Below are positions 1 to 64,000 of a DNA stretch of 64,000 nt, in pieces (the stretch's first letter is position 1; every line of letters starts with the position of its first letter). Where the stretch lies: the IMG/VR virus record IMGVR_UViG_3300028833_000155, positions 1,644 to 65,643 of that record, one strand, 5' to 3'. Origin of the DNA: a virus. The notes beneath the pieces are model-generated. The model was given only the letters and a program-made list of their open reading frames with translations. It had not been told where the DNA came from and made no database searches. The position numbers were made by a program, and so were the translations under genes.

Positions 1-117
1 AGACTCTGCTTTCTCCATTATCTCAGAAGAACCCCATTTGCCTTTGGTAACAGTCATGGCAAGTTTCTCAGTAAAATGTCTGCCATGTTTCCTGATGTAT
101 GCCTTCAATCCCCTCAT
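1..117 (-). CDS. Hypothetical protein, 5' part (runs off window start)
   Basis: ATG at 117 opens MRGLKAYIRKHGRHFTEKLA..., open to base 1; TACCTTTG promoter at 154-161 upstream. Confidence 0.6.
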   Translation of the reverse strand, partial: MRGLKAYIRKHGRHFTEKLAMTVTKGKWGSSEIMEKAES

Positions 118-153
118 TACTATAGGTATTAGTTAAACATCTTTTTGTCGCTG

Positions 154-161
154 CAAAGGTA
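154..161 (-). promoter_or_regulatory. Bacteroidetes primary-sigma -7 element
   Basis: TACCTTTG(C) on the - strand matches TAnnTTTG. Confidence 0.65.
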
Positions 162-247
162 CAAAGAATAATTCTTACTGCCAACATATTACCTGCAAAT
201 CTGCTTAAACACCTATAAATAAAGACCTTAGACCTTTATTAAACTAC

Positions 248-634
248 CTATTGTATCCTACATAATAAGTCATCCATTTTGTCCATATCATTCAAATCTT
301 TCCACTTGTACCTCAGAATCTCTACTTCTGGATACTGCTCTTGTATCTCCATAGTCCTTCTCTTGTCATGTTGCTTATGGTCATCATGGAACTTACCATC
401 CACCTCTATTATTATATTAGCGTGTGGTATGAAGAAGTCTGCTATGTAGTACCTTATTATCCAACCATCATCAGCATAGATGTAGAATATCTTCTGAGAC
501 TCATATTCTATATAGTTCTCATCGAGGAGCTCCTTCATCTTTTCCTCCAGAGGTGATGGCCATGTGTCCATTTGGTTAGCTCTATACTGGGCACTTGCCA
601 TTACTTCCCTGTTGTGTATCTCTATTCTTCCCAT
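248..634 (-). CDS. DUF559/Vsr-like endonuclease
   Basis: SPLEE...YIADFF...IIIEVDGKFH...D..R motif pattern. Confidence 0.8.
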   Translation of the reverse strand: MGRIEIHNREVMASAQYRANQMDTWPSPLEEKMKELLDENYIEYESQKIFYIYADDGWIIRYYIADFFIPHANIIIEVDGKFHDDHKQHDKRRTMEIQEQYPEVEILRYKWKDLNDMDKMDDLLCRIQ

Positions 635-642
635 TTTTCTGG

Positions 643-650
643 CAAAGATA
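643..650 (-). promoter_or_regulatory. Bacteroidetes -7 promoter element
   Basis: TATCTTTG(CC) on the - strand, 9 nt before the ATG at 634 (near-leaderless). Confidence 0.55.
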
Positions 651-927
651 TATACATTCTTCTATTATCAGGAAAACATAAGGAGAGTGGTAAGGGGAGT
701 TGAGAGTAGTAATATTTATAGAAAGTAGAGGAAAAGTGTTAAAAAATTTTGGTATGTGTAAAGACGGAGGATAACATATCACACCTCCCCCTGTCCTTGA
801 CAGTTGGGGTTCATCCCCCCCCCTGGGTCTTTGCTGACTAGCAAATTTCTGCTGTTATATATAGCAAGAATTACAGCTACTCAGCAACTGACACCAAGTA
901 GGATACCTCAGTGCCTACAACATTATC

Positions 928-939
928 AACCCTTTAAAT
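928..939 (+). promoter_or_regulatory. AACCCTTTAAA motif, first copy; others at 1875, 2192, 2616, 4887, 6367, 6409, 44799
   Basis: Six copies lie 21-22 nt upstream of ATGs (949, 1897, 2214, 2638, 4908, 6431). Confidence 0.7.
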
Positions 940-948
940 TCAACAACA

Positions 949-1254
949 ATGAACAAAAGTGAGTTCAAAGCTATCAGCACGATAGCAAAGAAGATGAACT
1001 GGCAGAACAAGCCAGTCATGGAAGTGTGTGAAACAATCAATCAGATGGTCAGGAACCAGCAGGCTCTGGAACTAGACTGTGTTGGTGAGTGTGATGATGA
1101 AGAGGATACTCTTCTTTCTATTGCCCTTTGGGATACTAATAAGATAGCATCTACTATAGTGGTCAGTGACTATCAGTCTCTAATTGCCTGGAATAGTGGA
1201 GAGTTCCTCTACATAGGAGGAACTGTTATGTATGTCGGACCTCAAAACTGGTGA
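949..1254 (+). CDS. Hypothetical early protein
   Basis: First + strand ORF, preceded by the conserved upstream motif. Confidence 0.7.
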   Translation: MNKSEFKAISTIAKKMNWQNKPVMEVCETINQMVRNQQALELDCVGECDDEEDTLLSIALWDTNKIASTIVVSDYQSLIAWNSGEFLYIGGTVMYVGPQNW

Positions 1255-1544
1255 GAATGAACAAAATGAATTTACTTGCCCTCATGGTATGGGCTATTGA
1301 CAGAGATTTACTGGAAACTTCTGTGCCAAAAGCATGGGAATTATTCCAGAAGGATGCTATTGAGTGTCAGAAGATTTATACTGATCCAAGTGATGAACTG
1401 CTATTCTGTAAGAATGTAGTTAGGATGAGCTCAATTGAGTTCTTCACAGACTATGTACTCTCTTATGCCAAGTGTAATGTTATCAGTGGCATTACAAGCT
1501 TTGGAAGATATGATAAATTAATAACTGATTACAGTAGACAATGA
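1251..1544 (+). CDS. Hypothetical protein
   Basis: Coupled to both neighbours by 4-nt overlaps. Confidence 0.65.
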   Translation: MRMNKMNLLALMVWAIDRDLLETSVPKAWELFQKDAIECQKIYTDPSDELLFCKNVVRMSSIEFFTDYVLSYAKCNVISGITSFGRYDKLITDYSRQ

Positions 1545-1798
1545 GACAGAGAACTAGGATGAATGGACTGGTGTCACACACCACTCCTTCAGGTGCTTCC
1601 TACCAAAGTGGAAAGAACAAGTGTGAAATGGGTATTAAGAAGCTTCAGAAGCTAATTGATGCAGGTTATGAACTAACAGGTGTCTCTAAGAAACCCGCTG
1701 AGGAAGAGAACTTCAAGATTGTCATGGTGTTTGGCAAGCCTATGAAGCTGACTATTGAGGAGTATAACACTCACTGGAACTTCAGAATTGACAAGTAA
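1541..1798 (+). CDS. Hypothetical protein
   Basis: ATGA overlap with the previous ORF. Confidence 0.65.
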   Translation: MRQRTRMNGLVSHTTPSGASYQSGKNKCEMGIKKLQKLIDAGYELTGVSKKPAEEENFKIVMVFGKPMKLTIEEYNTHWNFRIDK

Positions 1799-1896
1799 TT
1801 ACAATCCCCACATTCCTGTAAGATTCAGGCTAGCAAACTGACATTGATGTGGGGAACAATGCCATAAGGCAGAAAACTCTTTAAATAACAATTATT

Positions 1897-2136
1897 ATGG
1901 TAACAGATTTCAGAGAAGAGCTGAACATTCAGCAGGTAAGTGAGAATGAATTTGCCTATTGCTGGGCTAAAATAGACACAGCAGTAGAGAAACTTGTGGA
2001 CTGTGATTATGAGCAGGAGTGCTCCTATGAGGAACTAATGTCAGCAGTATGTATTCATGGTTTTGATGCTGACAAAGTACACAATCACTTCCTTAGTAAC
2101 CCCTGTGATTCAATCACTTTAACAGATGAATACTAA
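1897..2136 (+). CDS. Hypothetical protein
   Basis: Upstream AACTCTTTAAATA motif. Confidence 0.65.
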   Translation: MVTDFREELNIQQVSENEFAYCWAKIDTAVEKLVDCDYEQECSYEELMSAVCIHGFDADKVHNHFLSNPCDSITLTDEY

Positions 2137-2213
2137 CCTGTAACCTATCAAGGTAAAGCAGCTCCACCTTACACAAAGTGAGCTGCACAATAACCCTTTA
2201 AATACAAAATAAT

Positions 2214-2579
2214 ATGGAACTGAAGAAATTTAACTGCTGCATTTGTGGCAAGGAGGAAGACCCTAATGAGTGGGTCAAGGACTGTGGTGAAGCATTGGTG
2301 AAGCATCAAATGTGCTTTGAGTGTAATCACTGGAGAGAACAACATGAGCTTGACCATACTACAAGAGGTAAGTATGGCTGGGCAATCATTGATGGTAGCC
2401 ATTATACCCTTCACCCTCATACTGAGGGTATAAGAGGAATGTATGGCCGCACATACAAGATTAAGTTTAATGATGGCACTGTTGTAGAGTGTGATAACCT
2501 CTGGCATCAAGGTGACTTGAATAAGGCTGCAAAGCACTGGAGAGAACTGATGTCTGACAATGCTAAGATAATTCAATAA
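2214..2579 (+). CDS. Hypothetical protein with CxxC..CxxC zinc-binding N-terminus
   Basis: CCIC...CFEC; C-terminal NLWHQG. Confidence 0.7.
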   Translation: MELKKFNCCICGKEEDPNEWVKDCGEALVKHQMCFECNHWREQHELDHTTRGKYGWAIIDGSHYTLHPHTEGIRGMYGRTYKIKFNDGTVVECDNLWHQGDLNKAAKHWRELMSDNAKIIQ

Positions 2580-2585
2580 ACTATT

Positions 2586-2613
2586 AGGGGAGTAGGAAAC
2601 TCCTGCTCCCTTT
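2586..2613 (+). terminator. Hairpin, terminator-like
   Basis: AGGGGAGTAGGA-AAC-TCCTGCTCCCTT. Confidence 0.45.
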
Positions 2614-2637
2614 CTAACCCTTTAAATAACAAGCATT

Positions 2638-3027
2638 ATGAAGAAAAATGAAATCTTCACCTTCATAGCTCCCAATGGGGTTGAGGTGACAGCAGTTGTG
2701 ATTGACTGCCTTGGCACATGTAACTTTGAAGAAGTAGAGGACAGTAAGCATTGGGATGAAAAGTATCTCTGCTATGCCCAGAACAGGCTATTCTATTACA
2801 CTGAGTGGATACAGATAGACAAGGTGATTGATGATGACTTTGTGCCTACTAATGATGAAGAGAATGATTGGTATTATGCCATCAGGTATCATTCACATGA
2901 GGTTAAGACTACTGGTTCTTCACAGAAGATACTGGTTGACTACTGTATTCTCCCTGACTATGATGATATGCTTGAAGCATATTTAGACCATCAGGTTACT
3001 TTGGCTGAAGAACAATCAGGAATGTGA
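2638..3027 (+). CDS. Hypothetical acidic protein
   Basis: Upstream motif; 129-aa ORF. Confidence 0.7.
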   Translation: MKKNEIFTFIAPNGVEVTAVVIDCLGTCNFEEVEDSKHWDEKYLCYAQNRLFYYTEWIQIDKVIDDDFVPTNDEENDWYYAIRYHSHEVKTTGSSQKILVDYCILPDYDDMLEAYLDHQVTLAEEQSGM

Positions 3028-3137
3028 TGTATAAAGTATTTGACTCTCTGGGGAACTTCATGAGGAGGTTCCCCACTTACAAGCAGGCTGTTACATACAG
3101 GCTGGCTTATGGAAATAAATGTTGGACAATTAAATAA
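3027..3137 (+). CDS. Small hypothetical protein (36 aa, not in ORF track)
   Basis: TGATG overlap; MYKVFDSLGNFMRRFPTYKQAVTYRLAYGNKCWTIK. Confidence 0.55.
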   Translation: MYKVFDSLGNFMRRFPTYKQAVTYRLAYGNKCWTIK

Positions 3138-3162
3138 CTACAAATTAAAAACAATTAAAATT

Positions 3163-3531
3163 ATGGCAAAGTTTGATGTAAAGGCTATAGCAGCCATGAA
3201 GGAGGTCTTTGTTAAGGCCCAGTATGTAAAGCGTGAGTGGAAGACTGATGAGACATGTACAATGACTCTCAGTGAGTATGCAGAACTGATTGACCCTGCT
3301 TTCAAATATGTAGAGGGCAACCCTGTAGTCATTGCTAAGGAGAGAAAGGATGGAGGCATCTTCACTAAGATGGCCATCCAGTTGAAGGGAGGCTCTATGG
3401 TAGAATATGACCTGTCCTATGAGAATGACTTTGAGGAGGGTGATGAGATTCAGCTTGATACCCTGACCTTCTGCATTGAGAAGTGTCTAGACAAGTCTCA
3501 TGGTTATGCCACTGGTGAAATTGTAGCATGA
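3163..3531 (+). CDS. Hypothetical beta-rich protein, paralog of 3922..4323
   Basis: Start at 3163 follows an A-rich leader; DG...KGGS.VE...FEEGDEI pattern shared with 3922. Confidence 0.7.
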   Translation: MAKFDVKAIAAMKEVFVKAQYVKREWKTDETCTMTLSEYAELIDPAFKYVEGNPVVIAKERKDGGIFTKMAIQLKGGSMVEYDLSYENDFEEGDEIQLDTLTFCIEKCLDKSHGYATGEIVA

Positions 3532-3677
3532 AGTAATAACAACCCTGTGTGACAGACAGGGCTATTTAATGACCTTTTAAATAACAGAAATTTGAAGAAG
3601 CAAGAAGATATAAAGCTAATTGGGAAGAGAATGAATGGATGGGATTCATACATAAGTGTGAAGGTAATTATTAACTG

Positions 3678-3720
3678 AAAAAAGGGAAGTCTGGCCTTAT
3701 GGTTAGATTTCCCTTTTTTA
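3678..3720 (+). terminator. Intrinsic terminator
   Basis: AAAAAGGGAAGTCTGGCC...GGTTAGATTTCCCTTTTT. Confidence 0.6.
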
Positions 3721-3921
3721 TTTTTATTCATTTTTATAGCGACTTATTTATACCTTTCTTTCTTTTATATTTCTTTCTTTAGTTAAAGTCTAGACATATA
3801 CTTGTTTTTGTTTTTAACAAAATATCACGTCTTACCTTTTTTGCAGGAGTTATTTGAGTCCTTGGCTTAGATACCCTGTCACAGTTCACATTATTTATTA
3901 ACAGTTTAAAGTTTAAGTATT

Positions 3922-4323
3922 ATGGCAACTATTAGCAAAAGTTTCCTGGCAGTAGCAAGTAACTCAGTGTTTAACAAGTCAGAGTGGGTTCCCACGGGTG
4001 ATGCCTTCACATTGAAGGAGATCTGTGATGCCACTGGTATGTTCAACCTCGATGATGTAAAAGGGGATGAAGCGGAAATTACAGCCGCAGAGTTCTCTGA
4101 TGGCTCTACCAGTCTGCGCATCACTGTACCCTTCAAGAATGGTTCCAGCATTGAGTTGAAGGCTGGTAAGGCCATCCAGAACGGCTATGATGAAGGTGAC
4201 AAGGTTAAGATTGACCTCATCTATGGCCAGGAGCTGAAGAAGGCAGGACAACCCAGTATTGTGAGGTATGACGTGTGGGAGTCTGAAGAAGAAAAGGAAG
4301 AGTACTTGGCCAAGAGAGGCTAA
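3922..4323 (+). CDS. Hypothetical beta-rich protein, paralog of 3163..3531
   Basis: DG...KNGS.IE...YDEGDKV pattern. Confidence 0.75.
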   Translation: MATISKSFLAVASNSVFNKSEWVPTGDAFTLKEICDATGMFNLDDVKGDEAEITAAEFSDGSTSLRITVPFKNGSSIELKAGKAIQNGYDEGDKVKIDLIYGQELKKAGQPSIVRYDVWESEEEKEEYLAKRG

Positions 4324-4331
4324 GACAAGTA

Positions 4332-4372
4332 CAAGGGAAGGTGGCTTTGTCCACCTTCCTTTATATTTTTTT
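4332..4372 (+). terminator. Intrinsic terminator
   Basis: GGAAGGTGG-CTTTGT-CCACCTTCC followed by a T-rich tract. Confidence 0.6.
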
Positions 4373-4907
4373 CACTCGTACCTTGCGACTTACCTCAGGG
4401 TCTATAGTGCATACTTCCCTGTTTATTTTTATTTTTTTGCCCTTGGGACACAGTACTTAGCCCCGTTAAGATACAAAGCAAGAAGGTTGGAGTGTTAAAA
4501 TGCAAAGAACTTAAATGTTAATAATTAACAGTTGAAGTGCTATTTTATGTTTTATAGTTTAGAATATAGAAGTATGGATAGGAGGGAGGACATATACCCT
4601 CTTCCCACAATTCCTCTATTTTCTGGAAAACTATTCTACATATTGCATTAAACATAGAATATTATACTTTTTGCTTTCCTACTTCTACCATTTTGGGCTT
4701 TACTTTACCTATTTAACCCTGTTATTTTTCTCCTTTTAAGAATCTCAACAGTACAAATCTTATTTTAATTTTACCTAAATATGTTAGAATCCATAGGCAT
4801 TTTATTTACAATAGGCTATTGCTAATTACTTTAGGCATTATAGTCTTTTTATTTAGCAAAACCAATAAACAAATAATCAATACAATAACCCTTTAAACAA
4901 ACATAAC

Positions 4908-5237
4908 ATGAATAAAATATTTGATAAAGAATTTAGAGAAGCTCTAATGGACACATTAGAAGAAGCAGGAATTGAAGAAAATAAAGCAGTATCAATCGTT
5001 TCTTCCAGATACAAAGAAGCACTGAAACAAGTTGTAACAGACAGATTAGAACTAGTTGTTTCTCTAATTAAAGATGATAAATACAAGGAACTATCTGAGT
5101 TTTGTTCTTATAGTCCCGCTGGGGATTGTATGGGATGTGATAATGTCTATATTAATTTCTCCGATGCTTGTGATATAAAAGACATTGGAGATTTCATACA
5201 TACAATGGATAAAGATGTAAGTATGAAAGCATGGTGA
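4908..5237 (+). CDS. Hypothetical protein
   Basis: Upstream motif; YSPAGDCMGCDN segment. Confidence 0.7.
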   Translation: MNKIFDKEFREALMDTLEEAGIEENKAVSIVSSRYKEALKQVVTDRLELVVSLIKDDKYKELSEFCSYSPAGDCMGCDNVYINFSDACDIKDIGDFIHTMDKDVSMKAW

Positions 5238-5707
5238 CTATGACAATATCCCAAGGCTACAGAATGGCACAGACTGCATATCATAAGCAGCCTTACTTTG
5301 ACTATCCTTATATAGGTATTCTTGATGAGAATGAAAAAGAAGTAATAAACAGGTTAGAGAGTAATGTGTAAACTAAAATAAATAGAATTATGAAAGCTAG
5401 AGAAGTAGCAACAATCTTATACGCTTATATCGAAGCCTACCCGGATGTAGAACTAACCTTTGCAAACAATAAGGTTCCTGTCACCAAAATCATCTATGAT
5501 AAGAAAACAGATTCAATTAATTTGAGATAAAAAGTCTCTTCGTAAGACATCAAGGAGGAGTCACACAAGAAATGTTTTCTTTTCAATGCCATAAATAATG
5601 AGAATAAAGTGGCTCCTCCAAACTATTAGACTATAGGGAGAGTACCAAATGTGTTATAGTCTGAATGCAGGACAACCAATATAGTCCATATTAAATCTCT
5701 CCAACCT

Positions 5708-6286
5708 GTTCCCTTAGCTCAATTGGATAGAGCAACGGCCTTCTATGTAAATTGGATGCATAGGCGAGAAATCCCTATGTAGAATCTCCTAAATTCGGTG
5801 TAAATCCTTTACTTGCAAAGAAAAGTATAGTAGAAAAACATTAAGTAGTCCTAAACTGACTTCGTGGGCTTATAAGGATGAGAAAAGCAAGTAATACACA
5901 CTAACCAATAATGTGTAAGGACTATACCGAGCGAAAATGAGTGATTATGCCTTCAAATGCATGTCAAGATTGGGATAACAAGTTAACCTCATCAATCGTG
6001 TAGAGACTGAACGGGAGATACCTAAGTTGGAATTATACCTCATATACGTGTCCATAAGATTGTAAAAACAGTAAATGGGCAGCCATTTAATCGGAATGAG
6101 ACTTGCAAGAATTTCAATATGGTAAAGAAACAGTCCAGACCACAACAAACACAAGTCTTTAGGCAACCTCTCTAAGAGCAGCATAAGACTATAGAGGTAA
6201 TAGTGCAAGAATTCTAAAGTGTTTGGCTATGGTAACATAGAGTGGCAGGAAGCCGTAGGTTGTGGGTTCGAGTCCCACAGGGAACA
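5708..6286 (+). tRNA. tRNA-Arg(UCU) split by a group I intron; exons 5708-5744 and 6250-6286
   Basis: Joined exons fold into a cloverleaf: GTTCCCT/AGGGAAC acceptor, GCTC/GAGC D stem, ACGGC/GCCGT anticodon stem with loop CT-TCT-AA, GTGGG-TTCGAGT-CCCAC T arm; no encoded CCA. Confidence 0.9.
5745..6249 (+). mobile_element. Group I intron (505 nt, no ORF) in the tRNA anticodon loop after position 36
   Basis: 5' exon ends in U and the intron ends in G; P1 UCU/GGA(5754-5756) with U.G; P4 elements AAATTCGGTG(5791) and ATACCGAGC(~5924); P7 GACTG(6005)/CAGTC(6131). Confidence 0.88.
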
Positions 6287-6319
6287 CAACATTTTCATGT
6301 TATTTAAAGGGTTTGTTAT

Positions 6320-6364
6320 ATGGGGGAGTGGAAGGTAATAATGCCTTCTTCTCCCTCCATTTTT
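6320..6364 (+). terminator. Terminator downstream of tRNA-Arg(UCU)
   Basis: ATGGGGGAG..GAAGG/CCTTC..CTCCCTCCAT followed by TTTT. Confidence 0.6.
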
Positions 6365-6430
6365 ATAACTCTTTAAATAATCCATAGCATACAACTCATT
6401 TTATTATAAACCCTTTAATATAATGTTATT

Positions 6431-6685
6431 ATGACACCAAAAGATTTAGCAGTTCGGGACATCTATAATGACCTGAGTGAGCAGGGAAAGTCATTTCTTG
6501 CATTCCACAATGAACTCAACCCTGCAATAAGGAAGATAGTATCTTCCCAGATTAGGGAGCAAGTCAGTATCACTAACCCCTTCAATCTGCCTGTCAGACA
6601 TAAGTCTCAATTAATTGCAAGATGTTTTTTCTGCAAAGGTAATGTCCAATATGAAAACTATAATAAGTATTATGAGAATAAATAG
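6431..6685 (+). CDS. Hypothetical protein
   Basis: Upstream AACCCTTTAATA motif at -22. Confidence 0.55.
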   Translation: MTPKDLAVRDIYNDLSEQGKSFLAFHNELNPAIRKIVSSQIREQVSITNPFNLPVRHKSQLIARCFFCKGNVQYENYNKYYENK

Positions 6686-6811
6686 TTTCTATAAAAATCT
6701 ATTCCATAACCTCATGGAGAATCTACTTATCCTTATTGCAGGATTGGTATTTGCTATAGCTCTTCTTGCTACTATATGTGGTGATGGTAATAAAGGAATA
6801 GTCGACTTGCT

Positions 6812-7042
6812 ATGATTAGATACAGGGACCTTGTTCAGTACACCAAGGAGAATCATGTCAATTGGAATACAGACCTCTTTGATGTACTGAGAGGTTTCTT
6901 TGATTCCTATAGCCAGAAGTATTCATCACCTCTACCCTCTACAACTCCCATTCAGCAGGAACTTATCTTACCAAAGAAGTTCAAAGAGCCTGATAATAGA
7001 GAATATACTACCGAAGACCTAATTAATTTATTCTCAACATAA
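6812..7042 (+). CDS. Hypothetical protein
   Basis: ORF track; fits the gene-dense + strand. Confidence 0.55.
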   Translation: MIRYRDLVQYTKENHVNWNTDLFDVLRGFFDSYSQKYSSPLPSTTPIQQELILPKKFKEPDNREYTTEDLINLFST

Positions 7043-7162
7043 TAAATATTAAAGATAACTAATATAAGAAAGATTATCCCATTAACACATAATTATGGAA
7101 GAATATTTGATAACTCTTACAATTATAGCACTGTAAAGGCTATCAACAGACACGCAGATGCT

Positions 7163-7471
7163 TTGTTGATGGCAGATATAAAGCCTACACTGAAAATGAG
7201 AAGAATAAACATTAATAATCCAGAGGAACTGAAAAAGTTCAAAATGGAAACAAGTGGCTTCATATCAACTTATGGTTTTCCATACAGACTTGATGACCTT
7301 ACAGAAAAAGGTGCTAATTATACCGTGTTCTGTCCTCTCAGATGGAAATCTGCATTCTCTCCAGCAAAGTTACATAAATTGTTGCAGGAAGATGTTGATG
7401 CTGACGTAATAAAAGTTGAGTACATTGACTTTGTTAAAGAAGAAATAGAAGATAAAACAAAGAAAATATGA
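7163..7471 (+). CDS. Hypothetical protein
   Basis: ORF track; overlaps the next start. Confidence 0.55.
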   Translation: MLMADIKPTLKMRRININNPEELKKFKMETSGFISTYGFPYRLDDLTEKGANYTVFCPLRWKSAFSPAKLHKLLQEDVDADVIKVEYIDFVKEEIEDKTKKI

Positions 7472-7737
7472 AACGTAAATTACTTTTAACCCTATTAACA
7501 CTTGCATCCTTAATGATGATAGGATGCTATCAAGTAAAGGCTTACCACGATAAGCAAATAAAGCTTGTTGGAGATTATAGACTTGAAACTATTGAATATC
7601 AAGGTTGTGAATATATTGTAATGCAAAGTCATTGGAAACAACAAGGTACAATGATACACAAAGGCAACTGTCGCTTCTGTAAGGAGCGCAGGCAGAAAGA
7701 ATTGGAAAAGTTGGTTAAACAATTAAAGGAGAAATAA
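7468..7737 (+). CDS. Putative lipoprotein
   Basis: MKRK, hydrophobic stretch, then a lipobox-like MIGC. Confidence 0.6.
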   Translation: MKRKLLLTLLTLASLMMIGCYQVKAYHDKQIKLVGDYRLETIEYQGCEYIVMQSHWKQQGTMIHKGNCRFCKERRQKELEKLVKQLKEK

Positions 7738-7739
7738 CT

Positions 7740-8120
7740 ATGGCAACAATTAAATCATTTACAGACTTGCAACAGTCAAAGAAGTTGGCAGAGATATTGC
7801 CACTTGAAAGTGCGGATATGATGTATCAAAAATATGAAACTGTTGTTATTGGTGATGATTATGGATATAAATATAGAATACAGCCCTTTTTTAGCTCTAA
7901 TATTGATAGTATTCCTTGTTGGAGTCTTGCAGCATTGCTTAGTGTTTTGCCAGATTCAATATATGAGAATACAGATGAGTATAGTCAGTTAGAGTTTTCA
8001 AAGAACAGCGTGGCTTACCATGATTTGAATGATGGAATTAAAATAGGCTCACTTAAAGGCAATCTAATTGATGCTTGCTACGAACTTATATTAAAGTTAC
8101 ATAAACTTAATTTGTTGTGA
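7740..8120 (+). CDS. Hypothetical phage protein
   Basis: TDLQQSKKL...PCWSLAALL pattern; tightly packed operon. Confidence 0.65.
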   Translation: MATIKSFTDLQQSKKLAEILPLESADMMYQKYETVVIGDDYGYKYRIQPFFSSNIDSIPCWSLAALLSVLPDSIYENTDEYSQLEFSKNSVAYHDLNDGIKIGSLKGNLIDACYELILKLHKLNLL

Positions 8121-8323
8121 TTATGGAAAAAATTAAATGTGTTATATCAGAAAATGGAACTATAATTCCTATACATAATATTAGTGCAATATCAGGTGAG
8201 CATAGTTCTTACTATGTTTGGACTAATAGAGATACTGAGCCTATTGGATATAAATTATCTGACGAGCAGTATAATGCTCTTTTAAGAGAATTAGAATATA
8301 TTGGTGGTAAATTTATTGATTAA
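8117..8323 (+). CDS. Hypothetical protein
   Basis: ORF track; tight packing. Confidence 0.55.
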   Translation: MIMEKIKCVISENGTIIPIHNISAISGEHSSYYVWTNRDTEPIGYKLSDEQYNALLRELEYIGGKFID

Positions 8324-8326
8324 ATT

Positions 8327-9433
8327 ATGAAAGAACTTATTATGGAGCAAAAAGCCCAAAATTACAAAGTCTATACAGAGCTAATCAATAGGCTTGAAGA
8401 CGTAAAGGATGCTATAAAAAAGCAGAATTACAGGATTGCTATGGATATATTATGTAAGCCTTACCCATACTTCCAAGTTACAACACATTCCGAACTAAAA
8501 GAGAGTGAGAATAGTGATGATGAGAAGATAAGGAAATCAATTATTGAACATCTAGAATATCTTGGTAAGTATTGTAGTGAAAGTATGCCAGATGTTGATA
8601 AATGGATTGCTTGGCTTGAAAAGCAAGGTGAGCAGAAATTAATAGATAGCCTAACTCAACAAGAATCTATGGATATTGCCGTTGTAAAATGTTTTGATGA
8701 ACAGAAGCCTGTAGATAAAATTAAGCCAAAGTTCAAGGCTGGTGATTGGATTGTACAAGAAAATACTGTAGTCTATAAAGTTATCAAAGTATGCAAATCT
8801 TGGTATGAAATTGTTGACAATAAAGATAAACGTTATTCAATCGGCTTTTATAAAGAATATATGTTTCACCCTTGGACTATCCAAGATGCAAATAATGGTG
8901 ATGCGCTTAGTGATGGAACTACTATTTTTATATTCAAAGACTTACTATCAGATGGTTCAGTGATGTCATATTGTGACTATGACGCAAATAGTGGTGAAAG
9001 CGATGCTTTCTGTCCTTTACCTATGAATTTGACGTGTTCAAAAATTACTCCAGCCACCAAAGAACAGCGTGATACTCTGATGAAAGCAATGGCTGATGCA
9101 GGATATACATTTGATTTTGAAAAAAAAGAGTTGAAAAAGATTGAGCAAAAATCTGCTAAGTGGAATGAAGATGATGAGAGGACGCTTAATAGTATAATTT
9201 GGCATCTTAGATACTCTGTCAATAACGGAGGTATAGAACATTCGGCAGACCAATTAGAATATTGGCTCAAATCCTTCAAAGACAGATACACTTTGAAGCC
9301 GAGTGAAGAGCAGATTAAAGTTTGCAAGGAAGTATATGCCGACATATTATCCGCAAAAGGCTTTGACCTTGGTACTATTAATAGCGAACTGAATAGGCTG
9401 GAAGAAGAATTAAAGAAACTAAGGGATGAATAA
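8327..9433 (+). CDS. Modular hypothetical phage protein
   Basis: 368-aa ORF with WLEKQGEQK, PKFKAGDWIV and PATKEQRDTL modules. Confidence 0.7.
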   Translation: MKELIMEQKAQNYKVYTELINRLEDVKDAIKKQNYRIAMDILCKPYPYFQVTTHSELKESENSDDEKIRKSIIEHLEYLGKYCSESMPDVDKWIAWLEKQGEQKLIDSLTQQESMDIAVVKCFDEQKPVDKIKPKFKAGDWIVQENTVVYKVIKVCKSWYEIVDNKDKRYSIGFYKEYMFHPWTIQDANNGDALSDGTTIFIFKDLLSDGSVMSYCDYDANSGESDAFCPLPMNLTCSKITPATKEQRDTLMKAMADAGYTFDFEKKELKKIEQKSAKWNEDDERTLNSIIWHLRYSVNNGGIEHSADQLEYWLKSFKDRYTLKPSEEQIKVCKEVYADILSAKGFDLGTINSELNRLEEELKKLRDE

Positions 9434-9608
9434 GTTATGAAAATGGAGTATTATTTAGCAACAGTTGATTATGGATGGATGTATATAACTCCTTCCATAG
9501 AATATCGACACAAGTATTGGTATTATTGGGAGATTTCTCTATCATGGTGGAAATGGTCTGTTGTTATAGGCTTTTATCGAAAAGATTGGAATAAATACGA
9601 ATAAAGTT

Positions 9609-9848
9609 ATGAAAGCAAACAAAGCACCAGAAAAGATTTATGTCGATAATCCAAATCATGACTTTTGGTATCGTACTAAAGATGAAAACAGTATTGAATA
9701 CACCCGCACTGATGCCTTTATTGAAAAGGCTTGCATTGGTATTGACAAATTACTTAGTGGTTATATCATTCGAAATTTTAACTTTGGAGATTCTTATCAC
9801 ATTGATGAACTTATTGAGGACTTCAAAAACTATATGAAAGGAGAGTAG
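9609..9848 (+). CDS. Hypothetical protein
   Basis: APEKIY...IEYTRTD; ends KGE. Confidence 0.6.
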   Translation: MKANKAPEKIYVDNPNHDFWYRTKDENSIEYTRTDAFIEKACIGIDKLLSGYIIRNFNFGDSYHIDELIEDFKNYMKGE

Positions 9849-10304
9849 GGTATGACAGACAAAAATATTAGCATCTGGAAAGTTGAGGAGTTCCTTATTG
9901 ACAATCTCAAGGAAATTCCTATGGGAAATGGTTAAAGCAGAGTGTTCTCTACAAGAGTTTCTTGGTAGTCTTGAAAAATATGTTGAAGAAGAGTAATGTT
10001 ATGGATGAAAAGCAAAGTAAACTTTGTGAAAAATGTATGAGTGCTCCAATAAATTCAAAAGAACGAGCACAAATATTAATAGAGTGTAGAAGTCAAAGTT
10101 GTTGGTATAAAGGTTATTAGTTATGGCAAAGTACAGAATTGAACACAGATACCCATGTTATACCAACGGTGGTTGTATTCCTTACGATTGCTACTTCGTA
10201 CAGAAACTTAAAGAAGGTTTCTTTATCGACAAATGGGTTGACATCAAAGGATTTGGTGATAAGAAAAGAGCAGAAGAGTTATTAAAAATATTAAAAGGTT
10301 AGTT

Positions 10305-10637
10305 ATGGCACAATACATAGACAAAGCCGCTGTAGTGGCTGAGATAAAGAAACTACAACTCTGCACAATGGATGAACACATGAATTACTATTCGGCAGAG
10401 GCACAGGGAGAGTACAATGCTCTATCTAAATTAAAGTCTTTCCTTGACACCCTTGAAGTTAAAGAGGTAGACTTAGAAGATAGTATCAAAGAAAGTCTTG
10501 CTCAAAAGTATATTGATTATACATTCAAAAGATATAATATTGACATAGATTCAAAAGAAGGACAATTAATCTATTATGCTTATATGCACGGAATGAATCA
10601 ATGTCTAAATCAACTTAAAACACAGAAAGGAGAGTAG
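10305..10637 (+). CDS. Hypothetical protein
   Basis: YIDKAAVVAEI...LDTLEVKEVDLE; ends KGE. Confidence 0.6.
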   Translation: MAQYIDKAAVVAEIKKLQLCTMDEHMNYYSAEAQGEYNALSKLKSFLDTLEVKEVDLEDSIKESLAQKYIDYTFKRYNIDIDSKEGQLIYYAYMHGMNQCLNQLKTQKGE

Positions 10638-10639
10638 TT

Positions 10640-10969
10640 ATGACAATCAGACAAACATATTGTACAAAAGACCTCTGCCTCCTTCTTGAAAAGAAAGGCA
10701 TTGATGCTTCACACATTATGAGATTTGAAAAAGGTGGCTCTTGGTACAAAGCATATACCCTCGATGTAATATGTAAATGGCTAAGAGAGATACATAAGGT
10801 ATTTGTGGAAATCAATACGTCTATAGACCTAAATGGGAAATATCATTATAACTATACAATTCTTGACAGTGAATGTAAGTATGTAAGAAGAAGATATACA
10901 TACTTTGATTGGACTTATGAAGATGCCCAAGAAGCAGCCATAAGGTATTGTTTAGAGAATTTGGTATAG
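10640..10969 (+). CDS. Hypothetical protein
   Basis: LLEKKG...KWLREIH...TYEDA pattern. Confidence 0.6.
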   Translation: MTIRQTYCTKDLCLLLEKKGIDASHIMRFEKGGSWYKAYTLDVICKWLREIHKVFVEINTSIDLNGKYHYNYTILDSECKYVRRRYTYFDWTYEDAQEAAIRYCLENLV

Positions 10970-11077
10970 CAGACAGGTAAACCACTTCTCCTTAGGCAAA
11001 AGAAAAAAAAATAAGGAAAGCAAGTTATTAATCCTTAGTATCATCTTTAGCTGTGAAGGTATTATATTGAAAGATAG

Positions 11078-11085
11078 TACCTTTG
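11078..11085 (+). promoter_or_regulatory. Bacteroidetes -7 promoter element driving tRNA-Arg(CCU)
   Basis: TACCTTTG(C) ends 12 nt before the tRNA 5' end. Confidence 0.7.
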
Positions 11086-11096
11086 CAGTATAAAAA

Positions 11097-11169
11097 GCTC
11101 CCATAGCTCAATGGATAGTAGCCACAGTTTCCTAAACTGTAGATGAGTGTTCGATTCACTCTGGGAGTA
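11097..11169 (+). tRNA. tRNA-Arg(CCU)
   Basis: GCTCCCA/TGGGAGT acceptor, ACAGT/ACTGT anticodon stem, CCT at 11131-11133, GAGTG-TTCGATT-CACTC T arm; D stem slightly irregular; no CCA. Confidence 0.85.
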
Positions 11170-11300
11170 CAAGTGTATTAGTAGTTTGTTTTTATGTTAA
11201 TAGATTGTTTTTAGAGTGATGATAGAACAGAGGTTCTATTTACGTTGTTTTAGGTTTTTTGTATTAAAGAAACCATTCTCGTAGGTTTTTCAGTTTTTTT

Positions 11301-11338
11301 GCCTCCTATCGTCTGGGAAAGATGGTAGGAGGCCTTTT
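11301..11338 (+). terminator. Terminator
   Basis: GCCTCCTATCGTCT/AGATGGTAGGAGGC stem followed by CTTTT. Confidence 0.65.
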
Positions 11339-11555
11339 ACATCGATTATGCATAGACTAATAGATATATACAACAAACAAGACTACATGCTCAAGATATA
11401 TGAGTATGACAACAAGCTTAGAGGTAAGCTGTACCATAAAAAGAAAAGGCTATCAACTGCTGACTTCTATGGTAGGGAGGCTCAAGTGTATAGAGTAAAA
11501 GAGTATTTTGGGTTCTAGTCCAAAACAATATTAATCATTTAAATAACATCAAATT

Positions 11556-11867
11556 ATGACAGAAAGAATATCTAGAAAGTGGAGTGCTGAAGAAGATGAA
11601 GTATTATTGCGCTATGTAAGAAATTATCCTCACAACCTCCACAAGGGTTTTATGATGGTGTCAGAACATCTTACTGAAGCTGGTACACCAAGAACTCCCA
11701 CAGGAGTACAGGCACACTGGTATTCAGTACTCTCTAAGAAGCCTGAGGCTCTTTGCTTCTTTACAGCCTCTGCTAAGCATGTATCAAAAAACAGAAAAAA
11801 TGGCATGGGCGTTGAGTCAACTCCATCCATCTGGCGCAGATTACTTAATGTTATCCGTGGCTTATGA
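11556..11867 (+). CDS. Putative Myb/SANT-like HTH DNA-binding protein
   Basis: RKWSAEEDEVLLRYV...RTPTGVQAHW. Confidence 0.6.
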   Translation: MTERISRKWSAEEDEVLLRYVRNYPHNLHKGFMMVSEHLTEAGTPRTPTGVQAHWYSVLSKKPEALCFFTASAKHVSKNRKNGMGVESTPSIWRRLLNVIRGL

Positions 11868-12100
11868 TTTATATTAGCGACTTACAGCAACTTGCTAACA
11901 AATGGACTGAGAGGATGAACAATCCTGCTCAGTCTTTTGATTATAGAAATGCCATCTCAGAGTGTATCTATGAGCTTAATCAGCTTATTAACAAAACTCT
12001 TCTTGATGAAATGACAGAAGAGGACGCAAGGCAGTATATACTGGAAAATGAGGCTGATTCATATCTCTCAAGTGAAGAAAATTACTATGCAGCAGTTTAA
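11864..12100 (+). CDS. Hypothetical protein
   Basis: ATGA overlap. Confidence 0.6.
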   Translation: MIYISDLQQLANKWTERMNNPAQSFDYRNAISECIYELNQLINKTLLDEMTEEDARQYILENEADSYLSSEENYYAAV

Positions 12101-12130
12101 CATTAACTTACCACCAGAAGTCTGGTATTC

Positions 12131-12397
12131 TTGAGTATGAAATTATATCATGTAACAACTCCTAAAAAGGCAAAGAAATATAGACAGACAGGATGTATTC
12201 TTTCACCAGTTAGAGGATTTACTACTCTTATTGCTGCTATGGCATGGGCAATAAAAACAGGAAGATCTGTAATTTTTGAATTTGAAGCAGACATTCCTTA
12301 TAAACTCCCTGACCATCACAACCAGTGGGGAGATGCTTGGTGGAACGATGGAGATATAAGAAACTATAAGTGCGTATATTCACCAGAAAAAGTTTAA
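12131..12397 (+). CDS. Hypothetical protein, possible ADP-ribosyltransferase-like fold
   Basis: LYHVT...GFTT...A..WA...VIFEF pattern. Confidence 0.45.
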   Translation: MSMKLYHVTTPKKAKKYRQTGCILSPVRGFTTLIAAMAWAIKTGRSVIFEFEADIPYKLPDHHNQWGDAWWNDGDIRNYKCVYSPEKV

Positions 12398-12400
12398 ATT

Positions 12401-13612
12401 ATGACACGAGAGCAGATATACAAAGAATGTGTAGACAAGATAGCAAAGACCAACTGCCTGTTGATGGAACTCTCAACCGGCGTTGGAAAAACCAAGTTGT
12501 CCATAGACCTCACTAACTATTTGTTTGCATCTAATTGGTTTAAGCAGGGATACATTCCCTCTGTACTTATATTAATAGCTAAAAGAGTACATAGGCAAAC
12601 TTGGTTAGATGAAATACAAAAATGGGGAGGTCTTAACAGCAAGGCAGGCTATCCTAGTATCTGTTTGGAGTGCTATGAGTCTCTTCATAAACATTGTGGT
12701 GAACATTGGGATATAGTTATTCTTGATGAGGTGCATCATATTGGTTCTGAGATGAGAATGCAGCAACTGAAAACTGTCAAGTATGGCTATATGATTGGTC
12801 TCAGTGCCACCATACCTCAGAAACTCAAGCAGTGGTTCAAGTATAACTACCACTCTCAAATAGTCTCTTGCGATATTATTGAAGCTATTGATAGTGAAGT
12901 ATTGCCTGAACCTACCATCCTGCTCTTCCCCCTCCAGGTAGAAAATACAAGAATGTCTGAAACTATTGAGCTAAACTCAAAGGCCAAAGGTACCATAGCC
13001 TATGGAAGCTATAAGGACTATTGGAACTATAAGCGACAGAAAGTCCATGCTATCCTCAAATGTACACAACGCCAAAAGCTGATGGAGCTTGACAAGCTTA
13101 TTGAGTGGTACAAAAAGAAAGCCATGTCTGGCAATATGGCCATGAAACAGTCTTGGCTATACCTCTGTGGCAAGAGACTTGAATTCCTTGCTGACTGTAA
13201 GTTACAATGGGTAAAACTTATCCTCCATCATCTTGACAAGGAGCGTACTATCACCTTCTGTAAGACTATTGCCCAAACAGAGCAGCTTGGTAAGAATTGT
13301 ATCCATTCTCAGAACAAGGATGCTACTAAAGTGTATGACGACTTTAACAACAAGAAGATTGACCATATCACAGCAGTAAATATCCTCAATGAGAATGCCA
13401 ATCTTGTGGACTGTAAGTATGCTATCTTTGCCAATCTTTCATCTTCAGAAGTGGTTATTCCTCAGAGAATCGGAAGATCTATGCGCCACAAGCACCCAGT
13501 AATCATCTTCCCATACTACCAGGGTACAAGAGAACAGGAGATTCTTACCAAGATGCTTGAGGGATTCAATAAAGACTTTATTAAAACAATCCATTCAATT
13601 AGTGAGATATGA
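12401..13612 (+). CDS. Superfamily 2 DExH helicase
   Basis: STGVGKT, ILDEVHH, GLSAT, QRIGRSMR. Confidence 0.9.
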   Translation: MTREQIYKECVDKIAKTNCLLMELSTGVGKTKLSIDLTNYLFASNWFKQGYIPSVLILIAKRVHRQTWLDEIQKWGGLNSKAGYPSICLECYESLHKHCGEHWDIVILDEVHHIGSEMRMQQLKTVKYGYMIGLSATIPQKLKQWFKYNYHSQIVSCDIIEAIDSEVLPEPTILLFPLQVENTRMSETIELNSKAKGTIAYGSYKDYWNYKRQKVHAILKCTQRQKLMELDKLIEWYKKKAMSGNMAMKQSWLYLCGKRLEFLADCKLQWVKLILHHLDKERTITFCKTIAQTEQLGKNCIHSQNKDATKVYDDFNNKKIDHITAVNILNENANLVDCKYAIFANLSSSEVVIPQRIGRSMRHKHPVIIFPYYQGTREQEILTKMLEGFNKDFIKTIHSISEI

Positions 13613-13947
13613 GACGGAAGAAATACAAACCAGGAGATAGAATATTCTATAAATGCTATGACGGGACCATTAGTACTGATATAATTATTCGTGTAGAAGA
13701 GAGGGTTTATAAGAATGAAAAAGGCTATAATGTGCATTATCAATGGCTTGATATAGATAAATACTCTGGAATTGAGAATTATAACTGTTTACCTGATAAT
13801 AGTCCTGAAGTAAAGGAACTCAGGAAATTATATGCCGCATTTGATAAGGATAGACCTAAGATGATCCAACAAATTCTTGATATTCTTTCTCCTTATAATT
13901 TTGAAATGAAGAAATTATTACTAAAAGAGATTGAAACAAAGCTATAA
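13609..13947 (+). CDS. Hypothetical protein
   Basis: ATGA overlap with the helicase. Confidence 0.6.
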   Translation: MRRKKYKPGDRIFYKCYDGTISTDIIIRVEERVYKNEKGYNVHYQWLDIDKYSGIENYNCLPDNSPEVKELRKLYAAFDKDRPKMIQQILDILSPYNFEMKKLLLKEIETKL

Positions 13948-13949
13948 GT

Positions 13950-14150
13950 ATGGAATTTAAGAATGATAAAGTAGTTAATCTCACATCAAGAAAAGAGCCA
14001 AGTAATAGCAGTTTTGTACTAAAAGACTTGGCTCTTAAGTATTATGACACCTTGGAGCCAATAGTCAATGACTTGGCTTCCAAGTGTACTGGAGGAGAAG
14101 AATGCAAACTCTCCTTTGGTAGTGGAGCTGTGATTATTAAATTAAAGTAA
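13950..14150 (+). CDS. Hypothetical protein
   Basis: Tight packing. Confidence 0.5.
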   Translation: MEFKNDKVVNLTSRKEPSNSSFVLKDLALKYYDTLEPIVNDLASKCTGGEECKLSFGSGAVIIKLK

Positions 14151-14152
14151 AA

Positions 14153-14767
14153 ATGAAAATAACAATCGATGAAAAAGTATGCACCAAGCATAAAATGACA
14201 CCTGTAGAGGTTCTCTTTGCATTGGCTATCAGAGCATCTGAAAGTCTACAAGGAGAACTCCTTAACATGGAGAACCGAGAGATTCTTATCAGAGATAGGG
14301 ATGTCTATAAAATCACCCAGCACTGGTCTGATGTACTTGATGAGATTCTCTCTGATTCTTCAGGCAAGGTGGAAAAGTCTGATGAGGAACTTCTTGAACT
14401 TGCCAAACAGATGAGAGAACTCTATCCTCAGGGTAAGATGAAAGACAGGTATGGTCGCATGACACCATATTATTATAGGTGTAACAATTCTGAGGTAGTC
14501 AAGAAACTCAAGAAGTTCTTTACTATTTTTGGCAGTGTCTCTGATGAGGATGTTCTTGATGCTACCAAGAGATATGTGGCTTCCTTTCAAGGCAACTATA
14601 TTGGTATGAGGCTCATCAAATATTTCATCCTCAAAGATGATGTCAAGCCTTCTGAGGACGGCACAGGTCATGTTGAGCAGATTTCAGACCTTGCTACATT
14701 CCTTGAGAACAAGGAGAGTGAGGAGGAGGAAGTTAATAATGATGATTGGACAACCAAAGTAATTTAG
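14153..14767 (+). CDS. Putative replication-initiator-like protein
   Basis: ELYPQG...ATKRYV...MRLIKYFILK; lies upstream of DnaB; function inferred from position. Confidence 0.5.
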   Translation: MKITIDEKVCTKHKMTPVEVLFALAIRASESLQGELLNMENREILIRDRDVYKITQHWSDVLDEILSDSSGKVEKSDEELLELAKQMRELYPQGKMKDRYGRMTPYYYRCNNSEVVKKLKKFFTIFGSVSDEDVLDATKRYVASFQGNYIGMRLIKYFILKDDVKPSEDGTGHVEQISDLATFLENKESEEEEVNNDDWTTKVI

Positions 14768-14773
14768 AATATT

Positions 14774-15268
14774 ATGCTAAAAGTAAGTTTTAAAGATGGT
14801 TTCAAGAAGGTGGAAACTTTCAATGATAAAGTTACAGTAGTTACTCTGACTGGCGCATGTATCACTCCTTTCTGGTTTAACAATGTGCCTCGTAAGATTT
14901 GGGACTGGGCTATATGGCATCCTTCTGTTGAGATTAGTGAGACCTATAACAACCAGAACTTGGTGATGATTATAAAAGTCTCAGGTAAGTCTGTATGTGC
15001 AGATAATGATATTTTTGATACTAAGATGGGGGAGAGAATTGCAGAATCAAGGGCTAAGATTAGACTCTATAAATTCATGCATACTTTGTGTAAAAAGTTT
15101 ATGTATTGCTACTATGGTTATATATATGGAATACCAGAAGATAGGGGAACCTATAAAACTATTACTCTATCGGATTATCATGGAGGCCTTCAGGATGCTT
15201 GCAGAAAATATGCGGAGCTGTGGGTTAAAGAGTCAAGGCATCTTGGTATATTACTAAATGAAGAATGA
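14774..15268 (+). CDS. Hypothetical phage protein
   Basis: GKSVC..D.FD...GERIAESRA motif. Confidence 0.6.
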   Translation: MLKVSFKDGFKKVETFNDKVTVVTLTGACITPFWFNNVPRKIWDWAIWHPSVEISETYNNQNLVMIIKVSGKSVCADNDIFDTKMGERIAESRAKIRLYKFMHTLCKKFMYCYYGYIYGIPEDRGTYKTITLSDYHGGLQDACRKYAELWVKESRHLGILLNEE

Positions 15269-16416
15269 GTAGATTCCAAGAAGTTCAAGCGGAGAATCAA
15301 CTTAGGAGAGAAAGAGTATTAGAGGGGAAGTATAACTGTCTCCCATTTCCATTTCAGAGATTCAGAAAGATATATCCAGGTTTTGAACAGGGGAAGTATA
15401 TTTGTATTACTGCCAGCCAGAAGATCGGTAAGAGTAAACTTGCAGACTATTTATTTGTCTATGAGCCTCTTTTCTATTGTATGGAACACCCAGAACTGAA
15501 GGTTAAGGTACTGTATTTCTCATTAGAAATGTCTGCAAAGGAAAAATATAATGAGTTCTTATGTCACCTACTATTCAGACTGGATAACATCCATATAGAT
15601 ACCAGAAGGCTTAGAAGTGTTGACCGCCCATGTGACCCTCATATCTTTGAGTTACTGGAATCTGAAAGGTATCAGAGATATATCCAAGCCTTTGAGAACA
15701 TGGTCATCTTCAATGATACTGACAAGAACCCAACTGGTGTAAATAAAAAGTGTAGAGACTATGCCTTGGAGCATGGTCACATGAATTATACTACCATAAA
15801 GGTTCCAAATGAGTTTACTGGAGAATTGGAAGACAAGAAAGTCATAGATCCTATTAAACCTTATACTCAGGATGATGAAGATGAGTATAGAGTTATTATC
15901 TTGGATAATGCAGCCAATCTTACTGTAGAAAAAGGCTGTAAAGACCAAAGGGAAACTATTGAGAAAATGAGTAAGTATAATATTACTCTTCGCAAGCAAC
16001 TCAATTATATAGTAGTTCTAATTCAGCACCAAGCTCAGTCTCAGGAAGGTATTGAGAATATTAAACTGGACAGAATGAAACCTACGGCTGATGGCATGGG
16101 CGATTGTAAAACAGTAGTGCGCGACCTTAACTGTCTCATTGGTCTTTATAGTCCATATAAGTTTGGTAAGAAGGAGTATAGGAACTATAATATTTCAAAG
16201 TTAGAAGACTATTCCAGATTCCTTGAAGTTCTTGAGGACAGAGACTATGGAGCCAATGGTCATATATGTCCACTGTTCTTTGATGGTGCTACCAGTACTT
16301 TTAAAGAGCTTCCCTTATCCACCGACACAGCAACTCTTAACAGATATTATCAGCTTATCCAAAGGTGGGAGTCAGAAAATGATATTCCTCCTCTTGAACT
16401 GACTCACCCTAAGTAA
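15265..16416 (+). CDS. dnaB: DnaB-like replicative helicase
   Basis: ASQKIGKS Walker A, YFSLEMS, IILDN, LIQHQ, EDRDYG. Confidence 0.85.
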   Translation: MSRFQEVQAENQLRRERVLEGKYNCLPFPFQRFRKIYPGFEQGKYICITASQKIGKSKLADYLFVYEPLFYCMEHPELKVKVLYFSLEMSAKEKYNEFLCHLLFRLDNIHIDTRRLRSVDRPCDPHIFELLESERYQRYIQAFENMVIFNDTDKNPTGVNKKCRDYALEHGHMNYTTIKVPNEFTGELEDKKVIDPIKPYTQDDEDEYRVIILDNAANLTVEKGCKDQRETIEKMSKYNITLRKQLNYIVVLIQHQAQSQEGIENIKLDRMKPTADGMGDCKTVVRDLNCLIGLYSPYKFGKKEYRNYNISKLEDYSRFLEVLEDRDYGANGHICPLFFDGATSTFKELPLSTDTATLNRYYQLIQRWESENDIPPLELTHPK

Positions 16417-16474
16417 GTCTCTTTAATTTTTATATCGAGAATTTAAGCAAGATAATCTTCTCATTTAAGGAGAC

Positions 16475-16482
16475 TATCTTTG
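16475..16482 (+). promoter_or_regulatory. Bacteroidetes -7 promoter element
   Basis: TATCTTTG(C), intergenic, upstream of 16520. Confidence 0.6.
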
Positions 16483-16519
16483 CACAGTCAATAACAATTT
16501 AAAAGAGTAGAAGTAAAAA

Positions 16520-17362
16520 ATGAGTAACATTGTGTTGCCTACAGAACGTAGGAAAGCAACTGACTACAACCCAAGGTTGATGGTCTTGTTTGGTAAGCCA
16601 AAGTGTGGTAAGTCAACTCTTATGGCTTCATTAGATAACAATCTTATCATTGATCTTGAAGATGGTTATAGAGCACTTGATGTAATGTGTGTTCAGGCAA
16701 GAAGTGCCTCTGACATCTTTAACATTAAAACAGCAATTGAAAAGAAGAATAAGGAAAATGGAGATAAACCATTCTATCGCTTTATTACTATTGACAATGC
16801 TACTAGGTTGGAAGAAATGTCCGTAGAATATGCAAATCACCTTTATCGCCAGACCTCAATGGGTGCTGGATGGGGCTATAAAAAAGATAATATTGGTAAT
16901 ATACTCCTTGTAAATGGTAAGAAAGTTATTGACCCAAAAGCAGATGTGAGACAATTGCCAAAAGGTGCAGGTTGGGGATATATGAGAAAAGCCATAAAAG
17001 AAATGGTGGATATGTTTAAACCTCTTTGTGATACCCTTATTCTTGTGTGTCATGTCAAAGACAAGCAGATAGACAAGAAAGACGAGGAAACAACAGAAAT
17101 GGTTGTAGATTTAGCAGGTAAAGCAGGAGATATTATTTGTGGTGAGGCAGATGCAATTGGTTATATTTCTCGCCAAGATAACAAGACAATATTATCTTTC
17201 AAAGGAGGGGAGAATAACATCAAGGGTTCTCGCCCTCTTCATCTTAGGGAAAAAGTCTTTGTTGTTGCAGAATCTGATGAAGACTTTAACCTCAAGGTAG
17301 ACATGTCAGAGATATTCCCTGACCTTAAAGAAAACAAGGCTGCTAATACTTCAGCAGCCTAA
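16520..17362 (+). CDS. Sak4-like AAA_24 ATPase (single-strand annealing/recombination)
   Basis: GKPKCGKST, IIDLEDG, ITIDNAT, LVCHVK, ADAIGY. Confidence 0.8.
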   Translation: MSNIVLPTERRKATDYNPRLMVLFGKPKCGKSTLMASLDNNLIIDLEDGYRALDVMCVQARSASDIFNIKTAIEKKNKENGDKPFYRFITIDNATRLEEMSVEYANHLYRQTSMGAGWGYKKDNIGNILLVNGKKVIDPKADVRQLPKGAGWGYMRKAIKEMVDMFKPLCDTLILVCHVKDKQIDKKDEETTEMVVDLAGKAGDIICGEADAIGYISRQDNKTILSFKGGENNIKGSRPLHLREKVFVVAESDEDFNLKVDMSEIFPDLKENKAANTSAA

Positions 17363-17406
17363 AGATATAAACAACATTTATTAATTAATTTAAATTCAAA
17401 AACATT

Positions 17407-17904
17407 ATGAAAAAAGAAATCAGTTATTCACAGTTCCAGCAGGTAAAGAGTGCAGCCAAGATGATTGACCCTAACATGCGTAAGATTGAGACACTCAAGA
17501 AGAAGATTATGCCCCTTGTGGCTGAGATGAAGCAGTGTCAGGCCCTCAACGACTCTCTGGAGGCAGGTATTGTCAGTATTATTGGCTATCATGTCTCAGA
17601 CCTTGTCAAGAAGGTTATAGAGCCTACAGGTGCTATCGGTAAGGATGGCAAGCCCATCAAGGTTACTAAGTATCTTCCTACTGACATTGTATCCTATGAT
17701 GAGCAGCACAAGGTATATGTTATTGAGACCCCCTCTACTGATGAGATTAATGCTGAGGTAGATCATAAACTGATGGAGGAAAAGGAGGCTAACTTTCAGG
17801 CTGGATATGATGGAGTTGAAGATACAGCTACTGCAACAGAAGCTGAAGCTGAACAGGATACAAGTAATGAGACTTCTAACCAAATGCCTTGGGAGAACAA
17901 CTAA
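17407..17904 (+). CDS. Coiled-coil hypothetical protein with acidic tail
   Basis: Resembles 20008..20391; ends MPWENN. Confidence 0.7.
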   Translation: MKKEISYSQFQQVKSAAKMIDPNMRKIETLKKKIMPLVAEMKQCQALNDSLEAGIVSIIGYHVSDLVKKVIEPTGAIGKDGKPIKVTKYLPTDIVSYDEQHKVYVIETPSTDEINAEVDHKLMEEKEANFQAGYDGVEDTATATEAEAEQDTSNETSNQMPWENN

Positions 17905-17943
17905 TTGAATTTTATCACAATAAAAAACAACAAATAGACAGTT

Positions 17944-18882
17944 ATGAAACCAATTAATTTTAGTAAGAGTTTCCTTGCTATTGGTAAGACACAGGAGAGC
18001 AAGGAATCAAGTGAATTCAAGCGTTATGTAGGTGTAGGAAGTACTTTTGTCAAGGGTGTGCAGCCTACTAAGAAGGAGCTTGATGAGTTCTTTGGCTTTG
18101 AATCTCAGACAGAACCTGAGTATGTGAAGGATGGTGAGAATGGCAAGGAGGTACATATCACTTTCCTACTCCAGACTGACCCTGACACCCATAATGGCAT
18201 TGAGCTGAAGTCAAGGGCAATGTTTACTTTGCGTGCCACTCCTGCATATAACAGAGACCAGACAAAGGTGCAGGTACTTGACCAGTATGGAAACTATACA
18301 TGGGCTAATGTTGAGGATGCAAAGGCTGGCAGGCCCATTGTCTCTGCCAATGGTAATCCTCAGAAGATTGACACAAAATATCGCATGGCCTGTGTAGGTG
18401 AGTGTGACCTTGTAGCTTTCCTTAAGAAATATCTTTGTGTGGCTGATGCCTTCAACTATGTCAATGGCACATGGGTCAAGAAGGAGAATGCTGCTGAATG
18501 TGTCTTTGGTCTGGAGAATATCAAAGACTATTTCAAGGGAGACTTCAGGGAATTGAAGGATGCACTGGCTCTCCAGCCCAACAATAAGGTAAAACTTCTC
18601 TATGGTGTTCGCACTAATGATGAGGGTAAACAGTATCAGGTTGTATGCACCCGTGGTGAACTAGTGCTTCCTAACAATGCTAATGTTAATGCCTTGAACC
18701 GCCTGGAGAAGGATTTAGTCAATGCAAAGCAGGCAGGTGCTTATGCTAGCACTGACTACCAGGTATGTGAGCTTAAGGAGTGGACAGTGGAACCCACTAA
18801 CCTTGATAAGCCTGCCAATGATACAAGTGACCTGCCATTTGATGCCCCATCAGCAGATAATGGCGGTATGCCTTGGGATTAA
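17944..18882 (+). CDS. Putative single-stranded DNA-binding protein
   Basis: Located between the Sak4-like gene and primase; acidic tail DLPF...MPWD. Confidence 0.55.
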   Translation: MKPINFSKSFLAIGKTQESKESSEFKRYVGVGSTFVKGVQPTKKELDEFFGFESQTEPEYVKDGENGKEVHITFLLQTDPDTHNGIELKSRAMFTLRATPAYNRDQTKVQVLDQYGNYTWANVEDAKAGRPIVSANGNPQKIDTKYRMACVGECDLVAFLKKYLCVADAFNYVNGTWVKKENAAECVFGLENIKDYFKGDFRELKDALALQPNNKVKLLYGVRTNDEGKQYQVVCTRGELVLPNNANVNALNRLEKDLVNAKQAGAYASTDYQVCELKEWTVEPTNLDKPANDTSDLPFDAPSADNGGMPWD

Positions 18883-18976
18883 GTAGTGGCAGCTACTATG
18901 GAGAGGAAAGAGCAATTGGGTGTTCATGTTTTCCTCTCCTAATCCCTTTTCTTCAAACCCTTTTAGTGATAATCTT

Positions 18977-19990
18977 ATGATAGTAGGCAAGACATCATCC
19001 AGCATCTCCATCCCAGAACTGTTTGAGAAATATTCTGAAGTCAGTATCCTCACGGCAGTATTTCCTGAGATAACCAGTATTCCATGTAAAATCAGTTCTC
19101 CTTTTAGGGCAGACAATAACCCTTCCTTCAGCATCTATCTTGATGATGACAAGCACATCAGATATAAGGACTTTGGAGAGAGTGAAACTAAAGGTAGTTT
19201 GCTAGACCTCCTCTGTAAAAAGTGGAACTGTAGCTTCTATCAGGTCTTTGATAAGATATTGGAGACCATGCAAAAGAAGGAGAAGGATTCTGATGTTACT
19301 ATCAAGCCCAAACAGATCAAACTGATGACCCGTAAGGAATCATCAGAGCTGACTAAGATTCAGGTAGCTGTAAGACCTTGGAAACAGTATGACTTGGACT
19401 ATTGGCAATCCTATGGCATCACAAAGCTTTGGCTCGCACATGCTGGTGTCTATCCCATCTCTCATAAGATAATCACTAAAAAGGATAAGGAAACAGGTAA
19501 AACCTCTAAGTTCATCTTTACTACAGATAAGCTTGCTTACTGCTTTACTGAATACAAAGGTGGAAATTTATCCCTAAAGATATATCAACCCTATAATACC
19601 AGAGGCTTCAAATGGTGCAGTAAAATGGATTCCAGTGTTATCTCCCTATGGACTAAAGTGCCTGAATATGGTGACAGGATGGTAATATGCAGCAGCCTTA
19701 AAGATGCCCTATGTCTAAGTTGTCAATTACATATACCTTCCATAGCACCTCAGGGGGAGGGTTATTCTATCAGTGAGACTGCTGCAAATGAACTAAAAAG
19801 AAGATATAAAAAGGTGTTCATCTGCTTCGACACAGATGAAGCGGGTCTACAGGACAGCTTAAAACTATCAGAACAAACAGGTTTTCTCAGAGTTGTGCCT
19901 GACTTAAAGGGAGAGAAGGACATTAGTGACTTCTACAAATCCCTTGAAAACAAAGCTGAATTCAAACAATTAGAAAAGTACTTTTATTAA
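18977..19990 (+). CDS. dnaG: DnaG-type primase
   Basis: SPFRADNNPSF...YKDFG N-domain without Zn cysteines; TOPRIM SSLKDA, CFDTDEAG, KDISDF; ATG at 18977 preferred over the GTG in the upstream hairpin. Confidence 0.85.
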   Translation: MIVGKTSSSISIPELFEKYSEVSILTAVFPEITSIPCKISSPFRADNNPSFSIYLDDDKHIRYKDFGESETKGSLLDLLCKKWNCSFYQVFDKILETMQKKEKDSDVTIKPKQIKLMTRKESSELTKIQVAVRPWKQYDLDYWQSYGITKLWLAHAGVYPISHKIITKKDKETGKTSKFIFTTDKLAYCFTEYKGGNLSLKIYQPYNTRGFKWCSKMDSSVISLWTKVPEYGDRMVICSSLKDALCLSCQLHIPSIAPQGEGYSISETAANELKRRYKKVFICFDTDEAGLQDSLKLSEQTGFLRVVPDLKGEKDISDFYKSLENKAEFKQLEKYFY

Positions 19991-20007
19991 TTTAATTCAA
20001 TTTTATT

Positions 20008-20391
20008 ATGGCAGAAAAGAAAGTAAACTGTCTGGGCTTGGATAAGTTCCAGATGGCTATTATTAAGCGTAACTATACCACAGTAAAACCTCTTCTTAAC
20101 AAACGTAATAAAGCCAAGGAGAAGTTAGATGAGACCATTCGCAAGGCTACTGAGAAATATAATGAAGAGGTTGGCATGACAGATATGCAGATTGAGACCT
20201 TTGACAAGATTACTAAGGACTATACCAAGAAGTCTTGTGGTTACGAACTGACTTCTGAACAGGTAGCATTTTTCCACAATAATCCTGAGAAGTTTGATGA
20301 GTTCAAGCAGAAGAATCCTCTGGAGACTGAAATGGGCTTTAATGAGGAGAAGCAGCCTTGTGACCTTGATACTGAAGAAAATAAGGAGTAG
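20008..20391 (+). CDS. Coiled-coil hypothetical protein
   Basis: LDKFQMAIIKR...VKPL; resembles 17407. Confidence 0.65.
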   Translation: MAEKKVNCLGLDKFQMAIIKRNYTTVKPLLNKRNKAKEKLDETIRKATEKYNEEVGMTDMQIETFDKITKDYTKKSCGYELTSEQVAFFHNNPEKFDEFKQKNPLETEMGFNEEKQPCDLDTEENKE

Positions 20392-20468
20392 GAAGACAGA
20401 ATTAACTCTGGTAAATTGAAAGAAGTAGTATAACATTATTAAGATTAACAACAAAAACATTTTCTATT

Positions 20469-20780
20469 ATGGAAAGAAGTGAAATTTATGCTAAGATTAA
20501 GGAACTTAATCTTCAGGAAGAAGTAAAGAAAACCTATGGTAAGAACTACACTCAGGTGGGTAACTCTGACCTTGAGAAGATTATCTGGAACTATGATGCC
20601 ACTCATGTTGATTCTGACCCCTATGAGACTGAGGAGGAAGTAGAGGAAATAGAGGAAGTAAATACTCCTGCTAATGATGATACCACTACTACTGAAGATG
20701 CTTATGAGGCAGCTTGCTTGGTATTCCTTGGCATCTTGAAAGACTCTGGTAAGCTCGATACTCTGCTGGGTAAACTTTGA
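20469..20780 (+). CDS. Hypothetical protein
   Basis: RSEIYAKIKELNL...GKNYTQV; directly upstream of rIIA. Confidence 0.65.
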   Translation: MERSEIYAKIKELNLQEEVKKTYGKNYTQVGNSDLEKIIWNYDATHVDSDPYETEEEVEEIEEVNTPANDDTTTTEDAYEAACLVFLGILKDSGKLDTLLGKL

Positions 20781-20859
20781 ATATGAATTCTTTTATCATG
20801 GGGAGAGGATAAACTATGTCCTTTCCCCTTTATTTTCTAATTTATAACTCACGTGAGAA

Positions 20860-23091
20860 ATGATAATCAATAGAGATGAAAGTGAAGTTGCCGTATTAGG
20901 TGAAGTACAGAAATATAAGGTAGGTATAGATGAGAAGAATATCAATCATATTGTCACTATTCTGTCATCTAATCTCTATTCCCATCCCATGCAGTCTTTC
21001 CTGCGTGAGACTGTTAGTAATGCTATTGACTCCCACTTGGAAGCTGGAGTTGATGAACCTATTATTATTACTATCACAGACCAAGATATAGCTATTCGTG
21101 ACTTTGGAACTGGCATTTCTCCTGAACGATTCCAAGAGATATATACTAATATCGGCAGTAGTACAAAAAGACAATCAAATAATTATATAGGACATTTCGG
21201 AATTGGTCGCTTTAGCTGCCTGAGTGTCAGTGATTTAGCTAATATTACCTCCTTCTACAACGGCAAGGCATACTACTATGTGATGAATAAAGATATTGAC
21301 CAGCTTCATATTGACTTGCTGTTTGAAAAAGATACCAATGAGCATAATGGTGTAGAGGTTAAGATTCCTTTCAAGGAGAAATTGGTTACTGAGGATTGGA
21401 GAACTCTGAGTTTTATCAAGAATATCTATGTAGAAGATGAACGTAAGAATGCTTATGGAGAACAAGGTGCAATAATTAGTTCTTTCAACAAACGTAGGGT
21501 TTATAGTTACAAGTCATTTAAGGTTCTAAACATAGAATATCCTTTCAAGTCTTCAGAAGATAGTACAAGGGTACTTATTGGCTCTATTCCCTATAGGGTT
21601 GATTATACCTCACTCTGGAATGATGATATACATGATAACTGGGCTGCAACCTTTAAGAGAGTATGTCCATGTTTGAATATAGGTGATGTAGATATTACTC
21701 CTAATAGAGAAGGACTACTTTATTCTGAACGTACTAAGAATGCTTTGAGGAATGCTTATACTAATGCTATCATTGAGTTGACAGAACTGTGTGACACCTC
21801 TTGCAATGAAGAATACAAAGACTTCAAAACTTTTGCCAGTGCAATCAAAAACCATTATAAGAATCAATTGTATTTAGATGGTGTAACTATAGAATTACCT
21901 GATGAACTGCCTTACAAGGCTCTTTATAAGGGTTTTGAAGACTGTGATTTTAAGGTTTTAAAGGATATAATCAAGCAATTTTTCTGGTATAAGTATGAAG
22001 ATGTAATAGTCAAATATGTAGGATATAGAGATGAGATTCAGAAAGGCAGACATGCTCTTAACTACAGAATAGAAGACTTACTGGATTCATGTACTGATAG
22101 TTATAATATAGTGGTAGCTGTTCCTGATGCCCAAGGCTTTAGCTCTAAGTATATCAAGGGATTCCTCTTTGAACAGTTTAGCACTAAAACTGTTATCATA
22201 GTCAAGAAGCTTCGTCTAACTAAACATAATATCAAACATTTCATCAGGGAGCAGTTTGGTATTACCACATTAGCAAACTCTAAGAATGTACACCTTATTA
22301 TAAAACTCCTCCGAGAGTTCTTGCAGTGGTTCAATCAGCATGTCAAGGACTATGATATTATCCACTCTGAAGAGTATCTTCAATATAAGGAAGATAACAA
22401 AGAGGAGAAAGTATATGTCCGCAGTCATACTAAGATACCATATCACATCTGGTATCCTTCACAGTCTGGATGTGCTACAGAATCTGATACTCCTGATGAC
22501 TTGATGAGACGTTTGAAGAGAGAATACAAAAATTGCAGAATAGTCTATGCCCAGTTAGAAAACATTTTCATCAATGCATTCAAAGCTATTGGCTATCCTA
22601 ACCTTATTATTATCGGTCTGTCCCAGTCTAACTACCAACTGGCAGAAAAGGGAATGTTTCCTTCATGGGTAACTCCTATTGAGAATCTCTATTCTGAGGA
22701 TAATCGTACTCTTCAGAAAATGGCAGCATTAGAGTACATCAGAAGTAAGTGGGTCATTAGTACACTCAGTATTCCATTACCTAAATCTATTATAAAGTTG
22801 TCACAGGAGATGGTTAATTGGAGTAGTATTTACCCACATCAACATTCGTACACTTATTATGATGCTTATGACTTACTTAATGTTGTTCCAGAAAAGAAAT
22901 ATGACCGTCAGATAATGGCAATCTATCATCAGTTAGAGAAGTATATTCAAGTAAATAGGAAACTGAGTAATTATAGTTATTCAGATAAATTTTTTTGGTA
23001 TTTCCTAATGAAGGCTAAGAAGATAAGACTAGATTATGAGTATTATAAGAATATTAAAATTAACATTAACTATATAATAAATTCAATATGA
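20860..23091 (+). CDS. rIIA: RIIA-like protein with GHKL ATPase domain
   Basis: NLYS...LRETVSNAIDSH, IRDFGTGI, GHFGIG, NGVEV, ITPNREGL. Confidence 0.85.
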   Translation: MIINRDESEVAVLGEVQKYKVGIDEKNINHIVTILSSNLYSHPMQSFLRETVSNAIDSHLEAGVDEPIIITITDQDIAIRDFGTGISPERFQEIYTNIGSSTKRQSNNYIGHFGIGRFSCLSVSDLANITSFYNGKAYYYVMNKDIDQLHIDLLFEKDTNEHNGVEVKIPFKEKLVTEDWRTLSFIKNIYVEDERKNAYGEQGAIISSFNKRRVYSYKSFKVLNIEYPFKSSEDSTRVLIGSIPYRVDYTSLWNDDIHDNWAATFKRVCPCLNIGDVDITPNREGLLYSERTKNALRNAYTNAIIELTELCDTSCNEEYKDFKTFASAIKNHYKNQLYLDGVTIELPDELPYKALYKGFEDCDFKVLKDIIKQFFWYKYEDVIVKYVGYRDEIQKGRHALNYRIEDLLDSCTDSYNIVVAVPDAQGFSSKYIKGFLFEQFSTKTVIIVKKLRLTKHNIKHFIREQFGITTLANSKNVHLIIKLLREFLQWFNQHVKDYDIIHSEEYLQYKEDNKEEKVYVRSHTKIPYHIWYPSQSGCATESDTPDDLMRRLKREYKNCRIVYAQLENIFINAFKAIGYPNLIIIGLSQSNYQLAEKGMFPSWVTPIENLYSEDNRTLQKMAALEYIRSKWVISTLSIPLPKSIIKLSQEMVNWSSIYPHQHSYTYYDAYDLLNVVPEKKYDRQIMAIYHQLEKYIQVNRKLSNYSYSDKFFWYFLMKAKKIRLDYEYYKNIKININYIINSI

Positions 23092-25266
23092 GAATTGTAA
23101 GATGTAAAAACAGTCTGACTGCTATATTGGCAGATGGGCGTATTATTCAGACAAATGACTGTACTGATGAAATCTTTGAGCAGGTTAAGAAACTCAAGGA
23201 AGAAGAGAATGAGTTTGAACTGATTAACCTATTGATTCCTGAGATTGATGAGGAGGATGGGAATAATGAGGAAGCAATCCTCAAGAAGTATCGTACTTTC
23301 TTTATTAAGGTTGCTGATAAGGCAGAGACTTCTAAGATTCTTGAAGTAAAGATAGATAATGACAACAATCGAGCTATGTATTGGCCTTCTGTTTCCCCAT
23401 TGTCTCTACCACCTGAACTGGCAGACAGAATTCTTGAAGCAGAGAGAAAGGATGACCAGCACCTTATTGATACCTATAAGAACTTCTGGACTCTTACTTC
23501 TTTAAATCCTCGACCTGAAGTAAGAAGAAATCTATTTAGGTTCTTGTCTAAATGGGGAATGGTTATCTCTAAGTCTGGCCTCTTCGTTGGTTATAGGAAT
23601 GTAGAAGTAAAAGAAGAAGGAGAAACTCCTGAGACTACTATTTATACTGACAGTCACAGCCATACTACTACAATTCGTATTGGTCATGTTACATCTATCC
23701 CTATTGATGAGTGTGACCTTAATAATGATAGAGAATGTAGTAGAGGGTTAACATGTAGCCCACTTAGGAAGTAATTCCTTTGGAAAATAACGGGTAAAAT
23801 CGGTGAAGCTATTTAACATTTACTTTAGAAATATTTAGGACATTAATTAGGTGGTTGCTCTATTGGAGCAATTTCTGTACCTTTACAACAACAAAAGATT
23901 GTAAAGGATGAAATTCACAAAAGCGCAATTAGAAAAGATTTATTTAGAAGAGTGCGTAAACAACAAAATGCGCTACTCTGAAGTTAAAAAGAAGTATGAT
24001 ATTCCAAGAGGTACTTGGGACTATTGGATCAGGAAAAGAGGAGGCAAAAAGGCAGACCTTAGAAGGCACAGGCCAAATGATGACTTCTTTAATTACATTG
24101 ATTCAGAAGTAAAGGCTTACCTACTTGGATATTTGTATGCTGATGGGTATTTAGCATCTGATGGTAGAATTGGGATTAGATTGCAGGAAGATGATGTAGA
24201 AATAATAGAAATGATACAGAAATATATCTGTCCTAATAGTCCTGTTGAGTCTTCAAATAATCAAAATTTCAAAAGAAAACCACAGCATTCTATTAGATGG
24301 AAATCTCCAATAATGTATAAAAGACTGCAAGAATTAGGGTTTTGCATAGATAAAACTCATACAGATTCTAATATTTTTCAGCTAATCCCTGAAGAATTGA
24401 AAAGGCATTTTCTTAGAGGATATACTGATGGAGATGGTCATATACAATCCTATAGACTAGATAATAGCACTTATAGAAAGATTAGTATAGTTTGGGCTAA
24501 TGGAAGTTCTCAGATACTGACAGATATTCAAAATTGGCTACCTCAATACCATTGGCATCTATATAACAATGAAACTTTTTATGTTTTAGGATGCTATACA
24601 CAGCATGATGTATACAGAGTAATAGAACTGCTTTACAAAGATGCAAACTTCTTTTTAACTAGAAAAATGAATCAAGCTAATAAAATATTTGATTTCTTTA
24701 GTAATAGTAATACCGAGCTAACTCAACAGATTGCGTAAGGCTGTTGGGTAGTGTAACGCATAGGTGGTGAATAAATATAATCCACCCACGAGTATCCGTC
24801 TCCTTATGGGAGCAAAATATATGCTGAACTGCAAGAAGAGTTAAAGTACTTGCAGAACTACAGGATAAAAAGCCTGTAGGATAACAAAATTGTACATATT
24901 GGTGGTACTTCATGGCTTCGCTATAATTACTTTGGTAATACAGGCTTAGTATGCCTTGTTAACCCAATGGATGTTTGCGCTGTGCCTTGGGCTAACTCTG
25001 AGTACGGTAAGATCCGCACTTGTGCCTATATGCCTATTGCTGTTGCCCAATATAATGATGATGGTTATATCATTCCATATACAGATAAAGATGGCTTTGA
25101 CTCTAAGTATGTCAAGACCATTCTCTATGACGGTGTAATGAATCCTGAAGAACACCCTGAATATAGTGTCCGAATTCAACCTAATAAGGAGGAAGGTCAA
25201 ACTTATAAGTCTGTTTCTGATAAACTCCTTGAAGTAGCACGAAAGTTCATCAAGGAGAATGAATGA
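23088..25266 (+). CDS. rIIB: RIIB-like protein, spliced: exons 23088-23748 and 24893-25266 (344 aa)
   Basis: Splicing restores CSRGLHIG...LVNPMDVCAVP...KIRTC; also LFRFL...SGLFVGYR; follows rIIA. Confidence 0.85.
23749..24892 (+). mobile_element. Group I intron (1144 nt) in rIIB
   Basis: P1 GGGU/GCCC(23758); P10 ATGTA(23753) pairs with 3' exon TACAT; AAATCGGTGAA and AATACCGAGC; P7 GCATA/TATGC; terminal G at 24892. Confidence 0.88.
23908..24738 (+). CDS. Intron-encoded LAGLIDADG homing endonuclease
   Basis: Two motifs, AYLLGYLYADG and HFLRGYTDGDG; N-terminal HTH-like segment. Confidence 0.88.
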   Translation: MKFTKAQLEKIYLEECVNNKMRYSEVKKKYDIPRGTWDYWIRKRGGKKADLRRHRPNDDFFNYIDSEVKAYLLGYLYADGYLASDGRIGIRLQEDDVEIIEMIQKYICPNSPVESSNNQNFKRKPQHSIRWKSPIMYKRLQELGFCIDKTHTDSNIFQLIPEELKRHFLRGYTDGDGHIQSYRLDNSTYRKISIVWANGSSQILTDIQNWLPQYHWHLYNNETFYVLGCYTQHDVYRVIELLYKDANFFLTRKMNQANKIFDFFSNSNTELTQQIA

Positions 25267-25960
25267 CCATACAAGAATATTTTGGTGATTGGTCTAAAAT
25301 GATAGACTTATTAGAGGCTGACAAAATTATTAAGAAACTGTCAGCCTCTAATCATATTGTTTATCCTAAGCTCAAGGGCATCTTCAAAACCTTCACACTG
25401 TATCCCTTTGACAATCTTAGATTACTAATCATAGGTTTGAATCCCTACAACACACTTCGTCCTGTAAACTGTGGTATTTCCACAGTAAAAATCCCTATAG
25501 CCAAGAGTCTCACTTTTGTTAATAGTCCAAACATACAAAAACTATCTTCTTCCTTAGAAATACTAAAGGAGTCTGTAATCAATTACACCTTCCCTCACAG
25601 AACCATTAACTTTGACCCAAGTTTGGAGAAGTGGGAATCACATGGAGTGCTGCTGTTAATTCCAGCACTTTCCTTGGAAATAGGAAGAGAGTCAAGCCAC
25701 ACTTTAATGTGGGGACTTTTCATCAAGTCCTTGCTCACCAATCTCTCAAAGTACCATACAGGCACTGTCTATATCCTCATAGGAACTGTAGCTCAAAGCT
25801 TTGAACTATATATCAACAGACAGTTCAACCATGTCATTCATATAAGACATCCCTCATGGTATGCAAGACAGAAGCAGAGAATGCTTTCTGATGTCAAGAG
25901 GTTAACTCCATTCTTATAGCCCAGAATAGCTATGGCATAGAGTGGTATAAAGAGTATTAA
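25263..25960 (+). pseudogene. ung: Degenerate uracil-DNA glycosylase (family 1)
   Basis: UDG pattern retained (W..HGVLLL, HPS), but GQDPY reads GLNPY and LLLN reads LLLI; C-terminus QEVNSIL...GIEW lies in another frame after ~25894. Confidence 0.7.
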
Positions 25961-26019
25961 TGTTCAGTATATTGCTGTATTGCAACAATCAGTATTAACA
26001 AACAAGAGGATAATAAAAA

Positions 26020-26460
26020 ATGAAAAAGTATTTTGTCGCAGACACTAATGAGGAGATTCAGACTGGTGAAACTCTTCAGCTAGACTTTACTAAAGAGGTT
26101 AAGCATGGCAGAATTAAGACTACACAGGACATTACATTAAATGAGGTAACCATCCCTTGGCTTCTCAAGACTGGTATAATTGAGGAGCGTGAAGTGGGGG
26201 AAGAGGAGGATAATACTTCTGAGGAAGACCTCCTTGACTTTAGTGATGAGACATCCTGTGAGGCTCTTGAAGCCCTTGAAGAGGACTTTGAGACCCTTGA
26301 GGAGAAAGTTGAATCCTTGGAGCAAGAGATTGGGCAGCTCAAAGGTATGCACAAGGACTATGTAGCCCTTACCCACAAGACGCTTGACACCTTCAAGGAG
26401 TTTGTCCTTAGTCTACCTGAAAAGGAAGAGAAGAAGAATGTCCAACCCAAAAAGAAATAA
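26020..26460 (+). CDS. Hypothetical acidic coiled-coil protein
   Basis: ORF track; TAATG overlap with the next gene. Confidence 0.65.
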   Translation: MKKYFVADTNEEIQTGETLQLDFTKEVKHGRIKTTQDITLNEVTIPWLLKTGIIEEREVGEEEDNTSEEDLLDFSDETSCEALEALEEDFETLEEKVESLEQEIGQLKGMHKDYVALTHKTLDTFKEFVLSLPEKEEKKNVQPKKK

Positions 26461-27029
26461 TGAGTGAACATATTGTAGGTGTAGAACCCACTGTCTATAA
26501 TGGATTCAAGTACAAAAGTAAACTGGAAGCCAAGACAGCTGAAACACTGGATAAAATGGGTATCCCCTGGGAGTATGAGTCTAAGACTTATACTCTCCAA
26601 GAGGGATTCTATTGCCAGTGGCAGAAGAGAAAGGTAATGTCTATTGACTATAAGCCAGATTTCTTCATAGGACCTGTAATGATTGAGACTAAAGGATGGA
26701 AGACTCCAGACTTCAAACTCAAGGAAAAGATGTTCTACAAATATCTCAAAGAAAATGAACCTGATGCCATCTATTATATAGTAAGGAATCAGAAAGAACT
26801 TCTTGAAGCCTTAGATAAGCATTGGGATTGTTTAGGTTATTGTCTGGAAATTACCCCTAAACCTCAAAAGAATAAGACTACTCAATCCAGAAAGTTTTCC
26901 TCTATTGCAGAAGCTTTAGTGGCCATTCATCGTCAAGGCAAGTCTTATACTACAATTCTTCGCTCCCTCACAGGCAAAGTACAGTATGTCTTTGGGTATA
27001 ATTTCAAATTAGTAAAACTTAAATTATAA
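26460..27029 (+). CDS. PD-(D/E)xK endonuclease, T7 endonuclease I/resolvase-like, with C-terminal NUMOD1-like HTH
   Basis: YKSKLE...WEYE...YKPDF...IETKG; FSSIAEA. Confidence 0.75.
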   Translation: MSEHIVGVEPTVYNGFKYKSKLEAKTAETLDKMGIPWEYESKTYTLQEGFYCQWQKRKVMSIDYKPDFFIGPVMIETKGWKTPDFKLKEKMFYKYLKENEPDAIYYIVRNQKELLEALDKHWDCLGYCLEITPKPQKNKTTQSRKFSSIAEALVAIHRQGKSYTTILRSLTGKVQYVFGYNFKLVKLKL

Positions 27030-27031
27030 TT

Positions 27032-28072
27032 ATGGAAATACAAAAGGAATTAAAAGATATAAGTTGGCTGGTAGATGAGCCAACCTATAGAGCAGACCCT
27101 GCTTTATCTTACTCCACTTTGGCTAAATATGAAAGAGAGGGATTTGATAAACTAGATAAGCTGTTTGAGCATATCAGTACCCCATCTCTAATTGAAGGCT
27201 CAGCAGTTGATGCAATAATTACAGGAGGTGCTGATGAGTTCAATGCTAACTTTATAGTACTGGATATTAATGTTACTGATGGAGGTAAAGATACTTGTAG
27301 TAAACTTGTTGAGATGAATTTGCCTTTTGACTCATTCGAAGAGATACCTGAAGAAGTAGTATCTCAAGCTGCAAAATTATCAGGATTTTGGCAAGCAGAT
27401 AAGTGGGATAAAATAAGGTATAAGAAGGTTCTTGAAACTGGAAATATAACAGAATACTACAATGCTCTCAGACATAGTGACAAAACCATTCTTGATACTA
27501 AGGCTTTTGAGTATGTGCAGGCTATGGTTAGAGCACTTAAGGAATCACCTGCTACTGCTGGTTACTTTGCAGAAAATGATGAGTTGTCCCCTGTTAGGAG
27601 GTACTATCAGTTGAAGTTCAAGGCTACCTTTGAAGGAGTAAATTACAGAATAATGGCTGATGACATCTTAGTAGATTATGAGAAAAAGATTATCTATCCC
27701 ACTGATCTGAAAACTAGTGGAAAGGCAGAGTGGAATTTTGAGCATAGTTTCTTGCAATGGTCATATTGGATACAAAGCCGCTTATACTGGAGAGTTATTA
27801 AGGCTAATCTTATGAAGGATGATTACTTTAAGGACTTTACTCTTATGCCCTACAGATTTATTGTAGTCAATAAGTTCACTCTTACACCATTAGTCTGGGA
27901 GTTTCCTCTCACACAGTCTGTAGGAACCCTTGTAGATGAGAATGGTAATGAGTACAGAGACCCATTTGAGATTGGCAAAGAGCTTCAAGGCTACCTTAAT
28001 CTTAGACCACCAGTACCAAATGGTATCAATAAAGATGGTATCAACATTATCAAGTGCCTTTCCAAAAAATAG
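27032..28072 (+). CDS. RecE/Cas4-like PD-(D/E)xK exonuclease
   Basis: LSYSTL...GSAVD...ADDILVD...DLKTSG...Y.IQ..LY. Confidence 0.75.
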   Translation: MEIQKELKDISWLVDEPTYRADPALSYSTLAKYEREGFDKLDKLFEHISTPSLIEGSAVDAIITGGADEFNANFIVLDINVTDGGKDTCSKLVEMNLPFDSFEEIPEEVVSQAAKLSGFWQADKWDKIRYKKVLETGNITEYYNALRHSDKTILDTKAFEYVQAMVRALKESPATAGYFAENDELSPVRRYYQLKFKATFEGVNYRIMADDILVDYEKKIIYPTDLKTSGKAEWNFEHSFLQWSYWIQSRLYWRVIKANLMKDDYFKDFTLMPYRFIVVNKFTLTPLVWEFPLTQSVGTLVDENGNEYRDPFEIGKELQGYLNLRPPVPNGINKDGINIIKCLSKK

Positions 28073-28138
28073 TGTGTTTTGTGGTTTTGCCACAAAGAAA
28101 AAAATCAAAAATACTTTAATGCTTAACAATATGAAGAA

Positions 28139-30322
28139 ATGTTTGTAATCAAAAGAGACGGTTCAAAAGAAGAATTCAATGCTGAGAAGATTGAGAGTGC
28201 TATTCTAAAGGCTTTTGATGCTCAACTGTATGACCTTTCCATAGAGGACAAAGCTGAAATTAAAGCTTTCTGCAAAAGCCTTAACAGAAACAAGGAACAG
28301 TCTGTGGAGGATATTCAGGATGAGGTGGAGCAATTCCTTACCATCCATGCTGCTTGGTGGTATGTGGGCAAGGCTTACATGCTCTACAGGGAGCAGCATA
28401 AGCAAGCTCGTCTCATCAGTGAGAAGATTAAGTACATTCATAGGTACACCGATTCTTCTGAATCTGCTACTAATCTCTCTAACACAGATGACAATGCAAA
28501 TAGCAACAAGAAGACTGCTGCAACTCTTGAGGGGGAGCTATACAAGAATAACTCCCGCATCATACAGAGGAATCAGATGAAGGAACTGCTTGCTGAGATA
28601 GGTTCTCCATATAGGGATCAGTACATAAAAGATCTGGAACATCACATCATTTATCAGCATGATGAAAGTTGCCCAGTACTGAAGCCTTATTGTTCAGCAT
28701 ATACTCTTTATCCTCTTCTGGTAGATGGAACTACTAATGTGGATGGAACTAAAAACAAGGCCCCTAAGCATCTGAGCTCTTTCTGTGGACAGTTCTGTAA
28801 CTTGGTATTCTTGCTCTCTGCCCAAAAGAAAGGAGCTGGGGCATACGGGGAATTCTTCAATTTCTTTAGCTATTTTTGCGAGAAGGAATGGGGAGAGAAT
28901 TATTGGCAAAAACCAGACATGGTTATTACCAATGAGTACAATCTGGAACAGAAAACTATCGGGTCTGTCATTGATCAGTATTTCCAGTCTGTAACTCATT
29001 ACATCAATCAACCCGCCTCCAATCGTTGTTATCAAAGTCCCTTTACAAACTTCAATGTCTTTGACTCCTACTATTGGCATACCATGTTTGATGATTTCTA
29101 CTTCCCCGATGGTACTCAACCCCACTGGGAAGCAGTCAACTGGCTCCAGAAGAGATACATGAAATGGCTTAATGAAGAAAGGACTCATACACTATTGACA
29201 TTTCCTGTTATGACAGTATGCCTCCTTACTGATGGTAAGGATGTCCTTGACAAGGAGTATAAGGACTTTGTAACTACTCAATGGGCTGAAGGTGATAGTT
29301 TCTTTGTATATCTATCAGAGAATGCTGACTCAATCTCAAGTTGTTGCAGACTCCGCAATGAAATCACAGAGAATACTTTCTCTTCTACCACAGGTCTTAC
29401 TGGTGTCCAGACAGGTTCATGTAATGTAATGACTCTTAACCTTAATAGGATTGTGCAGGATTGGGCTGAATGGTATTGGCAGTCAAACAAAGGGAACATA
29501 GAACTTTTAAGAGCACAATGGGGAATAGATACATCTCTTGCAATAGCTCTTGAAAAACATCTTAAACTTATCCTTGATAGAGTCTATGACTATCAGAAAG
29601 CCTATAAGACAGGTCTCTACAAGATGGATGCACAAGGTATGTTTCCTCAGACAAAAGCAGGATATATCTCTTTTGACAAGCTCTACTGTACAATAGGTGT
29701 CAATGGTCTTAATGAAGCAGCAAGATTCTTAGGTCTTAAAGTTTCTAATAACAAAGACTATATGGACTTTGCTTCATGGATTCTTGGTATCATCAAGGAC
29801 TATAACAAGCAGCATTCTGAAAAGAAGTTTATGTTCAATTTGGAACTAGTTCCTGCTGAAAGCCTTGGTGTCAAGAACTATAATTGGGATAAGGCTGAAA
29901 ACTATTGGGTTCCTGAGGATGAGAATCTCTATAATTCTTATATCTATGATGCTCATGATGACACTTCTATCCTTGACAAGATTGCCATGCAGGGAGGTCA
30001 GATTGCAAAGTCCATTGATGGTGGACAAGCCAGTCATCTGAATCTACAGGATAATCTTGATAAAGAACAGTATACCAAACTCTTGGAGTATGCTGTACAG
30101 GTTGGTAATTCTTATATCACCTTCAATGTTCCACAGACTCAGTGTGACTCTTGTGGCTTTATTGCCAAGCACCCTTTTGATACTTGCCCTCATTGTAGCT
30201 CCAATAAGGTTACTCAATGGACAAGGATAATTGGCTACTTACGGCCCATCAAGACATGGAGTGAAGCAAGACAAAAGGAAGGTTCTAATAGAATGTTTGC
30301 TAAAAAAGAAACTATATGCTAA
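28139..30322 (+). CDS. nrdD: Anaerobic (class III) ribonucleotide reductase
   Basis: ATP cone VIKRDG, IYQHD, SCCRL, PAES, CxxC..CxxC, TRIIGYL glycyl-radical motif. Confidence 0.93.
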   Translation: MFVIKRDGSKEEFNAEKIESAILKAFDAQLYDLSIEDKAEIKAFCKSLNRNKEQSVEDIQDEVEQFLTIHAAWWYVGKAYMLYREQHKQARLISEKIKYIHRYTDSSESATNLSNTDDNANSNKKTAATLEGELYKNNSRIIQRNQMKELLAEIGSPYRDQYIKDLEHHIIYQHDESCPVLKPYCSAYTLYPLLVDGTTNVDGTKNKAPKHLSSFCGQFCNLVFLLSAQKKGAGAYGEFFNFFSYFCEKEWGENYWQKPDMVITNEYNLEQKTIGSVIDQYFQSVTHYINQPASNRCYQSPFTNFNVFDSYYWHTMFDDFYFPDGTQPHWEAVNWLQKRYMKWLNEERTHTLLTFPVMTVCLLTDGKDVLDKEYKDFVTTQWAEGDSFFVYLSENADSISSCCRLRNEITENTFSSTTGLTGVQTGSCNVMTLNLNRIVQDWAEWYWQSNKGNIELLRAQWGIDTSLAIALEKHLKLILDRVYDYQKAYKTGLYKMDAQGMFPQTKAGYISFDKLYCTIGVNGLNEAARFLGLKVSNNKDYMDFASWILGIIKDYNKQHSEKKFMFNLELVPAESLGVKNYNWDKAENYWVPEDENLYNSYIYDAHDDTSILDKIAMQGGQIAKSIDGGQASHLNLQDNLDKEQYTKLLEYAVQVGNSYITFNVPQTQCDSCGFIAKHPFDTCPHCSSNKVTQWTRIIGYLRPIKTWSEARQKEGSNRMFAKKETIC

Positions 30323-30819
30323 AGTATTTATTTTGCAAAGAAGTTTTCAGAGAAATCCCAGGTGAGATAAGCCTGGGACTCTCTATCTCTGGCTGCCAGA
30401 TTCATTGTGTTGGATGCAATCAAAGAGAGCTTTGGGAAGACAAAGGCACTCCACTTGATGTAGAAACCCTATGTGGCTTGCTTAATCAGCATAATGGTAT
30501 TACATGCCTGTTGCTATTAGGTGGGGAACATGACATAGATGCTCTCACAGAACTGTTTATGTATGCCCATAAGAGGGTCAAGACTGCCTGGTATTGTGGT
30601 CTTGATATTCTGCCCAAAAAACATTTAGGTATATATAACTATCTCGATTTTATCAAGCTTGGTCACTTTGACATAGAGCTTGGAGGCTTGGATTCTCCTA
30701 CCACCAATCAGAGGCTTTATATGCTGGAGCATCAGGGAGATGGTAATTATTGGCAGACTGACATTACATCATTATTACAAAGAAACACTGTGCAAGCTGG
30801 TTTTGCCAGCTTGAAATAA
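30316..30819 (+). CDS. nrdG: Class III RNR activase (radical SAM)
   Basis: GCQIHCVGC, LGGE, TNQR; adjacent to nrdD. Confidence 0.9.
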   Translation: MLKYLFCKEVFREIPGEISLGLSISGCQIHCVGCNQRELWEDKGTPLDVETLCGLLNQHNGITCLLLLGGEHDIDALTELFMYAHKRVKTAWYCGLDILPKKHLGIYNYLDFIKLGHFDIELGGLDSPTTNQRLYMLEHQGDGNYWQTDITSLLQRNTVQAGFASLK

Positions 30820-30964
30820 AAACAATGGATTACAACAGACCATACAAACTGAAGGACTGGATAAGATGCCTTGAAGACATTGGTAAAGAGTTCCCTGGCA
30901 GTAATACCAATATCAACACTGCCATTAAAAGTTTTAAATTACAATTAAAAGAATTAGAAAAGAA

Positions 30965-31450
30965 ATGAAAAGAACAGTAAAAGTATTAAAACATAGTGAT
31001 ATTGCTAACATAGTTATTAATGAAAATGGAGACTGCTATGACCTGATAGCAGTAGAAGACTGTACAATAACTCCTAATAAATCCCATCTGATTTCCTTAG
31101 GAATTTCCATGAAACTTCCATCAGGCTGTGTGGCAAAGATATATGACCGCAGCAGTAATCCAAAGAAAAGGTATTTCTTTCTTGCAAATGGTGTCGGGTA
31201 TATTGATAACAGCTATAATGGAATGTCTGATATATGGAAATTTCAGGCAGCAGCTATCAGGTCAGCACACTATGAGACAGCAAAAGTCCGCAAAGGAGAC
31301 AGAATATGTCAGTTTGAAATCTGTCTCAGTCAGAAGGCAACAGTATGGCAGAAGTTTCTCTGGCTCTTTACCAATGGCTATAAGTTTGAATATGTAGACT
31401 CACTGGAAGATAACAATCGCGGAGGTTTCGGGTCTACTGATAAAAACTAA
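30965..31450 (+). CDS. dut: Trimeric dUTPase
   Basis: DRSS, GYIDNSY, GDRICQ, RGGFGST. Confidence 0.9.
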   Translation: MKRTVKVLKHSDIANIVINENGDCYDLIAVEDCTITPNKSHLISLGISMKLPSGCVAKIYDRSSNPKKRYFFLANGVGYIDNSYNGMSDIWKFQAAAIRSAHYETAKVRKGDRICQFEICLSQKATVWQKFLWLFTNGYKFEYVDSLEDNNRGGFGSTDKN

Positions 31451-31477
31451 CCTCTTATTATATTAAAAGTAAAATCT

Positions 31478-31903
31478 ATGAAAAAGAATCATAACTCTTT
31501 CCTCTCATTCTCATTAGCTAAAGGATTTACCAGTCCCAACATTCCTATTGCTACTTTCTATCAAGGTGACAAGGAACTTAATTTCATCATTGATACAGGC
31601 TCTGATGATAATGTAATCAACAAAGAGGCACTTGATAGCATAGAATATGAAAAAACTGACCATAAAGGTGCTCTGTCAGGAGTAGGGGGCACCTTTGAAG
31701 TAGGAGGTTGTAATATCACATTCCAGTATGAAGGAGAGACTTTCACAGGAATGTTCATTATCTCAGACAATCTTAAGGAGGCATTTGATAATATCCGCAA
31801 GTGCCATGCCATACCTCTTCATGGTATGCTTGGTTCCAAGTTCCTTAAAGAGAACAATATTGTTTTGGACTTTAAGAATCTCACAGCTTATAGCAAGAAA
31901 TGA
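31478..31903 (+). CDS. Retropepsin-like aspartic protease
   Basis: FIIDTGS, GVGG flap, GMLGSKFL. Confidence 0.8.
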   Translation: MKKNHNSFLSFSLAKGFTSPNIPIATFYQGDKELNFIIDTGSDDNVINKEALDSIEYEKTDHKGALSGVGGTFEVGGCNITFQYEGETFTGMFIISDNLKEAFDNIRKCHAIPLHGMLGSKFLKENNIVLDFKNLTAYSKK

Positions 31904-34900
31904 TTTATTATGTTACCACTCAACAGGAAGCCTTTGAACATGACCAGTATCAAGTGTGTTCTGTAGAGGAGTCTCTAAAACTTATTGACTCTTTTACAGC
32001 CCACATGGTTCAGTTTGATACGGAGACCACAGGTTTAGATCCGCATATTGATAAAGTTCTATTGGTTCAATTTGGTAATATTGAAGGGACTATACAAATA
32101 GTTGTCAATGCTTCTGAGGTAAATATCAGATTATATAAGGATGTCATCGAAACCTCCTTTATCATAGGTCAGAACCTCAAGTTTGATATTAAAGTCATGT
32201 TTAGCTTTGATATTATCATTCGGAACTGTTATGATACCATGACCGCAGAGCAAGTACTCTATATGGGTTATCCAAACTTCATGGTAGGCTGTACTGAGGA
32301 GCAGATGATGGCTTATTGTAAGTATGTGGATGGTGTACAAGAATGGGAAGACCTAAAGAAAGATGAAAAGAAGAAAAGGCTCTACAGAGACATTCCCGAT
32401 GTAGCAGAATTTATCTATGAGCATAGTGGTGTTGGATTAAAAGCTTTGGTCTATAGATACTTTGGTGATGAAATGTCTAAGAAAGTAAGAGAAGAGTTTA
32501 CTCAAGACCTTGATGAGTTGGAAAGCAAACATATTATTTATGCTGCCAAAGATGTTCAGCCTCTTTTTAGACTTATGCGAATGCAAGTACAAAGGTTGAA
32601 GAGACTCAATCTTATCCAAGCAACCAAGGTAGAGTGTGAGTTTATTCCAGCTGTAGCCTATTATGAGTGGTGTGGTGTACACATGAATGTTTCTTTGTGG
32701 CAGCAGAAGATGGCATCTGACTATAAAAAGATGTCTGAAGCTTTGGATAAACTCAACCAATATGTAGTAGACTTTGGAGATAGTAGATTTCTAAAGATTA
32801 ATCTACAGGGGGATTTGTTCCTAGGATGGGACACAGCCCCAAAGTGTAATATCAACTGGAACTCCAACAAACAGGTTATTCCTTTTCTGACTGCCTTGGG
32901 CTTCAACTGTAGGGGTATTGACAAGAAGACCAAAGAAGAAAAAGACAGTATTGATGCCTCGGTCTTAGAGCCTCAGAGGCATGTAAATCCTGAGTTCTAT
33001 GATGTTTATCTGGCCTACACAGAAGCTCAAAAGGTATGCAGTACTTATGGTCAAAACTATCTGAATGCTATCAATCCTAATACCAACAGAGTGCATACTG
33101 TTTTCAGAGCACTTGGCACTGACACAGGAAGACTGGCTTGTGGCTCTCAAAAACAGAATAATTCTCTTGCCAAGCTTAAGGGATTGCCTGTAGCTAAGAA
33201 TGATGTGAAAGATACTAAGCTTAAATGTGCATATCCTCAGCTTCAGAATCTTCCTGCTGATGAGATAACAAGGGCTTGTTTCTGTGCGGAAAAAGGCAAT
33301 GTATGGATTTCTGTGGATTATTGTGGACAAGAATCTGTTTTAATGGCAGATTTTTCTCAGGATAAGGCTATGATGGATGTTTTCCTTAAAGGAGAAGATA
33401 TGCATTCAACTGTAGCCTATATGATTTTCCCTAATAATATTCCCCGTGATACTCCTATTAAAGACATCAAGAAACTTTATAAATACTTTAGACAGGAAGC
33501 TAAGGGGCCTGAGTTCTGCTTTGCCTATGCTGGAAATGACAGTACCTTAGTCCAGCAATATGGTATGGATAAGGATGTTGCCAAAAATATCTATGACAAT
33601 TATATGAAGGGTTTTCCTGGAATTGCAAAGTTTCAGGCAAAGCAAAAAAGGTTTGTAGTAGATAATGGTTATATTCTTATATCCCCTGTTACTGGTCATA
33701 AGGCCTTCTGGTGGGATTGGAAGTGGTGGAAGAAGGTACAGGCCTCTTATACTCCAGAGTTTTGGGAAGAATACAGAGCATATCATAAAGGTACTGGTGA
33801 TGAGGTAGCAAGAAAAGTCTCTAAACATTTTAAGGCCAAAACCAAATGGGAGAAGAATGCATGTAACAGCCCCTTACAGGGTTAATACCATAGCCCTGGG
33901 TAAACTCCTTAAATTCGGTGAACCCTGAGATGGGAATACCGAGCCAAGCTTAATGGTAACATTAAGAAGGTGTAACGACTAGTGTAAGGAATCCTTAACA
34001 GGATGGTAAAACACCACGAAAAGGGAGAATATATTTGTAATTTTGAAAACAATTAATCACAAAATATAATCTAAAGTGTAAAAATTGTTTTCAAATGGGG
34101 ACTAAAATTTGTAGTAAATGTGGTAAAGAATTACCCATAACAGAGTTCGGATTAAATCCTATGAGTAAAGGAGGACATATACGTCATTGTAAAAGATGTG
34201 CCAGTAAAAACCCTCCACCTGAATATCTTACGTGTCCTATATGTAAGGAGACCAAGCCTTATTATAATTTTCCTGTTGCCTCGAAAGGTAAATATGGGAG
34301 AAGTTGGGCATGTACAGACTGTACGGGAAAATATACTTTCAATGAATTGAGAAATCTTAGAAACACTACAGATGAGGAATATCATAGGAAAAGGTGTCTT
34401 CAACGAAATGAAAGTAAACGTAAGAATTTTATTCATAACATGTGGAAATCCGCACAAAAAAGAGCACAAAAGCATGGCTTGAACTTTAATATTGAAGAAA
34501 CTGATATTGTTATCCCATCAATATGCCCAATCTTAGAAGTTCCATTCAAATATGGAACAAAAGGAGATTATAAATACTCCCCATCAATAGATAGAATTGA
34601 TAATACTAAGGGATATATAAAAGGTAATATTCAAGTTATTTCAAGTCTTGCAAACACAATGAAAAATGCTGCTTCTTTTGAAGAACTACAAAAGTTTTGT
34701 ACAAATATATTAAGATATAGTCTAAGCAATGGGGAAAAGGAACCCATTGAACCAGAGGATAAAGAGCCTCTGGGGTAATATTACTGACAGGTGCATGTAT
34801 TTTCAAAAAGTTCAACAAGAGACTCTTTGACTGGATAGTGGATAATGGCTATTTCAATATAGTTAAACTCTGTATTCCTGTCCATGATGAAACGAATGTA

Positions 34901-35032
34901 GAAGCCCCTAAAGAAATAGCAGAAACCGTTAGGAATACAATTCAAACTATTATGAAAGCAGAAGCTCAACCCTTTCTCAAATCCCTTACATTAGATTCTG
35001 ATGCTTCTGTATCAGACCATTGGATTCATTAA
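31900..35032 (+). CDS. polA: Family A DNA polymerase, spliced: exons 31900-33882 and 34787-35032 (742 aa)
   Basis: Exonuclease FDTET, NLKFD, YAAKD; TGRL; motif A VDYCGQE; motif B RQEAKGPEF..Y; junction restores NSPLQG|TGACIFK; motif C VHDE in exon 2. Confidence 0.92.
33883..34786 (+). mobile_element. Group I intron (904 nt) in polA
   Basis: P1 CAGGGU/GCCCTG(33893); AAATTCGGTGAA and AATACCGAGC; P7 GACTA/TAGTC; terminal G at 34786; intron opens with TAA. Confidence 0.9.
34095..34778 (+). CDS. Intron-encoded HNH-type homing endonuclease with zinc ribbons
   Basis: Four CxxC pairs; CPIL...SIDRIDNTKGYIKGNIQVIS..AN..K. Confidence 0.85.
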   Translation: MGTKICSKCGKELPITEFGLNPMSKGGHIRHCKRCASKNPPPEYLTCPICKETKPYYNFPVASKGKYGRSWACTDCTGKYTFNELRNLRNTTDEEYHRKRCLQRNESKRKNFIHNMWKSAQKRAQKHGLNFNIEETDIVIPSICPILEVPFKYGTKGDYKYSPSIDRIDNTKGYIKGNIQVISSLANTMKNAASFEELQKFCTNILRYSLSNGEKEPIEPEDKEPLG

Positions 35033-35042
35033 ATTTATAAGT

Positions 35043-35246
35043 ATGAAAACAAGTAATATTCCTGTAGTCATTCAACTTTCTAAAGAGCAAGTAAATTCTC
35101 TCAAACAATTCTGTGATGATAATCCCATACAAGGAGTAGTATTAATTAAGCAGTCATCAGAATCTGGCATTGGTCTCACTACCAAGGTTATGGTCAAAGA
35201 CCTGCCAGAAACCATTACAAACATAACAGATATTGATTCATGGTAA
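35043..35246 (+). CDS. Hypothetical protein
   Basis: ATG at 35043 after the polA stop; SGIG...ITDIDSW. Confidence 0.55.
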   Translation: MKTSNIPVVIQLSKEQVNSLKQFCDDNPIQGVVLIKQSSESGIGLTTKVMVKDLPETITNITDIDSW

Positions 35247-35247
35247 T

Positions 35248-35505
35248 ATGGAACTAATAAGAACATTAAGAGAAAAACATCAGACTGCAAGACAGGCTGA
35301 AATACATCAACAAGCAGAGGAGTTAATAACTATTCAGGATTTTGACAACAGTCTCTTCATTGCCTATAATGGCACTCCTCTTGCCCCTATCGACTCCTCA
35401 TGGACTACCAAGGAAATAGTCCAGCAGCTCTCTGTATTTAGAAGTAACTTTATCAACTCAAGGATGAAGGAAGCTAATCGTCCAAGGGTTGCAGCAATGT
35501 TATAA
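35248..35505 (+). CDS. Hypothetical protein
   Basis: ATG at 35248, in frame with the track ORF. Confidence 0.6.
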   Translation: MELIRTLREKHQTARQAEIHQQAEELITIQDFDNSLFIAYNGTPLAPIDSSWTTKEIVQQLSVFRSNFINSRMKEANRPRVAAML

Positions 35506-35530
35506 TCCGACAGTATAATAATGTAGATTT

Positions 35531-35992
35531 ATGCTTATAGAAGTAAAAGTAAAGGTTGCCAGAGTCATTGATGGAAAGACCAGAAAGAGAACTGAAACCT
35601 ATGTGATGGACAAGGAGTTCTTCTCTCAGGCAGAGTATGCTGTTACAGAACTGCTGAATGAGGATACTACCATTGAGGATTTTCAGATTCAGAACCTCAA
35701 GTTGTCTCAGATTAAGGAGATTGATGACCAGAGTATTAACAACTCCATCCCCTCCTTCATAGCTACTCTCATAGACATCTTCCTACATGATGATGGTACA
35801 GAGAAAAAGCTAAAATATAAAGTTCTCTTATGGGCAGACAACCTTACAGCAGCAAACCGTAGGGCCAATGAACTGTCTCATCAAGGCTATGACATGCAGA
35901 TAGAAGGTATTAAACAGGTAGATTATGAGTATTTGGCTGAACAGACTAATCAGGAAGAGGAAGCAGAAAGGGAAAGTCAACAATCTTATTGA
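35531..35992 (+). CDS. DUF4494-like protein
   Basis: IEVKVK...TETY....FSQAE...DDGTEKKLKYKVL..A pattern typical of Bacteroidetes DUF4494. Confidence 0.65.
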   Translation: MLIEVKVKVARVIDGKTRKRTETYVMDKEFFSQAEYAVTELLNEDTTIEDFQIQNLKLSQIKEIDDQSINNSIPSFIATLIDIFLHDDGTEKKLKYKVLLWADNLTAANRRANELSHQGYDMQIEGIKQVDYEYLAEQTNQEEEAERESQQSY

Positions 35993-36419
35993 TGTATTAT
36001 TAAATAATCCAGTAATAACTTTTGAAGCAATGAAAGAAAATTCCAGTACCTATGCACAACTTGCAGATATTATGCAGAAAGAATTTGACAAACAACAGGA
36101 AAGGAAAAGGAAAATGCATTTAGTTGACCAAATGGCATTGGAAGAGTTGAAGCATAATGGACCTTACTTTTCTGACATATTGAAGGAGATGCAGGAGCTG
36201 TACAACAGAAAGAACCATGACTATGGTAACAGCTTCTCTGAAACTATCCAGGAATTTGGTTTTACTCCTGCTATAGCCCGCATCAATGACAAACTCAAGA
36301 GAGTCAAACAGATGGTCAAGGGAGAGCAGATGCATATCAATGAATCCATGAGGGATAATCTCATTGACATTGCAAACTATTGTATTCTTACTATTATTGA
36401 AATAGATAAATCCTCATAG
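35925..36419 (+). CDS. DUF1599 (nucleotide-modification-associated domain 1) protein
   Basis: KNHDYGNSF...RINDKLKR...ES..D..IDIANY. Confidence 0.75.
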   Translation: MSIWLNRLIRKRKQKGKVNNLIDVLLNNPVITFEAMKENSSTYAQLADIMQKEFDKQQERKRKMHLVDQMALEELKHNGPYFSDILKEMQELYNRKNHDYGNSFSETIQEFGFTPAIARINDKLKRVKQMVKGEQMHINESMRDNLIDIANYCILTIIEIDKSS

Positions 36420-36420
36420 A

Positions 36421-36984
36421 ATGGAACAGGATGATACTATAGTATATGACCTCTCTGATTTTACCAAACTCAGGGAAGAAGGAAGACTTAATGAGAAGAA
36501 GGCCCCTCTTGTTAACCCTGTCAGAGAATATACCCTTGACGGAAAATTTATCAGAATGTGGAATAGTGTCAAGCAGGTAGCAACTGCCTTTGGTGTTCCC
36601 CATAGTACCATTCACTCTTGTATCAGAGGTAAAAGATTGTCTGTCAAAGGCAGAATATTTCTTCAAGACTTAGATAAAGTAGAAGACAGACTACTTCTTA
36701 TTCAGAAAGAAAAGGAGAGGCAAGAACTCATTAAGAGTGCTGAAGAAGAATACAAGAAAACCTGTCAGATTAATGTTTATACTTCATCCGGAGAGTTTCT
36801 GAGATCATGCTATAGTATTGCAGAGGCATCAAGGATTTATGCTATACCAAAAAGCTCTGTAGATAATAATCTAAGAAATAAGGTTTCTGTTACTAATGGT
36901 CTTTGCTTTCTCCATAGTGATGAAGATATTACTGACAGGCTAAAGAAAATTAAGAAACGTAAAACCCATAAAAAGAATTTATAG
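36421..36984 (+). CDS. Tandem NUMOD1 DNA-binding domain protein
   Basis: VREYTLDGKFIRMWNSVKQVA and INVYTSSGEFLRSCYSIAEAS repeats; no nuclease motif recognised. Confidence 0.7.
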   Translation: MEQDDTIVYDLSDFTKLREEGRLNEKKAPLVNPVREYTLDGKFIRMWNSVKQVATAFGVPHSTIHSCIRGKRLSVKGRIFLQDLDKVEDRLLLIQKEKERQELIKSAEEEYKKTCQINVYTSSGEFLRSCYSIAEASRIYAIPKSSVDNNLRNKVSVTNGLCFLHSDEDITDRLKKIKKRKTHKKNL

Positions 36985-36986
36985 TT

Positions 36987-37445
36987 ATGAAAGAAATAAC
37001 AAAAGAGCGTACTAAAGTAGAGAAGTACATAGTATATGAGGCTGTAGATGGTACAGAATTTGATTTTAAGGAGGATTGTGAAGCGTATGATAACAGTGCC
37101 AAAGGTGTACTCAGAGGCAAGTTAAAAGCCCTCATAGTCAACGACGAATATAATGGTTGGGACTTGATGGGGGGCAATGAAGCCAATACTATCATTGCTG
37201 TTAAAGTTACTACAGAAGCAGACATAGATGTTGTGCTTCAGAATTATTATCTTGACCGGCCTGGGATACTTATGGATGAAAATCAGGAATCTAAGGCTAA
37301 ACTTATCCTTGCAGTCAATCAGGCATATAGAGAGCAAGATGTCATCCTCTTTGGTTTTAACTGTAATGATGATTTATACCTCATAGACACCCGCAATAAC
37401 ATCATAGATCGCCTTAATAAGTTAGATAAGGAGGAAAAGGAATGA
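36987..37445 (+). CDS. Hypothetical protein
   Basis: YEAVDGTEF..KEDCEAY motif. Confidence 0.65.
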   Translation: MKEITKERTKVEKYIVYEAVDGTEFDFKEDCEAYDNSAKGVLRGKLKALIVNDEYNGWDLMGGNEANTIIAVKVTTEADIDVVLQNYYLDRPGILMDENQESKAKLILAVNQAYREQDVILFGFNCNDDLYLIDTRNNIIDRLNKLDKEEKE

Positions 37446-37894
37446 GTTTATCAAATTATCCCCCAGGAGTTTCAGATTACACTTGGGATGCTCCATGGAA
37501 CGAATCTGAAATCCCAGAAGAAGACTTTGAAATAACCTGTTCTCAAACACTAAGCAAGACAGTCACAGTAACTACCAATAATTATATCCCTGGTGCATCT
37601 GGGTGTGACTATGAACCTGATGATGAGGGAGGATATTATGCCTCTGCATGGCACGAGGACCCTGACACCTCTGATACCAACTGGGCAGAAGAGTATAAGG
37701 AAAATGGTTTTAAAACGCCCTTGGAACTTATAGGACTTCTGAAGGAATATCTTGAAAAAGACCTTAGAAATATTCAAAAGGATATGTTACCTAATGACAG
37801 GAGCTATAAAGCTACGGAAGCACGAATACTTAAAGGTCTTATTGGAGAGTGTGAAGGATGGGTAGAAGATGAAACTGAAGTAATAGAGAACTGA
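37442..37894 (+). CDS. Hypothetical acidic protein
   Basis: NYPPG....APWNE N-terminus. Confidence 0.65.
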   Translation: MSLSNYPPGVSDYTWDAPWNESEIPEEDFEITCSQTLSKTVTVTTNNYIPGASGCDYEPDDEGGYYASAWHEDPDTSDTNWAEEYKENGFKTPLELIGLLKEYLEKDLRNIQKDMLPNDRSYKATEARILKGLIGECEGWVEDETEVIEN

Positions 37895-37895
37895 C

Positions 37896-38171
37896 ATGAT
37901 TATACTGAAGATTATAGTTTTTGTAACAGCCATCGCATTGTTTATAAGTCTCAATGCACTTCTGATTCTTGGTATCAAATACCTTGTATGGTTCTACTTT
38001 AGGTCATGCAAACACTGTGGCCATAACATGAAGTACAAAGGGCTGAAGGAGGATAGTGGAAGTGGGCATTTCCTATTCCACTGTCCTCATTGTGGTGCTT
38101 GGCAACAAATCCCTAAAGATATATTCCTCAAGAACTTTATATACAAAGATTATGACCCTCTAAATAAATAA
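37896..38171 (+). CDS. Membrane-anchored zinc-ribbon protein
   Basis: N-terminal hydrophobic helix; CKHC...CPHC. Confidence 0.6.
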   Translation: MIILKIIVFVTAIALFISLNALLILGIKYLVWFYFRSCKHCGHNMKYKGLKEDSGSGHFLFHCPHCGAWQQIPKDIFLKNFIYKDYDPLNK

Positions 38172-38173
38172 CT

Positions 38174-38650
38174 ATGATATTGAATGAAAAAGGAGCTATC
38201 AAACAGTTCGGTCTGGTAATATATCCAGTCAATTTTGTAGTGGTAATTGGAGAAATGGAAGAGGAAGTAAATACTCTTTATCAGCCTTATGAGAAAGGTT
38301 ATGAGGATGTCCATATTGCTCCTCCATCTTCTACAGGATGTACTTATAGGGTAAGAGAAAGAGAAACTGGTATTCCCTGCATACTGATATGGATAGGTAA
38401 GAAAGATGAGTTTACCTCTTCTATTGTAGCCCATGAATGTGCTCATGCTACTCTTGAGATATGGAGTTATATTAATTCTGAGGTATCTCTTTCCAATCAA
38501 GAACCTTTCTGCTATCTTCTTGGTAATCTGATGAGACTTGCTGTAGGATGCTTCTATGAGATTCCTGGTGTTAAGCCTCCAGTAGTCAGTAAAGATGCTT
38601 TTGTGAATCCTACAAGAGTAAAGAAAAGTAAAACAACCAAAAAGAAATAA
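38174..38650 (+). CDS. Zincin-like metalloprotein
   Basis: VAHECAHA...QEPFCYL (HExxH plus downstream E). Confidence 0.65.
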   Translation: MILNEKGAIKQFGLVIYPVNFVVVIGEMEEEVNTLYQPYEKGYEDVHIAPPSSTGCTYRVRERETGIPCILIWIGKKDEFTSSIVAHECAHATLEIWSYINSEVSLSNQEPFCYLLGNLMRLAVGCFYEIPGVKPPVVSKDAFVNPTRVKKSKTTKKK

Positions 38651-38828
38651 CTATGGAGCATCTTACAATCCTTGACTTTACTACAGGAGATGTGGACATC
38701 TATCCTATAGAGTATGGGTATGAGCCAGACATGGATGAACTGTTGAAAAAACTTGGTCATAGTGCCAATAACTGCCAGTGGATGTTTGGAACAGGTAACA
38801 TAACATTTCATAAAGAAACATTAAGCGA

Positions 38829-39851
38829 ATGAAACTAATTAAACCAAAAGCGGAACTCCTTATCCAACCTGAAGGCTTGGAAGGAATATACAAACAAATT
38901 GAATTAGCAGGAAGAACTTGCTATAAGTCAACAGATAAGATTACAGAAGACAGTGCCAAACCTTTTGTCGATAGAATGATTAAATCTCGACACTTTGCTA
39001 TGTTGGAACATGGCACTGTGTATCTTAAAGTACCAGAGGCTTATGAGGATAAAAAAGACAAAAGTATATTTCCAAGTGGGAGGGCAGTATCTACAGCAAT
39101 GTATCCTTGGTTAAATACTCCATATTGTAGAATCAACACAGTGCCAAGTGAAGAATATCCTAACACTTATGATGCTTACATTACTACAAACCTAAGGTAT
39201 ATTTGGGAACATGAGCTAGGTGATATGCAAGGCATACATAATGAGTTTTTAATATATATGTGTAAACCTACAGAGTACCATGAGAAGAGATACACTTTCC
39301 GTTGTATCACTTCTATAGGAGTAACTCGTGAGATGAATAGGCACAGGGTTAATAGTATAGCAGAACAGAGTACCAGATATTGTAATTACAGTAAGGAAAG
39401 GTTTGGAGGAGAAATTACCTTCTGTATTCCTGACTGGATAGATTTGCCAAAAGGAAAGGCTTATTACCATGATGGTATTAACTATAGAGCAGGAGTCAAG
39501 GAAGAGAATCCTTATGACTTTGTTTCTATTAATCCCACCTCATTAGGAGATGAAAAAAAGGCTATCCAATACACATATTGGCTTAATACTTTGAAACATT
39601 GCGAAGAGGAGTATTTCTTCTTACTAAAAAGTGGCTGGCAACCTCAGCAGGCAAGAGAAGTATTACCATTATGCACTGCTACAGAGATTGTTCATACTGC
39701 CTTTGCCTCAGATTGGAAGCACTTCTTCAATCTCAGATACTTTGGTACTACAGGCAAACCACATCCCAATATGAAACAGCTTGCTACTTTGATGAAGGAA
39801 GAAGCAGAGAAACATGGTATCTGGAATGAAATCAGTAATCCTAAAAATTAA
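38829..39851 (+). CDS. thyX: Flavin-dependent thymidylate synthase
   Basis: AGRTCY, HFAMLEH, RHR..SIAEQSTRY, AREVLP, FFNLR, HP. Confidence 0.9.
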   Translation: MKLIKPKAELLIQPEGLEGIYKQIELAGRTCYKSTDKITEDSAKPFVDRMIKSRHFAMLEHGTVYLKVPEAYEDKKDKSIFPSGRAVSTAMYPWLNTPYCRINTVPSEEYPNTYDAYITTNLRYIWEHELGDMQGIHNEFLIYMCKPTEYHEKRYTFRCITSIGVTREMNRHRVNSIAEQSTRYCNYSKERFGGEITFCIPDWIDLPKGKAYYHDGINYRAGVKEENPYDFVSINPTSLGDEKKAIQYTYWLNTLKHCEEEYFFLLKSGWQPQQAREVLPLCTATEIVHTAFASDWKHFFNLRYFGTTGKPHPNMKQLATLMKEEAEKHGIWNEISNPKN

Positions 39852-39996
39852 AACTATGAAAAAGTACTATATCTTAGAGTGGCCAGAGTGTCAAGAATTT
39901 ATGGGACAGAAAGGATGCTACCCTATTATGAGTGATGATGGCAGTCCTGCTACTGCTGTTCCTTGTGAATTGTATGATAATGAAAAAGAGTAGTAT

Positions 39997-40335
39997 ATGG
40001 AGACATTAGTAATACCCGCCAACTATATCGAGGACTTGGGGAGGAAGATAACTGATGAGGAGTATGGTGTGATAGGTATTGAAGAAATGTCTATCACATA
40101 CATACAACCTGCTGACACCTGTAGTCATCCTGATGAAGTCCAACACCTCACTATAACTACTCAAATGGCAGATTCTGTAGGTAAGGATGAAGAAGGCTTT
40201 TACTTCAATATCTCTATTCCTGAAGGAGAGCACTGGTCTGTAGACGAAGGACACTCTCTCATGGCTCTTGTTGATGATTTCAAGAAAAGACTCTACATGA
40301 CAACTAATACAAGGAAGGATAAATCTATAAAATAA
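39997..40335 (+). CDS. Hypothetical protein
   Basis: ORF track. Confidence 0.6.
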   Translation: METLVIPANYIEDLGRKITDEEYGVIGIEEMSITYIQPADTCSHPDEVQHLTITTQMADSVGKDEEGFYFNISIPEGEHWSVDEGHSLMALVDDFKKRLYMTTNTRKDKSIK

Positions 40336-40338
40336 GTT

Positions 40339-41112
40339 ATGGTATATAAAGTAGCAATCAAAGACAACAAGAAGTCTCCATTGGGGTATCTCCCAGACTT
40401 GGATAACTTCCAGAATGGCAAAGAATACACCTTCAAGCCTGGAGTGAATATCATTGTAGGAGAGAATGGCTGTGGTAAGACCACCCTAATGAATCTTATC
40501 AGGAAATACCTCATGGTAGATTATACAGACTGTGACAAAGGAGAATTCAGGTGCAACATTAACAATCTCTATGAGTCTGTCTTGAACAAAAATAGCTTTT
40601 TGGATGGAATAGATGTCTATGCTGACTACCAGAGAAACACCTTTAGACTGTCTCACGCAGGAGAAAAAGAAGAGTATCAAACTATAAAGACTGCTCAGGA
40701 TTTTAGTACCTTGCTTGATCAGAAAAATTCTTCTACAGGTGAAAGTGTCTTGATGGCAGTCAGCTCCCTCTTTAACTATATGTTTAGTAAAAAAGTCCAA
40801 CTAACTTATAACTACTGTCAGTTTAAAGAGAGCGACCCTCTGTACTGGGAGTATGTCAAAAGTCATCGTTGGGAAGCCTCTGATGAATGGACTATTCTTA
40901 TGGATGAGCCTGACAGAAATCTGGATATAGAGAATATCAATCAGATAAAGAGTATCCTCTCATTCCATAAGAAACATACTCAGATTATAGCAGTAATTCA
41001 TAACCCTCTGCTCATTTATAATCTCTCAAAGAGGAAAAGCATCAATATCATAGAGATGACTGAGGGCTATGGGGATAAAATTAAGAAACTTGTAAATAAT
41101 TTAGTAAGATGA
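40339..41112 (+). CDS. ABC-type ATPase
   Basis: GENGCGKTT, STGE signature, ILMDEPD, IHNP. Confidence 0.85.
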   Translation: MVYKVAIKDNKKSPLGYLPDLDNFQNGKEYTFKPGVNIIVGENGCGKTTLMNLIRKYLMVDYTDCDKGEFRCNINNLYESVLNKNSFLDGIDVYADYQRNTFRLSHAGEKEEYQTIKTAQDFSTLLDQKNSSTGESVLMAVSSLFNYMFSKKVQLTYNYCQFKESDPLYWEYVKSHRWEASDEWTILMDEPDRNLDIENINQIKSILSFHKKHTQIIAVIHNPLLIYNLSKRKSINIIEMTEGYGDKIKKLVNNLVR

Positions 41113-41327
41113 AACCAACAAAGACTCAAAAGACAGTAATTGATGCTATCATTAGAACATTGATGCAGTGGAGAACTGTTGGTACCATAGACTCTCCTTT
41201 CATCTATAATGATATGGATGAAATCTATAGAAACTTCTTGGAAGATTGCCTGTCTGAGAAAGAAATAGAAGAACTCAAGGCAGAGACCTGTAACCTATTT
41301 CAGTTTATAAAGAATTTAGCAGTATGA
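41109..41327 (+). CDS. Hypothetical protein
   Basis: ATGA overlaps. Confidence 0.55.
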   Translation: MKPTKTQKTVIDAIIRTLMQWRTVGTIDSPFIYNDMDEIYRNFLEDCLSEKEIEELKAETCNLFQFIKNLAV

Positions 41328-41758
41328 ATGCAACAGATTTTATGCTTGGAGATTATGTTCAAATAGAAGATGAAAAAGGCAATTTGATTACAGATTACAT
41401 CTGTGACATTGGCTATGTTTCTCAATGGAATGAGCTTGGAGTTAAGACCTGCAAATGTGGGGATGAGTGGCTTAGGGAGTCTGAGATAGTGCCCATTTTA
41501 TTAACTGCTGAAATCTTGGAAAAAATTGCAACTAGAACTCCAGGATATTTAGTATGGGTACTTGAAGGCTGTAATGGTGCAGAAGTACAATTGGTTCCGA
41601 GTACTCTTGATATAATCAACCCTGCAATGGAATATAGACTGGCACCTAGACAAAAGTGTTTTGGGGTGCAAGACACATTGATATGTCATTTAAAATATGT
41701 TCATGAACTTCAACACGCCCTGAAACTATGTGGAATTAATAAGGAAATTATATTATGA
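41324..41758 (+). CDS. Hypothetical phage protein
   Basis: MLGDYV...PILLTAEILEK...YVHELQHALKL pattern. Confidence 0.65.
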   Translation: MNATDFMLGDYVQIEDEKGNLITDYICDIGYVSQWNELGVKTCKCGDEWLRESEIVPILLTAEILEKIATRTPGYLVWVLEGCNGAEVQLVPSTLDIINPAMEYRLAPRQKCFGVQDTLICHLKYVHELQHALKLCGINKEIIL

Positions 41759-42111
41759 GTAAAAGTATAACATTATCTCCCAAACATGGGGTAAATCCCA
41801 GCATCACTCATTGCGAGTGCTGTGGCAAAGAAATAGGTATTGCCTTGTTTGGCAGACTCAAAGGAGACGCAGAAGCTCCAAGAGATGTAGCTATGGGCCT
41901 GTGTGATGACTGTCAGAAAGTCATTAATGCCAAAGGTCTGATGATTATTGAAGTCAGGGATGGGGAAACTGGTAAAAATCCCTACCGCACAGGCAGGTTG
42001 GCAGGAATAAGCAAGGATGCCAAAGAGAGAATGTTCAAAGACATCAACTCTCCGATATGCTATATGGAGCAATCCATGTTTCAACCGATGTTTGGCCAAT
42101 ACTGCAAGTAG
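41755..42111 (+). CDS. Zinc-binding hypothetical protein
   Basis: HGVNPS...CECCG...CDDC...PYRTG. Confidence 0.65.
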   Translation: MSKSITLSPKHGVNPSITHCECCGKEIGIALFGRLKGDAEAPRDVAMGLCDDCQKVINAKGLMIIEVRDGETGKNPYRTGRLAGISKDAKERMFKDINSPICYMEQSMFQPMFGQYCK

Positions 42112-42113
42112 TT

Positions 42114-42329
42114 ATGAGAAGAATAGCAATTATTAATCATGCTACCAAGACTCTCTTTGTAGAAGATGTCAATGAAGAGGAACTCATAGAGAAGTATGAG
42201 GATGATGAACAGAAGTATATCGAAGCAAACTATGGCTTAGAGGAGTATTCATGGGACTGGATAACAGATACAGAATACTTTCCTGAGTCTAAAAAGATTC
42301 CAATAGAGGTTAACTTTGAAGATATATGA
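42114..42329 (+). CDS. Hypothetical acidic protein
   Basis: ATG at 42114 after TAGTT. Confidence 0.55.
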   Translation: MRRIAIINHATKTLFVEDVNEEELIEKYEDDEQKYIEANYGLEEYSWDWITDTEYFPESKKIPIEVNFEDI

Positions 42330-42339
42330 GATATTTAGT

Positions 42340-42585
42340 ATGAAAGAATCGTTTGTAATAACAAGAGTCTCAAGAGGGGATTTGGAAGCTATAGGTTTCG
42401 ATACCTCTGAAGTATCTGATGAAACTATGGAATATCTGGCTAAAAAACTGGGAGATGACTACTGTGAGCAGTTATTCTGGAGTAGTTTAGAGATTATTGC
42501 TGAATATCTGGAAATACCTAAGAAAGAGCATGAGGAAATCCTTGAGTGGGATGAGGAGAACAAGAAGATTAATTTAGAGTTTTAA
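42340..42585 (+). CDS. Hypothetical protein
   Basis: SRGDL..IGFD...LGDDYCEQLFW. Confidence 0.6.
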   Translation: MKESFVITRVSRGDLEAIGFDTSEVSDETMEYLAKKLGDDYCEQLFWSSLEIIAEYLEIPKKEHEEILEWDEENKKINLEF

Positions 42586-42588
42586 ATT

Positions 42589-42774
42589 ATGATTTGGAGC
42601 AAACCTATTATAGGCTATCGCAACAAGGTAGCAGAGATGAGAATGGATGTGGATAGATGTGACTTGATAGAAACATCTCATCTTACTTCTGAGGAAAGGG
42701 AATGGTTAAGAAAGCACTTTGAAACCATTCTTAACTATATTGACAAGAAACTCAAACCAACAAGACCTAAATGA
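42589..42774 (+). CDS. Hypothetical protein
   Basis: Tight packing. Confidence 0.5.
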   Translation: MIWSKPIIGYRNKVAEMRMDVDRCDLIETSHLTSEEREWLRKHFETILNYIDKKLKPTRPK

Positions 42775-42971
42775 GAGTCCGCATTAAGCACCTTGACTGT
42801 GGAGGAATGGGAAGTATTATTGAATGTAATTACGGAAGACCTCTTTGCTACTTTTGTAGAGAGTATAATTCTTGGTATTCAGAAGAAAAAGATGTTACTC
42901 CTAAAGAACTCATTGCTTTACTTAATAGATTTGATTGTATTATAACTTTAAAACCAACAAAATCTAAGTGA
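42771..42971 (+). CDS. Hypothetical protein
   Basis: ATGA overlap. Confidence 0.5.
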   Translation: MRVRIKHLDCGGMGSIIECNYGRPLCYFCREYNSWYSEEKDVTPKELIALLNRFDCIITLKPTKSK

Positions 42972-42972
42972 T

Positions 42973-43209
42973 ATGTGGACAGAACCATCACCTGCTCAAC
43001 AATTGGCAGAGCAGATTCAAAGACAGATAAATGAGTCAAGACCTTATCCCCAATCTTACTATGATGACATAGAGAAATTCAATAAGCAAGGTTGGGACAA
43101 ATCTGAAGAGATTCATAAAAGAAAGGAAGAGTTATTCAAAAAACTTAATAAAGGAAATCTCTCTCCATCAGAATATGCACAAATAATGAGTACAATAAAC
43201 AGTCTATAA
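42973..43209 (+). CDS. Hypothetical protein
   Basis: Tight packing. Confidence 0.5.
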   Translation: MWTEPSPAQQLAEQIQRQINESRPYPQSYYDDIEKFNKQGWDKSEEIHKRKEELFKKLNKGNLSPSEYAQIMSTINSL

Positions 43210-43210
43210 A

Positions 43211-43426
43211 ATGAAAATTAAAGAGTATCACCTTAAAGCAGGGTATCCTTCTATATTCAAGAATATTCCTGGAGTAGAAATAACTAACTTGCCTCTACAA
43301 GGAGAATGTACTGATGTGTTTCTTATTACTATAGATGATAGTACAGTAAAAGAATATAAGATAACAGAAATGACAAGACAATATTTGTCAGAAAGTATTG
43401 GTAGTTTTGAATTTATTCCTCATTAA
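43211..43426 (+). CDS. Hypothetical protein
   Basis: Tight packing. Confidence 0.5.
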   Translation: MKIKEYHLKAGYPSIFKNIPGVEITNLPLQGECTDVFLITIDDSTVKEYKITEMTRQYLSESIGSFEFIPH

Positions 43427-43428
43427 TT

Positions 43429-43998
43429 ATGGCAAACATAGCAAGTGTGGCCTATGCAATAGAAGGCCAAAAGGAAACCTTACAAAAGATTAATGAGGCT
43501 ATTGTAATAGCAATTCATATAGATGATAATAGGTATGAACTCTATAAGGCTGCTAAGTATCTTAACCTTCCCATTGTAGATGGGAAGACAAGGCTCGGAG
43601 GAAAAATCTCAGAAGAACCCACATGGGATGAAAATACAGGTGCTCTAAGATTCTGGTCTGAGGAAAGATGGGGCTTGCAGGACTTTGCAGAACTCTTGGA
43701 AAAGCAGTTCCCTGACATTAAGGTATATTGGATTGTAGAGGAATGTGGCTGTGGAGTATATTGTACAAATGACAAAGAAGGTAAGTATTTTCCTGAGAGG
43801 TTTTGGGTAGATACTGCACAGGATGACATCTATCAGTCTGAGTACTTTACTACTGAGAAAGCTATGTATAAGTGGCTTAATGAAAAGTATGGGGTTAAAT
43901 CAGAGGAAGAAGTAGAAGCTTGGAATGCTAACTATGAAGCTACAGGAGATGACTGTGAGAGCTTCATCTATATTCACAAATTTGAAATAGAAGATTAG
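43429..43998 (+). CDS. Hypothetical protein
   Basis: MAN.A...EECGCGVYCTND. Confidence 0.65.
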   Translation: MANIASVAYAIEGQKETLQKINEAIVIAIHIDDNRYELYKAAKYLNLPIVDGKTRLGGKISEEPTWDENTGALRFWSEERWGLQDFAELLEKQFPDIKVYWIVEECGCGVYCTNDKEGKYFPERFWVDTAQDDIYQSEYFTTEKAMYKWLNEKYGVKSEEEVEAWNANYEATGDDCESFIYIHKFEIED

Positions 43999-43999
43999 T

Positions 44000-44551
44000 A
44001 TGGAACAGGTACTTCATTTATTTATAACTAATAAGTGCAGACATCAGTGCCAATTCTGCTGTAACAAGCTATATAAAATTAGCGAAATACCTGTGGCAAC
44101 TGTAGAGCTGCTGAAATCTGTAGATACTGTATGTCTAACCGGAGGAGAGCCTTTTACTGTCAAACCCATAGTTTTAAAGAACCTCATATATAATCTAAGA
44201 ACTCAGTATAAGAGCATAAAAAACCTATATATCTATACCAGTGGGTATGAGTTTGAAATGGTACATCAGGATTATTATGAGTTCATTCATGTATATAACT
44301 GGATAAATGGCATTAATATTGCACCTAAAGACTGGAAAGACTGGATAGCTGTTCCTAAGATTATTTCTACTATTAATTGTAAGTCAAATTCTAATAGGCT
44401 TTATGTGTTTAGAGAGCAACGTCCTGTATTTGATGCTATGAATATAGACCTTTCTAAAGTTAACATTCAGGTAATAGACAGGCAGTGGACAAAAAGCTTC
44501 AGTGTTTCAGACAATGAGTACTTTGCAAGACTTCCGATTCTACTTAATTAA
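44000..44551 (+). CDS. Small radical SAM protein
   Basis: CRHQCQFC (CxxxCxxC), LTGGEP, YTSG. Confidence 0.8.
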   Translation: MEQVLHLFITNKCRHQCQFCCNKLYKISEIPVATVELLKSVDTVCLTGGEPFTVKPIVLKNLIYNLRTQYKSIKNLYIYTSGYEFEMVHQDYYEFIHVYNWINGINIAPKDWKDWIAVPKIISTINCKSNSNRLYVFREQRPVFDAMNIDLSKVNIQVIDRQWTKSFSVSDNEYFARLPILLN

Positions 44552-44571
44552 CTATAAAGACAAAATAAAAT

Positions 44572-44751
44572 ATGAAGGTAAAAGATTTAAGAACATTTCC
44601 ACCATTAAAGGAGCACATGGAGAAAATTATGTCTGGAGAATGTGATGATTATGAAGTGCTAGTACAACTTAATAGTATTCCTGCCCCAATGACCTTTGTT
44701 AATGTAGATGATAGAGTTAAGACTGTCTGGTTTGCAGGTAGAAATGACTAA
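44572..44751 (+). CDS. Small hypothetical protein (59 aa, not in track)
   Basis: ATG after an A-rich leader; stop immediately before the terminator. Confidence 0.5.
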   Translation: MKVKDLRTFPPLKEHMEKIMSGECDDYEVLVQLNSIPAPMTFVNVDDRVKTVWFAGRND

Positions 44752-44757
44752 ACTTTA

Positions 44758-44792
44758 AAGAGGGAATGGCAATACCGTTCCCTCTTCTTTTT
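44758..44792 (+). terminator. Terminator ending the replication module
   Basis: AAGAGGGAATGG-CAATA-CCGTTCCCTCTT followed by a T tract. Confidence 0.7.
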
Positions 44793-44857
44793 CTAAACAA
44801 CCCTTTAAATAAGGTTAAGGTTGTGCTTAAAGTAATCCAGCACCCAAGTAAAAGCAT

Positions 44858-44865
44858 TACCTTTG
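44858..44865 (+). promoter_or_regulatory. Bacteroidetes -7 promoter element upstream of the RNAP gene
   Basis: TACCTTTG(CC) ends 27 nt before ATG 44892. Confidence 0.65.
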
Positions 44866-44891
44866 CCTAAGAATTTTAATAATAACATCAA

Positions 44892-47800
44892 ATGGCAGCA
44901 CCAAGTTGTATTCCACATACGGTAAGTAGAAGATTTGCTACACAAGTAGTAGATAAGCTTTCTGATGAACAGAAAAATAAGTTTGGCATCACTGATGATG
45001 ATAGTAGAGACGATGCCATCGAAGCAATCAGAGCTTTGGCTGAGAGACATATCAATGCTGAGACTAATCCTGATAGGAAAGACCAGATGCTTCAGAATCC
45101 TGAAGGTTTTATTGCCGACTTAGAAAAGTATTTCTCTGTTGTTAGAGTGCCTGAAGATAACATTGAGGAGGCGCAAAAACAGTATAAATCTGTAAAATCC
45201 TTTTTAGAAGGACAAAATATGGGCAGATTAGTTACTTTCAAGTTTACAGAAGATAAAGAAGACCAAGAACAGGCTACAACAGCAGAAGCTTTTTTTCTGA
45301 GCTATAATCTCCTGTTTAAGGAAGGTGTAAGCCTTTTCAAGGAGTACTACCCTAATGGCAAAGTCAAGGCTATCAGTATTATTCTTATGGAACCTCAGAG
45401 GATGGATGGCAAAACAGCACAGGAAAATACCCTTGATACTATAAATGAAATTAAGAATTCATCACAGATAGAAATTTATAACACTTCTAAAAAAGGAGAA
45501 ACGATGCTTGTTTCTACCAAAGAAGAAATGCCTGAAGGGTGGAAGCCCACAGGCAGGTATCTGTATGATGGCAAGATGGTCAAAGCACAGGGTGTTACAA
45601 AAGACATTGATAATACTCCATATACAGGGTCAGTATTAGCAGGACCTATAGGAAATTCTGTTGATACAACAGGAAGGCTGTTCTTTAATAAGAATAGTGA
45701 ACTGTGGGAAAACGATGGACACCTTGTTAGTGATGAAGAGCTACAAGATATTATCAATACAAAGCTTGGAGGTATCTTTACTTTATCAGGACTGAAAAAT
45801 CTTATAAAAGACTTTGAGATTCTTGAAAAACAGCTTAAAGAAAAATGGGGAGAAGACGTTATAATCTTGTCTGATGAAATAAGAATGTTCGGACAAAAAC
45901 CTGAAGATGGTTCTTGGATAATAGGTTATCCTGACTTATTGGTTATAGATAAAAAAGGGGTAGTCCATACACTAGACTTCAAAACTTCTAAAATGTCCGA
46001 TATAAAAGGCTATGTGTATGTATTCCACGATGAAAAGGAGCAGAATTATCATACAGGTGAACACTATGGTAAGCAAATTTCACGATACATAAAAATGGAA
46101 GAGTCCTATGGATTACCTGTTGACTCAGAACCTTATGTAATATTAATTGATACATGGTACGATGCTTCTGACACAATAGAAAAAAGAGACAATGGTGCAA
46201 GGCCTTCCTATCAAACAGAAGGTACTATCGGATTTTTAAATGACACTGGTAGTCTCACAATGAGTTTGGGAGAATATGCAGCAGAAAACCCCATGACAAG
46301 AAAGGAACTATTGCTAGATGACACGGAAAAAGAAATCCTTTATATGGAACCTCGTCTCCATCTTAATATTACTGAGGAAGAAGGTACATATATTTATTCT
46401 GATGAGCTGGCAGCACTTAGAGGCAAGGAAGACATTCCTTTCGACTCTGAAGTAAGCTATGAGCAACAGTGGACTGCTTTATCTGAGGAGGAAAAAGAAG
46501 AACTCCAATGGCTTTTTAATGCTAAACCAGTGGTGTTTAGACCTGCACAAGGTATTGTAACACTGTCAGATGATGATATTGAAAGTAAGCCTTGGCTTAT
46601 TTCTCCCCAGGAGATTCAGGATGTTGCAGAGTTTATGATGTACAGAGTCTCTAGAATAATTACAGACCTTCAGAAAGGCAAGAGCTATAGTGAAATTCCC
46701 CTAAGTAATCCTAATGAAAATGGTTCTCCAAGTACAGTATTCTTGGGTAAAAACAGATCAGATATTATCCACATTGCAGGTATTGACAACCTGATTGATA
46801 TTGCTTTCAAGTATATCAAGATGGGATACAAAAATGACTTTCCTACAGAACAGCAGTATAAAGATGGTGACTATGACCAAGACGAAGACTTTGGATATTT
46901 CTTTAAAGATGAGGCAGATTTCCTGAACCAAAAAAGAATGAATGACAAAGCCAAGTGGCTTATTGACCACAAGGAACAGTTCATTATAGCAGGATATGCT
47001 AAACTAATGGCTCTGGAAAACTCTATCATCCCAAAGAGGAACGAGTCCAAGAACTTTAATTCTACAACACCTGATGTTCGTATGGAAGCAGATGACATGG
47101 AAGCTATAGGAGAAACAGGAGATGAAGAAAGCATCCAGTCTTTTGTTGATCTCTATCTGGAAGGTATTACTGATGTAGAAGCATGGATGCTCGGACAGAG
47201 AAACTATTCTCCAAAAGCTTCATTGGCACAGGAAATCAAGCGTATGTTTGAAGATATTGACATGGTGGATGCCAATGGTAAATTAGTGAAAGATCCCTAT
47301 GGTTGGGGATTCTCCTTGGCTTTAGATGCTACACAAGCAATTCAAACTGTCCTTGATACGTGTAAGTACTGTGAGACTATGGATGAAATGATGGTAGCTC
47401 TGAAAAACTTGGCGAGAAGTCCTCAGAACAACTGGGTTAATCAAGTCATCGACACTATTAACATGAAAGGCAATGAGAACCTAAAAAAGAAGTTCTTCCG
47501 TCACTTCCGCAAGGATGCCCTTAACTACAGTATTGCTCAAGTAAAATTTGATAAAAAGACTGGTAAAAGAGTCATTGAAACAAGAATTATAAATACAAAA
47601 TCTGCTTATGATACTATTAAACAGTCTTTAGGTGTAAGCTTCAGAAATGGTTCTGTAGGCAGTTATATCATTAATGGTGAAACATTCTCTGTTGTAGAAA
47701 GAGATGACAGTGGTAATAATATCCTAACTCGCCTAGGTAAAGGTACTGTAGCAAATCAGATTAGGAAGGATATAAAAACATGGAATAGCAGGCTTATACA

Positions 47801-50800
47801 AGTCTATAAAGATGGTAGGAATAGGCCAGAAGGACAGCGGATCTATGTTGCAGAGCAGCTACAAAAGCAGCAGTTTGATGGTAAAACCATCATTCAGGGA
47901 ATAACAGAAATCCTCAATGGTATAGGAATCAGAGTTCCCCAAGATGTTGTCTTGAACACATGCCTTCAAAAGCTTGCCGGAGGTGAAGGAAAAAGCAGTA
48001 ATGCAAGAAGGCTTCTAAATTTGTCTGAGGTTGTATTAGGCAAACTAGATGACATGAACACCAAGAAAAGTGGTATTCCAAGTGGCTTAAAAGGCAATGA
48101 CGCAGGTAGAGGATATTTTCCAATCCTTAAAATGGTGGCTGATTCAGTCCAAGAGTATGTAGAAGCCTCTGTTTATCAAGATGGAAAAACCTACTATTCC
48201 TATACTAATCCTTCCAGAATTGGATACATAGTCCGCGATCTGAAAGATTCCCTTGATGATACTGCTAAGTTTGAGAAATATATTCAAGACAACTTTGGCA
48301 GATATACAGGATGGTTTAAGACTGTAAATGGAGAAAGACAGAATCCTGAAGAACCTGGTTCTGAGTGGCTATGTGACTGGATAAGACAACTAGCTGACCC
48401 TGATAAAAGTGCTGCACGTCAGGCTCTTGAGCATAAAGTGGAGCTTTCCTACATCGGCAATCAGTATAGGAATTTAGGTGCTTTAGGTTTTCAATTATCT
48501 ATTCTTCACAACTATTTTGGTTCAAGGGATGACCAAGCTATTAACAAAGACTATCGTTGGTTTGCCCTTCCAACCATGTCAAACAAACCTACCAATGAGT
48601 TTATCCGCATGTTAAAGTATAAGAACTCTGAAGAAATTATTGACAGAGTTTTAATGAACACTTTCATACAGGAGATGAACCGTATGGCAGATGTACTATT
48701 CCACTATGCCAACTATGATGACAGTGTGGCAACAGACCAAATAGACTTGACTGACAAAAAGCTAATCAAAGCTGGCTGGACTGAAGAGGAAATTGAAGGT
48801 TTGAAGGAGAGGATTAATTCTCAGAATGTAACAGTCAATGACCTTATCAGACTTCAGAATGTAACTTCTGGTGCCAAGTTCCACTTCCTGTGGTATCTTA
48901 ACAATGATATTACAGGGAAGGACTTCCAAGACTTTGGTAGTCTGATAACTGAAAGGCTTAATATTCTTCTGACTCCAGAAGGAGATGCCAAGCAAGACAG
49001 ACTGAATACTTCTAATGAAGTAGATACCTTAGCTTTAGTTAGGCAGGTTATTTCTCAGCGCATGGATGAAATTGTGGAATCTGAACTAACCCACATGAAA
49101 AAGATAGGCTTGTTTGATACAGAGACTAAAAGAATTAATGGTAAGGAAGTCAAGGTTCTGAAGTATCAGGAAGAGTTTGATGATAAACTTGGCTCTGGCA
49201 GTAATGGCTATGACAATGCTGTCAAGGAAATGGAGAGTAAGCTGAGGGATTTCATCTGGCAGGACATAGCAGCTAATATTAACATCATTCAGATTACTGG
49301 AGGAGACCTAGCCTACTATGGTAATGCTGTGAACTATCAGAAGCGTATTGCTCAGATTCATTCTCCAGGTCTTAAGCTCATGCATGATGATGAGTATGAT
49401 GATGGTTATCTCCGTAGTGTTCATATCTCTGATGAGATGGTTAGAGATGAAACCAGACACAATACAGAAGTAGTACTAACTGAGTATATGGAGAATTCAG
49501 GACTGTCTGGTACAGTCAAGGAAGACTATAGAAAGATGATTTCTATCATTCTTGACGGTCTTACCAAGACTGAGTCTACTGATGGTCAGTCTTACTCTTC
49601 TCCCACTTCTATAAGAAAGAAGTTAGCTCTCCAGGGTGAATGGGATGATACCAAAGAAAAGGCCTATAAAGCCATTATCAAAGGTGATTTCAACATCAAT
49701 CATCTTGGTGTGATGCTTCAACCATCAAAGCCTTTTGTCACCTCTGACATGGCCAAGTACTCAGGTTCTACCACTATGGAGCTTCGCAAAACTCCTCTAC
49801 AAGATAAGAACTCTGAGTATCTTATCATCCTTGCTGAAGCCATTGCAAGAGGTTCTGGTAAAAGAAGTAAGCTTGTAGCTATCTGTGACTTTATGGAGAA
49901 GACTGCCAAGTTTGGCAATGGTAAGCAGGGCATTGATACTGTCCATTTTGCCTCTGTCAATAAGGTAGGAAAGTCTGGAATTATTGACATTGCAGCTTTT
50001 GACAAACAATTCAATGAGGACTTAAAAGATGGTATTGCTGATGAGGAAGATTACAATGAACTTCTTACAGAGTATCTGCTACGACATGTGCGGACTAAAG
50101 GTATGACAGGTGGAAGTATCCAAGAGCAAGATGACTTTGATGCTACTGAAAGATTAGTTCAGGAAGGTAAGCTGAAAAGAGAGGAAACTCTCTACAATGC
50201 TCAGTATGTAGATACTATTCCTTTGGATGACTATATCATTCAGCAGGAAGTGCCTGCACACCTGCTTGAACATCAACAGCTCTATGGTTCTCAGATAAGG
50301 ATTCTTGGTATCTCTGATATTACTCCTGGTACAGAATTTGATGTCAATTGGAAAAAGATGTCAGATAAAGAACTTGTTGATGAGTACAAAAATCTTCATG
50401 CTCAGAATATCAGAGAATCTTTTGATGACTTAATGGAGGAGTTAGGTCTTGACAAACTTTCTAAAAATGGTGAAGTCAAGCTTGAAACCATTGATGAATT
50501 ACCTACTGAAGACAGAAATCAGGTTTATAAAAATCTGGAATTTTTGCTTCAGAAAGAACTCTCCAAGGATGCCAAGTATGGTCTTGATATGCGTAGAGCA
50601 TGTGCTCTCCAGTATGATAGTAATGGTAACGTGATTGATTTTGCTGTACCTTTGATGGACCCAATTCAGTCAAGGAGAATACAGGAACTCATCAACTCTA
50701 TCATTAAGAAGAGCATTAACAAGCAAAGAATCACTGGTGGACCTGTAGTCCAGACTACTGCCTATGACAGAAATCTTCACATCCGATTCAAAGATAAAGA

Positions 50801-53800
50801 AGGCAATATCCTCCCAACACTGGAAGAATATGGTGGAGATGTCAAAGCATATAAGCAGTATCTCAAAGACAAGCAGGCAGGGATAGCATACTTTGAATGC
50901 TATATGCCTGTGCCTAATGCTACTCTGGAAAGACTTATAACCAAGGATGATGGTTCTATAATGTCTATAGAGGAAGTCCAACAAAAACTTCCTAAAGAGG
51001 TCTGGAAAGCTATGTCCGAGGTTATAGGCTACCGTATTCCTACTGAGGATAAGTATTCAATGCTTCCTCTGAAGATTATGGGCTTTGTACCAAAAGCTGC
51101 CGGTCAAGTTATTATGATGCCACAGGAAATCACTTACCTTACTGGTTCTGACTTTGATATTGATAAGATGTATATTATGATGAAATCTTTCAATGTATTC
51201 AAAGACAAACAAGATGAGAGGGAATTCCTGGCCATTGCACAGAAATATGCAAATGAGCACCTCGGAGAACCTCAGGCTCTTACTGTTGAGCAACTGAAAA
51301 AGTTTGTAAGACAAGTAATGCAGAATGGAGTAAAAATCATGGAAGGTGATACAATGACTTCTTGGACAACTGGAATTACAAGAGATAATCGTTTTGGGGC
51401 TGTAAAGAAATTCATTGATTGGTACAAAGATTATCTTCTTAAGGCAACATTCCACGAATATATCTATGATAAGGATGATATTCCTGAGAATAGAAGAGAG
51501 GCAAGAGAGGCAAGAAACAATAGACTCCTTGACCTACAATGGGCCGTCTTAACCAATGAGGATACTGCCTCCAAGATGCTGAACCCAGGTAACTTCAATG
51601 ACCAGAAGAAGGTTGGAAGAATTATCAGAATTCTGAAAGGTGGTATTATTAATCCTGAGACAGAAAGTCCTTGGACTTGGAAAGAACTCTCAGACATGGA
51701 CATTGATGACTTGGATGGATTGCTGGAGAATGCAGAGCAGCATAATACTACCCTGCCATCCAGCAAAATCTACTTCCAGCGTCAGAATATGCAGGGTTCT
51801 CAGATGGTAGGTATCTTTGCCAACCATAATGTCAGCCATGCATTCATGTCTTTCCAAAAGGTTGGTATAGACCTCCAGAAGGGACAGAATGATAATGCCT
51901 TTAGCTTTGATGGTATAATGATTGGTGATGCTGACAACCCAACTGTCCTTGATCCTCAAAAAGGATTTAATGGGCAACTTATCAGTAAGACCATAGCATC
52001 CTTCTTGGCTGCTTCTGTTGATACTGCCAAAGACCCTGTACTCTCTGACTTGAATGTCAACACCTTCACTGGAGGTGTGGCTATGGTACTGGCAAGACTT
52101 GGTTTTGACACAGCATCTATTGGACTGTTTCTCTCTCAGCCTGTCATCATGCAACTCTCTGACCTTTATTTCAAGAACAGCACAGATGGTTTTTACAAAG
52201 GTGATACTGCCATTGAGGAGCTGGCTTCCATGTTGGGAATGAAGAAGAAGGATTTGCAGAGCACAGAAGGTATTAAGGATGGTACACTCAGCAAAGAGAA
52301 CTTTGTGGAGCATCTGAATGATACTGACTATGATGGAGAAGAAGACAACTTCCAGAAGAGGGTTCTTCAAGGTTTCTACAGGCTCTATCAGATAGCGCAT
52401 GACCTGTCAGAATTAACTTTCTGTACAAAGTTCAACTCTGTATCCAATGCTGTAGGCCCGACTATTGCTGATACAATGGAAGACCTTGACAGAGTAGATA
52501 AGTTCACAAGTTCGGAGAATGCTGAAAAGAATGTATTCTATATTCCTGACAGTGATAATGACCCTATGGGATTCACTGACCCTGCTGAAATTATTTCCAA
52601 TGACCCAATACTCAGTGCTTTCTTTGAGACTACTGTTGGTCACGATGGTGCTTCAGAAAAGATATTCAGGAATTTCTTCCCGCATTATTTTGCAGGGTTC
52701 CAGAATGTAAGACAGTATTTCAAGGATAACTTCCTTGGTGGTAAGAAACTGAACAGCAAGCTATATAACCAGCTGCTCAACGAGTATCTATATTATCTGA
52801 TGACCTATCAGGATGACAATTACAGTCCCACTATACCTGCAAGAGATCCTGATCCTAAACAAGAATTTAGACATTTAGACCGACTAATTAAAGGGCTTAT
52901 TACAGATTTCCAAGCCATACTGAAGATTAAAGGCAGAAGGCCTAATATGATTCTTGACCAAGGTCTTGGCAATAACTGTCTGAGAGTACGCAGTGCTGAT
53001 GAGTTCCTTGCTGTGGATACTTTGATATTCAACAACTCTCAGCTTAATGCAGATGGTCAACAGAAGATTAGAAATGCATGGAGTGACCTCATTACTATGG
53101 ATGACCCCAATCTTTCAAAAGAAGATAATGAAAGAATCCGTGGATTTGGTATTGACTTATTCTTCTACAACCTAATGAGGAACGGCTTTACTTTTAGTCC
53201 GAAGACCATGATGCCTTTAGCCTCTGTCGTAGTAAGATACAATGCCAATTATAATGAAAAGAAAGGCTTCCAAAACTATATTGTAGGTTTAAGGAATTTG
53301 AAAGACTTGGACAACTTCTTAATGAATGGCTCTGATAATATGTCTGCAATCAGACAGTTCTGTAATCAGTTTGTAAGAAACCATGCAAACAACAGGCAGC
53401 TGGTTCCAAGCATAGATTTTCAGGACAAAACATTACTTTCTGTTGACTCTGAAACAGGAGACATTGAATTTGGAGCACCTGTAGAGGAAGAATATAAGCT
53501 ATCTCGTATAATGCTTGGAGACTCTAATCCCTATGAGTTTATTACAGTTATCAGGAAGAATGGTAATAGTCTGACCCAAGAACTGTATGAACTGGTAGAG
53601 GTTGGAGGTGAAAAACAATTCACAGAAGCTGGAATGACCAAGGTAAGGTACAGAAAGTCCAACAGGCTTGGTCTTACCAACAATTTCATTGAGTATGATG
53701 CCAACAGCAGCATTGAAACCTCATACTTTGAAGACATCCGCAGTAACTCTGCTGATGATATGGATGAGGAAATAACTACTGAAGGACAGAGCAAGGATGA

Positions 53801-54101
53801 GCAGGAACAGTCAGCTGGTAATTCTACTCCTTCCGATGGAAGTGAAGCTGAAAGGTCTTTCACATATAAGTGGAATACTTTTATCTTACCTGTAATCAGG
53901 AACTTAAAAGGTTCTCAGGCAGGAAAAGAAGGTGCTAAGTATAGAGTAGCCTTGAAACATGCACTGGAAAAAGCTGATGATAACTCTGAATTTGCAAAAG
54001 CCTTCAATGCAATGTTGGAAGCTGAACAAGAAAACAGGCAGGGACTGATGGATAAGATTAATGAAATTTTTAAGAATCAAAATAGTTGTTTTAAAGGATA
54101 A
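44892..54101 (+). CDS. crAss-like single-chain virion RNA polymerase with N-terminal PD-(D/E)xK domain
   Basis: 3069 aa; catalytic GSDFDIDK (51150-51164), GYRIPT, TDGQSY; N-terminal GYPDLLVID...LDFKT. Confidence 0.9.
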   Translation: MAAPSCIPHTVSRRFATQVVDKLSDEQKNKFGITDDDSRDDAIEAIRALAERHINAETNPDRKDQMLQNPEGFIADLEKYFSVVRVPEDNIEEAQKQYKSVKSFLEGQNMGRLVTFKFTEDKEDQEQATTAEAFFLSYNLLFKEGVSLFKEYYPNGKVKAISIILMEPQRMDGKTAQENTLDTINEIKNSSQIEIYNTSKKGETMLVSTKEEMPEGWKPTGRYLYDGKMVKAQGVTKDIDNTPYTGSVLAGPIGNSVDTTGRLFFNKNSELWENDGHLVSDEELQDIINTKLGGIFTLSGLKNLIKDFEILEKQLKEKWGEDVIILSDEIRMFGQKPEDGSWIIGYPDLLVIDKKGVVHTLDFKTSKMSDIKGYVYVFHDEKEQNYHTGEHYGKQISRYIKMEESYGLPVDSEPYVILIDTWYDASDTIEKRDNGARPSYQTEGTIGFLNDTGSLTMSLGEYAAENPMTRKELLLDDTEKEILYMEPRLHLNITEEEGTYIYSDELAALRGKEDIPFDSEVSYEQQWTALSEEEKEELQWLFNAKPVVFRPAQGIVTLSDDDIESKPWLISPQEIQDVAEFMMYRVSRIITDLQKGKSYSEIPLSNPNENGSPSTVFLGKNRSDIIHIAGIDNLIDIAFKYIKMGYKNDFPTEQQYKDGDYDQDEDFGYFFKDEADFLNQKRMNDKAKWLIDHKEQFIIAGYAKLMALENSIIPKRNESKNFNSTTPDVRMEADDMEAIGETGDEESIQSFVDLYLEGITDVEAWMLGQRNYSPKASLAQEIKRMFEDIDMVDANGKLVKDPYGWGFSLALDATQAIQTVLDTCKYCETMDEMMVALKNLARSPQNNWVNQVIDTINMKGNENLKKKFFRHFRKDALNYSIAQVKFDKKTGKRVIETRIINTKSAYDTIKQSLGVSFRNGSVGSYIINGETFSVVERDDSGNNILTRLGKGTVANQIRKDIKTWNSRLIQVYKDGRNRPEGQRIYVAEQLQKQQFDGKTIIQGITEILNGIGIRVPQDVVLNTCLQKLAGGEGKSSNARRLLNLSEVVLGKLDDMNTKKSGIPSGLKGNDAGRGYFPILKMVADSVQEYVEASVYQDGKTYYSYTNPSRIGYIVRDLKDSLDDTAKFEKYIQDNFGRYTGWFKTVNGERQNPEEPGSEWLCDWIRQLADPDKSAARQALEHKVELSYIGNQYRNLGALGFQLSILHNYFGSRDDQAINKDYRWFALPTMSNKPTNEFIRMLKYKNSEEIIDRVLMNTFIQEMNRMADVLFHYANYDDSVATDQIDLTDKKLIKAGWTEEEIEGLKERINSQNVTVNDLIRLQNVTSGAKFHFLWYLNNDITGKDFQDFGSLITERLNILLTPEGDAKQDRLNTSNEVDTLALVRQVISQRMDEIVESELTHMKKIGLFDTETKRINGKEVKVLKYQEEFDDKLGSGSNGYDNAVKEMESKLRDFIWQDIAANINIIQITGGDLAYYGNAVNYQKRIAQIHSPGLKLMHDDEYDDGYLRSVHISDEMVRDETRHNTEVVLTEYMENSGLSGTVKEDYRKMISIILDGLTKTESTDGQSYSSPTSIRKKLALQGEWDDTKEKAYKAIIKGDFNINHLGVMLQPSKPFVTSDMAKYSGSTTMELRKTPLQDKNSEYLIILAEAIARGSGKRSKLVAICDFMEKTAKFGNGKQGIDTVHFASVNKVGKSGIIDIAAFDKQFNEDLKDGIADEEDYNELLTEYLLRHVRTKGMTGGSIQEQDDFDATERLVQEGKLKREETLYNAQYVDTIPLDDYIIQQEVPAHLLEHQQLYGSQIRILGISDITPGTEFDVNWKKMSDKELVDEYKNLHAQNIRESFDDLMEELGLDKLSKNGEVKLETIDELPTEDRNQVYKNLEFLLQKELSKDAKYGLDMRRACALQYDSNGNVIDFAVPLMDPIQSRRIQELINSIIKKSINKQRITGGPVVQTTAYDRNLHIRFKDKEGNILPTLEEYGGDVKAYKQYLKDKQAGIAYFECYMPVPNATLERLITKDDGSIMSIEEVQQKLPKEVWKAMSEVIGYRIPTEDKYSMLPLKIMGFVPKAAGQVIMMPQEITYLTGSDFDIDKMYIMMKSFNVFKDKQDEREFLAIAQKYANEHLGEPQALTVEQLKKFVRQVMQNGVKIMEGDTMTSWTTGITRDNRFGAVKKFIDWYKDYLLKATFHEYIYDKDDIPENRREAREARNNRLLDLQWAVLTNEDTASKMLNPGNFNDQKKVGRIIRILKGGIINPETESPWTWKELSDMDIDDLDGLLENAEQHNTTLPSSKIYFQRQNMQGSQMVGIFANHNVSHAFMSFQKVGIDLQKGQNDNAFSFDGIMIGDADNPTVLDPQKGFNGQLISKTIASFLAASVDTAKDPVLSDLNVNTFTGGVAMVLARLGFDTASIGLFLSQPVIMQLSDLYFKNSTDGFYKGDTAIEELASMLGMKKKDLQSTEGIKDGTLSKENFVEHLNDTDYDGEEDNFQKRVLQGFYRLYQIAHDLSELTFCTKFNSVSNAVGPTIADTMEDLDRVDKFTSSENAEKNVFYIPDSDNDPMGFTDPAEIISNDPILSAFFETTVGHDGASEKIFRNFFPHYFAGFQNVRQYFKDNFLGGKKLNSKLYNQLLNEYLYYLMTYQDDNYSPTIPARDPDPKQEFRHLDRLIKGLITDFQAILKIKGRRPNMILDQGLGNNCLRVRSADEFLAVDTLIFNNSQLNADGQQKIRNAWSDLITMDDPNLSKEDNERIRGFGIDLFFYNLMRNGFTFSPKTMMPLASVVVRYNANYNEKKGFQNYIVGLRNLKDLDNFLMNGSDNMSAIRQFCNQFVRNHANNRQLVPSIDFQDKTLLSVDSETGDIEFGAPVEEEYKLSRIMLGDSNPYEFITVIRKNGNSLTQELYELVEVGGEKQFTEAGMTKVRYRKSNRLGLTNNFIEYDANSSIETSYFEDIRSNSADDMDEEITTEGQSKDEQEQSAGNSTPSDGSEAERSFTYKWNTFILPVIRNLKGSQAGKEGAKYRVALKHALEKADDNSEFAKAFNAMLEAEQENRQGLMDKINEIFKNQNSCFKG

Positions 54102-54104
54102 TAT

Positions 54105-57100
54105 ATGGCAAATTCATGTAGGTTATCTCCCGTAGTATTCAAAAGGAATGGGAAAGAGATTGAAGAAAAGGATAGCAGGCTGTTCAAGGACATCAAGAAG
54201 GCAGTAAAGGACAATGATACTGCCTGGAAGATGTGGGCATATACAAAGACTCCTGAGTTCAAGGCTGAGTACAAGAATAATGTTGACTATGATGAGTTAG
54301 GGGAAGTAACATTCCCCTCTCTCATCAAAGCCTTGGGTCTTCAGGAAGTATATGACACCCAAAAAGATGCTGACGAAGCAGCAAGGGACTATGGCTTTAC
54401 AGACACTGTATTTGAGAATGCAGAGTCTGCTGTTAGTAAGATGAACCTTTTCAACTCCAAGGAACAGAAATTCATAGCCTCCACGCACAAGGTTGATGGT
54501 GGTTATGAGATTAATGTGTCCCCAAGAAATGCTCAGACCATTCAGGCAGCAAGAACACAGTCGTATAATAATGCCCTGACTGGTGAGATTATTGATCTTC
54601 TAAGGTCTATGGGATTCAATGTGGAATGGGTTTCCAATCCAAGGTATGATGGACTCTTCAATCCAGAAGAAGCTGCTCTCCATGACGGGCTTATTAGCAT
54701 TATCAACATTGCAAAAGGACAGAGAGGTGAAGAGGCACTTCCAGAAGAGTTCAGTCACCTAATGATTGAAGGTCTGATTAACCATCCTTTGGCTCAAAGA
54801 CTTCTTAACACTCTGAATGATACTCAGATTCAGGAAATTCTTGGAGACAGCTATGATAAATACTCTCAGATGTATGATGGAGATAGTCTTAAGCTAAAGA
54901 AAGAAGCTGCTGGTAAACTCCTTGCACAGTATATCACTGGTCAGGGAACTATCAGCCAACCTGTCATCCAACCAAAGAGACCATTGCTTTCAAGAATATG
55001 GAGCTGGGTAAAGAACCTGTTCTCCAGAGTCAGCAATGAGCAGCTGGCTCAGGCAAGACTGAATGCACATGAGGCTGTTGAAGGAATCTATAATATTATA
55101 TCTTCTGGGGAAGCAGTACCTTTAGTAGATAAAAGGAGCATCCTTAATGCAGAACAATTGTATAAGCTCCGTGAGGAGTATAACAGTCTGGAAAAAGTAG
55201 CTACCAAAGGTGAAGAGATTGTCGCTAGAATGCTCAGGTCCGAAAGAGCTAAAGGAAACAAAGACAGGGCACAGAATGCTACCAAGGTTATTCAGAAAAT
55301 GAGGGATACTTTTGGTAGGCAAGAAGGGCTGGAAGTAGGTGACCCTTATGAATCTGTCAGAATATTTCTTGGAGATGCTGTACGACAGATAGAAATTATC
55401 TCTAAAGATATGCGTAGAGCCAACAGAAATGAAGAGGGAGGATTAATGACTGATATAAAAGTTATCAATGAAATTGCCAAGGTTGCAAGGGAAATTGATA
55501 CTTTTGTAGAGGGATATGCAGATGTCATCAGTGCTATAGCTACTTTTGATGAAGAGTCCAATACTACAGAACTGGGCATTGATGAACAATCAGGAAAAGT
55601 CTTAGCCAATACTGCCAATGACTGTTTGAAGGCCCTAAACAAGCTTACAGACTGGAAACAAGCTACTGAGAGAAATATTCTCTACAATGCCTCAAGAACT
55701 GTCTATAAAGAGGATAGAACAAGAGACATAGGTAGTAAAAGGGAAGAGGTAATGTCACTCAATGAAATTCTAGACCATGCTGACAGGGATATTAACTTTG
55801 TGGACAGATGGCTCTCTGCTATGAGTGATGCTGACGATGCTATGTTAACTATTTTTGACCAGATAGTAAAGAATCAGCAGTATGAACGTGATATGGAGAT
55901 GATTGAATGGAATGCTAAGATTGCAGCAATTGACAAGAAACTCCGTGATGCAGGTTATTCTTCTGACTTCATGTATGAACTAGACAAGGATGGAGTTCCT
56001 ACAGGCAGACTTATTAGCCAGTATGATTGGGAAGGATATAATGAGGCATATAGAAAGAAAAAAGAAGAGCTTGAAGATAACTGGGAACACTTTTCAGATC
56101 GGAAAAAAGAAAGTCTTGAAAACAATAAACAAAAGTACATTAGAGAAGGACTGAGCAAATGGAAACGTAGTGCAGATGCGAATAATAATTCAAGACTGAT
56201 TGAGGTATTTGTAGACCCAGAAGTCAATGCCTATGCAAATGAACATGGCATTAAAAAGGCACAAAATGTATATCCAGAAGCTATATTTGAAATGGTCCCT
56301 AATCCTAAAGTATTTACTAAAAATGCAGACAGAATAGAAAAACTGGCTTCTGCACAGAGGGAATACTATGAGGAGATGATGAATCTCAAGAGAACTATGA
56401 TGACCAAGATTCCTCATAGGGGACAGGGTATCTATAAGGCAGTCAACATCAGCAAGGATATGGTTGAGGGGATACTTGACAATAGTACAGGCAATCCTCT
56501 GAAAGCTACTCTTGAAAACTACAAAAAGAAGTTCCTTCGCAGACCTGATGACATTGGCTTTGGTACAGGGGAGAACTACAAGGAGGACATCCGTAATATC
56601 ATAGAGAGTGAGAAAGATCCTGAGCAGGCAGCAGAGAGAATTCTAATGTATCTTAATGATGCTACAGATGAGGATATTCTTGCAGTAGTTGACATAAGGA
56701 AAATCAGAAGGATTATCAGCAAGAACAAGGATGACATCAATAAAACTACTGAGGATGTACTGGAAGCAATTGCCTCAGAAAATTTTGCTATTGTGGAAAC
56801 AGACTTTGCGAATCACAGGATACAGCGTCTGCCTATCTACTATACAAGACCACTGAAAGACAAGAAAATGCTGTCTACAGACTTCTCAGGCACTATAGTA
56901 GCATATTCTGCTATGGCTGTCAACTATGAAAAGATGAATCAGGTAGTTGACATCTTGGAGGTAGGAAGAAGTTATATCAGAGAAAGGTCTGTCTTGGAGA
57001 ATGAAGGCCAGCACTCTGTCATGTCAAGGTTCACCGCCCTTGGAAAGATATATAAGGCTTATGTGGAAAGGGCTGGTAATGGAACCAACATAGCAGGCAG

Positions 57101-58556
57101 AATTGATGACTATATGGATTCTGTAGTCTATGAAGAAAGAAAAAATGATGAAGGTTCAATAGAGCTACTTGGAGTTAATCTTGATACAGCCAAGACACTG
57201 GATGCCATCAAAGACTATACAGGCTTGTTAGGACTTGGATTCAATGTGTTCTCAACCATCTCAAACCTTGCTGTAGGTAAACTTCAGCAATGGATTGAAG
57301 CTGCTGGTGGAGAGTACTTCACCTTCAAGGATTATGCAAAGGCTGTTACCCAATATAGTACCCTGATGCCTGGTTGCTTGGCTGAGATGAACTCTCCTGT
57401 AAAGAAAAACAAGTTAAGTCTGCTGATTCAGATGTTTGACCCAATGGGTGATTACTACGAATCTCTTAGAGATCCAAGCTTTAGCAAGAGTGCTGTATCA
57501 AGAATCCTTGGTAATGGTGTGCTTGCATATATTGGCATGAATGCTGGTGAGCATATCCTGCACTGCCAGACTATGCTGGCCATTCTCAACAATGTCAAGC
57601 TAACTGATACCAAGACTGGGGAAAAGATTAGCCTATATGATGCTTTGGAAGTCAAGGAGGTCAATGGTATTACCAAACTGGTACTCAAAGAAGGACTTTC
57701 CTATGAAAGAGAGCGGATTGATAATACTGGTAATGCAAAAACTAATAAGAATTATGGTAGACCTGTTAGGGATGAGGACGGTAAGATAAAGACTGAACAA
57801 GTTATACTTAAAGACCTCAAAGACAATACCACTCAAAGGTATATCATGCGTCAGAAAAGAAAAGTCCGCAAGATAAATGACTCTCTTAATGGTGCATTTT
57901 CTGCCAATGACAAGGGTGCTATTCATAAGAAAGCAATAGGCAGGTTAGTCATGCAGTTCCGTCAATGGATGCCTGCACATTATATGCGAAGATTTGCAAG
58001 AGCACATTATGATGCAGACCTTGAACAATGGAGGGAAGGCTATTATACTACTGTAGTTAAGACACTCAGCCAAATGTGGAAGGAGTCAATAAAGGCCAAA
58101 ACGATGACACTTAAATACTATAATGTACTTAGTGAGCATGAGAAGGCCAACCTTAGAAGAGCTACTGCGGAAGTATCAGAGTTCTTGATACTCATGGTAC
58201 TGGTGAGACTTGGAGGCAGGGTCAAGGATAGAGACAGAAGCTGGCTTGACAAGATGGCTCTCTACCAAATCAGACGTATGCATCTTGAAGTAGGAGCATC
58301 AATGCCTGTCAATGAGGGGTTCTTCAGTAACATTTTCACCCTGCTTCAGTCTCCTGCTGCTTCTATCAACACCTTTGAGAAAATAAGCAAGGTTATTCAG
58401 TTCTGGAACGCCTTTGATGAGATTCAGACTGGTAGATACCAAGGATGGTCAGAGTGGCAGAGAGATTTATACCTAAGTGTTCCTGCATTTGGACAAATTA
58501 GAAAAGCAATAGATTTTGACGATAGTATGTTCTCTGTCTTTGAGCAGAATGACTAA
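54105..58556 (+). CDS. Large virion cargo/ejection protein
   Basis: 1483 aa immediately after RNAP; zincin-like LPEEFSH; C-terminal GRLVMQFRQW; role inferred from crAss-like gene order. Confidence 0.7.
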   Translation: MANSCRLSPVVFKRNGKEIEEKDSRLFKDIKKAVKDNDTAWKMWAYTKTPEFKAEYKNNVDYDELGEVTFPSLIKALGLQEVYDTQKDADEAARDYGFTDTVFENAESAVSKMNLFNSKEQKFIASTHKVDGGYEINVSPRNAQTIQAARTQSYNNALTGEIIDLLRSMGFNVEWVSNPRYDGLFNPEEAALHDGLISIINIAKGQRGEEALPEEFSHLMIEGLINHPLAQRLLNTLNDTQIQEILGDSYDKYSQMYDGDSLKLKKEAAGKLLAQYITGQGTISQPVIQPKRPLLSRIWSWVKNLFSRVSNEQLAQARLNAHEAVEGIYNIISSGEAVPLVDKRSILNAEQLYKLREEYNSLEKVATKGEEIVARMLRSERAKGNKDRAQNATKVIQKMRDTFGRQEGLEVGDPYESVRIFLGDAVRQIEIISKDMRRANRNEEGGLMTDIKVINEIAKVAREIDTFVEGYADVISAIATFDEESNTTELGIDEQSGKVLANTANDCLKALNKLTDWKQATERNILYNASRTVYKEDRTRDIGSKREEVMSLNEILDHADRDINFVDRWLSAMSDADDAMLTIFDQIVKNQQYERDMEMIEWNAKIAAIDKKLRDAGYSSDFMYELDKDGVPTGRLISQYDWEGYNEAYRKKKEELEDNWEHFSDRKKESLENNKQKYIREGLSKWKRSADANNNSRLIEVFVDPEVNAYANEHGIKKAQNVYPEAIFEMVPNPKVFTKNADRIEKLASAQREYYEEMMNLKRTMMTKIPHRGQGIYKAVNISKDMVEGILDNSTGNPLKATLENYKKKFLRRPDDIGFGTGENYKEDIRNIIESEKDPEQAAERILMYLNDATDEDILAVVDIRKIRRIISKNKDDINKTTEDVLEAIASENFAIVETDFANHRIQRLPIYYTRPLKDKKMLSTDFSGTIVAYSAMAVNYEKMNQVVDILEVGRSYIRERSVLENEGQHSVMSRFTALGKIYKAYVERAGNGTNIAGRIDDYMDSVVYEERKNDEGSIELLGVNLDTAKTLDAIKDYTGLLGLGFNVFSTISNLAVGKLQQWIEAAGGEYFTFKDYAKAVTQYSTLMPGCLAEMNSPVKKNKLSLLIQMFDPMGDYYESLRDPSFSKSAVSRILGNGVLAYIGMNAGEHILHCQTMLAILNNVKLTDTKTGEKISLYDALEVKEVNGITKLVLKEGLSYERERIDNTGNAKTNKNYGRPVRDEDGKIKTEQVILKDLKDNTTQRYIMRQKRKVRKINDSLNGAFSANDKGAIHKKAIGRLVMQFRQWMPAHYMRRFARAHYDADLEQWREGYYTTVVKTLSQMWKESIKAKTMTLKYYNVLSEHEKANLRRATAEVSEFLILMVLVRLGGRVKDRDRSWLDKMALYQIRRMHLEVGASMPVNEGFFSNIFTLLQSPAASINTFEKISKVIQFWNAFDEIQTGRYQGWSEWQRDLYLSVPAFGQIRKAIDFDDSMFSVFEQND

Positions 58557-58602
58557 TCCCATACAGCTTTAAAACTGTATATAATGTGAACGGGAGGGTA
58601 CA

Positions 58603-58881
58603 TCATTTAGGTGTACCCTCTTTTTCTTCAAACCTTCGATTTATTTCTTCCAATTTCTCTTCCGTAAAAAACTCCCGAAGGGCTTTATTATACTCATAAT
58701 CTGACACTCCAGATTTGAATCTACTATATTTTTGAGTAAACTCTTCCCTTGCAATAGGGTCATTGTCTAGTATCCATCGGAAAAATCTGACTTCTTTATC
58801 TTGTTTGTTCCAATGTTCTAATAAAAAATAAAAAGCTCCTCCTATAAGGGTAAGTGCTCCAATAGCTTCTAAAAAAGTCAT
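58603..58881 (-). CDS. Small membrane-anchored protein
   Basis: N-terminal hydrophobic helix; TAATG overlap with the upstream peptide. Confidence 0.55.
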   Translation of the reverse strand: MTFLEAIGALTLIGGAFYFLLEHWNKQDKEVRFFRWILDNDPIAREEFTQKYSRFKSGVSDYEYNKALREFFTEEKLEEINRRFEEKEGTPK

Positions 58882-59000
58882 TACTTCTTATTTTTTCTAA
58901 ATAAAGTCATCAATAACCAAAACAACAATGCCGAAAGCAAACCAACCAAGACTTGCATACCAACAGGATCAGAAGAACGAGACAATAATAAATGCAACAT
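58881..59000 (-). CDS. Small hydrophobic peptide (39 aa, not in track)
   Basis: MLHLLLSRSSDPVGMQVLVGLLSALLFWLLMTLFRKNKK; A-rich leader; TATTTTTG promoter at 59096-59103. Confidence 0.5.
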   Translation of the reverse strand: MLHLLLSRSSDPVGMQVLVGLLSALLFWLLMTLFRKNKK

Positions 59001-59271
59001 GCCTTTAATTTTTTAGTTATTACTCCTCAGAAACCGAATAGCACAGGATAGAGCCAAACGCTTTCCAACAACTGCTGTCCTTCAACAGTCAACTGCAAAA
59101 ATAAACAATATAACCGAACCCACAAAACAATATATATTTTTTAACACAAAACCCTATATAGTTTTGTGCATAAAAACCCTATGGAATCTATACATTTCTA
59201 TAGCATATATAAATCTAAAATTAAGTTAAATTCAGAATTATTAAACTTTAACATTATTTCCCAATAAATTA

Positions 59272-59303
59272 TTTGGCAGTTAGTTATAAATTTCGTACCT
59301 TTG
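59272..59303 (+). promoter_or_regulatory. Full Bacteroidetes promoter (-33 TTTG, -7 TACCTTTG)
   Basis: TTTG at 59272-59275, 20-nt spacer, TACCTTTG at 59296-59303. Confidence 0.75.
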
Positions 59304-59305
59304 CA

Positions 59306-59790
59306 TTGTAGTTTAGTGACGCAAACTGCAAGGACAAATTGAAATTGTACGGAGATTCTCCGACAACCATACCAGTAAATGGGAATAATTGCAGTCTGTG
59401 CGTCACATTAGGACTGCAATTTTTTCGTTTACTGGCTTTTTATTGCCAGTTATTCAAGACCCATGGGAGTCATAGTCCCATGTACACCCACCGCTGTTGA
59501 GAATAGGAAGTAGACAGTATGGGTCAGAAGTTGGGTTGTAAGAGATACCTCACATGAGGAAACATAATCTCTGAGATACAGGATTGCTTAACCCCAATAG
59601 GTCGAAAATTTCCTGATTATAAAACTGTTCCCCGCCAAGCTATGATGAAATAAAAGGTACAGGGTAAATGGGGGTTCGGGGTCTAGAATAAAGCCTACGG
59701 GTTAGGTGAATATTGACCGGGCAGTGGAAGTTTCAGGATAATAAGCCAAAGCCAATTATTTTTTTGGCAAGAAAAATCCGCTAGGGACTT
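59306..59790 (+). ncRNA. Candidate structured leader/ncRNA with attenuator
   Basis: No long ORF; many stems; terminator hairpin 59387-59425 can alternatively pair with 59316-59331. Confidence 0.5.
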
Positions 59791-59854
59791 ATTATGTCTT
59801 TTCTTTTTCTATCTTTAAGTTTTTATCTTTTTATTATTAAATCACTTACATAGA

Positions 59855-60355
59855 ATGAAACAAAAACTTTATCATAAAAAGAAGGAGTTCATAGCTTTCT
59901 ACGATGGGTCATGTGATAATCTCAATCCACAGAGACCAGGAGGAGCTGCCTATATTATTATGGACACCAACGGTAAGATCATTAAGAAGAAATCCAAGGG
60001 ATTCATGCACACTACCAATAATCGCATGGAAATGCTTGCTATCATCAGTATAGTGAACTCCCTGCCTAACAACTCCTTTGTCACCATCAACACTGATTCT
60101 GAGTATTGCATTAAAGCATTACTGTCCAAAAATCCTCAAGCAAACCTTGACCTGATTAAAAAATACTATGCTCTCAGACAGCAAAAGTATGTAACAGTGT
60201 TCCTACATCATGTCAAAGGTCATTCAGGCAATAAGTATAATGAGGAGTGTGACAAGATGGCTAATGCCGAATACAAAAAGATATTGCATAAAAGTGAAGA
60301 GATAAACTACAGCTGCATCACAACAAAAGGCAGAAGAAAGAAAATAAAAACATAA
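59855..60355 (+). CDS. rnhA: Ribonuclease HI
   Basis: FYDGSC, GGAA, TNNRME, TDSEY, VKGHSG..YNEECD. Confidence 0.9.
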   Translation: MKQKLYHKKKEFIAFYDGSCDNLNPQRPGGAAYIIMDTNGKIIKKKSKGFMHTTNNRMEMLAIISIVNSLPNNSFVTINTDSEYCIKALLSKNPQANLDLIKKYYALRQQKYVTVFLHHVKGHSGNKYNEECDKMANAEYKKILHKSEEINYSCITTKGRRKKIKT

Positions 60356-60371
60356 CAGCCTATATCGTTTT

Positions 60372-60599
60372 ATGACAGAAAACAGTATCTTCCAGCAACA
60401 ACTTAACTCCATTGAAGAGCTAATTAGAATAACTGAAGAGGAAGTAGTACTCATAAAGGAGATGCTTCCTCTTCTTTCTTTCCTGTGTCTTATAGTCACC
60501 AAAGACTGGCAAAACTACACAGCAATAGAAAAAGCTATATTCTTGTTTATCTGGTCTCCACTACTCTGGCTTCTTCCTACACTTCTGATGGAAATATAA
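60372..60599 (+). CDS. Possible small membrane protein
   Basis: Follows RNase H; hydrophobic; overlaps the opposite-strand gene end by 39 nt. Confidence 0.3.
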   Translation: MTENSIFQQQLNSIEELIRITEEEVVLIKEMLPLLSFLCLIVTKDWQNYTAIEKAIFLFIWSPLLWLLPTLLMEI

Positions 60600-60959
60600 T
60601 ACCAAGAATAGAAATACCCCTGCTACAATAATATGCAAAAGGAAGTAGCTCCAATTATCTATGGGTAATGTATATTTCTCATCAGTCCAACAAATTAGGT
60701 TATTAGCCAGAATGTACCATAGAAACATCCTATGATACTCGCAGAACTTAAGCCTATAGGAAGCCATTAAGATAAAAGCCCAAGGTATAACACCTACACT
60801 GGACAAATAAGAAAATGTCCTACTTTCTATATAGAAATATGACAGTATTGTATTTGTAAGATACAGTACTGCCATAAGCATAGGTAATATCTTGAGGAAA
60901 CCTATAAACAACTTACTCTGATGATAGCTACTTAGTTTTGAGTTTTCCTCCACATCCAT
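60561..60959 (-). CDS. Multi-pass membrane protein
   Basis: 3-4 hydrophobic segments, KFCEYHR loop; ATG at 60959 preferred as start. Confidence 0.65.
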   Translation of the reverse strand: MDVEENSKLSSYHQSKLFIGFLKILPMLMAVLYLTNTILSYFYIESRTFSYLSSVGVIPWAFILMASYRLKFCEYHRMFLWYILANNLICWTDEKYTLPIDNWSYFLLHIIVAGVFLFLVLYFHQKCRKKPE

Positions 60960-61056
60960 ACTTTCTACTTCTGTCTCTAGTGACTCCTGCTTTAGTTGTA
61001 TTTGCCTTAACTCTACCACCTTTAGCAAAACTGTTACATGATTTCTTTGTATTCAT
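60928..61056 (-). CDS. Small basic peptide (42 aa, not in track)
   Basis: MNTKKSCNSFAKGGRVKANTTKAGVTRDRSRKYGCGGKLKTK, directly behind a TAATTTTG promoter (61066-61073) with -33 TTTG. Confidence 0.55.
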   Translation of the reverse strand: MNTKKSCNSFAKGGRVKANTTKAGVTRDRSRKYGCGGKLKTK

Positions 61057-61163
61057 ATTCTTCTGCAAAATTAAACATTAATATTTAAACCACCAAATAT
61101 TTCCCATCAATTGTTTAGTATGCTGACATATTTTGTCAGCCCATCCTCTTACACATATCAAGC

Positions 61164-61790
61164 TCATCCTTCCACCACACTTTCTCTTTCTTTGATTTTT
61201 TCTTCAATATAATTTATCATATATTCAAGCCCATGTAATTTCTTTCTACGCAATAATGGCTGATGATCCATTCCAATTCTTCTAGCCCAATATCTAATAC
61301 TTCCTATTTCACCGTTTATGTTTATAGCTATAGTGTTTACTCTGCTAAGACTTAGTTTTCTCTTTGTCTCTTCTGAAGCTTTTCTACCTAAAGCTTTTTG
61401 TCTTATTTTCTCTTTAATTTCTGGATGTTCAGTAAAGGCTCTATGAACTGCATCACCCATTTTCTTTAGACTTTCAGGAGATAGTACTCCTCTAGCCCCT
61501 CCGCTTTTAATGTTATAACCTGTTTTAATAGTATCAAAAGTTTCAATTAACTCTTTTTCCAGTTCATCTGCTTCTTCTTTATATAGATTACTCTCGATAA
61601 CTTCATGAATAAAATTATTCCAACCATATTTCTTTATGGCATTGAAGAACTTGATACTGTTGAAATAATTCTTTCCATCACATCTCCACCTTTCTTTAAT
61701 GTTATAAGTCTGTCCTACATACATTTTTCCATTTATCTTATTAATGTGGACATAAAGACAATAATTATTTTTATCACTTGTTCTTTTCAT
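61164..61790 (-). CDS. Free-standing GIY-YIG homing endonuclease with NUMOD3-like repeats
   Basis: CLYVHINKINGKMYVGQT..R...E...GYN; SEETKRKLS. Confidence 0.85.
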   Translation of the reverse strand: MKRTSDKNNYCLYVHINKINGKMYVGQTYNIKERWRCDGKNYFNSIKFFNAIKKYGWNNFIHEVIESNLYKEEADELEKELIETFDTIKTGYNIKSGGARGVLSPESLKKMGDAVHRAFTEHPEIKEKIRQKALGRKASEETKRKLSLSRVNTIAININGEIGSIRYWARRIGMDHQPLLRRKKLHGLEYMINYIEEKIKERESVVEG

Positions 61791-62076
61791 CTCTCAATCT
61801 TTTTGCGGCTATTTCTAATTCATCCCTATAATAAACAAGTTCTTTAAACCCTACCCGCTTCTGGCCTCTTGGAATTTTCCTCTCCCTAACCAAATCATCA
61901 AACCTGCTTCTTGAAAGATTTAAATATACACAAGCCTGCTCTTTACTCATAGCCTCATGTGCTATCACTCTTAGCACATCTATTGCCTGAGATTCAGTTA
62001 TCTCTGAAGTACCAGAGTCTATTTTCTCAGCCACCTCTCTAAGATATTTTACTACCAATTTCCTGAAATCAAACAT
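61774..62076 (-). CDS. Excisionase/AlpA-like HTH protein
   Basis: MSKEQACVYLNLSRSRFDDLVRERKIPRG; start at ATG 62076 because the track start overlaps the promoter at 62104-62111. Confidence 0.7.
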   Translation of the reverse strand: MFDFRKLVVKYLREVAEKIDSGTSEITESQAIDVLRVIAHEAMSKEQACVYLNLSRSRFDDLVRERKIPRGQKRVGFKELVYYRDELEIAAKRLRDEKNK

Positions 62077-62200
62077 ATCTACCCTTCTTTTACATTGATA
62101 CTGCAAAGATATATGGTATATTGTAGATGCCTTAACCTCTTATAAAAGCTATAATCAATTCTTACAATCGGCATTGTTTTTACTTTCAAGATAAACTTCT

Positions 62201-62208
62201 TACCTTTG
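62201..62208 (+). promoter_or_regulatory. Bacteroidetes -7 element, divergent from the - strand element at 62104-62111
   Basis: TACCTTTG(C) upstream of ATG 62234. Confidence 0.65.
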
Positions 62209-62233
62209 CATCAACGTATTAAACATTAAGGTT

Positions 62234-62584
62234 ATGAGGACAATAGAAGAACTGAAGCAAGAGCAGTATGATGCAAAGGCAAAGCTGCATGAATTGGTAG
62301 AGTTAATCAACAGTGATGAGTTCTACGGCCTATCACAATCAAGGAAGAATATCATAGGACAGAGGAGAATGGCACTTGAGGTATATCTTAACTCCTTAAC
62401 AAAGGAGATATATGACAGTGAGGGCAGTACCTTTGACATGAGTAGTGCTGTATGGCCCATGCTAATGTCTGGCATATTTAGTAGTTCTAGCTCATTTGGA
62501 AGTACATCTGGGGCTTACAAGCCAAAAGAGGCACTCAGTGAGAAAGATTTTGAGGACACCACACTGTCAGACCATGCAGTATGA
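62234..62584 (+). CDS. Hypothetical protein (short coiled-coil phage family)
   Basis: E......KL..L...I....F..L.......Q...L..Y...L pattern. Confidence 0.65.
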   Translation: MRTIEELKQEQYDAKAKLHELVELINSDEFYGLSQSRKNIIGQRRMALEVYLNSLTKEIYDSEGSTFDMSSAVWPMLMSGIFSSSSSFGSTSGAYKPKEALSEKDFEDTTLSDHAV

Positions 62585-62707
62585 ATCAGGATATGATAAT
62601 TAACCAGCTGGCTCATGCTGTAGGCAAGTCAAGGAAAGAAGTCATACAAGCCCTCAGAGCCATGAGTTCAATGCCTGAGGTACAGAAGGTCATAAGGAGG
62701 AATAGGA

Positions 62708-62920
62708 ATGACCAGAAGGCAAGAAAACACCCTCATTAAGGCTTTAGGAGATATATACTCTGAGGTGCATGAGAACAATATCATGCTTCATCAGCTATGT
62801 CAGGTAGTCAATACATATCTCAGTAGGCATCATCAGGAAAATGAAGATGACTTTGGAAGGAATGTAGTGGCAAATTTAATATCATCTGGGCTTGATTTAA
62901 GCAGACTGGGAAAAAGGTAA
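62708..62920 (+). CDS. Hypothetical protein
   Basis: ENNIML...ENEDDFGRNVVANLIS. Confidence 0.6.
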   Translation: MTRRQENTLIKALGDIYSEVHENNIMLHQLCQVVNTYLSRHHQENEDDFGRNVVANLISSGLDLSRLGKR

Positions 62921-62931
62921 TACAATAAAAT

Positions 62932-62968
62932 AATTCCCCACCCTCCTAAGAGAGTGGGGATTCTTCTT
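62932..62968. terminator. Probable bidirectional terminator at the strand convergence
   Basis: ATTCCCCAC.CTC/GAG.GTGGGGAT stem flanked by A-rich and T-rich runs. Confidence 0.6.
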
Positions 62969-63001
62969 GTTCTTACTGCTGAACTTCTATGGAATTACCT
63001 A

Positions 63002-63163
63002 TCACCATACTTTTAAATTGCTCAAACTATCATTGATAGCACCTTGCACAACACCTTTCACAAAACCAATCTGAACCTGATTCATAGCATCAGTCTTGGC
63101 TCTTTCTAAAGCTTCGACAGCACTCAGACCTTTTGGTTCTCCCACATAAATATTATATATCAT
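63002..63163 (-). CDS. Small hypothetical protein (53 aa, not in track)
   Basis: MIYNIYVGEPKGLSAVEALERAK... Confidence 0.4.
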   Translation of the reverse strand: MIYNIYVGEPKGLSAVEALERAKTDAMNQVQIGFVKGVVQGAINDSLSNLKVW

Positions 63164-63295
63164 AACTTTTAGTATTTTATATTCTTCATCAACATCTTCA
63201 CCTGTTTCCTTATCTACTTCTTCCTGTCCCTATCTTGTTGGAGAAAGGGATGGAAGAAGTAGGATAAGAGATTTAAACCTAAATTTTACACATTT

Positions 63296-64000
63296 TTAAA
63301 CTAAATCTATAGCATCAAAGTCTCTTCTTGTCATGCCAGTAGTAATGTCAGCACCAATCCTAATAAGCTTTACTCTATGCTTAAACCAATCATAGACAAA
63401 CACTGTAAGACAATCACCTGTCTTTCCTGTTCTTCCCAGGTCTCCAGCTTGTTGGTGAGTATTAGATGTTGTACAGTGTAGTGAAAATTGGTAAATAGCT
63501 TCCTCACCATTTATCCTACTAACAAAATCTCTATGAGAATGGCCTGCAAGTATGCCAATAAATTTATTAGTATGTGCATTAGCAAATGTATGATTAACAG
63601 AAACTTCTAAATTATCTGCACTATTAGTAGTAGTTGCCTGAACAGTGCTGCCGTTTATCCATGCTCTAATGATATTAGTTATAAAAGACTTATCAGCAAG
63701 AGCGGGGTAAGTTGACGCATTTACAGGACCAGTAAACTTACAATCCACAGGTGTAAAATCACTGTCAAAAGCTACGTGTGAAATAACGAGCACATAATAA
63801 TCATCAGGGGTGGAATCGAGAAGATTCACAAACCAGTCAATCTGTGCTTGGGAAAGATACCATGAGTTTTTATCGATAGCGGCGCAATAGTCTACTTGGT
63901 TGATGCCAATAACTCTAATAGTCTTTGACAGTGTTGTACCACTATCGCTGATATAATTATGGCTAACATCCTTATACCACCAAGTTTCGGCTTCCCCATG
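63296..64000 (-). CDS. Calcineurin-like metallophosphoesterase domain, 3' part (runs off window end)
   Basis: Frame open to base 64000; SQAQIDWF, VLVISH, LAGHSHRD. Confidence 0.75.
   Translation of the reverse strand, partial: HGEAETWWYKDVSHNYISDSGTTLSKTIRVIGINQVDYCAAIDKNSWYLSQAQIDWFVNLLDSTPDDYYVLVISHVAFDSDFTPVDCKFTGPVNASTYPALADKSFITNIIRAWINGSTVQATTTNSADNLEVSVNHTFANAHTNKFIGILAGHSHRDFVSRINGEEAIYQFSLHCTTSNTHQQAGDLGRTGKTGDCLTVFVYDWFKHRVKLIRIGADITTGMTRRDFDAIDLV

Follow-up and report, generated by a model that had tools for sequence, protein, structure and literature searches.

Reinhold-Hurek and Shub reportedly described, in 1992, group I introns of subclass IC3 that lie 3' of the anticodon in tRNA-Ile(CAU) of Azoarcus and tRNA-Arg(CCU) of Agrobacterium. 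The element analysed here, an insert in a tRNA-Arg(UCU) gene of a phage, is like these bacterial introns in its site directly after the anticodon, in being free of an ORF, in having a U·G pair at the 5' splice site and in ending with G. It also shares with them the J6/7-P7-J7/3-P3' sequence block, a GAAA loop on P2 and a receptor-like CCUAAG/UAUGG in P8. It is unlike them in its size (505 nt against ~200–250 nt), in its Arg(UCU) host, in being carried by a phage and in scoring below the Rfam threshold. The Azoarcus pre-tRNA is itself the subject of a cryo-EM paper from 2026 (PMC13168695).

A second known system is the tRNA-Leu(UAA) intron of the cyanobacterial and plastid type. Its core is common to the family to which our intron belongs, and its P1 (CUU/GAG) is that of the family's Leu members and of the Arg members inserted between tRNA positions 34 and 35; it differs in sitting between 34 and 35 rather than between 36 and 37, and most copies are short. 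Leu(UAA) introns are also carried by phages, namely Agrobacterium phage Atu_ph07 (278 nt, in an unannotated gene) and two uncultured huge phages, LR756501 (205 nt) and LR756511 (700 nt). Closer in tRNA identity and phage context are short introns of 205–211 nt in tRNA-Arg(UCU) genes of IMG/VR phages (L016, L034, L071, L076 and L065), but these occupy the 34/35 site (CUU-CUAA), use the guide GAG and are without the expansions of P5, P6, P8 and P9. Microcoleus phage My-WqHQDG (OR578706) has an ORF-less intron directly after the anticodon of a tRNA-Arg, with the same P7 (GGACUG/CAGUCC) as ours, although the anticodon is CCU, the intron measures 213 nt and the record shows a 286-nt feature annotated simply as tRNA-Arg.

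Phage group I introns are otherwise familiar from protein genes, and the core motif discussed below can be found in GenBank in capsid, primase and tail genes. These classical introns belong to the same ribozyme class, but they interrupt ORFs and often carry homing endonuclease genes, whereas ours is ORF-less and lies in a tRNA gene. According to a review (PMC3984707), all phage introns observed up to 2014 were in protein-coding genes, despite the many tRNA genes of phages. The 2018 preprint on Lak megaphages (Devoto et al., 10.1101/356790) describes 'enigmatic' introns in tRNAs and states that none had been reported in phages before. Those introns resemble our family in lying in tRNA genes of large gut phages and in the tRNA-like pieces that some contain; the preprint text leaves them unclassified. 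In the full-text literature no phage tRNA intron classed as group I, and none in tRNA-Arg(UCU), was found; most subscription journals were outside the scope of this search, so absence is unproven. The locus described here holds a tRNA-type group I intron of about twice the usual size. Such introns are barely documented from this host gene and from this kind of genome, and the present one is a member of a family rather than a singular oddity.

The stretch of DNA analysed (the window) comprises 64 kb of a 65.6-kb IMG/VR virus record with a CheckV completeness of 62. Its genes encode DNA helicases, a primase, a Sak4-like annealing protein, RIIA, an exonuclease, an anaerobic ribonucleotide reductase, a family A DNA polymerase and a thymidylate synthase; the replication genes are nearly all on the + strand, and the window is a phage replication module. 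Four related IMG/VR contigs (L048, L040, L042 and L017) show 67–81% nucleotide identity to it across several genes of this module. Among the arginine codons of 61 crude window ORFs (n = 684), AGA accounts for 52% and AGG for 27%, together 79%, and these are read by the phage tRNA-Arg(UCU) and tRNA-Arg(CCU), respectively. For annotation, then, the phage encodes both an AGA decoder and an AGG decoder. As AGA is the commonest arginine codon, the phage probably benefits from the interrupted tRNA-Arg(UCU), and this is an argument that splicing has to take place.

When introns are allowed (ARAGORN -i, a check proposed with the original prediction), a tRNA-Arg(tct) with a 505-nt intron (5745–6249) is called at 5708–6287, the insertion falling directly 3' of the anticodon (cttct-intron-aagcc). 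The gene at 5708 is absent from the default ARAGORN output for the window, where the sole call is tRNA-Arg(CCU) at 11097–11170, and Rfam at its gathering threshold finds the same single tRNA in the window and not the split Arg(UCU) gene, so the expectation that standard finders might miss it was correct. The 5' exon (5708–5744, + strand), defined by ARAGORN -i, the helices and intron-less alleles, supplies the 5' strand of the acceptor stem, the D arm, the 5' strand of the anticodon stem and the loop bases CUUCU, and is closed by the anticodon UCU (5742–5744, + strand). The 3' exon (6250–6286, + strand), defined by ARAGORN -i and the helices, begins with the loop bases AA and continues with the 3' strand of the anticodon stem, the variable loop, the T arm, the 3' strand of the acceptor stem and the discriminator A. 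Removal of 5745–6249 restores a cloverleaf with 7 bp in the acceptor stem, 4 in the D stem, 5 in the anticodon stem and 5 in the T stem, with standard pairs throughout.

The 5' exon ends with T5744 and the intron with G6249. Intron and 3' exon each start with A, which leaves the boundary formally ambiguous by one base; 5745–6249 was chosen because it obeys the group I rule (U before the intron, terminal G) and agrees with the covariation of the guide sequences described below. Intron-less alleles were also sought. Of the 120 viral loci listed with the 20-mer 5725–5744, 119 run without interruption through the junction CTTCT-AAGCCGT, AAGCCGT being the start of the window's 3' exon, and this excludes two tRNA halves brought together by chance. 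The insert has no ORF of 30 aa or more on its + strand, in agreement with the earlier claim that it is ORF-less; an 87-aa ORF on the minus strand inside the intron (5945–6208) matches no Pfam family. No terminal repeats were found at the insert. A scan around the tRNA gene gave 2 promoter-like sites against 4.7 expected, none of them convincing, and 0 terminators.

The intron itself (5745–6249, + strand, 505 nt, IC3-like and ORF-less) is defined by ARAGORN -i, the alignments, the minimum free energy (MFE) fold and covariation, and all its elements below are given on the + strand. P1 (UCUA/UGGA, 5742–5745 with 5753–5756, spanning 5742–5756) is read from the sequence and joins the exon bases UCU and the intron base A5745 to an internal guide, of which the triplet GGA (5754–5756) puts a U5744·G5754 wobble at the splice site. 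Immediately ahead of the triplet, U5752-U5753 form the P10 guide and can pair with A6250-A6251 of the 3' exon. P2 (5757–5781) is a hairpin of 10 bp with a bulged C5765 and a GAAA tetraloop (5768–5771), paired in 100% of alignment cells and present in the MFE fold. The 5' strand of P3 (AUCUCCU, 5784–5790) pairs with GGGAGAU (6013–6019); it is invariant in the long family and varies in comparison with short introns, the 3' strand being placed by the alignment with the latter (A2, below). The 5' strand of P4 (UUCGGU, 5794–5799) has its partner at 5926–5931 according to the alignments. The P5 domain (5805–5921), supported by alignment and MFE, is closed by the P5 helix (5805–5809/5917–5921) and contains, in its enlarged interior, the conserved hairpin P5c (5898–5916). 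P6 (AUGAG/CUCAU, 5937–5992) encloses a variable insertion of 46 nt (5942–5987).

P7 forms a pseudoknot with P3. Its 5' strand, G[A]GACUG (6003–6009), pairs with CAGUCC (6131–6136, placed by the alignments) in the order G6003-C6136, bulged A6004 and G6005-C6135, with five pairs in all past the bulge; by analogy, the bulged A and the G-C pair presumably mark the guanosine-binding site. P8 (6021–6122) consists of CC/GG (6021–22/6121–22) and UUGGAAUU/AAUUUCAA (6027–6034/6110–6117), and its internal loop is flanked by CCUAAG...UAUGG, which resembles the 11-nt tetraloop receptor. The P7 layout and a receptor-like P8 opposite the GAAA loop of P2 presumably match the Azoarcus-type IC3 fold. P9 (CCAC/GUGG, 6140–43/6242–45, domain 6140–6245) appears in the family alignment and the MFE fold, as does P9b, a hairpin with a GUAA loop (6227–6240); P9a (CAAACAC/GUGUUUG, 6146–52/6219–25) encloses a variable insertion of 66 nt. 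The terminal guanosine (omega-G, 6249) is evident from the sequence and from the 3' ends of the family. The U and G boundaries, the U·G pair of P1, the possible UU/AA pairing of P10 and the P4 and P7 elements had all been recognized in the original prediction, and stand at T5744, G6249, U5744·G5754 and U5752-U5753/A6250-A6251 and in the helices just described.

The size of the intron, about twice the usual, was attributed from the start to peripheral insertions, and it does result from variable domains inserted in P5 (5810–5897, 88 nt), P6 (5942–5987), P8 (6035–6109, 75 nt) and P9 (6153–6218). Subtracting the four leaves a core of ~230 nt, a length normal for group I introns of tRNA genes.

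The helices were assessed in two alignments. In the first (A1, 19 sequences of the long family, with helices transferred from the window copy), 96.3% of 1509 cells of the whole structure are standard-paired, against 32–45% when the partner is slid by 1–3 columns. Changes on both sides occur in 41 of 89 pairs, and none of 500 shuffles reaches any of these measures. Within the intron they fall in P9a (7/7 pairs), P6 (4/5), P2 (6/10) and P5c (2/4), with fewer in P8 (2), P5 (1) and P9b (1); the P6 count is to be read with the window and L050 shifted by one column. P3, P4, P7 and P9 are constant inside the long family and are supported solely by the comparison with short introns. The second alignment (A2, 22 introns) combines 5 long with 17 short introns, three of them from GenBank phages, and covers P3, P4, P7 and the proximal part of P8, the columns of P9 and P9b being off by one between long and short introns and omitted. 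Here 98.5% of cells are paired, against 28–53% after sliding, and compensatory changes on both sides are seen in 12 of the 21 pairs, a value that 0 of 500 shuffles reach. Such changes affect 6 of the 7 pairs of P3 and 4 of the 6 of P4, and the closing pair of P7 is seen as U-A, A-U and G-C. An unconstrained MFE fold of 5708–6286 has an energy of −143.6 kcal/mol (z = −2.4), a stability matched by 0 of 100 shuffles. It contains all four tRNA arms, P2 and the GAAA loop, P3, P4, P5, P8 and the three-way junction of P9, and all 89 modelled pairs are standard in the window copy.

A search with a group I covariance model, another of the proposed checks, gave a divided answer. The window scores 14.8 bits with RF00028 (E = 0.43, 5733–6144, model positions 1–253) against a gathering score of 50, which is an operational criterion and not a biological definition of a group I intron, and no member of the long family reaches it. 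The threshold is missed because the model is disrupted by ~275 nt inserted into four helices. Five of the seven short introns tested do reach it: those in the Leu and Arg tRNA genes of L016 (70.2 and 62.6), in the Arg gene of L065 (55.0) and in the Leu genes of L026 (54.9) and L013 (51.0); L047 and L021 fall below. The core of the window intron is collinear with the short tRNA introns from P2 through P3, J3/4, P4, P5, P4', P6, J6/7, P7, P3', P8 and P7' to P9. Two hallmarks of IC3 introns are thus present, an anticodon-loop site whose exons restore the stem and core homology to tRNA introns that pass Rfam, but the compact size (~190–310 nt in the short introns here) is not. With 505 nt and four insertions it is filed as an enlarged IC3 variant and not as a typical member; conserved sequence and pairing identify the insert as an IC3-like group I intron, the type of tRNA genes.

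The guide sequences bear directly on the splice sites. The anticodon arm could be resolved by script in 11 copies, and in each of them the guide triplet pairs with the three final bases of the exon, a U·G pair lying at the splice site. Three combinations occur: UCU/GGA in two copies (the window and the Arg(UCU) gene of L002), CAU/GUG in one (Met or Ile, L020) and CUU/GAG in eight (five Leu(UAA), Ser(UGA) in L002, and Arg(UCU) at 34/35 in L009 and L048). The dinucleotide that precedes the triplet tracks the 3' exon in turn, UU going with AA or GA and AG with CU. Such covariation is the signature of P1 and P10, and it fixes the splice sites of the window intron between 5744 and 5745 and between 6249 and 6250. 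Two more copies were read by eye outside the script, L003 with CAU/GUG (and one mismatch in the anticodon stem) and L082 with CUU/GAG. The script also returned 10 alternative stem solutions without a cloverleaf, which were excluded from the count, and ten copies stand outside it, with the 3' motif missing or a contig end intervening. L017 and its near-copies L219 and L221, which are Thr-like, have exon CUC, guide GAG and an irregular 3' end and were excluded from the splice-site count. Readable 3' ends of the family conform to GUGG(C/U)A(A/U/G)G; L017 deviates, as do the free-standing copies, among them L041, L014, L050 and L220, which lack omega-G.

Insertion between tRNA positions 36 and 37 of Arg(UCU) is found in the window and in L002. 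In L048 and L040, relatives of the window phage, an intron of the same family lies in tRNA-Arg(UCU) between positions 34 and 35 (CUU-CUAA), with GAG or AAG as guide, AG as P10 guide and an extra hairpin in P1. The short Arg(UCU) introns that pass Rfam (L016 and L065) are likewise at 34/35.

The original prediction made the case appear more singular than it is. A 16-nt motif covering P7, J7/3 and P3' (window 6002–6017, two degenerate positions) has 86 matches in IMG/VR, of which 35 lie inside intron-bearing tRNA genes on the same strand (ARAGORN -i; introns of 187–776 nt), and GenBank phages supply further examples. ARAGORN identifies these tRNAs as Arg, Leu, Met, Thr, Ser, Gln, Tyr and tca/tta, with some boundaries wrong; six of the 35 are Arg(tct), and re-reading of boundaries turns three more into Arg(UCU). 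Large uncultivated phages thus commonly have tRNA genes with introns predicted to be self-splicing, and as standard tRNA finders and Rfam miss such genes, phage tRNA repertoires are under-counted.

The window intron is similar, over almost all of its own length, to about twenty other introns of ~450–780 nt (blastn), the best match being that in tRNA-Arg(UCU) of L002, at the same site and with 71% identity over 628 columns. A family-invariant 20-mer (5780–5799) has 26 copies in 24 IMG/VR stretches, on contigs of 5.7–361 kb, many of them >100 kb, and exact matches are absent from 185,579 genomes of prokaryote species. The long family numbers at least 27 copies. At least 26 copies related to the window intron lie on phage contigs of IMG/VR, in tRNA genes for Arg, Met/Ile, Leu, Ser and Thr; the hosts of the family include tRNAs of at least five anticodons, and it is also found outside tRNA genes. 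It is absent from 50,697 GenBank phage records by blastn with the intron, where the sole match is 36 nt in the primase intron of a crAss-like phage; blastn of the region 5000–7000 against GenBank phages gives only a 35-nt tRNA-Arg match. In A1 the core blocks are near-invariant and the P5, P6, P8 and P9 regions vary freely in length and sequence. The peripheral modules form a mosaic, in that the P5 and P9 insertions of the window copy recur in L002, while the P8 insertion of the window copy is almost identical to that of L082. The family would thus appear to be restricted to phages, with introns of ~450–780 nt, a near-invariant core, swapped peripheral modules and a guide re-tuned to the host loop. 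Since it occurs in at least five anticodons, its modules are mosaic and most alleles are intron-less, the intron is most simply regarded as a selfish but tolerated mobile element.

Part of the stretch occurs in 24 public runs, all labelled animal gut, six of which are on record as RNA. Run shares of 0.14–0.2 in bovine and other gut runs were excluded as evidence of habitat; of these small-share runs, X14 was the one whose contigs were analysed. Three RNA runs and one DNA run were analysed as assembled contigs; the RNA data are metatranscriptome contigs, which can contain DNA. A contig of one RNA run (X6, record 27) covers 6000–6197 (198 nt) with 0 differences to the window, and another run (X4) covers 6000–6070 and 6041–6163 (records 21 and 22), again with 0 differences, and 5802–5922 with 2 (record 20). 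X4 also has three head-to-tail joints, in which 6245, 6249 or 6251 leads back to 5748–5749 with 3–11 other letters between; because of these extra letters the joints are assigned to relatives of the window copy. They may represent circularised excised introns of those relatives or tandem DNA, and as to ribozyme activity they give no more than a hint. None of the 15 listed joints of the RNA runs, which have 57 further joints, links exon to exon (5744 to 6250). Many of the listed joints skip exactly the four variable regions, as contigs of related introns would. Summed depth is 10^3–10^4 in the conserved intron blocks; in the flanks (5400–5686 and 6302–6600) it is 0–3.9 for the three RNA runs, against 6–15.6 for the DNA run X1. 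Contig depth, a sum over all related introns, is no measure of expression. Intron sequence is present in RNA libraries; splicing itself is predicted from the sequence.

The locus at 5708–6286 is very probably a phage tRNA-Arg(UCU) gene that is interrupted, after position 36 and before position 37, by an ORF-less, IC3-like group I intron of 505 nt that belongs to a phage-restricted family and is predicted to be self-splicing; the original prediction of such an intron in this anticodon loop is upheld by ARAGORN -i, the cloverleaf and the covariation. There are strong grounds to expect self-splicing of the window copy. Once the precursor is transcribed, the tRNA arms and the ribozyme core (P1 to P9, with the P3/P7 pseudoknot) would fold, and the GAAA loop of P2 would probably dock on the receptor-like P8. 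Free guanosine in P7 would then attack after U5744, held in P1 by the guide triplet GGA, and the freed 3' OH of the exon would attack after G6249, so that joining of the exons would give a normal 75-nt tRNA reading AGA.

A regulatory or protective role for the intron had also been proposed, either to gate AGA decoding during infection or to shield the anticodon from host anticodon nucleases. The supply of this tRNA could matter with AGA and AGG so prevalent in the window, the family is retained in many phage tRNA genes with a near-invariant core, and intron sequences are heavily represented in the RNA-library contigs, yet the ribozyme core looks constitutive and no ligand-sensing or switchable element was identified in it. 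Shielding would be limited to the precursor, as the spliced tRNA has an ordinary anticodon loop and is as exposed as any other. The presence of the same family in at least five anticodons and outside tRNA genes is more readily explained by a mobile element than by a device made for Arg(UCU), and the 119 of 120 listed viral loci with the same anticodon arm do without an intron. The proposal thus found no support, and such a role is improbable.

Less probable still, and very unlikely on the present evidence, is that the intron is a decayed relic that no longer splices and the tRNA gene a pseudogene. The score under the Rfam gathering value, a J6/7 one base longer than in most of the family and the absence of a spliced product among the listed RNA-contig joints would be consistent with decay, but the window copy keeps standard pairs at all 89 modelled positions and retains every family-invariant column, its exons give a flawless cloverleaf, and RNA-library contigs are identical to it. 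Its guide triplet and P10 guide also fit its own exon context, unlike those of the 34/35 Arg(UCU) copies of related phages. An interruption of another kind, whether a protein-spliced tRNA intron of the bulge-helix-bulge class, a group II intron, a transposable element or a chance juxtaposition of two tRNA halves, is hardly credible, for although ARAGORN reports any anticodon-loop insert whatever its nature, this one aligns helix for helix with group I introns that pass Rfam, matches no further Rfam family above noise, has neither ORF nor terminal repeats and shows a guide-sequence covariation that is specific to group I chemistry and contradicts such origins.

With the insert taken as a self-splicing group I intron, its ~500-nt relatives offer material of wider use. 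One family has doubled in size while its core stayed almost invariant, and guide triplets that track the anticodon loop of the host provide a natural data set on how group I introns change their target sites. A tentative and rather doubtful extension is that the ~500-nt introns are a phage-specific and still-mobile ribozyme lineage, which would re-tune its 3-nt and P10 guides (for example by reverse splicing), swap modules by recombination and have given rise to free-standing derivatives without omega-G between the tRNA genes of huge phages; the excised RNA, to judge by how heavily the introns are represented in rumen RNA libraries, circle-like joints included, could then have a role of its own. 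Several members of the family contain tRNA-like pieces.

The intron family to which the window intron belongs, a set of phage introns with a shared core and variable peripheral domains, is not tied to a single position in tRNA-Arg(UCU). In two related IMG/VR contigs (L048:197-788 and L040:12473-13028), a family intron interrupts this gene between tRNA positions 34 and 35; in the window (5708-6286) the interruption lies at 36/37, directly after the anticodon. Both the guide, the triplet that pairs with the last three exon bases to form P1, and the P10 guide, which pairs with the 3' exon, are changed in the L048 and L040 introns to match the 34/35 site. Compared with the window phage, these phages are 67-73% identical across helicase, primase and other genes. 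One locus on a further contig (L100, minus strand, ~2390) is the sole exception among the at least 120 that carry the window's tRNA-Arg 20-mer: its anticodon arm runs on as AAGCTCGACTTAGAAGGCGT, which has a short extra stretch compared with the usual AAGCCGT.

Ribozyme-like RNAs of this family, ~500 nt long, also occur outside tRNA genes, in the contigs L041 (641-1855, two copies), L014 (11556-12056), L050 (10936-11371) and L220 (around 930). In L041 an intact tRNA-Arg(TCT) is bracketed by two family copies. The non-tRNA copies have in common an upstream TTCTTTGAAAA motif, an altered P7 3' strand (CAGTCA or CAGTTA) and a 3' end, GTGGTAA(A/T), that lacks the terminal G. They may be free-standing group-I-derived ribozymes residing in huge-phage tRNA arrays.

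In a number of introns of the family, T-arm-like hairpins, GGTTCGAnTCC with complementary flanks, lie within the variable peripheral domain of P6 (L011), P9 (L042, L003 and L041) or P5 (L045); the window intron lacks them. These hairpins are reminiscent of the 'tRNA within an intron' mentioned for Lak phages in a 2018 preprint (10.1101/356790).

Intron-bearing tRNA genes are also found in GenBank phages. In Agrobacterium phage Atu_ph07 (MF403008; L208:953-1314), ARAGORN with introns allowed (-i) predicts a tRNA-Leu(TAA) gene split by a 278-nt intron; no tRNA is annotated at this locus, which overlaps a CDS labelled 'hypothetical protein' (AUZ94936.1). In Microcoleus phage My-WqHQDG (OR578706; L214:802-1087), a single 286-nt feature annotated tRNA-Arg comprises tRNA-Arg(CCT) and a 213-nt intron that immediately follows the anticodon.

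Just 3' of tRNA-Arg(UCU) in the window, a GC-rich imperfect inverted repeat (6295-6386) is followed by a T-run. Rfam gave just weak, chance-level matches to miRNA families, and a terminator scan did not call the repeat; together with the T-run, it may be a terminator. Two giant plus-strand ORFs encode 3069 aa (44892-54101) and 1483 aa (54105-58556), the latter product having no PHROG match. An intron-less tRNA-Arg(CCU) lies at 11097-11170; with tRNA-Arg(UCU) it covers AGA and AGG, which make up 79% of the Arg codons in 61 crude ORFs.
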